In this document: one piece after another, positions 1 to 64,000 of the stretch
Layout of the letters: the number at the start of each line of letters is the position of its first letter
How positions within the stretch are numbered: position 1 is the first letter of the stretch
Assembly (NCBI GenBank): GCA_951406725.2
Contig: OX597833.1
Span: 67,456,001-67,520,000, forward strand
DNA: 64,000 nt
Origin: Octopus vulgaris
Taxonomy: Eukaryota
Direction of reading: 5' to 3'
Made by a program: the position numbers and the translations under genes
The notes under the pieces: generated by a model
What the model saw: the letters and a program-made list of their open reading frames with translations, nothing else
Told to the model about the DNA's origin: nothing
Database searches by the model: none

Positions 1-56
1 ACTTAAGTACCAGTGAAACACTGGGGTCGATGTAATCGACTAGTCCGGTCCCTCAA
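1..56 (+). mobile_element. 3' part of SINE family B, truncated by window edge
   Basis: aagtaccagtgaaacactggggtcgatgtaatcgactagt matches the 3' part of the SINE B copy ending near 21500. Confidence 0.75.
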
Positions 57-120
57 TTATTATTATTATTATTACTATTATCATTTTTATTATTGCTGTT
101 GTTGTTATTCTTATTATTTT

Positions 121-402
121 CTTTGCACAGCTTCTAACACTGGAGATGTACGGTGTCAGCAGTCCACTACCAGTGAACTAAGGTAACACCTCTTATTTTC
201 GAGCACCTTCCGGAGTATTCGAGCGATTCCAAGCAGTGCTGTTTTCTGCAAGTGCTCCACTGTTATTGCAGCCCCTATTTGATTCATGTATTTTCAAGAT
301 TGTTACTCACTGTTCCCAGGGCTCCAACAATTATTAGTACCTCTACCTCCATTTTCATCGGACACAACTACTTAACCTCCCAAACTAACCCGTTACATCT
401 TT
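121..402 (-). mobile_element. R4/Dong-type non-LTR retrotransposon 3' end (restriction-like endonuclease C-terminus), decayed
   Basis: Minus strand reads ...IIVGALGTV...EHLQKTALLGIARILRKVL across a frameshift, homologous to 59874-60137; followed by an (AAT)n tail at 56-120. Confidence 0.8.
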
Positions 403-404
403 CG

Positions 405-890
405 ACTCACACCACTGCTATTTAGCCCTAGGAAGCATCAACGCTTCCTTTCGGCCTTGGCACATTCCCGTGTCCTTATGTTTACAAGGGGGAAACAAGC
501 ACTTCCACCCAGCTAATCCTGCAACCAGGGACCAGTCTCTGGGTCCTTGCTCGTCATCAGTCTGGAGCAGCACGGCCCGCTAGCTGGAGATGCTTGTCTA
601 CGCCTTGTAAACATAAGAATTCAAGCGAAATAAATCTACTGATTACAAAAATAGAAATAATACATTTCTAAATATCTCTGAGAGATATAAGGAGTGGTGG
701 TACAATAGATCAGTTGTATAGTGTCAACTCAATGTATAATGTTGTATACTGTCAACTCAATGCAAACATAAGGGCATAGGGGGGTGTCAAGTCCGGCAGG
801 AAGCTTTGATGCTTCAAAGGCTAAGTAAGACTGGTGTGATTCCCTTCACGGGACTGTCACATTTTGTTGACAGTATACAACTGCTCCATA
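405..890. repeat. Fold-back/MITE-like repeat fragments related to the 45744-45958 palindrome
   Basis: ccactgctatttagccctaggaagcatcaacgc matches a palindrome arm; local inverted repeats cttatgtttacaagg/ccttgtaaacataag and cagttgtata.tgtcaac/gttgacagtatacaactg. Confidence 0.55.
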
Positions 891-1012
891 TACATTTTAT
901 ATGAGGAATATATTGTAAAAAAAATATATTATCTACTCTCAGTACAAACACTTCGATTTGGATAAAGGGAAAAATACGATTTCTGTCTATGTTTTATGAG
1001 AATTTAGTATTA

Positions 1013-2060
1013 TTAGGTCGTCCAGTATGAAATTTGTAGTGAGGTATACAGCAAACTTTGACAGCTGCTCATTTTGCGCCATTATCATATTTTGACAATC
1101 TTTATTTTTTGCTAGAACGCTGACACATCTATTTCTCTATTCTAACTCATTTTGCGCTTTATAAAGTATTTATGTTTTGAGACAGGTATGTCAGAAATTC
1201 GTACAGTTTTGAAATATAAGTTTTTTTTCGAAATATAGTATCACAGACAGCTCAGAATTTTAATGGAATATTTCATTCTAATGTTATTACACAGCAGAGA
1301 GCATCAAATTGGTTTGCAAAATTTCGTTGTGGTGACTTTGACCTCACAAATGAGCAACGCGGTCGACCAGAAACAAAGGTGGATCATGACGAAATGAAAG
1401 TCACCGTCGAGTGAGATCCATCTCAAAGTACCCGTGAATTATCATTGTTGTTCGGTGTTAGCAAGCAAATAATATTCACTCACTTAGTTTAAATCCGTAA
1501 AGTGAAAAAGATGGATAAATGTGTTCCACATGAACTCAATGAAAATTATAAACAGCTACGTTTGGAAGCCTAATTTATGCTACTTTCTCGTCACAAAATG
1601 AATAATTTTTTAATCGAATTGAAACATACGGTGAGAAATGAATCCAGTACAAAAATCGTAAACGTTCAACACAATCGTTGGACAAAGACGAGCCACCACA
1701 ACACAGTCCAAAGAGCAAAATTTATCAAAAGAAGCTGATGGTGTGTATTTGTTGGTCTGGCGCAGGTGGGATCCATTATGGTTTCCTTAAACTTGGCTCA
1801 TCAATCACAGGCGAAGTATATTGCAGCCGAGAGGACCAAATGATGCAGAAACTTACAAAAACAGTTTAGATCAGTCAACAGCTCCACTTCTGTTTTATTG
1901 CCAGACAGCGCCAGACCACACCGCAAAAATGACATTGGTGAAACTACATGATTATGATTTGGGAGTTCTCCATCATCCGCCACACGCACCTGATCTTGCT
2001 CCCACTGACTACCGCTTCTTCCAGAATTTTGGATAACTATTTGATAGGAAAAAAATTTAT
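1013..2060 (+). pseudogene. Mariner (Tc1/mariner) transposon with decayed transposase, 3' end lost
   Basis: TA-preceded TIR-like ttaggtcgtcc; MSEIRTVLKYKF start; CVPHEL (WVPHEL), GEK*I (DEKW), KLMVCICWS, DSARPH (DNARPH), HPPHAPDLAPTDYRFF (YSPDLAPSD); stops and frameshifts. Confidence 0.92.
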
Positions 2061-2220
2061 TTTATTCATATATACGTACATCCATACATACATATAAGTA
2101 TAAATACACATGTATATGTGTATAGATGAGTGATTATATATATAAATATATAATGAGCACAAGGGTGTACGTACGCTGCTATATATAGATATATATATGT
2201 GTGTGTATGTGTGTGTGTGT

Positions 2221-2257
<37 letters not shown>

Positions 2258-2477
2258 TGTGTGTGTCTGTGTGCAGAGCAAAAACGCAACAGAGGACATT
2301 AAAATATTCGGACAAATTGACGATACAAATGTAGAGAAAAGAAACAACAATTAGAAGGACAGGCAAAAAATGACGGGTCATTCGTGCCTTCTTTCTTCAG
2401 TTAAGTTCCAGAAGTCAGGGCCATTTCGGGCAGTTACAATCGAGATTGTTCAATCTAGAAATCACTCCCACATACAT

Positions 2478-2800
<323 letters not shown>

Positions 2801-3647
2801 GGTGGTGTTTTCTAGTTTCCTTTACGAATGTCAATTATAGAAAGTGAATTCTTATTAGCATGGCATCTACTTAATGGTAGTTTCAAGAATTTTTATAACG
2901 AAACAAATAAGACATTTCTGCATCTGCCATCTTGTCTTCCCTAGTGATTTAAATATATCGAGGGCGTTTGTGCGCTTTACAGAAGACGGACAGCAGCTTT
3001 GGGAATTAAATACGAAATAGGATGAGGCGAAGGAGAAAATGGAGAGGAATAAATGTATGAGGAGAAGGAAGGGAAGGGGGTGAAGAAGAAAATGAAGAAG
3101 TTAGATTGAAGGAATAGGAAAAGAACGAACACCAAGTTATAAGTGACTGAGAAATAGTTTAATGAAATTTTAATTAGCGATAAGAAAATTCGGACATCAT
3201 GACAAATTTTGTTGTACCTTAAGAAGCTTTAATTTATACCATTATTGATGATAATGAATAAATTACTTGCATATCTGCTTTAATGCAAAACACAATCTCT
3301 GAAAATAATGCTGAATTTAAGATGCATCCTCAGGTGAAAAAATTCGTTGTTTAATAGTAAATTCACGACGTAAGCGGTGACATAAACACACACATACAAA
3401 CACACAGCATGAAGTTTTGTCAGTGAACAGGTCGCGGTATTAATGCGACGAAAATATTTTGACAAATTAAATTTTAATGTTGAAGTGAATCTAACGGATT
3501 TTGCGTGTTTCTTAAATGGCTTATAAACACCTTCCACGCTGCAATTGTTTTCGTTCCAGCACACGATCTCAGATCAAATCAAGTCACTTGCTATGCAAGT
3601 ATATCTCCGTAATATTTATATACATGCATACACACACACACACACAC

Positions 3648-3679
<32 letters not shown>

Positions 3680-3790
3680 CATCTGTTATTTCCCGCAATC
3701 AACAGACAGTAGTGATGCTGTAGTAGCATCTTGAAGAATTAGAGTCGTACCGGCTGATCCCAATACATTTTTCAATGTGACCCATATACA

Positions 3791-4179
3791 GGCGCCAACC
3801 ACATGGTTCAGGGTTCAGTCCCACTGAGTAGCATCTTGGGCAAGTGTCTTCTGCTATAGCCCCGGGTCGACCAATGCCTTGTGAGTGGATTTGGTAGACG
3901 GAAACTGAAAGAAGCCTGTCGTATATATGTACATATATATATATATATATATATATGCGTGTGTGTGTATGTGTTTGTGTGTCTGTGTTTGTCCCCCCCC
4001 CTAGCATTGCGTGACAACCGATGCTTGTGTGTTTATGTCTCCGTCACTTAGCGGTTCGGCAAAAGAGACCGATAGAATAAGTACTGGGCTTACAAAGAAT
4101 AAGTCCCGGGGTCGATTTGCTCGACTAAAGGTGGTGCTCCAGCATGGCTGCAGTCAAATGACTGAAACAAGTAAAAGAG
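3791..4179 (+). mobile_element. SINE family A (tRNA-like head, internal TA/TG microsatellite, LINE-like tail)
   Basis: B-box gggttcagtccc, shared core, tail ggtgctccagcatggctgcagtcaaatgactgaaacaagtaaaagag; more than 10 copies in window. Confidence 0.9.
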
Positions 4180-4209
4180 TATATATCCATCAATCCATCC
4201 ATCCATCCA

Positions 4210-4287
<78 letters not shown>

Positions 4288-4611
4288 ACTATCTGTCCAT
4301 CTTTCTATCTATCTATACAGATATTCAATTATTTTGCTTCCTTACCAAAATTAATACCTATTAGTCAATATCTAATGAAAAGAACGTGTTTGGTATGAGC
4401 CTCGTTTTGATCCAAAGTGCATTATAGTAAAAATACATTTCAACCAGAATTTTTGAATTATTCCAGAGACGGGAATTGTATTTGTTAACTGCTATATCAT
4501 GGCGCATATTATTTTAAGAAAGCTTGCTGTTAATTAACAAGTCAATCATTTGAAAACATTTCTTTAAGTAGTACATGTTTTTTATTTATTTATCGACTTC
4601 AATCTCCACTG

Positions 4612-4701
<90 letters not shown>

Positions 4702-4708
4702 CGTCTAT

Positions 4709-4777
<69 letters not shown>

Positions 4778-5102
4778 AATATATCTATCTATCCATCTAT
4801 TTATATTAACCTCTCTCTCTCTCTCTCTGTCTATTTATCTATACATTAGAAAAAAACATCTGTATTTCTAGCTAAATCCTCGAGGTAGATATCGTTAATT
4901 AGTTTTTCCCAAATATAAAACGGAAGCTTGCAAGATATAATTTGTTGAAATGCCGTTTATTGTGATTATAAAATAAATCATTTCTCTACTTTTTGTTACA
5001 ATTGGTAAGTTTGTAATTGTCTTTGGATTATTTCGATTTAATATATACAATATCTTACGCGCCGAAATGGCAAAATCATTATTGCGCCGGTGAAAATGCC
5101 TA

Positions 5103-5139
<37 letters not shown>

Positions 5140-5402
5140 CAAATTAATAAATAAAACATATGCATATATACATGCATATATGTACGTACCTACCTCTACA
5201 TGTATATATACACGCATATATGGGTACAGGACACAAAAAAAAAATGTCTAACACAATGAGAAACGAAAACATAAACACAAAACCAAGGAAATGGACATTT
5301 TTCTTAAACAACGATAAAATAGAGTACAGGACAAATAACACAAGAAAAATCCACCTTCTTCAGTCGCCATGGATTCATCTACTCTGCGTTTCGAAGGTGA
5401 AT
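5140..5402 (-). mobile_element. Putative PLE terminal-repeat remnant; same family as 51880-52170 and 53810-54200
   Basis: Three homologous copies beside (TA)n carrying caccttcgaaac...ctga(a/t)gaagg; PLE origin is inference. Confidence 0.5.
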
Positions 5403-5407
5403 GTATA

Positions 5408-5498
<91 letters not shown>

Positions 5499-5514
5499 TT
5501 ATATATATATATTT

Positions 5515-5740
5515 AGTGAGGGAAGAAATGGAGCTGAACGAAGATTTTACAAGATTCCTTTTTATTATTTTCTACACATGTTTCAAAGGCTGCAAATTCC
5601 CTAATTCGGATTGAATAAGGAGACCATTTTGCAGCTTTCCCTTCAGGAAAATCCAGGAACTTAAATCTCCAAACAAATGCGCAGCAAGCTTTTCGAACAA
5701 ACGCTCCCTATGAGCCCATGGTATGAATGGCACAAAACTG
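5515..5740 (-). mobile_element. HHR-bearing repeat homologous to 32263-32570; decayed HHR at 5568-5651
   Basis: Reverse complement ttttc-CTGAAGG-GAAAGCTGCAAA...TTTGCAGCCTTT-GAAA-CATGTGTA-gaaaa; shares gaagaaatggagctgaacg with the 32 kb copy. Confidence 0.65.
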
Positions 5741-5747
5741 TCTCTCA

Positions 5748-5815
<68 letters not shown>

Positions 5816-6195
5816 GTATGTATATATATATATGTATATATATGTATGTATGTATATGTATATATGTGTGTGTATCTGTGGCTGTATGTGTGTGCCTGTT
5901 TTTCTCTGTATGTGCCCCACCACTTGACAACCGATGTTGATTCGTTTACGTCCCCAGAATTTATCAATTCATTGGAAATGAAAGCGTGAAATTTTATTGG
6001 TGTGGATCTGGGTTATCGTGTTCATCTCAGTAATTGACAGCTTGTCTATTCATCACCAGAAGGATGAATGTCGAAGGCAACCCTCGGAGGATGTGCAGAT
6101 AAGGACCCAGAAGAAATCCTCATAAGCATTTTGGTCGAAGCACTAATGATTCTGGTACCTCCCCGCCTTGAGGCGATATTTTTTTTGTTTTTTTC

Positions 6196-6712
<517 letters not shown>

Positions 6713-6949
6713 TATCTATAATTTATTAACAATTACTCAGTGATGTAAAATATATTTCGTTTCCGACATAATAAATTGTTTTATATAAGTATAACATATA
6801 TTGAATTTGGTGAGTATTAATAATGTAATCGCCGTATATATGCCTTGCTTCTCCTACTGCGTATATATTTTAACTTCTCACCTGGATTGCACTCAACACT
6901 TGCAATTTATGGTACACAGAATCAACGTCTTCATTTGATATCGTTGCCG

Positions 6950-7013
6950 TACATCAATCACCACCACCAACACCACCTCATCATCATCCTCATCATCAAC
7001 ATCATCGTCATAG

Positions 7014-7056
<43 letters not shown>

Positions 7057-7208
7057 TCATCATCATCATCGTCGTCGATATCATTACCATCATCATCATC
7101 ATCATCATCAACTTCACTATCATCATCCTCACCATCACAAGAATCATATCATCATGATCGTCACCATCGTTACCATCATCATCGTCATCATCATCGTCAT
7201 CATCATCT
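6950..7208. repeat. (CAT)n trinucleotide microsatellite
   Basis: Direct reading. Confidence 0.95.
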
Positions 7209-7803
7209 GTCTGTCTCCGTTTGTAGAGAGAGGAAGTCACTAACAACTTCAACGATGATGTCGAAAGGATTGTGACTGATAACTGTGTGAATGATTTACA
7301 AGACAAACAACCAATGAAAGGATTCCTTAAGTTATTTGGTAAAAATGACTGGTGAAAATGAAGAAGTGAAATACAACCTGCGCATGTGTTTGCTTACTAT
7401 TGACATGGTGGCCCCTTCCATAAGAAACAACTCATGTTTCAATATGAGTTCACATCACGAATCTTGCAAACGTAATATAAGAACTAACAGTTGAAAATAT
7501 ATATTTCGGTAAAATACTGCGTTACTGGACAATACGCGTAGTCTGGTGGTTACTCTTAAGATCGTGGTTTCAATTCCTAGACGTGTTACACGTTGTGCTC
7601 TTGAGCTAAACACTTCATTTCACGTTGCTGGAGTTCGCCGAGAAGCAAACGGGTGGCAAGCCTTGCGACGAAGTAGCCTTCCAATCTGTCAGGTTGTATA
7701 TTAGTCTGTTCGCCAACCCAGCGGGGTGGAATCATCCAAAGGCTTTAACCGATGTAAAACGCATTGTGACCAGCGATTTATAACAATATCCAATAGTCTG
7801 GTG

Positions 7804-8270
7804 CAGGGGTCACCAAGCTTTTTCACGTTGGGCCAAATAACTGAGAGAATTACGAACGCAGGCCGCATAACTATTTTGTTCAATACGATATACTAAATAC
7901 ACACAAAAAATAAAGAAATCCAACATATTTATTTACCAAAAAGTCATCAAAGCAGACGACGTTGGCAATAAGATAGCCATGTCACACCCTGTGCGCTTAT
8001 ATCCGAATGTCACAAACTAAGCAGGAAAAATGGTTAGTGAAGATTTGTGAAGCTAGTGTTTAGCTTTGAAGATACCATCGATATTTGCTATGGAATTGCT
8101 GCATAGGTGCAGGAGTGGCTGTGTGGTAAGTAGCTTGCTAACCAACCACATGGTTCCGGGTTCAGTCACACTGCGTGGCATCTTGGGCAAGTGTCTTCTG
8201 CTATAGCCCCGGGCCGACCAATGTCTTGTGAGTGGATTTGGTAGACGGAAACTGAAAGAAGCCTGTCGTA

Positions 8271-8307
<37 letters not shown>

Positions 8308-8670
8308 GTATGTGTGTGTGTGTTTGTGTGTCTGTGTTTGTCTCCCTAGCATTGCTTGACAACCGATGCTGGTGTGTTTACGTCCCCGTCACTTAGCGGT
8401 TCGGCAAAAGAGACCGATAGATTAAGTACTGGGCTTACATAGAATAAGTCCCGGGGTCGATTTGTCGACTAAAAGCGGTGCTCCAGCATGGCCGCAGTCA
8501 AATGACTGAAACAAGTAAAAGAGAGAAAAAGAGAGAATCCAACCAAGAGAATTGCTTTCAAATGTTCATCAGTTAACTTCGTTTGATGTGCTGACTTCAC
8601 ATAACTTCATTATTGAAAATGTTTGCTCACATACATAAAGTTGTTCCAAACAGTGATGCCATCGAGAGGC
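7804..8670 (-). pseudogene. hAT transposon 3' end with decayed dimerisation domain, interrupted by a SINE A copy
   Basis: Minus strand with frameshifts SMASLFGTT-VCEQTFSIMK-VKSAHQTKLTDEHLKAILLVG, resuming after the SINE as CSNSIANIDGIFK; terminus caggggtcacc at 7804. Confidence 0.8.
8106..8535 (+). mobile_element. SINE family A, full length
   Basis: A-box tggctgtgtggt, B-box gggttcagtc, core and tail present. Confidence 0.92.
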
Positions 8671-9015
8671 AAATGAACCCTCGTGGATCTGGTGATCATG
8701 TTGTTATGTTCTTGAAGTTTCATCGTTCTTTAAAGACTGGAGGAGCACTTAATATGCGTTTGGGTAGAAATTGGGAAGTTGCAACATACGGCATTTAAAA
8801 TTAATGGTATTTAAACGTAGCAAAGGCCACCTCCCGCTTGGTCTGAGCACAGGTGATCTCTTTCAGAGAACAAATGTGAGAGAGGGAAAGAAAAAGATCA
8901 AGAGAAGAAGAGTGAAGAGCAGAGAGTGTAAAAAAAACCTTACTGCGGCATGAGCATTTTCTGTGGACCTTGGAAGGATCCCATGCAATATTGCCGTCGG
9001 TTATTCCTAACAATA

Positions 9016-9410
9016 TCTTTATATATAAAAGTAAGGTTGTGTGTCTGTCTCCTACGATTTAGATTCCTAAGTACTCTCACATTTTGCGGTGCAGTTTAAC
9101 CAAAACCGGGTATCTTATAGTCGGGATTCATATCGAGCCCTTCTGGGTATTAGCGCGCGTCTACGATGAGTCTACGATTTTAGAAATAATTCACCATCAT
9201 TTTTTTTCCATTTTAATGCATATTTTTTTAATATAAGGGAAGTAACTCTCTAAAAATGTCTACGATGAGTCAACGATTTAAAAAAAAATTTACCTTAATT
9301 TTATTTCCATTTTTAATGCATTTTTTGGCTATTTTTTGGCTATAACTCTCTAAAAATGCTTTATAGTTATTTCCCTTACAAACCCGAGCAACGCCGGGCG
9401 ATACTGCTAG
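9016..9410 (+). mobile_element. Non-autonomous Helitron
   Basis: 5' TC after host A; subterminal hairpin cccgagcaacgccggg; 3' CTAG followed by host T; no TSD; internal tctacgat repeats. Confidence 0.85.
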
Positions 9411-9837
9411 TTTAAACATAAAAATATAATCGGGTTTTTTATAAACACTGAATAGCTATGAGGTGTCACTAGAGGAAAACAGGAATCAAAGAAGTCCATA
9501 GGTAAAAAAAAAAAGGGGGTTGAGAAACCCTGGTAGAACTTCTCAACTACATCTCAATTTGTAAGGATCTCGAAAATATAACCCACCAAAGTCTGCAATG
9601 TATTTCTGAATAGTTTCTATACTGGAGTAAAAATAACACACAATAATTATTTCGCTTATCATCTTAATCTATTTCAGAAATTGTCCTGTAATCCGCCTCA
9701 AACTGTGTATTTAATAAGGCATACAACACATATCGATGTATATGCCATGGGGAACGGCGATCTTGATGTTTCCGCTGAAGTGAAATGCAGTGGATGCTTT
9801 TAATAAACATACGCATATGTGTGGGTGTGTGTTGCGC

Positions 9838-10445
<608 letters not shown>

Positions 10446-10699
10446 GCCTATAACTCTGATAGCAGAGAAATAATAATAATACGAATAATACCTTCTTACC
10501 GACGAAGGTATTTACTTAAAAATATCGGGATTCTTGTCTCCCGGCGGCATACAACGAAATCCAAATTTACCAAACATGGCTATATAACTTCTAACGTCGC
10601 AAATAAACAATACTTACCGCAGGGCGTGATTTTTTCCCTGATTCTTATCCGTGTGTTTAAGATTGCAGTTTTCTTTTAGTTTAATTCCATACGTAATTT

Positions 10700-11500
10700 C
10701 CTTCATTTTAAGATGGCTTCATTCTTATTCTCATGGTCGATTTGGCATTTCTGAATCTTTTCAGCCGATATGTATTAGGGTTAGTATATTTCTTGTGTAA
10801 GCTTATTTTTCTCCCCGCAGTGGTATATATATATATATATATATTGTATTATTTACAAATATCCTTTTGTTTGTTTTGTTCGACTTCCATCTACTTTCTT
10901 GCGATATCCCGAAGAACAAAAGAGACATTTTTTTTTTCCTTTTTACAATCAACTCTTTCTTCTCCTTTTGTCCTTCTTTTCCCTGATAGTCTATATGTTG
11001 TTTTTTTTCTTCTTTCTTTCTTCTATCTTTACACTTCGTTCCAATCTCATATCCAGTCGCTATAGAAACAATTGTGGCAGTTGCATAAAGGACCCGATTC
11101 ACTCTGCTTATTGAGATTACTTCTTCGTGGTTCCATATCAAAAACCAGAAACACTGATATTCTTTGCATTCAATCCCCGTTCACTTTCAACTTTGGTCGA
11201 AGTTTTATTCTTCTTTTTTTATCTCTACTCTCCCCCCTCTCTCTCTCTTCTCTCTCATTCCTTGCAATGGGACTTCAAGATGTCAGCTTCTTTTAGTATT
11301 TCTTCTCTCAAGCTTGTAATATCTTCTGATATATTGTTGGGTTTGTTATACTACTGGGAGTTTAGGTTAGAGTGTTTTCACTACGAAATCTTTAAATGTA
11401 CGTTCTTCTCTCTGTATTCAAGTATTGCTTCTTCTCTGCATATGAAGGGTTATCAATTGTACTGGCTTCCTTGTTTACGCTGGTTGTTTTCCTGGTTTCG
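10700..11500 (-). mobile_element. Possible highly decayed R4/Dong N-terminal region
   Basis: Peptides NRVLYATATIV and YRLKRFR resemble recalled Dong/Rex6 N-terminal motifs; many stops. Confidence 0.3.
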
Positions 11501-11591
11501 TTAAATACAAATATATATATACATACATATATAAGTTCTCATATTTATACATATGTACTATACATATATACATACAAATTTATATACATAA

Positions 11592-11661
<70 letters not shown>

Positions 11662-11811
11662 TTAAGTGTGTATTTACATATATATTTATACATGTTACAT
11701 ATTTACATTTGTGCATGTATTTTTTTATGGCTGATCCTATTCATTTCATGAAATACCACACCAAACAATGCATACATTCCATCCACACGTAAACACATAC
11801 AAGTATTAACA

Positions 11812-11884
<73 letters not shown>

Positions 11885-11928
11885 CTATTCACATACATTT
11901 ATATATCTGTACATATATGTGTATATGC

Positions 11929-11985
<57 letters not shown>

Positions 11986-12030
11986 CACATATTCACATAC
12001 ATTATATATCTGTAATATATGTGTATATGC

Positions 12031-12078
<48 letters not shown>

Positions 12079-12293
12079 CATATACACATATATGTGTGTG
12101 CGTGTGCGTGTGTATCTGAGTACGTAGGAGTTAAATAACAGAATTCAACTGTTTGGTGGAACTCAGTGATAAACATAGAAAGTACTTGTGTCTTTATATG
12201 TAGCTCTGAAAAAAACATAATTCTGATTTTCTACTCTGATGATAACGGTTGGCTTCATACGCGGGACAAAACCAACTGTTTACGCACATCAGA

Positions 12294-12383
<90 letters not shown>

Positions 12384-13160
12384 GAAATATGTTACGAAAA
12401 AGAAAATATAAAATACACGTGGAAATGTAAGGGTAAAATATGAAAAATCAACGAAAATGCATATTGCAAATAAAAAAGGCTATTTATGACAGGTGACGAC
12501 AAATATATACATTTAGATTGACTGAGGTAGTAATACGAGTCATAAAGGTCATTATTATGGGATGATTATAAGATGATAATAAAGTAAGAGAACAAAACGG
12601 ACCATGGTTTACGCAAATTATTCATCGTTTGAACAACACCGGTTAATACACGGTGTCAGGTCTAATATATATATGATGTGTTATGAACCCAAAATTGACT
12701 GCGACGCGTACTTTCTTTGATGAGTCCGTGAGTACGAAACACAACGTCTCTGTGCCATTGTTGCATTAATTCCAAACAGTACCATACATTTTTGCAATTA
12801 CAAAGCTAACAAATTATTTGGTCGATGGCATCACCTGAAACGATATTTAATTAATAATTAAATAGAGTAACAATATGCGTCTAAGTTAAAAATTAAGCTA
12901 AAAACCAAGATATAATTAAATATCTGAAGAATTCAATATGTTAATTTGTATATGTGGAAAAATAGCTTATATATCCAGGCTGAGATATATTCAGTTAAAC
13001 AGTTGATTAACATCGTTTTAGCACGATATTTTGTAATTCCATTTAGCTTAATATTTCAACTTTTGCTTATTTCTGTTGTCCTGTTACCGTAATAATAGCA
13101 AAATTTTGGATTCTTTCTTCTATTTTTCGTATTTGTTGGGTTACTTCAAGAGAAAAAGCT

Positions 13161-13373
13161 CTCTCTCTTTTACTCTTTTACTTGTTTCAGTCATTTGACT
13201 TCGGCCATGCTGGAGCACCACCTTTAGTCGAGCAACTAGACCCAGGGACTTGTTCTTTGTAAGCCCAGTACTTATTCTATCGGACACTTTTGCCGAACCG
13301 CTAGGTGACGGGGATATAAACACGCCAGCATCGGTTGTCAAGCAATGCTAGGGGGACAAACACAGACACACTA

Positions 13374-13426
<53 letters not shown>

Positions 13427-13590
13427 CGACGGGCTTCTTTCAGTTTCCGTCTACCAAATCCACTCACAAGGCTTTGGTCGGCCCGAGGCTATAGTAGAAG
13501 ACACTTGCCCAAGGTGCTACTCAGTGGGACTGAACCCTGAACCATGTGGTTGGTTAGCAAGCTACTTACCACACAGCCACTCTTGCGCCT
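13161..13590 (-). mobile_element. SINE family A, full length
   Basis: Reverse complement of consensus. Confidence 0.92.
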
Positions 13591-13807
13591 ATAAGCTGTT
13601 TGTATTTGTTTGATTTGTATCTTCTTGCTCTTTATGATATTTTGTTGTCAGAGAATTTCGTCTGTGTCCTTCCATTGATATATAACATAACACGACAAAT
13701 TCTTTCATCGTAAAGCTTTATGTTCCCTTTTGTTTGTCACTGTTTACCCCCTCTACAGATCCTATTTGAAAACTGAACAAATCTTAATCCTTTTTAGACA
13801 CATAACA

Positions 13808-14148
13808 ATGGAGTGTCGTATACTAACAAAAATAAGCGTTTCCCATACTTGCTTCTCATCACTTTCATTCAGGGCCCCAAACTTGCCAAAGCTGCGAAAA
13901 CTGCCAAAACCGTTCGAGATATTTGTGCTCCGTACAGAGGCGGCGTTTTTAGTCAAAGGACTGCACAGAAATTCTTTTTACGTTTCAAAAGTTTAAATTC
14001 AAAGCGTTTCGTTCAGCAACGACGTGGAGCCCAAATCGAGGCTTGATGAATTCTTTAAGTCAAGACTCGAGAATTTCTACCATGAAGGCATTGGCATGTT
14101 AGTAGCACATTGTAAAAAAGTCGAATAAGTCGAATATATTTTTGACTG
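13808..14148 (+). pseudogene. Internally deleted mariner transposase (N-terminal HTH joined to C-terminal tail)
   Basis: KNKRFPYLLLITFIQG..AAKT..VRDICAPY..QRTAQKFFLRFK followed by RLDEFFKSRLENFYHEGIGMLV. Confidence 0.8.
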
Positions 14149-14427
14149 ATTTCTTAAAAATGCTGAAGAGAAATAGGAAAAAATAGCTAATTTATCTGAT
14201 AAAGAAATACAAACAAGAAAGGAAGATATTGTTGAAATTTCTGCGCAGCATAGGATATTTTATAGGAAAAGCAGCCTTTGAAATAAAATAGGAAATGTTT
14301 TACCTGTTTCAGGCGAATGAAGGTGTGTGAAAATTTCTAACGGCGGTGCATCAGCATGGCCGCAGCTCTGAGCTGAAACAAGAAAAACGAAATAATTCTA
14401 CAATATCTATTTACAATTCATTCACGA

Positions 14428-14740
14428 AATGCACGTGGCCTGGGGTCAGCTTGGAAGTAAGGTGAAGGTCATATGTTTAGCGATCCTATATCTAAAGGTT
14501 TAGATGTGACAGCCATCAACGAGACCAGATGTTTTTCGAAAGTAAAATTCATCGCTGTCTATGTGGGTCTCACTTCTAGAGATCATCGGCCTGGTAAGAG
14601 CGGAGGAAAGTATGTTTTCTGAAACCTTACTGCTTCGAAACTTTGGCTCATGTAGTAAGGATGAAATGTCCGAACCAAGTTGGAAAGTCGATTGTCTTAA
14701 ATGTGAAAAAATGTGACAGAGACACGAGGTCCCTTATATA
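14428..14740 (+). mobile_element. L1/Tx1-like APE endonuclease N-terminal fragment, decayed
   Basis: NARGLGSAWK*...KGLDVTAINETR (NxRGL...D....QET motif) and downstream GKSIVLNV. Confidence 0.5.
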
Positions 14741-14990
14741 AAAACTGCCCTATGAACGTGAGTTGCTTAGCAGAAACGGTTTGGATGGCCTGAAATATCA
14801 ATTACATATCTGATAAGTTGCATCGAGTCATCTAGATAGTATTCAAATAAAGCCTTTACTGGGGCAACAAGAAAGAATATGGTAACTCGTTTAACTTTAG
14901 GATCGAAACTAGAACGCTGTAGTTGCAACTAAATGTTGCTACCGAAAAACATTGGCTGAGAAACAAGATCTTATGCAGTGATATGAGTTG

Positions 14991-15171
<181 letters not shown>

Positions 15172-15185
15172 CATACATACATACA

Positions 15186-15216
<31 letters not shown>

Positions 15217-28944: not shown

Positions 28945-29527
28945 CAATGATGGCAATAGATTTAAACAGCAGCGGTTATTTATTATTCTCAATATAATCT
29001 CTTGTGTCACAACAAATCAACCTCTACCTGGTGTAGTGAAAACTATTCCAAATGATCAAAGTCAATATTCAACATTAAACTTAAATGTCTCCCATATATA
29101 TGAAGCAAAAACTGTTTATTTGCGACATTTTCTTTTTTATTTTCAATTCACCAATTCGTTTATAGCGAAGATGGAAAAAAAAGAAATAAACGTAATTATT
29201 TTGGAACGAGATTACTGTCATTACGAACAGATTTTGAAAAGTTGATGGAACTTCGTTTAAATATTCTTCATTAAATCGGTTATTAGTTGGATAAGTAGAA
29301 TATTTCTCCTGGATATAATATTTGCTAATAAGTTAATGTTTCGGTATGAGTGTCGAAAAGACATTTATGAATTTATACTGATAAAGAGATGACCAGAAAC
29401 TTGATTGTATATTACACACACAAATATGTATATGTGTGTGTTTGTGCATGTGTATATGTATGTGTATATGTGTATATATATAAATATATATATATGTATG
29501 TATGTATGTATGTATATATATATATAC

Positions 29528-29565
<38 letters not shown>

Positions 29566-29703
29566 ATGTATGTATATATATAGGGAGAGTTTACGAAAAA
29601 ACAGGTGTTGTACAAAACAAATAGATGTATTAGTATAATAGAAAAAAATAGTTTACGTTTCGAGAAAGGAACACAGATGCTATTATAGCATTATTACGGT
29701 GAC

Positions 29704-29929
29704 AGTTGTCAAGCGATGTTGGGGGATACACACACACTCACACACACACACACACATACCTATTTATATACGACGGGCTTCTTTCAGTTTCTACCAAATC
29801 CACTCACAAGAGTTTGGTCGGCCCGAGGCTATATTAGAAAACGCCTGTTGAAGGTGCCACGCAGTGGGACCGATTCCACAACCATGCGGCTGGTTAACAA
29901 ACTACTTACCACACTGCCACTCCTGCGCC
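29704..29929 (-). mobile_element. SINE family A, 5' half
   Basis: Ends cttaccacactgccactcctgcgcc. Confidence 0.85.
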
Positions 29930-31224
29930 AATGAAATTTATCTTGAAAGTATCGTGTCGAATATATCAGTTATAAATATAGAAAGGGGAGATAATTTGTT
30001 GCCTTTTCCAACCTTATTGCAAGAGAAGACAACTCTGTGTGTCGCTAATAGAACAATGAAATATGAAACATGTAAGTGTCTATCGTTTAGCTCATTGGAC
30101 ATCAACCTGTATACATCCTTGTTCTGTATTGTATGATATACTGCATCAAGGTTTCCCTTCTGTTTATATTGCTATTCTATGTCTGGGTATATTAGTACCC
30201 GAAGTGATTCGGATGAAAAGCTTGTTAAATTGTTAAACGTCGTTAGAATTGTCTTTCATTAGAGCTACTTTCTAGTTTTGGTACTTGTGGGAATGTAATG
30301 TTGTTTAACTCCACATGCATTGCCTCAGATTATTTGTCACCTAATTAATTTACGATACGTTGAAATTACTAATGCGCCTTTCTGCATCGTTGAGCAATCC
30401 ATCTTGTTTTTAAGACATTCGAACAACCAAATTAAAAGAAATAAACAAAGGCGCGCATGTGCATAGCCTAACGTGATAAAACACGCGCAAGATTTATACA
30501 AAAGCAGTTTCTGCATTACATTGCAGATTTCAATAGGATCAGTGAAGTACTTTTCAATAAAGAACATTGATTTAGTGTCTATACGCAGAAGTGTTGTTTC
30601 TCTCAAGGGAAATATTTCCAACCATGCTAATACGCAAACGTTTGTACATCTGAACCAGAGAAAGAACTCTCAGCAAATAATTTCTCTTTGTACACACAGT
30701 TTCTACTTGAAGAATAATTATACACACAAAATCCTATAAATTTTCTTTCTTGATAGCAACATTAATGCAAAATCCGTATCTTCCGTATTCGAAGACAAAT
30801 GATGGCTTTTATTGATTTACAGGCGTTCACGTAAACTGATCCATAATCAGAATGAAAATGTTAGCTTAGCAATTGATAATGTTAATAAACTAGTGGATTA
30901 CTGGCCGAAGGCTCCGTGTTGATGAGAGAAATATTATATCCCTACGCTCAGATAGGAAATTGGCTTCCCTTTCATCAACATTTGAAATATGTGCGAAACT
31001 TTGACACAACTCACAGCTACAGGCAGATTGGTTGCCTATAATTAATGTCTTCCTCTTACGTCAAGCTAAGCGTTCATCTCCGACTATGAACCATTGGACG
31101 CGGCAAGCGTTTTCTATGTATTGGCCGAACCATTTTCCGTGGACGCAAGTTCTATTAGAAATAACAACCAATTCTCCGTCGTTTTTTCTACAGAATTATT
31201 CATGGATCATTGGACTGGAAGAAC

Positions 31225-31599
31225 TCCGTCGGTTACGACGACGAAGGTTCCGGTTGATCCGATCAACGGAACAGCCTGCTCATGAAATTAACGTGTAAGT
31301 GGCTGAGCACTCCACAGACACGTGCACCATTAACGTAGTTCTCGGGGATATTCAGCGTGACACAGAGAGTGACAAGGCCGGCCCTTTGAAATACAGGTAC
31401 AACAGAAACAGGAAGTAAGAGTGAGAGAAAGTTGTGGTGAAAGAGTACAGCAGGGATCACCACCATCCCCTGCCGGAGCCTCGTGGAGCTTTTAGGTGTT
31501 TTCGCTCAATAAACACTCACAACGCCCGGTCTGGGAATCGAAACCGCGATCTTACGACCGCGAGTCCGCTGCCCTAACCACTGGGCCATTGCGCCTCCA
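31225..31599 (-). mobile_element. SINE family C (tRNA-like head), full length
   Basis: Reverse complement ggaggcgcaatggcccagtggttagggcagcggactcgcggtcgtaagatcgcggtttcgattccc with A and B boxes. Confidence 0.9.
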
Positions 31600-32021
31600 C
31601 CATAGGGACATTACCATACTGAATGTTCAAGTCTAGCATGCTGTTGATCTCTGGTTGTTTCAGTCATGGCTTAGTCGAAACTGGCCTACAAAACAGGCAC
31701 CAGAACTCCACAAGAAGAAAACGTCGAGAGAGTCACACGTTTAATGCTTTTGATTACCGGGCGCGAACTGGCGGTGGGCGATGGCATCTACTACAACATC
31801 AACAAAATGGTCACCCATGTTCAGAATTATTTCCCTTATTACAATATATTTTAGTCTTTTAAGGTAGTATTTTATGAAGGCAGGAGAGATTTTAATGTAA
31901 ATTAATTCTCAGATTCCATCGTTTCTCAGTTGCAGAAATGTAAAAAAAAAAATTCAAGTCTTGCACACGCCCGCGCATGCATACATACACACATACATAC
32001 ATACATACATACATACATACA

Positions 32022-32115
<94 letters not shown>

Positions 32116-32262
32116 AAATAGAAAGATGAATAATCTTGTAGTAGATTAATCAAAAGTTTAACCGATACCTTAGTAGCAAAAATCACAGCAGTAAAACAGC
32201 ACGGTTGGAGGTACAACCATATGGTGTTGCAACCGTGCGTTGGTGCGGATAATTGAAATTAG

Positions 32263-32570
32263 AACATTATTGGTGAATTGAAGAAATGGAGCTGAACGCA
32301 GATTGAACAGAAATCGTTTTATTTCATTCTACACGTGTTTCGCCATGGGCTCTTAGGAGCATAGTTCGATTTGTTTTTGCTCCGCCTCTGTTCTGTTTTT
32401 GTTTTTCCAACGGATTTCCTATTTTCTTCCTGAAGAGAAAGACACAATATGGTCCCATTATTCCATCGGATTTTGGTAATTTGTGCCTTTCGAAACACGT
32501 GTAGAATGAAATAAAACGATTTCTGTTCAATCTGCGTTCAGCTCCATTTCTTCAATTCACCAATAATGTT
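32263..32570 (+). mobile_element. Fold-back element with 80-bp perfect inverted arms containing an HHR
   Basis: 32263-32342 is the reverse complement of 32491-32570; right end abuts (TA)n. Confidence 0.85.
32420..32513 (+). ncRNA. Type I hammerhead ribozyme with canonical core
   Basis: tattttcttc-CTGAAGA-GAAAGaCACAA...TTGTGcCTTTC-GAAA-CACGTG-TA^-gaatgaaata; G10.1-C11.1 pair, palindromic helix III, 9 of 10 pairs in helix I. Confidence 0.8.
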
Positions 32571-32639
32571 ATATATATATATATATATAAACAGCGTTAA
32601 CTTTAACAGATTTCTTGAAGAGTAGAAAGAATAAAAAAC

Positions 32640-33728
32640 AAACCATCATAATGAGGAATGACGAATAATACACCTTCAGAATTTATGTATTAAAGCATTT
32701 TCTTCATAATTCCGACATGTGTTTCGGACACGTGTTTCTGCTGGATAAGTATCATCGTGTCTTTTCATATAATACTTTTGTGCATTTAAATCAATTATTT
32801 TAAGCCTCTTTCAGTACAAGTTCCAATCTATTATGCAACTTTATTCCAAGTGATCCCCATACGAGTGGGGGGGAAAACTCCGAATAAGTTTGTATAGGTT
32901 TGCCACTGCAATTGTTTTAATGTAATTGAACTGAATGCACACAACTATGGCATCGAAAGACACTAAGACACTTATCCAGCAGAAACACGTGTCGCAATGT
33001 CACCTAAAGAAAATGATTTGGATCTTTTCCTTTTGAACGGCAGATGTCAACACAATTTCTAGTCAACTAAACACTTTTAAACTTCGTAGACTGGTAGAAT
33101 GTGTCTATAAAACATCATGTTTTTCTTGGCTTTATTGCGAAAATTATATATGTAGTAACATATTTCGTTTGAAAATCCGAGCATTTCGGCAATTTTAACG
33201 AATCGATTACCTCCATTTAGGTAAACAACATTTGCTGCATCTAAAACTGAGACAACATCCTGTAACTAACCCTCACGCTCCCCCTAACCCTAACCCTAAG
33301 CCTAATTTTTTTTTTTAATTGTTAAATCAATTTAATTATTACGCGTGTAAAAAAAAACTAAAGCAATGGAAAATAATTTAAACAATTAACATACAAAATA
33401 ATTCTATAATTTTATACACACGCTTTCCGTACGTATACAGGATGTTGTCCCAGTTTTAGACGCAGAAAATGATGTTAGCTCAAAAGAGAGCATAGGATTG
33501 GTTAAAATTCGAAAAATTAAACTACGTTGAACAAACGAATTACAAATTTATCAAGAAAGCCAAGTGAAAATAATGTTTTCTTTTGACACATTCTACCAGT
33601 ATACGAAGTTTTAAAGTGTTTAGTTAACTAGAAATTGTGTTGAAAACTGCCGTTCAAAAGGAAAAGATCCAATGATTTAATAAATAGATTTTGAAGATCT
33701 ATTATTCTTCAGTCTTCATTATGTTGTG

Positions 33729-33730
<2 letters not shown>
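32640..33730. mobile_element. Older fold-back element, right arm interrupted by a MITE
   Basis: gacacgtgtttctgctggataagt vs acttatccagcagaaacacgtgtc; arm similarity resumes after 33670. Confidence 0.6.
33020..33670. mobile_element. Long-TIR MITE with 8-bp TSD (Merlin- or Mutator-like)
   Basis: Ends ggatcttttccttttgaacggcag / ctgccgttcaaaaggaaaagatcc; TSD aatgattt at 33012-33019 and 33671-33678; central taaccc repeats. Confidence 0.9.
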
Positions 33731-33780
<50 letters not shown>

Positions 33781-35119
33781 ATATATATATAGGGATATAT
33801 GTGTGTATATGTATATAAATACACATATATATATAAATATATATGCATGTAGTATATATTCAGAAATATTCACGTGAAACAATTGGTAACGTGTTTCTTG
33901 TACTCTACAATCGCACAGGCACAGACGCTAACACACATACACACACACATTTCTGTGTATATATGTGTATGTGTATGTATGTGTGTTGCTGCTCGTGCGG
34001 AAATATGTGTGTGTTTGTGTGTGTGTGTTTATAAACATTATAAATATCTCATACTTAACATAGTTTGTTGTTTTAGCCGCAGAAGCTACGGTTTATATAC
34101 CGATAAAAAATCATTTCAAAGAATTATTTTGTTAAAAGAGCATAATACACTTCAGAGCGAGACGAAACCCATTCGAAACTTTTGGCTTGTCGTATATATA
34201 CATTGTGCAAAACCTATTTGCACGCCGCCCTGTGCAGCATCATGTATATATTCATTAAGTCGACCACATACGAATAAAGGAAATTTTATTGAAGAGAAAG
34301 TATGTAGAAGTTGTTAGGCTGGAAATGTTTGTGGTAGCGCTATTTGATGTAGTTTCTCTTGATTTTACTCAATCGTCTTGTCACTTTTGACTTTATTCCT
34401 TTGCAGGGATTCGATCCATGTCTCCGCTTTGAGAATAGTTATCTTCGTACTTCTTCACCGGTCACAGGAGTCTTTAGAATGATCATTCACGCTGATCTTT
34501 CTTCTCTGGCCTAACCACTAAATACTTTTGTGAAATCGTTTGACCGTTTGAAAGTTAACTAGCCTTTCCATTCCATTTTAAAAATACCATTAAAATAACT
34601 CCGTTTCTTTCGTCTAGACTGTAACCAATAGTTTGGGCCAATGGGTATAATTGATAAATGAACATCAGAAGAAAGTTTCTATGTATTTTAGCGAACTCAG
34701 ATGATTGATAAACGAATTCAATTTATCTAGATCCAATAAGAGCTGTCTGTCTAGAGTAATGGATCTGTTCAATGGAAGCACTTACATCGACCATTTCTGC
34801 ACCAAACATCTAATCAAATAGATCTGTAATGAATGGTACGTAGCAAAACTCTCTATGTAGTACGCCAGCCTAATATTCTGTCACTTTGTCGATTTTAATG
34901 TTTATAGTTTCAGTAAAAGCAAAAGACTTCTAAGTTATTTTAGAGAACCAGATACGGACGCTAGTACATTTGAGTTCAATAATTTCAATAATTGAAAAGA
35001 ACCGTCCGACTAAAATGGGAAGAGATATCGACCTGTAATAATGAATTTCGTTTGTTAGTAGCATAACTTATGTCTTACATCATGGCGTCGTTGTTGTTGG
35101 TGTATTTGCCATGCAAGTG

Positions 35120-35595
35120 AAGGTGAGTGGCTTAGAGGTTTTGGAAATTCGGCTCACTATCACAAGGCTGTGAGTTCGCATTCCGGCGGCGCGTTGAGCC
35201 GTTGGGAGAGACATTTTATATTGGCGTTGTTCCAGCGAAACTCAGCCGGAAAAATTGAGTTGCATCTTTAATTCAAAATGTCAGCCGTGTAATTTTCAGC
35301 GTGTCACTCTGCATCACCCTCAGAAATACGTTAAGGATGCGCGTGTCTGTAGAACGCTCTGCCACTTGCAACGGTAATTTCACCAAGAGACATTTTATTT
35401 CGCGTTGTTCCAGCCAAACTCAGCCGGCAAAATTGAGTTGCATCATTAATTCAAAATGTCCGCCATGTAATTTTCAGCGTTAAGAATGCGCGTGTCTGGA
35501 GAGCGCTCTGCCACTTGCAACGGTAATTTCAAGAACAGAATCGGCTTCCTTGATTGGATCAACTGGAAGCCTCGTCTTAGTAACTGATTGAATCG
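35120..35595 (+). mobile_element. Diverged SINE C relative with internal duplication
   Basis: tRNA-like head; cgttgttccagc.aaactcagccgg.aaaattgagttgcatc present twice; tail ggatcaactggaagccctcgtc. Confidence 0.65.
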
Positions 35596-36046
35596 GTATT
35601 GTTGTCTCCCTTGTGCATCTAACCGAGCAATTTCTGGTTGATATATAGAACTACAATACTGAAAATCGTCTTTCGTTTCTTAAAATAATAAAATGCGTTA
35701 TCAGAACGTTGATTTTGCTGCTATCCAGGGCTCGTCAAGCGGCCATGCTTGAGATTCCTTCGTTGAATTCACGGGATTCTCGTCGTTAAACCACAAGTCT
35801 GAACAGATGGGCGTTGCATATATCGTTTCTTTTTTTATGTTTTACTTATATCTGACTTTAGATTGTGACCATGGTGAGATAGCGCCATGAAGGACTTTCG
35901 TGGATCGACACTGCTCCAGTATTTTATGCTTTCAACGCCTTATGCATCTTCTTTCCTCATCTTGCGCAGAACAGCTACATTACAGGGCCGTAAACGCACC
36001 AGCACCGGTAGTTCATTGATGGTGCAGGATAAGCGCAAAAACACAT

Positions 36047-36086
<40 letters not shown>

Positions 36087-37289
36087 TATATATATATATA
36101 CATATATGTATATAGCTACACTTCCATGCATATATATATATATATATGTGTATGCATGTATATATATATATACATGTATATATATATATATATGTATATA
36201 CTGGGAATATGTTTAATGTGTAAAGTGGACATATCTAATTGTATTATTAACGCAAAATTTTGTGGCTATTTCAACAATGTGTTTGTGGATGGGTATGGCG
36301 CTGAAGAAGGGGTACAAACTCCTGAAACCGCCATATACACCCATTGCCAATTTTTCTATCTTCGATCGCACTGTCTGCATAAAAAGTATTCGTATACGAA
36401 ACGGCGCAACTTCCACTGCTGGTTCAAATATCTATAGAAAATCCGCTGGTTCAAAAATCTTTAGAAAATCTTTCAAAAAGTCAGTATATAGGCAGTTATA
36501 TTCTATAGCAGGGAATATTCAATTCGATGCTAATAAATCAATACTCACAAGTAAGAGAGGAAATAGAACAGGATTCCCGCTACGTAACTCAAGAAAATTA
36601 AAGCCAAATAAACTAACGCAGATTTTAGAATCGATTTGAAAGATTATAAGCTTTGGTCATTATTCCGTATTTCTAAGGATTATTTTAACTTTATGCTTTT
36701 AACATGAAATATGATGGATTCGCTATGTTTATTTGATCTCGTTTCAAAGTAAAATTAAGGAAATAAGACACAATGCTGGAATGAATTATTGAATGAACAT
36801 TTTGTAGTCGATACCTATTGAGGTTTGTAAAGGAATCTTGTAAAACTTCCTGACAGAAGCATTGTCGGTCGAAGAGTAAGAAAGCTGACTCAGATCCCTG
36901 AATGTATCTATCTATGTTCATACAGAAACGAAACACTCGGCACTTGATTCACTTTGTGTCCTCTGTCGATTAATTAATGAAAGACATATGTATACTCATG
37001 TTTTGAATACTATTTTCCTGTTTGTCATCGCCAAACTGGAATTATATAAGCGTGTGTTTATGCGCCTGTGTGCACGCGTGTGTTTGCGTGTGTGTATCAA
37101 TGCACATAAATGTGCAATACATTCTCGTTATCTTGCACAACGCCGTATGTCTCTGTGCTCTGACGCTTGCTCCATGCACTGGCTGCTCCACAACCAAAGA
37201 CTAGGTTACCAACCACCAACCATCAATGCTTGCGCAGACCGTCTCCCACAGCCTTATATATCACCTGCAAACCCCAAATTTTGCCAATA

Positions 37290-37340
<51 letters not shown>

Positions 37341-37829
37341 TTAATTTGCCAAAATATTTTCGTCACTTTCAGACCGCGCTCTGTTCACTGACAAAATTCC
37401 GTGCAGACCACATACCCATGCCCTTGTCACCTTCTTCCCACGATATGTGGGAAGAAACAAAATCTCCTCAAAGTTACGCCGCAACCACGTCTGCCATATT
37501 CTAATGCATGCGCATAAAATCTTGGGCAATGAAAAACTTTTGGATAGACTATTGGAAAATTTCATCGTCAAAACGAGCGAGTATAGAAAAATGTTTGGGA
37601 ACCATTTGAAGTGTTACTCTTTCGTGTACAATGATATAAGATATTATCATACCTGTGTTTATTTTGATATTAAGATTGAAAAAAAAAGAGGACGTTGTTT
37701 GTAAAAGATTTTAGACCTGCGATTGCAACCCCTAAACACATTTTAGGGCTACTTTATATACATTTATATAAATACATATAATGTATTTATGAAACATTGC
37801 ATACATATTGAAAGACTAGATGTCTATTG

Positions 37830-38180
37830 AATTTATCGTTGCTGTTGCTGTTGAGCGAACGGTCTTCGTCCCAGAGCTCGCAAGATGGGAGAAGTACGAA
37901 TCGTGGTGCTTTGCTATTCGTAAGACCCGCAAAAGAGAAAAGAAGTCAACCCCCGACACCGAGAGCATCGATGGATGGATGAATGCGCATCCAGGCTCAG
38001 CGGTTGCGTAGGAAGTCGGGCGAAAGAGTACAACAGGGGGTCGCTACCATCCCCTGCTGGAGGTTCGTGGAGCTTTAGTTGTTTTCGCTAAATAAACACA
38101 CACAACGCCCGGTCTGGGAATCGAAACCGCGATTCTCCGACCACGAGTCCGCTGCCCTAACCACTGGGCCATTGCGCCAC
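37830..38180 (-). mobile_element. SINE C-headed variant, copy 1
   Basis: tRNA head at 38110-38180; body homologous to 39547-39935. Confidence 0.8.
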
Positions 38181-38445
38181 CTGTCATTGCTGTATGGGAA
38201 GGAACAAAGCAAATCGTTTCTCTTTTCTTCTCCAAACGTATCGAGATGGCGATGTATTGTAGTAATTAAGAGAATAGAATTTCGACAAGGTTTTCTCATA
38301 ATTTTCTTTAAGTAGATTAACAACGTTAATGAAGCGAATTAATTGCAGCAGCAAAGATAATGAAAAAAAAAAGGTTGACGTGATTTAAATTTGACATAAA
38401 GATTATAATATTTTTCCTGATTTATCATCACGCACAGATATAAAC

Positions 38446-38562
<117 letters not shown>

Positions 38563-39546
38563 CATATATATATATATATGCTTGGGATATGAAGGGAAAA
38601 AATCAATAGTATGAATACATTTGAGTTATGTGTTTAAATCGAATCTCATCGAACTAATAAACGTATTAACGTTATTGTCACGTTGGTTTTTGTTGCTGTT
38701 ATTCATCTTCCAAATGAAACCTACTAAGCTATTCCGTGATTAAAATCTTTGCAATAACAACTGACTTGTCATTGTCGTCTTACCTTGCAATAAACCATAG
38801 CAGTTTTGATGCCAGCTGACTGACATCGCTCTTCCATCTATGATACGGAGATAATGTAAAGAGATTTCTAGTGGTTTTCACGTGCTTAACACTTGCCCGA
38901 TTGATTTTTCTTGTTTCTGGTCGTTCACTTAATATGTATTAAACTGTTATGTATATTCGATTTAAAACAACTACAGTACTCTATGACCGAATAGACATAA
39001 GAATTACCCTTAGAGAGTTCTGTTGCATCTGGGGAGAGTCATTTTCTTTTTTGGCCTTATAAAGTAACACACTCACCGGTAAAATTTCCACTTATATTTT
39101 ATCTTTATTTTCTTAAAATTTTCGTTGCGTCTTGCAACCTTTTCAGTAGTTTTGGCACAACAGAATATGCTACAACACACGAACTAATATAAAGAATCTT
39201 GCAAACCAAATCCCAAAACGAAATACCCTCAGAGAGCTTTTAGAAGTAACTGGTGTTGTTGGATCCACCACTTTCTTTAAATACTGAATTCAAGTATGTG
39301 TACAAGTCAATGTAATTTCAGAAATGCTATATTTGAATATAATGGCCATAATAATTGGCTGAGACATATTTTATCCTTCTTGGAGGTTGAACGCTATGCT
39401 CTAGAGTAGGAGAAACGAGACTGTGGCGCAGCAAAATGTTGCATTTATGCTTCCTTAAAATCACTCTTTACTATCTTAAAAATAGAAATAAATTGATGTG
39501 CTTGTAAGGGTTACATATACCTAAACACCAACAGCAGCAGCTAGAA

Positions 39547-39935
39547 GGAGGCGCAATGGCCCAGTGTGTGTTTATTGAGCAAAAACACCTAAAGCTCCAC
39601 GAGTCTCCGGCAGGAGTGGTGGCGAACCTGTTTTACTCTTTCGCTCCAACTTTCTCTCACTCTTCCTTTCTGCTTCTTGTCCCCGACTTCCTACGCAACT
39701 GCTGTGCCTGGATGCGCATTCATCCATCCGTCGATGCTCTCGGTGTCGGGGGTTGACTTGCTTCTTCTTCTGCGACACTGAGAGCATCGGCGGATGGATG
39801 AATGCCCATCCAGGCATTCGAATAGCAAAGGAGAGCGTTTCGGACTTCTCCCACAGGGACGAAGACCGCTACGCTCAACAAACAAACAAACAAACAAGCA
39901 GCAGCTACAATTACAATGGCAAAAACAACAAAGGC
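39547..39935 (+). mobile_element. SINE C-headed variant, copy 2, with internal 44-bp hairpin
   Basis: Head with the tRNA middle deleted; arms 39705-39748 and 39773-39816. Confidence 0.8.
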
Positions 39936-40364
39936 ATCGGCTGCGACAGGAATACGTTTAGGAGAAACCTGTTGCGACTGAACTTGGAAATTTAAGGCAG
40001 AGAATAATAATGTACACTGCGCCATTCAATTTAGCATTGGGCTCATTCTTCGACTACATTCTTCGTTTTCAATATCAAATTCTTACATAGGCACAAAGTC
40101 ATGACTCTTTTCCTGTGAGGGTCCGAGTAATGTCAAATAAACACGTATTAGGTTTGTACTGTTGCTCGATTAACCCACACCGAAACAAATGTAGAAACAT
40201 TAGAGCCTATAACACCTCCTAGCAATAGCTTTCAAACCTCTGGAATGCTAGATGTTTGTTTATATTCTACCTTTCCCCTTTCTTTTGCCGTGAAGACCAC
40301 TGATGTAAATATCAACTTTCTCTTCCATCCATAAGTTTGAAAATTTTAACAAAAACAAAATTCC

Positions 40365-40702
40365 CTGCCACAACCATAGAGTGCCTAGTAATACTATCGG
40401 ATGGTATGAGGCTGGCTCTGTATAATACGGCCCTTGAGAGATAGAATACTTCTAGGGAGCACATGGTGGGGTTTCGACAGTTGCAGGTTAAGTTTGGGGC
40501 TGGTGCGGGCGCATTATTACGTCTAATGACGCATGCCATATTAGATGCGATATTGTCTAAGCAGTAGTATCTCACCTTGATATTATGGGGGTTGAAGAGT
40601 TGGCAATAGTTGTGGCCTCTGTTGAGCAAGTGCTTCTCAGTTAACGACGAGAAACCCCTGGCCAAGTTGGTGGGAAATTGTAAGTTGACAGAGGGGTTAT
40701 AT
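40365..40702 (-). pseudogene. Penelope-like element ORF fragment (post-RT region and Cys-rich linker into GIY-YIG)
   Basis: YNPS..PTNLARGF..LTEKH..GHNYCQLFNPHNIKVRYYCLDNIA..TCNCRNPTMCSL..LSRAVLYRA resembles the PLE pattern IFNRNTVKVSYSCMPN..CNCR..CPL..VVYKA. Confidence 0.8.
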
Positions 40703-40903
40703 ATATAGGTATGTGTGTGTGCGCGTGTGTGTGTGTGCGTGTGTGTGTGTGTATGTATGCATGTGTGTGTGAATGTGTATGTATGCATATAAATATAATT
40801 ATGAACATATATATATATAACCATATATAAACCTATATGTATCTAACGCTAAACACCTTCCACGCTGCAATTGTTATATATATTAACATTTATATTTATA
40901 TGC

Positions 40904-40970
<67 letters not shown>

Positions 40971-40980
40971 CAATCAATCA

Positions 40981-41073
<93 letters not shown>

Positions 41074-41551
41074 CATAGATAGATAGATAGATAGATAGAT
41101 AGCTATAGATATATTTACACATTTATAGCATATATTTGTATGCAAATAAATATAAACGTGGAGGTGTATCTACGCATCTACGTGAATCGGTGTGTGTGTA
41201 TGTCAGCGTGTCAGCACGAAACGTGAACAAAAATAATAGATGCAGCAAGAAGTAGCTTCTTAGTGTTATTCCTTGGAATGACAGAACTGAGAATTAGTTT
41301 TGACATTTATTCTTAAAACTCGCCAAAGCCTAAACTTTTTAACGTCTGTCTTTTAGATTGTTTATTGACTTCACAGAAATTTCGAATGCCGCTGGAATTC
41401 ACACACACACACACACACACACAGACACACACACACACACATTTTCATATAGATAGGTAGGAGTATGTGTATGTGTGTGCACTTACCTACCTATATACAC
41501 ACATACATATATATATACTGCCATATATATGTTTATATCTATATATACATA

Positions 41552-41605
<54 letters not shown>

Positions 41606-42408
41606 TGTATGCTGTTACATATAGTAGATATATGTTATATATATACTGATAATATACTAATATACTTATACTTTTTATATAGACACTTACGCACATATAC
41701 TATATATAAATACTCTTCTGTGTATATATACTTAAATATATTATATATAGCAAATCATATGCATATACATATAAATATATATATTTTTCTGTGTGTATAT
41801 GTATATATATGTATATTCATGTATATCAAACATACGGAATCTTATATGTCTCGGAATTTATTTAAAGAAATTAGAACACCTGAAATGTTGATTACTGATA
41901 TGTATCGGATTAGTGATATCTTACTTTAATTCATACAGTCTGTTACCAATAAACGTATACAATAACCTAGATTATGCTTTTAAAGTACTTTTGATCACTA
42001 AAAATATGCACTAGTTTGCAAAATGCTCACGATACAGTCTTTAATATATGCCACAACTATGGCGACAAGCTGGCAGAATCATTAGCACACGGGGTAAAAT
42101 ATTTGGCTAAATTTCGGCCGTCTTAACAATCGGAGTTCAAATTCAGCTGATACTAATATTTCCTAAAGATAGATAGTTTTTCAATCGTTCTCATATGCCG
42201 AACCGCAATGTTACGTACACGTAAACACATCAACATAGGTTATCAGGCTGTGGTGGGGCAAAACACTGACAGAGACAGATATATAGACATATAGATAGAT
42301 AGATAGACAGAAAGAAAGATAGACAGATATAAATATATATATATATAAAGATAGATAGATAGATATAAAGACAAAAAGACAGATAGATAAATAAATAGAT
42401 AGATAGAC

Positions 42409-42461
<53 letters not shown>

Positions 42462-42586
42462 AATATAGATAGATAGATAGATAGATTGATAGATAGACAT
42501 ATAGATAGATAGACAGACAGATAGATAGATAGATAACTTTTTATCGTGGCCACACAGGGCTAAACACAGAAGAAAGATAGATAGAT

Positions 42587-42676
<90 letters not shown>

Positions 42677-43493
42677 ATAGATAAAAAGATAGAGAGATAT
42701 GTTGCTTCGAGGCAATTCACTTTATTAGAATATCGGGTCCTCTAGAAGGAAGCAATCCAGTTCTTAGTGAGACTATCCTTGTGCAGGAAGAAAAAGCAAA
42801 CTTGATTTTAATGGCGTGGAGTCGAATAGTAAATAATATCAAACCAACCCATCTACTGGTACTTTGAGTTCAACTAATACGTTTGTGTGAGTGTGTGCGT
42901 GCGTGTGTGTGTGTGTGTGTATTTGGTGGTAACAACAGACGGTTGAATATATTGATGTAATGTGGACAAATTTAGTAGAGAGTAGTTTACGTAGGAGGGT
43001 CAGCAGATTGTATTCTGGCATTTATTCATTGTAGTCAGATCAGCGGCCGTATGAATCGATTAAACAATGGCGATTCCGTATAGTACCCTTCGGTTTGGCC
43101 TCATCTAAACACAAACACACACACACGCACATACACACACACACACACACACACATACGCACACGCACGTACGCACACAGAAACTCACGCTCACATACAC
43201 ACACTAGCGAAACTAGTGCTATCTAGTAGCCTTGTTTATATATTTTCCTATTAGTTCTTTTGCTAATTAGCCAGCTAATATGATCATGATCATGATGAGG
43301 ACAACAACAACAACAATAATAATAATAAAGCAAAATATTTTCAGGGTCTGTTAAACTATTATTGTGGGGCCCTAGCGTACTATTTCCTCCGAGGACAACC
43401 CCGAAACCATACATGGGCTTTCAAGGATCATATAGACCCCACCGGTTGAGAACTATTGGTTTAGGTCATCGGTGAACTGAATCCCTCATATAT

Positions 43494-43565
<72 letters not shown>

Positions 43566-43592
43566 GTGTGTGTGTGTGTTTATGTGTGTGTG

Positions 43593-43686
<94 letters not shown>

Positions 43687-43826
43687 CATATTCACTCTTT
43701 AGAATTGGTCAGATTTTTATTGTGTACATTATTAAATAATATATAAATAGGTGTTCTTTGTATTTAATAGTATTAAACTCATAAGAATTGAATATACATC
43801 TCAATATCTATGTATGTATATCGTAT

Positions 43827-43860
<34 letters not shown>

Positions 43861-44640
43861 GTGCATACACATATGAAAATATAACTCAATACATAAATAC
43901 ATACATATGCATTAATGTATGCGTGTGCATGTGTTTCAGTTTGTGTGTGTGTGTGTGTATGTGTAGAAGATGTAATAAAAATGTATTCAGATATTTTCAG
44001 AAGATGAAATAATGAATGTTCAATGTCAACGATGTTGGGTATATAGAAATGGCGGTGCGGCGGTACTTGAATTGTCCTATTGGGGATAGTGTTATATCTA
44101 TCAATATTGTGAGACTCTATATATTTTAATTCTTTTTTTCAACGCTGATCTTCAATACCTACCGGCAATAGAATATCTTATTATGTCTCTTATTCTTGTT
44201 ATTGTTATTATTTATTAATTATAATCATTGCTTTCTTAAGTTTATTTTTCCTTCACTGAGTTTTCATTAATTCAGTTCTATTCAACTGATAATCTTTTGT
44301 GTGTTCTCATCTTTAGTTATTTGTCCTCTTCGTCTCCACTCCCGCCACCTCACTCTTTGTCTACTCGGCTTCCATTTTCTTGATTAATATTATGTTTCAC
44401 TTGTAACTACAACTGTTTAAACAGAGGTGGAAAAAATCATAATATAAATTTCTTTATTTAACATTTTGCTTTTAATTTTTTTTTTAGTTTTTGCTACTGA
44501 TCCGCTCTAAATACAGAATGACTGTTGTCAAAAGGAACACCTACCTGAAGACGATTTCATGCCATCACGTCCAAGCTCAACGCTTTCGGTGCGCTGTGTC
44601 ATCTCTCTGTTCTGTTTTAACCACAATAATGGCCACTACC

Positions 44641-44833
44641 TATTTCTTTATTACCCACAAGGGGCTAAACACAGAGGGGACAAACAAGGACAGACATAGG
44701 TATTAAGTCGAGACCCCGCAAGGATGAAAGGCAAAGTCGACCTCGGCGGAATTTGAACTCACAACATAACGCAGACGAAATACCGCTAAGCATTTCGCCC
44801 GGCGTGCTAACGTTTCTGCCAGCTCGCCGCTTT
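44641..44833 (-). mobile_element. SINE family B, internally deleted
   Basis: 15-bp TSD ataatggccactacc at 44626-44640 and 44834-44848. Confidence 0.9.
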
Positions 44834-44852
44834 ATAATGGCCACTACCGCTT

Positions 44853-44998
44853 AGGTTTCTTTCAGTTTCCATCTACCATATCAACTCATAAGGCTTTGGT
44901 CGTCCTCAGACTATAGTCGAAGACGCCTGCCTAAGGTACTACGCAGTAGGACTGAACCCAGAACCATGTGGTTGATAAGCATGCCACTTACTACACGG
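44853..44998 (-). mobile_element. SINE family A, diverged 5' half
   Basis: ttctttcagtttccatctacc...ggactgaacccagaaccatgtgg. Confidence 0.8.
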
Positions 44999-45743
44999 TA
45001 ATTGAGCATATGAATTATGAAAAACACTTCACGTAATATGGCACCAAAGCCTGCATCACTAAAATCAATCCATGTGAAGAAAGGATACAGTACGATTGGA
45101 TGTTGAAACGTTTAATATTTTCTGCACGTAAAGCGACCCCTTACATTTTCAATCATTTGCTCAGGTAAACCAGTTTTTATTTCTCACTTTCGCTATTTCT
45201 TTTCAAAAACAATTTTAAAAGACGTTACTTCAACACATTTGAAATTGCATTATTTTTCCCACTTACAGTTATTCACAAATGTATGGTGTTCTTCCATCTG
45301 TTTTCCAAAAACGCTCTATGAGTTTGATATCAGAAACTCCGTGTTGAAATATTCACATAACACGAGATATAAATTGATTTGTCGTGAACAAGACAAAATA
45401 CCAATTTTAGCTAAATTTGTGCGGCAGAAACCTGAATGTGACAGAATAAATGCTTAGCAACACTCAGGCACAGAAAATTTGCATATTGTGTTGACATTTC
45501 AACGTAGCAGACGTTTTTGTTTTAATCAATTTATGATCGATAAAATGACATCCAATAATGGAAATGTTCGATTAAAACGACTATAAACTTCCTGAAAAAT
45601 CTTTAGAATTATATACTCGTTCCAAATATACGAGCTCCGTTTTATGTAAGAATTATATATATATACACACAATCACATTCATAAAGACATAAAGAATGAG
45701 CGCATTCATATGGCTGGATTTATATGTATATATATATATATAT

Positions 45744-45958
45744 ATAGAATGGTTGTATACTGTCAATCTAACACGAACGTGACAGCAGTGGGGGGCACAC
45801 CACCGCTGTTTAGCCCTAGGAAGAATCGACGCCTCCTGATGGCTTTGACACATTTAAGCCATCAGGAGGCGTCGATGCTTCCTAGGGCTAAACAGCAGTG
45901 GTGTACCCCTCCCCTACTGTCACTTTCGTGTTAGATTGACAGTATACAACCATTCTAT
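45744..45958. repeat. ~215-bp near-perfect palindrome (fold-back MITE)
   Basis: ~100-bp arms atagaatggttgtatactgtcaatctaacacga...cctcctgatggctt and its reverse complement, ~10-nt loop. Confidence 0.9.
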
Positions 45959-46005
45959 CGCCCCACCACCGTACATGTCTCTGCGAGAGATTTAGAAATT
46001 TAGTA

Positions 46006-46049
<44 letters not shown>

Positions 46050-46051
<2 letters not shown>

Positions 46052-46229
46052 TAGACCACTGAAATCAATGTTTTTTTTTCATTCTCTCTCTATTTCCTTT
46101 TATTCCTTTCTCTCGAAGAGCGTAGGCTCGAAACGTAAGAGACTCCTCCGTTTTTCCCGAGTCTCAGACTAATACACTTGCTTGTTATTCCTAAACCTGT
46201 CCTCGTCTTTGCTTTTCGTATAAATCTGA

Positions 46230-46230
<1 letters not shown>
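46050..46230 (+). mobile_element. Putative PLE terminal repeat with minimal HHR-like motif
   Basis: cctttctctcgaagagcgtaggctcgaaacgtaaga; homologous to 54550-54760 and 51070-51230. Confidence 0.55.
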
Positions 46231-46303
<73 letters not shown>

Positions 46304-46305
46304 CA

Positions 46306-46383
<78 letters not shown>

Positions 46384-47460
46384 CTCTCATTCGAAGGTGG
46401 AACATTGCTATTGAGAGAAACGGTGACGATATTGAGAAGTAGGGGTGGGATCTATAGAGGACCAGCTTAATTTTGACGTATGATACATATTCCTGTGTTG
46501 GTAATTAAACCTGTTCGAATCAAAATGCCATTATTTCTTGACTCACCTTCGTATCATAAACCATGCTGAGCATCAGAAATCTTCGTACTGAAGTGAATTG
46601 TTTTTTATGCGTAACATAGATTGACGGCTAGATAATCCGGCTAAAATCTAAAAGCATCTATAAGAGTAAGAGAGTTAATTCAAACTGTGTAACTTTACGG
46701 TGTAAAAATTTCAGATAAAAAAAGAAAACTAGGAATAGAATCGAACAAGTTCTAGCAAATTTAATCCTCGTCAGCGAAAGATATTCTACTCAGCTCACAC
46801 CACTAAGTTTTATCAACGTATATATACACATAAAACCGTATGAGATGTGGTGACCCTACTTGTGACGATCTGTAATATGGATGTGATACATTAGAAAACA
46901 AGGGTTGTTAAAAATTGAATATAACATGTAAAATAAATTTGATATGAAAGGATGCTCCCTACGTTATGCAGTGAGTTGAGAAACATATATAAGGTGAGAA
47001 TAAATATTTAGCTTCCTCCCTGAATACCTATGAAATTTTGTAAAATCTAATATATCTCTTGAAATGCAGTCTTTTCTTGGGAATGAAATTATTTTATATA
47101 AATAGAACAAATAAAAAGAAAATCATATTTATATACACGTGTCTTGCTATTGAAATTAAACATTTTGATTTAATTAACTAGATGTTATAGAAATAATTTT
47201 GCGAATTTCTGGAAATCTATTTAACAGTGAGTATATATATAAAGTGTGTGAATAACATGCGCACAAATATAGGATCGAAGAAAAGTTCAAACATACAAGC
47301 ATATATATACGTTCGGTGATATAAGGTTTGATGGGAAAAAATGATTTACCTCAATATACACTGAATGCATGTACGTGGATATATTCATATATATCTAGCT
47401 TTCTTTGTATGTGTATGTATAGACATATACATACATATATGCATATATATATTTACATAC

Positions 47461-47511
<51 letters not shown>

Positions 47512-48590
47512 CTCCTATACGCGAATTTGTGTCCATACATATGTATACATATATACATATATGTATTTATATATATATATATATATATACATATATGTAT
47601 GTATATATGTTCATATAAATGCATTATTCATAAACTCATGCATAAGGATATTAATATGTGTGCCACATATATGAATACAAATATATATATATATGTATGT
47701 AGATGTATATATATATATACCTATCTATCTATCAATCTATATACAAATGGACAGTTATGTATGTATATATGTAGAAGAATCTATCAATGTACTACATACA
47801 AATACATACATACATACACATACATGCATACACACACACACATGCATATATATTTATACATCAAACACTTCTCCATGTGCTACCACTTATGTTGGAAGCC
47901 CACTTCATCTTATGTATATAAACAAGATATCGTAAGATGATACATGAACGCTATTCACTGCAAGATTTGATTGCATTTTAAAGAAAATATAAATACAAGC
48001 GTATAGAATAAACACATAAAATACAGAAAATAATTCTTCATATATATTCGTACGTTCCCATATTCTCTATTGTGTTCTTCATTTGCAAGGCGTAATCTCT
48101 TAAAAAATATTTTGGGATGTAAAGGAATAGATTTTATTGAAACAACAATTTTCTTGACAAAATGGGGTTTCTGAAGCGCATGCTCATCAGAAACTGCTTC
48201 GTACGTGCAAAATGGTGTGTCGGAAAAACAGGAGAGGGGAAATGTATATTCGACGTTTATTGAAAATAAACGGCAGATTCTAAATGCATGTGGAATTCTT
48301 AAGCTGAGAAAGAGTCTCTATGAATACTACGTACGCACAAAAATACATACTTACACACAAACCTATACACGCATACATATATACATACGTGCATATATAC
48401 ATATATATCTATAAAATTCCATTAATAAATATATACACAGCACGGCAGCTTGCGCAATTGTTTCTACAGTAGCCCTCTGCCGGGCAAAATTATAAGGATA
48501 AATCTTGTACAGGAAAACTGTGTGAAAGCCGGCAATGTGCTTATGAGAGCTTGCGTGTGTGTATATATATATGTGTGTGTGTGTGTGTGT

Positions 48591-48638
<48 letters not shown>

Positions 48639-49204
48639 GAATATATGTATGTATGTATATATATATATATAGTATTTTACTGAAGATTTCATTTCAGAAT
48701 CTGTAACACCAGGTGTCATGTACCGGCTCATCAGTGTCTGGATTTCGGCAACATTAATATCCGAGTAATACTTCCTGAAAGTTTTTGAGATTTCGTACAA
48801 AACTAAATTGTCAATACTTTAAGTACAGACTCCTTGCAATATCTCTAAGTGGCCTACACCGAGACAAATTGAACAGATGTGAACAGATCCGACTAATCAT
48901 CCAAAAAGTCAAACGAAATCCTTGATTTCTGTTTCAGTTTTCTGGACCACTGATTTGATCTTAAAATCGATATATTATGAAGGATAATATGGTTATAATA
49001 AGGCCAATGTTTTTTGTGTATTGTAAACGCGTATCTTTAGTTTGTTTTAGTTTTTGCTATTTGTTGTGCACCAAGAGGATTGCAACTGAAATTTATTCGG
49101 GTTATTCGCACTGAACCAAACGGCATTAGATCCAGGGGTTGACCAAGAGCGAAAGGCTCAGGTGCTCACTCTGGGGATGACAGACAAAACGAGTGATGTC
49201 ATTT

Positions 49205-49622
49205 AATGTCGTTACTACCCACAAGGGGCTAAACACAGAGAGGACAAACAAGGACAGACAAACGGATTAAGTCGATTATATCGACCCCAGTGCGTAACTA
49301 GTACATATTTAATCGACCGCGAAAGGATGAAAGGCAAAGTCGACCTCGGCGGAATTTGAACTCAGAACGTAGCGTTAGACGAAATACCTATTTCTTTACT
49401 ACCCACAAGGGGCTAAACACAGAGAGGACAAACAAGGACAGACAAACGGATTAAGTCGATTATATCGACCCCAGTGCGTAACTGGTACTTATTTAATCGA
49501 CCCCGAAAGGATAAAAGGCAAAGTCGTCCTCGGCGGAATTTGAACTCAGAACGTAGAAGCAGACGAAATACCGTTAAGCATTTCGCCCGGCTTGCTAACG
49601 TTTCTGCCAGCTCCCCACCTAA
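49205..49622 (-). mobile_element. SINE family B with two tandem units
   Basis: 14-bp TSD gagtgatgtcattt at 49191-49204 and 49623-49636. Confidence 0.92.
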
Positions 49623-51069
49623 GAGTGATGTCATTTGCTTCTGAAAAAGCCCTGTGGAGGAGGTATCTAATATATTCTATTCCTATGACCCTCCCAGGAA
49701 TAAAGGGCCGGGAAGATGTATGGATTGATTGATTGCATGATATTGAGCCTGTGTGAGCAACTTGAAAACAGTTTGAGGTTTGATGCATAGCAAAGCCTAA
49801 CATGAAGACATGTTTGATGTCGTCAAAATATATGCGATATCTTTCTAAATGTTAGTGACCTGTATATTTCATCTCATGCAATACCAGTATTTTTTCTCTT
49901 GTATCTCCTGACGAAGGAATTGCGCAGTTCTACATGCCTCGACATTGAAACTAATCAATCTAGTGTTGCGCAATTCAATGTTGGGTGAATCCTCTAGATG
50001 GTGTAGCAGTAATATTTGCGGATATATCAACAGTGAATCCATTGTGATATTTTTCCCGATAGGTATTTCCTCTTAAAGGTTTATTGTGCTTCGGTGAAAT
50101 TTAGCGATTCCTTTCGCTTTTCCTGTGTTTGCAACGAGTAAATATATTTGCATTGTGATCAGTAATGCGACATTAAATGTTTGTCATGAAGAGACAGCCT
50201 CTCTTTATGTTAATTTCTATAAAACAGCCTGTAGAATTTATGGCCTTTCAGGAAAAATATTTTCTGATACAACGAGGAGAAAGGTTATGCAACGCTTGTA
50301 CTTAAATCAATATTGTTTACGAGAACATAACATATTTTGCCACATAATTTTTTGAAGATAGCTCTATACGGAAGTAGGTGAGAAGTTAATTCATTTCTAA
50401 TGTTCACTACGGTATGGTGTAATGGTTACGTTGTTAGGTTCACTACCGTAAGAACGGTGGTTCGATTTCAGAATAGAGCATCACGTTTTGTTCTTGGACA
50501 AGGCATTTTTTTCCACAAAATTGCTCTCTACACAGTTGAAATTGAATGTCAGCTAAATGTTAAAGCAGATCCCTCTTTCTTTGTCTCTCAGCCGTATTCT
50601 AGATCTTATTTTCAGTCAGTTCAGAGGGGGCCGCAGAGCGACTCTCTTTGCGATATGTGTGTCGAAAAACTTAATAGTAGCAACACATACTACTAGAACC
50701 TACTCTCTTGCGAATGCAGGCTTTACTTTTATGATTTCAATGCAGAATTATGACATTAACTCTCCGCATCCTTATTAATGTTGACTCGGACGATATAATT
50801 GATATTTTCTTCATGGTTATAGAAACAAGTTATGTGAATTTCGGGTGTAGCCAATGGATTAAGTCTGTAAACGGTGACGTTCACGATGACGATCAGTTCG
50901 AAAATGTTGTCCCGTTATCATCATTGGTTAAATTGCATTTTTTAAAGGATTATGTAATTATTTCGTGTAAGGCTTCGATTTTGATCATCCGTGCTATTGG
51001 ATGTAATCAATCTTATTGAGTATTTGTCCACGTACACATACACACACACACACGCATAATTCGAATTTA

Positions 51070-51230
51070 CAGAAAACAAAAGAAGATATATGAAGGCACA
51101 ACAAGCAGGTGTGTTAGTTTAAAGATTGAGAAGATGGAAAAGTTTTTGACGTTTCGAGCCTAAGCCCTTCGTCAGAATGCATTTAGAGGCAAAGACAGAA
51201 AAAGAAAACGGAGAGAGGAAAATTGTGTCG
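51070..51230 (-). mobile_element. Putative PLE terminal repeat with minimal HHR (51143-51176)
   Basis: Reverse complement tt-CTGACGA-a-GGGC ttag GCTC-GAAA-CGTC^-aa. Confidence 0.6.
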
Positions 51231-51294
51231 GCGTTAAAGGCTGAAAATGATGAAATGGCCTGAGTGCGCATGTAGGTATTCAGGTAGTAAGAGG

Positions 51295-51335
<41 letters not shown>

Positions 51336-51879
51336 GTTGATACATGCATGTTTACGTGCCTCTCTACATATGTAGGTGGGTTGTGTGTAAAGGTATACAT
51401 GTGTGTATGTATATAAATACAAACATACTTCCATGCACACGCAGTAACACACATACACGCACACACCCCTTTGATTTCCTTTTCCTCTACTTAACTTGTC
51501 TCTTCCTCTCTCTCATTCTTCACTCTCTCTCTCCCCTCTTCTTTCTTCATGGTTTCCTCGCAGCCATTCCCCTTCTTCTCTCCCTTTCTCTTGCTCCTCC
51601 TCCCCCTCCCGTCATTGATCCGCGACGAGACTTCCGCTGCTGTCTTTCTGGCCTGGTCCTCTCAAGGTATGGATGACAATTCTTTTTGCTCCGCTCGTCG
51701 TTCATAAAAAAAAAACCGCGTTCGCAATCCTTTTTTTCGTTCGGCGTTAACAGCCCTTCTTATCTTGTTTTGCCTTGTCCTCTCTTTCACTGTTTATAAT
51801 TTGTACTGTCGTTACTGTGCTGTTTTTGTTACCATTGTTTACCCCTCTGCGAAAAGATGTCAGAATTTTAATTGATTTG

Positions 51880-52156
51880 CTTTTCGCAGGAAGGAAAGTT
51901 TCTTGTCGAAGATACGTCTCGCTTTCACCTTCGTAACGTAGAGTAGATGAAACCATAGCGACTGAAGAAGGGTTTTTTCTTTGTGTTAATTGTCCTGTAC
52001 TCTATTTTTCTGTTGTTTAAAAAAATGTCCAGTCCCTTTGGTTTGTGTCTATGTTTTCGTTTCTCATTGTGTTCGACGACTTTTTGGTGTCCTGTACTCA
52101 TATATGCGTGTATATGTACATGTAGAGGTAGGTACGTACATATATGTTTATATATA

Positions 52157-52170
<14 letters not shown>
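51880..52170 (+). mobile_element. Putative PLE terminal-repeat remnant, family of 5140-5402
   Basis: Aligns to the reverse complement of 5140-5402. Confidence 0.55.
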
Positions 52171-52196
<26 letters not shown>

Positions 52197-52829
52197 TGCA
52201 TAGGAGTATATGTAAATGTATATGTATATCTATTTGTTTATGTATAAAGGTATGTATTAAAATTTCTAATTCAAAACACGTGCAAAGCACGCCTGATACA
52301 TTCGAACTAGAAGTTTAAAATAAGGTATAGCAATGATTCATAAATAATTTTGATTTTCGGTGGAGGACTAAATTTTTCTAGTTTTGTTCACATAGAAGAA
52401 ACACCAAGCAATTAAAGGGTAAATATCAAATATTATAATTGATGATTATTGAAGATATACGACGTAATACGCATGTAGGAAGAATTCTGGTTATTTCGAA
52501 TAATATATTCCATGCTATAACAGATTAGCCAAACCTTGCAGATGTCCAATTGCTGGCTCTGCATCATGACCCAAACTGGTTAACGGAAATGCTAAATACA
52601 ACGGGTGTCAACATAAAGACTTAGTGTCACCTCAGTAAGACATTTGCGGTCTATGAAAATATAAGGAACAGACTGTTGATACCCATTCATAATACTTCAC
52701 TTTCATATGCGCTCCCTCTTGATCTCCCAAGTCTTCAAACTTTTACCGGTGCACATACATATATATTGATAGACATATATGCATGTATATACATACATAC
52801 ATACATGCATACATACATACATACATACA

Positions 52830-52863
<34 letters not shown>

Positions 52864-53756
52864 CATACATACATACATACATACATACATACATACATAC
52901 ATACATACATACATACATACATGCATACATACATATATAATATTTAATAAATTTTAGGGTAGCAACAAATTCTTGAAAAATTATCCGCTACCAGCGGTCA
53001 AGTGAGAATTTATTAAATAATGATTTTTTGGCTAATTTTGAAATTAAATCGGCAGTTTATATTTACTGCAGAGAAAACCGCGTGAGAGTGGTGGATTTTG
53101 AAAAGTTATAGCATATAGACTCGAGGCATGGCTATTATCGCCTTGTGGCTATATGCTAGTCCTTGGCTTTCTACTGAAGAGGCAACGCCAGTCGTAAGTA
53201 ATTTTATTTTATTTACTAAAGATTGCCGAAACTATGCATAGTCCAGAAAGGAGAGGGTAAACGTTTTTATTTCTCTTTCCATTTCATAATTACAACTATT
53301 AGTGGTTTGGAGTTTAACTGCTCTTTGTAGTGAGTTGGATGTCCTATTATGGCCATTCCTTATATGTTTGAATACATACATATATATATATTCTTGTATA
53401 TTTATATATAAATGCATGTTTATATACATATAGGAATTATATTTTCTGCATCTTTACACGACGCACATACGCTACATACACACATTAATAATTAAGGTTA
53501 CTATTTGTAACAGCAGCATGCTACAAATAGCAGTCAAAACGCCTCAAAACCATAGTTTTCATTTGTAGAAGTGAAAACTGTGGTTCTTGACAGCTATCTT
53601 TGCTGGTGCTACACGAGCTACACTCCATTAGTGACTAATAATTTAGCCTTCATGGTCCTTCAACACATACTACCCACTGATATTATTTTAAATTATTAAC
53701 CGTAATATCCTCATTTGTTTATATATATATTGGATTGGCAACAAAGTTCCCGCCGT

Positions 53757-53796
<40 letters not shown>

Positions 53797-53809
53797 ATAT
53801 ATATATAAT

Positions 53810-54022
53810 TCTCTTGCAGGAAGGACTGTTCGACGGGATCGTGTTCTATCCTTACCTTCGAAACACGCATTGAGTCGAACCAGGGGCAGCTGATGAAGGG
53901 GAATATTCCTTGTATTGTTTGTCTTGTACTCTGTTTTTTCGTGGTTAAAAAAGTCCGTTTCCTAGTTTGTTTTTATGTTTTCGTTTCTCGTTGAGTTCTA
54001 CGTTTATTTGTGGTGTCCTGTA

Positions 54023-54113
<91 letters not shown>

Positions 54114-54200
54114 ATGTATATATACATGTAGATGTAGGTACGTATATTTATATATTGTATATTTATATATAAATGCATGTTTATATATAAATATATATGT
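53810..54200 (+). mobile_element. Putative PLE terminal-repeat remnant, family of 5140-5402
   Basis: ccttcgaaacac...gctgatgaagggg...tgtcctgtactcatat...gtaggtacgta. Confidence 0.55.
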
Positions 54201-54499
54201 TTATATATATATATGCATGTATGTATGCATATATTTTATTTATTAAATTATATATATATATATATTTATACACACAAAACTGGACATGTATACATAACTA
54301 TGTGTGTGCGTGAAAGCGAATATACGTCGCAGTATACTGTACACCTATATATAATCACTAAAATATGAATGTATGTATACGGACACGCAATACGTTGTTT
54401 ATGAAGATATATTAGAAAATGTTTATGTATATATTAACATATATGTATGTAAGTAAGTATGTGTGTATCTGTCTATATATGTTACAATTATATATATGT

Positions 54500-54547
<48 letters not shown>

Positions 54548-54549
54548 CA

Positions 54550-54756
54550 TTCACCACGATAGAAGGCTAGCCAGTACACATTAATTATTTTCTCTTTATT
54601 TTATTTTCTTGTTTCTTACTGTGTTCCTTTCTGTAGAAGAGCGTAGGCTCGAAACGTTAAAGACTTTTTCACATCCCGAGCGTTATACTAATACATCTAT
54701 TTGTTGTCTACATCACCTCTCTTCATCTTTTGTTTTTGTTTTTTGTAAATTCTCCC

Positions 54757-54760
<4 letters not shown>
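54550..54760 (+). mobile_element. Putative PLE terminal repeat with minimal HHR-like motif
   Basis: cttt-CTGTAGA-a-GAGC gtag GCTC-GAAA-CGTT-aaag, flanked by (TA)n. Confidence 0.55.
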
Positions 54761-54788
<28 letters not shown>

Positions 54789-55389
54789 TATATATGACCG
54801 ACGCGGAGAGGAGTAAAAACACGTCTTTATACTTCAGCAATCATGTATATATGAACTTCAGCAATCATGTATATATATGTATATATATATATATGTATAA
54901 TGTATATATATATATGAATATACACACACACGCACACATACATATATATTTATGCATATACGGTATGTGGATATTCTGTCAATTTTATAAATATTTAAAA
55001 CTTGCTTAGAACACATCACTTTTATCAATAAGTATTTTTATGTATGTTTAGATTTCAATATATATATTTGTACTTGTACATACAGACACAAACTACACAC
55101 AAACACATACACACACGCACATTTGTGTGTGGCGTGTTCGTGCCCGTGTATATGTGTGTGTAAATGTCTGTGCCTGCGTTCGGTGATTTGTCTGTTATCC
55201 GGAGAGCGCTGTGTGTCTTGTTTTGAAAAATTTTGGTCATAAATAATCGCATTATAGCAAAAAATATTTAAATAAGGATATATTGGAAATCGTTATTATG
55301 AATTTATGATAACTTTGCAAACATGAGCGCATCTATATACATACATACATACATACATACACATATATATATATATATATGTAAGTATA

Positions 55390-55487
<98 letters not shown>

Positions 55488-55498
55488 TATATACTTAC

Positions 55499-55546
<48 letters not shown>

Positions 55547-55575
55547 CTATATACTTATATATATATATATATGTA

Positions 55576-55614
<39 letters not shown>

Positions 55615-55621
55615 AGTATAT

Positions 55622-55667
<46 letters not shown>

Positions 55668-55698
55668 GTAAGTATATATATATATATATATATGTATG

Positions 55699-55730
<32 letters not shown>

Positions 55731-55815
55731 TATTGTATATATATATATATATGTATGTATGTGTGTATATATGTGTATATGTATGTATGTATCTGCCTAT
55801 ATACATATATGTATG

Positions 55816-55855
<40 letters not shown>

Positions 55856-56109
55856 CGAATGTATTGTTTATAGCAGCTCTTTTGTTTTGTTATTTTTCTG
55901 TTTTGATTTTTTGTCACACTTGCCTTGTTTTCTTTCCTTCTAATCCTGTAGGTTATGTTTAAACATACATCAACTTACTGACCTAGTGTTTTTGCACACT
56001 CTTAGACACCAGACGTACACACTCGCAGAATAACGGCATGAAAGAAAAACTGTATGTTATTTCTTTCCTTCCCCTGTCCTTACTTTTAGAAAACGAAAGT
56101 AACAAAAAC

Positions 56110-56135
56110 ATTAATAATAATATTATTACTACTAT

Positions 56136-56218
<83 letters not shown>

Positions 56219-56234
56219 ATAATAATAATAATAA

Positions 56235-56265
<31 letters not shown>

Positions 56266-56284
56266 AAGAGGAAGAATGATAATG

Positions 56285-56337
<53 letters not shown>

Positions 56338-56980
56338 GATAATAATAATAATAATGATAATGATAATAAAAAAAATTATTATAATAATAATAATAATAAT
56401 TAGAAGAAGTAGAAGAAGAGGAAGAAGGAGAAGAAAGAGGAGGGGAATAATAATAAGAAGAAGCAGAAGAAGTGAAAGAAGAGAAAGAAGAGGATGTAGA
56501 AGAAGAAGAACAAGAACAACAACAACAACAACAACAAGAAAAAGAAAAAGTGAAATAAAAAAAGAAAGAGTACAGAAATGAGAAAAAGAAGAGAAAGAAG
56601 AAAATGGAGGAGAAGAAGTAGAAGGAGGAATAGAAGAAAAGCTGAAGAAAAGTAGAAGCAGAAGAGGAAGATAAAGAAGGAGAAGTGAAAGAAGAAGGAG
56701 ATAAAGAAGAAAAAGGAGAAAAAGAACAAAAAAGAGGAAGAAGTAGAAAATATGAAAAAAGAAGAGAAAAAGAAGAAAAAAATAATAATAATTATTATTA
56801 TTATTATAATAGTAAGAAGAAGGAGGAGGAGAAGAAGAAGAAGAAGAAGAAGAAGAAGAAGAAGAAGAAGAAGAAGAAGAAGAAGAAGAAGAAGAAGAAG
56901 AAGAAGAAGAAGAAGAAAGTAAATAGAAGAACAGGAAGAAGAAAAGAGAAAAGGAGAAGAGAAAGGAAGGAGGAAGAAAA
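56110..56980. repeat. Compound (ACT)n/(AAT)n/(AAG)n microsatellite and purine tract
   Basis: Direct reading. Confidence 0.95.
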
Positions 56981-57380
56981 CTGAAAAACAATTTATAGAA
57001 ATCGATAAGAGTGTCTTAAATGAAAATTTCCATCAAAATAGTCTCCATACGTAGTTGATACATATTTCACAAACGTCTCATGTTAAAAGAACTGTTCTGA
57101 GAAAATATGGCGTCTAAATAAAAAAAATGTGTATGTGTGTGCTTCTTGGACTTTGTGTCGGTTGATTTTTCTTCCTCGATTTTAAAAAAGTGGTGTACCT
57201 TTGGGCTATATAATCGAATAGCTTAAACCTATTTGTTAATCCCTATACGAAAGGAATTATTGCCCTTTGATCTGTAGGGGAAATCGAATAGTATCTTCGG
57301 TTCTGTTTTACACTGTTAGCTAATATAAAAGAGTAAATTTCGGTACTGCAGTACAACTACTTGGGATTACTTTCAGGGTT

Positions 57381-57786
57381 TCTCTTTTACTTGTTTCGGT
57401 CATTTCACTGCGGCCATGCTGGAGCACTGCCTTTAGTCGAGCAAATCGACCCCAGGACATTGGAAGCCTAGTACTTATTCTAGCGGTCTGTTTTGCCGAA
57501 CCGCTAGGTTACGGGGACGTAAACACACTAGCATCGGTTGTCGAGCAATGTTTGGGGGACAAACACAGACACGCAAACACACACACACACACACACACAC
57601 ATACATACGCATATACATATATAAGACGGGCTTCTTTCAGTTTCCATCTACCAAATCCACTCACAAGGCTTTGGTCGGCCCGAGGTTATAGTAGGAGAAA
57701 CTTGCCCAAGGTGCCACGCAGTGGGACTGAACCTAGAACCATGTTGTTGGTAAGCCAGCTACTTACCACACAGACACTCCTGCGCC
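57381..57786 (-). mobile_element. SINE family A, full length
   Basis: Reverse complement of consensus. Confidence 0.9.
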
Positions 57787-57807
57787 TAACAGCATCTATA
57801 TCCGTGA

Positions 57808-58036
57808 CGAGCTGGCAGAAACGTTAGCACGCTGGGCGAAATGCGTAGCCGTATTTCGTCTGCCGCTACGGTCTGAGTTCAAATTCCGCCGAGGTCGACT
57901 TTGCCTTTCATCATTTCGGGGTCGATAAGTAAAGTACCAGTTACGCACTGGGGTCGATCTAATCGACTTAATCCCTTTGTCTGTCCTTGTTTGTCCCCTC
58001 TATGTTTAGCCCCTTGTGGGCAATAATGAAATAAGT
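57808..58036 (+). mobile_element. SINE family B monomer
   Basis: 14-bp TSD atctatatccgtga at 57794-57807 and 58037-58050. Confidence 0.92.
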
Positions 58037-58849
58037 ATCTATATCCGTGATTCTGAGCTATGTTTTGCCCGTTGATTCTTAATTTGCTCTACTGAAACTC
58101 CATAGTCATTCTCTGTGTAAAAAAATGAAAAAATCCTGTATAAAACGATTAGGAATTGTATAAAATGATTACAATATTTTCTATATTGTAGTACTATAAC
58201 CAATTTATTGTAGATAAATTTGACAATAACATCTTATATGGACACCCTCCAAACACCGTTTTGACTCCGACTAAGAACCACTGATCTTGTTGATTTGATA
58301 TTAATTTATTCAATTGTCCTTTTGAAACACAGCTGAATGCGATATAGGGTAGACTTAGTTACTATTCGTAGTCGGAGAAGGACCTCGAAGCATCTCGCAT
58401 ACTGCAACATCTGTTGGTGTCTCTTTGCGTGTCAGATTTTTGAGTCGGTGTTCATATTAATTTTTATTCTTCCAATAACAATATTTGTTTAGAAAGAAAA
58501 CCTAAAAAAAATCTATATTTATCGGCGTAACATTAATTTATGTTTTACACGATAAGAGAATCAACAAAATATAAAACTAAACGAGAGAAAAAATAATGAA
58601 TAATACAACAATGGTTTGTCGTATTTTAACTTTAATACTATTATTATATGCTGAATGACGCCCACGTCTACTTTCGAATGAATGATAAGAAACATGAAAA
58701 ATCTCGTGGGAATCTCGTGAAGTAAAGACAACGATTGGAAGGAAATTGGATGAAGACATGTTTGTATGCTTTAGAAATTTGTTTGGCTGTCACGTATTTC
58801 CGGTTTTCACGCCTCTGTCTCATATCTTTTATCAACTGCATCACAATAG

Positions 58850-59270
58850 AAGGTCATGGGTTAGGAGGAAACTCAGAGAATCAGAAACGCTTTGCGTTGC
58901 GTGGGTTATATAAGTTCTTAAATTTTTAATTTCCTCCTCCATCAATCCATAAAAAAGCCTTTGTTTTGGGTTTTAGCTTTGTCAAACTGGTGTGGGAATC
59001 ATTCGGATCCTGTTTTTTGTTTGTTTTTTTTTTTGGTTTGAAATGGATATAATATCATGATGCATTAAATAAGGTCATGGGTTAAGCGGAAACTCAGAGA
59101 ATCAGAAACGCTTTGCGTTGCGTGGGTTATATAAGTTCTTAAATTTTAATTTCCTCCATCAATCCATAAAAAGCCTTTGTTTTGGGCTTTAGCTTTGTCA
59201 ACTGGTGTGGGAATCATTCGGATCCTGTCTTTTTCGTTTGAAATGGATATAATGCCATGATGCATTAAAT
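58850..59270. repeat. Tandem duplication of ~200-220 bp of otherwise unique sequence
   Basis: aaggtcatgggtta...gatgcattaaat at 58850-59070 and 59071-59270. Confidence 0.9.
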
Positions 59271-59407
59271 CAGTTTACGAGGTGGTTTCTTGCGCCAACA
59301 GGTCCGTTCCTTCAAACTGCAAAACATCATGACGATTAATTTTCCTCACCCTCTTGAGCCACAATGCTTAAAAAATACAAAATAAGGTAAGCTTTATGAG
59401 GTAAATT

Positions 59408-59560
59408 GTGGAACCAGTGGTTAGGTAAGCGGACTCACGGTCATAGAATCGCGGTTTCGATTCCCAGATCGGGCGTTGTGAGTGTTTATTGAGCGAGAAC
59501 ACCTAAAGCTCAGAACATAAAGACAGACGAAATGGCGCTAAGCATTTCGTCCTTCGTGCT
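59408..59560 (+). mobile_element. SINE C head joined to an inverted SINE B fragment
   Basis: ccagtggttagg..ggtttcgattcccaga..acacctaaagctc then agaacataa..gacgaaat..gctaagcatttcg. Confidence 0.7.
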
Positions 59561-59786
59561 AAATATAGGTTACATATTAGATATACTGTGCGCGTGATAG
59601 ATGCATGGAAGTAATTTGAATCCAGATACGGATTTTACTGGGAAGAAGCATTGGATAGTTTGGTGAATCTGATTTGCCTGAGAACATGGACTCACAACGT
59701 GGACTCACAACGTGAGGAAAGTTGAAATACCGCTAAGCATTTCGTCTAGCGTGCTCACGATTCGGGCAGCTCGTCGTAGTAATAAT

Positions 59787-59873
<87 letters not shown>

Positions 59874-59874
<1 letters not shown>

Positions 59875-60240
59875 TATCAGTACCGGCAGATGACAACGTG
59901 TCTCTAAAAGAAATGGAGAAACTCTCAAAATACAAAGACCTGGAAATAGAGGTAACTAGAATGTGGAATCTGAAAACAGAAACAATTCCTATCATAGTAG
60001 GTGCATTAGGCATGATAAAAAAATATTCAGACAAATACATAACAAAAACACCAGGACTTACAAACACATATAACATACAGAAAATTGCACTACTAGGCAC
60101 TGCACACATCCTACGCAGAACACTTTCCATACAATAACCATCAGAGCATAACAACAAATCACAGCACATACCCAAGGCACACAGAGCTGCGCTCGGTAGT
60201 GAAGTGAAAGCACGCTATAAAAATAAAAATAAAACTACTG
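59874..60240 (+). mobile_element. 5'-truncated R4/Dong retrotransposon inserted in (TAA)n
   Basis: Open frame VSVPADDNVSLKEMEKLSKYKDLEIEVTRMW..IPIIVGALG..IQKIALLGTAHILRRTL*, ~100-nt 3' UTR, (AAT)n on both sides. Confidence 0.92.
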
Positions 60241-60305
60241 AATAATAATAATAATAATAATAATGATAATAATAATAATAATGATAATAATAATAATAAT
60301 AATAA

Positions 60306-60344
<39 letters not shown>

Positions 60345-60368
60345 CACTACTACTACTACTACTACAAA

Positions 60369-60403
<35 letters not shown>

Positions 60404-61046
60404 ATACTACTACTAATACTACTACTACTAATAATAATAATAATAATTCTTTTTTTCTTCCTCTTTTTCTTTTGCTACTACTTCTTTTTCTTCTTCTTAT
60501 TATTATTGTAAAAACAACATGAGGAACTACAACAATAAGAACATCTATAATAATGACGAGAAGGATAGTAATTATAAAATACTACGAATAATAACGACAA
60601 GGTTAATGGGAAAAATTCCATCAAAAACGACATTTCTAGCAAAAGCAGGAGAGAGAGCTGTCAGAAATTAGTACATCCCTGGTTTTCATCAGAAAAAAAA
60701 AAAGAATCTTTCAAACAGAGAGTTGATACCAGCGTGGCGAACTTTGAAATCGCTAAGATAAGTGAAATCTTATCCCACATTTCGATAGCTAGGCTTTCAA
60801 TATCTTCATCTTAGGAGGCTGTCATTTTGTAAGATTGACTTGATAAATCACACAAATATTCTGCCAAGCCCTATTTAGCTACTTAGTGTCAAGTGAAACG
60901 AGAAAGTAATAAATAAATGCGGAGTGTCGCTTGGAGAGGATATAAAGGATGAAAAAATGGAAGATTGTAGAGAAGTGAATATAGGTTAGTCTCCTATACA
61001 AATATACAAACGTAGATACTACGTTTAGAAGTACGTACACGAATAC

Positions 61047-61077
<31 letters not shown>

Positions 61078-61164
61078 TATGTGAATATATATATAAGTAT
61101 ATATCTTTATATATGTATGTGTGTGTATAAAATTATATATATAAATACATATATATTTATGTAC

Positions 61165-61220
<56 letters not shown>

Positions 61221-61227
61221 TCGTTGG

Positions 61228-61420
61228 TTTGCTTCAGTCATTTGACTGCGACCATGCTGGAGCAACGTCTTTACTCGAGCAAATCTACCCCAGGACTTAT
61301 ACTTTCTAAGCCTAATACTGATTTCATCAGTCTCTTTTACCGAACCGCTAAGTTACGAGAACGTAAACACCCCAGCGTCGGTGGTCAAGCGATGTTAGAG
61401 GGACAAACACAGACACACAT
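61228..61420 (-). mobile_element. SINE family A, diverged 3' half
   Basis: ttcagtcatttgactgcgaccatgctggagc tail. Confidence 0.8.
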
Positions 61421-61789
61421 ACATATACATACATACATATATATATATATTTATATATACATATATATGGATATATATATATATATATAATACATACACA
61501 CACATGTATATATATATATATATATATGCATGTGCATGAGTGAGTGTATATGTGTGAATGTGTATGAGCGAGTAAATTTTGAGAGCTCTGGTACGATCAT
61601 CATAGCACCGTGTTCCAGCTGTTCACGTTATAAGTTTTCCTGAAGTTCTTTCGGGGTTAATAAAAGAGGTATCAGGGAACTATTACGTTTCAGGATTGTC
61701 CTACACTCGACACAAGAAATGTCTTTGTTTAAATTTGAAGCAATTATATATACATATATATACTATTATACTATTATGTTATATATACT

Positions 61790-61907
61790 GGCCTGCTCGC
61801 TTAGCCAGCAGGGTGGCGTCATTAGAAGGCTAAAACTATGCGAACGCATTCTGACCAGCGATGTGTAACAACATATGATGGTCTGGTCGGTCACGTGATC
61901 ACGTGAT
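61790..61907 (+). mobile_element. Short non-coding tail related to the RTE 3' end
   Basis: tgaccagcg...ctggtcggtcacgtgat shared with 63660-63710; homolog at 7720-7803. Confidence 0.6.
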
Positions 61908-62049
61908 TATATATATATATACACACACACACGCACACACATATATAAATAAACGTATAAGATTGTGTGCGTATGTGTACGAGTTTATATATGTATATAT
62001 GTATGTATCCATCTATCAATCTATCTGTCTATATCTATATATTATTTTA

Positions 62050-62395
62050 TTCTTTTATTTGTTTCAGGCATCTCAACTGCAGCCATGTTGGAACACCACC
62101 ATTAGTCGAGCAAATTGCTCCCAGGAGTTAATCTTTGTATGCTTAGTACGTATTATATCCGTCTCCTTTGCTGAACCGATAAGTTACTGGGACGCGAACA
62201 CTCCAACATCGGCGCTGGTGTTGTTATCAAGCGATTGTGGGAGACAAAGACAGATACACAAACATATACACACATATATGTACATATATGACTTGCTTCT
62301 TTCTACCAGATCCACTCACAAGGCTTTGGTCGGCCCGAGGCTCAAATACAAGACACCTGTCCAATCTGCCACACAGTGGGACCGAACCCGGAATG
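62050..62395 (-). mobile_element. SINE family A, diverged
   Basis: Tail, core and B-box recognisable. Confidence 0.75.
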
Positions 62396-62917
62396 CACAA
62401 ACACACACACATACATATATGCCTATGTCCCTCTGCATCTGAAGCCTACTTTCATATTTGTATATGTGTGTGTATATATATGTGTGTGCGTGCGTGTGCC
62501 TGTAAGTATATATGTGTATGGGGAACTTGTGTGAATGTGTGTACGAATGATTGTATGCAGGTACACACATGATATCTCGACTAATGTAAGATTAGATTAA
62601 ATAATTAATCCTTTCAACTGTATCTTACCGTCTTTTTCTGTTTTGATTGATTCATTTTCTCCCTGTATTTTCTCTCTATTATCTACAAAAGCAATGAAGA
62701 AAAAAGAGAAAACACAAATTTATGAACGAATCAGAAAGTAAATCCCTTTAGTTCGATACTACTGTGCAAATATTTAGTGTCATATAAAATCATTTTCTTA
62801 CCTATATAAACATTTGCATATTTTGGAACATACATTGAATATTTGATGCAGTAAAACGCATCCTGAATACTTACTAAACCTCGCTGTATCTCATATATAT
62901 ACGATGTATATATACAA

Positions 62918-63226
62918 GGCGCAGGAGTGGCTATGTGGTAAGTAGCTTGCTAACCAACCACATGGTTTCGGATTCAGTCCCACTGCGTGGCATCTTGGGC
63001 AAGTGTCTTCTACTATAGCCCCGGACCGACCAATGCCCTGTGAGTGGATTTGGTAGACGGAAACTGAAAGAAGCCTGTCGTATATATGTATATATATGTA
63101 TGTGTGTATTTGTGTGTCTGTGTTTGTCCCCCTAGCATTGCTTGACAACCGATGCTGGTGTGTTTACGTTCCCGTCATCTAGCGGTTCGGCAGAAGAGAC
63201 CGATAGAATAAGTACTGGGCTTACAA
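62918..63226 (+). mobile_element. SINE family A lacking tail
   Basis: ggcgcaggagtggctatgtggtaag head through gtactgggcttacaaa. Confidence 0.9.
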
Positions 63227-63507
63227 ACATACATACAAACACACACACTGTAAAGAAAACACATACTCACTACATATACATACATGCACACACATACTTC
63301 AACTACCATTACCTTGTACTGACCATTCTCTTGCGCACATGTGTAGGTAGACACACAACAGGCAGCCACTCCTACCAAAATTCTTACTATAAATTCTTTC
63401 TAAGACCTTAAACGATACTAGCCCAACCACACACATAGATAAACAGCCACAACCACACACACACATACACACACAAGTGCTATCATTACACACACGCGCA
63501 CACACAT

Positions 63508-63707
63508 AATCGGTGGACCTGCGCAGTTGTCGAGTGGTACCCGCGCGAGAGGAAACGACCACCTGGAGGGCCTCCAAGACGGTGGAGTCACGATTTCAGG
63601 AGGACGATTCGGATCACGTGGAAGAGAAAGGCGCGATCCAGAGACGAGTGGACAGTGTGCTGTGACCAGCGGTGCCAAATGCACGCCTGACGAACTGGTC
63701 GGTCAAG

Positions 63708-63711
<4 letters not shown>
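63508..63711 (+). mobile_element. RTE-clade LINE 3' end, 5'-truncated
   Basis: RWTCAVVEWYPRERKRPPGGPPRRWSHDF...TWKRKARSRDEW matches the RTE pattern RW...W.P...KR..GRP..RW.D...W...A.DR..W. Confidence 0.85.
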
Positions 63712-63751
<40 letters not shown>

Positions 63752-63817
63752 ATGGCTTCGCCAATGCGATACGATACGAATAATGTTGAGTATAAATTTG
63801 TGTGTGTGTTGGTATGT

Positions 63818-64000
63818 ACGCCCGCGTTATCTAGCGGTTCGGCAAAAGAAACCGAGAGAATGTACACTAGACTTACAAAGAACAAGTTTTGGGGTCAATT
63901 TGCTCGACTAAAGGCGCTGCAAGAAGTAAAAGAATATACGACGAGCTTCTTTCTATTTCCGTCTAGGAAATCCACTCACACAGCATTGTTTGCCCCGAGG
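63818..64000. mobile_element. Two SINE A fragments in opposite orientations
   Basis: tagcggttcggcaaaaga..gactaaaggcg on plus, then tacgacgagcttctttc..aatccactcac on minus. Confidence 0.75.

Follow-up and report, generated by a model that had tools for sequence, protein, structure and literature searches.

At positions 32113..32570 of the analysed 64,000-nucleotide stretch of Octopus vulgaris DNA (the window) lies a 458-bp head-to-head insertion of a retrotransposon, a Penelope-like element (PLE); the insertion as a whole has no strand assigned. It sits in a (TA)n tract of which 32046..32112 remain on the left and 32571..32589 on the right (neither with a strand), and up to 3 further bases at its left end are common with the repeat. 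The long arm (32113..32342, - strand) is the 3' end of the element, 5'-truncated at d229, which is C11.1 of a hammerhead motif; d numbers run upstream from the long 3' end of the element, with d1 at window position 32114. It alone carries the 'tail', an extension of ∼150 nt (32113..32262, - strand). The short arm (32337..32570, + strand) is the pLTR, running from d383 to d150, the short 3' end. Along the window d1-229 in antisense are followed by d383-150 in sense, and the arms overlap by 6 nt of microhomology, GTTTCG, at the inversion junction (32337..32342, no strand). As originally predicted, an 80-bp antisense arm (32263..32342, - strand) is perfectly complementary to 32491-32570 (80/80) and stops at the CGAAA box, at C32491. 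What had not been recognised is the extent of the feature: the antisense part continues for ∼150 nt to 32113, the whole lies within (TA)n, and the left copy of the inverted repeat does not reach the end of the insertion. The perfect 80-bp stem is simply the region common to both arms. Since both arms have 0 mismatches to a natural unit elsewhere in the genome (locus L031), the perfection of the stem reflects youth. The locus is ordinary transposon debris, a real and young PLE insertion.

Other repeats are present in the window. Three further imperfect inverted repeats (77-88%; 32727-32993, 33018-33672 and, nested, 33191-33509) stand beside the insertion; they are MITE-like and unrelated to the PLE. 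A second hammerhead PLE subfamily, ∼78% identical, is represented by a solo short arm in (TA)n at 5512-5745 (- strand). Mos1/mariner-type transposase remnants (PF17906, PF01359) occur at 1220-1866 and 13798-14043, and the segment 22000-24400, with 18% GC and long stop-free frames, is probably a simple-repeat array. A host-gene search over 146 of the 156 candidate ORFs of the window, which is weak for short exons, gave only the mariner remnants and no recognised host exon. Among the best 150 of 265 matches in an Rfam scan of the whole window there were only miRNA-family matches far below threshold, mostly in microsatellites.

The octopus genome (2.8 Gb) is microsatellite-rich. When 32114-32570 was used as query, each half of the insertion had many identical matches in this genome; a 26-mer from the arm has 1,439 exact genomic matches. 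The parent element was found as four tandem 3,624-bp units (G000:C1:119514151-119525406, loci L031 and L032) with an 899-aa ORF, which is intact in at least one unit and has a 5' frameshift in one. The intact ORF (L031:6161-8860, - strand) is present in three further copies (L058, L085 and L088). Its GLYRDD motif, its VYQ..YVG region and its alignment to ∼700-aa homologs point to a reverse transcriptase (RT) with a C-terminal GIY-YIG-like endonuclease, domain names that derive from motifs and from descriptions in PMC8557442. There are 411 homologs, one of them labelled Argonauta, while Pfam and PDB sequence searches with the ORF returned no informative match. The family has the hallmarks of EN+ PLEs, namely a single ORF with RT and C-terminal GIY-YIG endonuclease, tandem or partial-tandem units with an inverted 5'-truncated copy, and the optional tail at one end, here ∼150 nt long and on exactly one arm. 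Two fixed 3' ends lie ∼150 nt apart (L031:5276 and L031:5425), and both read TTCAC..ATAAT, a candidate initiation or cleavage signal that can pair with TA repeats. A non-LTR retrozyme, described as short non-coding repeats that run head to tail, each containing a hammerhead (10.64898/2026.07.22.740005), was rejected as an identity: the insertion is single and head-to-head, and the tandem units are 3.6-kb coding elements.

By its motifs the parent would be placed close to the Hydra clade. The ORF contains RIRWL (a variant of RWK), SDKT, CNLC and CPH and no CCHH, with DKT/DKS in 120/120 homologs, and the (TA)n flanks and the hammerhead are further marks of this clade. There is no cysteine pair between the GIY and YIG equivalents of the ORF. 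The long copies checked lack the CxCx5C linker, present in 106/120 homologs, in their ORF, and its place is taken by a ∼160-aa S/N/G-rich stretch that recalls the N-rich inserts of rotifer PLEs. As CxCx5C is missing, we use the label 'Hydra-like'; its loss is probably derived. The zinc-finger linker is credited with targeting insertion to (TA)n, yet this lineage retains that preference in its absence, and the linker-less ORF is a natural test of what directs insertion there.

A descriptor scan of the window gave two candidate hammerhead cores, one of which is the type I PLE motif at 32427..32506 (+ strand), with a predicted cut after 32503. The core elements that had been described are all in place: CTGAAGA (32430-36), a helix II with a G-C closing pair (32437-47/32481-91), GAAA (32492-32495), the palindrome ACACGTGT (32495-32502) and GTA (32501-32503). 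Helix I has 3 adjacent pairs (32427-29/32504-06), helix II is paired at 10 of 11 positions with one mismatch and encloses a 33-nt loop II, and helix III consists of 2 pairs with a palindromic loop; the type I elements (CUGANGA, GAAA, UH and helices I-III) are all found in this segment. The term 'canonical' fits the core but not the whole motif, given that the match to Rfam Hammerhead_1 (RF00163) scores 14.8 bits (E 0.88) where the gathering threshold is 34, both helix I and helix III are short, and the hammerhead fold of the isolated motif lies 3.5 kcal/mol above the MFE. In the Rfam alignment a 51-nt stretch occupies helix/loop II where the model has 10. A degenerate core pattern had 3,203 matches genome-wide versus 0 for the control. 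Among 22 distinct copies from across the subfamilies, three helix II pairs had changed on both sides and 94% of cells were paired (0/500 shuffles). Helices I and III do not vary, are in part dictated by the search pattern and are therefore uninformative in this respect. The match counts and the compensatory changes argue that the hammerhead is more than chance despite its sub-threshold Rfam score. We infer that it would be a passenger in this insertion, a predicted ribozyme selected in the parent element. Cleavage by it would probably need a protein or a dimer; the self-duplex of the palindromic loop is predicted at -12.3 kcal/mol.

The long hairpin formed by the insertion has a predicted energy of -169.5 kcal/mol (z = -20). 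In RNA read through from upstream, where the masking arm is transcribed before the hammerhead, forcing the hammerhead fold against the hairpin costs 35.7 kcal/mol, and the two folds are indeed mutually exclusive, as had been proposed. RNA begun at the element's own likely start site would lack the upstream arm altogether, and the opposite strand has no intact hammerhead core. As read-through RNA would be locked in the hairpin and RNA from the element's own start would be free of the arm, no bistable state arises either way. The idea of an RNA conformational switch, in the sense of two folds of comparable energy, was rejected on this gap, with the hairpin ahead by ∼36 kcal/mol and the masking arm made first. 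The hairpin is likely an insertion by-product that would lock the ribozyme off, not switch it. That the inverted arm is such a by-product we regard as very probable, and this part of the original prediction, together with the PLE origin, is supported by the parent element and by head-to-head truncated copies across the genome.

The locus is possibly a dsRNA source, and a stem would form if it were transcribed, but the same holds for hundreds of copies. This bears on whether the locus might be functional in its own right, as a switch or as a selected source of dsRNA or small RNAs. The perfect 80-bp stem would form in read-through RNA of either strand, and small RNAs do come from rotifer PLE copies according to PMC3846280. 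Selection on this locus nevertheless appears very improbable: the energy gap leaves no bistability, arms identical to the parent unit mean that perfection equals youth, the junctions of the hundreds of copies with such stems are variable, and no host exon was recognised among the ORFs scanned.

Two samples of the family were analyzed. Sample A comprised 61 of the 62 clusters that hold the first 100 of the 1,439 26-mer matches. Sample B comprised 190 insertions chosen by the long 3' end alone, picked in the order listed among 343 hits to three variants of the flank; the samples have 17 loci in common. Sample B was made up of 103 simple and 3 complex inverted insertions, 37 solo ones and 14 others, and a further 33 ran off the fetched stretch (16 inverted, 17 long arms). 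Solo or unresolved insertions thus made up 51/190, five of the solos having a flagged tiny short arm.

Inverted copies of this family obey a strict pairing rule. A long end was paired with a short end in 106/106 inverted copies of sample B with both ends resolved, with 0 long+long cases. The 61 loci of sample A gave 43 long+short, 0 long+long, 0 short+short, 15 one-orientation and 3 unresolved insertions, and the same long+short pairing was found in 8 inverted pairs of the diverged second subfamily. The 5' ends of the two arms are correlated (rho 0.67), lying within 15 nt of each other in 32/90 pairs (permutation mean 6.9) and, without the d370-390 zone, in 22/72 (versus 4.8). Microhomology of at least 2 nt was present at 44/65 insertion-free junctions versus ∼17% by chance, and inserted bases occurred at 38 other junctions. 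Across 70 insertions whose arms overlap, 148 deviations from the reference occurred in both arms and 63 in one arm. For 8 recurrent variants the arms of one insertion were discordant in 2 cases versus ∼116 expected for independent templates, an expectation qualified by the linkage of these variants.

Such concordance would also follow from one source locus being active at a time, from gene conversion or from one arm being copied off the other. An alternative is that the inversion, still a by-product of the same element, arose by fold-back self-priming, in which cDNA started from the tail end would snap back and copy itself and the endonuclease would resolve the hairpin at the short end. The strong enrichment of near-symmetric junctions (including exact symmetry in 4/90 pairs) and the variants common to the arms speak for this, and Arkhipova et al. 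2013 (PMC3846280) interpreted palindromic junctions of rotifer PLEs in this way. A copy of the long arm, on the other hand, cannot contain sequence that the long arm is without, and the short arm has such sequence in 77/117 pairs. In 27 of these the long arm ends at or before d160, so that the arms overlap barely or not; among the other 90 pairs the short arm reaches further 5' in 50 and the long arm in 36. The window copy itself is such a case (long arm to d229, short arm to d383), and large later deletions would be required. We therefore consider fold-back unlikely, though it is the most credible of the alternatives.

The original prediction suggested checking whether inversion junctions of other copies cluster at the same nucleotide. 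They do not: there is no peak at the CGAAA box in the 190 copies, an outcome that had been named as one of two observations speaking against the prediction, and the window junction (≤1 mismatch) occurs in only 3 copies genome-wide, itself included. The flanks of these three are unrelated and one has its long and short arms swapped, which indicates independent events at a good microhomology. The same count bears on whether the 458-bp unit spreads as a MITE or other non-autonomous hairpin element. Eleven other loci match most of a 457-bp query at 91-98%, but their junctions differ except in one. With a junction common to only 3 copies, one of them swapped, and a repeat that is not terminal on the left, this reading is largely refuted, and we give it hardly any probability at all.

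A further possibility is that the RT pauses at the folded hammerhead, at the base of helix II or at the cut site, which would make the CGAAA end a hotspot set by the ribozyme. A hotspot at d229-233 was apparent in the first 61 loci (4 ends versus 0.7 expected in the loci found only in sample A). It did not hold in sample B, which was blind to the junction, where hazard-corrected counts of 5' ends were 4 versus 3.5 expected at d229-233, 1 versus 0.7 at d229 alone and 7 versus 4.4 at the cut site (d214-219). A broader excess of ends in sample B over the 3' half of the hammerhead, at d205-240 (35 versus 23.9, p 0.02), was seen in an interval picked after looking at the data; pooling the samples gave 46 versus 28.8 there and 8 versus 4.0 (p 0.05) at d229-233. 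The window junction, moreover, is explained by the 6-nt match to the d383 end. The end of the arm at CGAAA is not special, and the counts lend no support to a hotspot at a single base. The RT may pause mildly near the ribozyme, but a ribozyme-set junction seems doubtful, slightly more so than fold-back.

What recurs among copies is the d383 end of the window insertion, not its d229 end. In sample B 13 5' ends fell at d384 versus 0.4 expected (18 versus 1.4 for d383-386), and beyond d384 the truncation rate was ∼3-fold lower. The short-arm end at d383 lies one base inside this pile-up. Position d384 is the A of CAGTTTCG, which is Inr-like, and the second subfamily has the same CAGTTT, with one arm that starts there. 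Judged from these two things, the pile-up and the resemblance to the Inr consensus, d384 is likely the transcript start. In Drosophila Penelope the promoter is internal, lacks a TATA box and contains an Inr (PMC2377424), and this makes the start-site reading reasonable, though unproven.

Taken together, we interpret the locus as truncated head-to-head 3' ends of a Hydra-like PLE in (TA)n, likely made by both target strands priming on one RNA, with a hairpin that would hold the hammerhead inactive (probability roughly 0.8). The strict long+short pairing, the shared arm variants, the correlated 5' ends and the d384 pile-up favour two-site priming on one RNA. The endonuclease would nick both strands of (TA)n; of the two target 3'-OH ends, one would then prime where the tail ends and the other where the tail starts on the same RNA, and both priming sites (TTCAC..ATAAT) could pair with TA repeats. 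In the window copy the inner cDNA would have reached the RNA 5' end (d383-384), the outer cDNA would have stopped at, or been trimmed back to, d229, and end-joining would have proceeded through GTTTCG. For arms that overlap, either strand displacement or copying of one RNA twice would be required, and the 36/90 pairs in which the long arm reaches further than the short count against the scheme. Twin priming on one RNA is, in our judgement, only slightly better than an even bet. For the family as a whole we would give about even odds to the fuller account, in which inverted insertions result from a pair of target-primed reactions sharing a single transcript. Each nicked strand of (TA)n would be assigned to one or other of two fixed sites separated by 150 nt; in many events only the 5' leader would be copied, with run-off where the transcript begins; (TA)n targeting persists without the linker; and the hundreds of young copies would preserve a base-resolution record of this.

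LINE-1 twin priming, in which priming on both target strands leads to an inversion with a microhomology join, resembles the scheme proposed here. Unlike in our family, the second site of L1 varies and its parts do not overlap, whereas here the site is fixed and the arms usually overlap. In green anole Poseidon, Frangieh et al. 2024 (PMC11167929) describe in vitro cutting and extension of both strands of an AT-rich target, two start sites bounding the tail, use of uncleaved RNA and a hammerhead that cuts only with protein. Here each insertion uses each site once, while in anole both sites serve both strands; Poseidon also belongs to a different clade, and its ORF starts inside the hammerhead. 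That study left the later insertion steps unvalidated, and how PLEs build inverted pLTRs and tails was named as open in PMC8557442. The family rules (long plus short end, same-template arms, correlated ends and one-base run-off) are sharp predictions for an assay with the 899-aa ORF, and the value lies in this family-level mechanistic pattern, not in the window locus.

The inverted partial terminal repeat that PLEs had been said to acquire on insertion agrees with the family seen here and with published inverted truncated copies and one-sided tails (PMC8557442, PMC3846280, PMC2377424). As in EN+ PLE insertions described in the Fig. 2 legend of Craig et al. 2021 (PMC8557442) and in Arkhipova et al. 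2013 (PMC3846280) and Schostak et al. 2008 (PMC2377424), there are tandem units, a head-to-head truncated copy, a tail at one end, a pLTR hammerhead and microhomology joins; unlike in those descriptions, the tail is ∼150 nt instead of 30-40 and the window copy is without any ORF sequence. With the Hydra clade as described in section 11 of PMC8557442 the family shares RW(K)-type and DKT motifs, the lack of CCHH, CxxC and CxH around a conserved E/N, the (TA)n target and the hammerhead, but the S/N/G-rich stretch replaces the CxCx5C linker, RIRWL stands for RWK, and the unit is 3.6 kb where this clade is generally <3 kb. The hammerhead resembles those of metazoan PLEs in Cervera and de la Pena 2014 (PMC4209133), being type I, with helix II long, helix I short and helix III reduced to 2 bp that close a palindromic loop; by comparison, loop II of the predicted motif measures 33 nt, and core position 9 is followed directly by helix II. 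The same source reports low activity for PLE hammerheads and opposite-strand pairs of them 100-700 bp apart, and recently active PLEs were noted in an octopus genome (PMC13282606). In the open-access texts covered we found no twin-priming account and no end counts for PLE inversions; file S1 of PMC8557442 may list this PLE family. Inverted pLTRs, tails and PLE hammerheads are already published; the long+short rule, the arm concordance and the 5'-end pile-up are counted here over hundreds of copies, and similar counts were not found in the texts covered.
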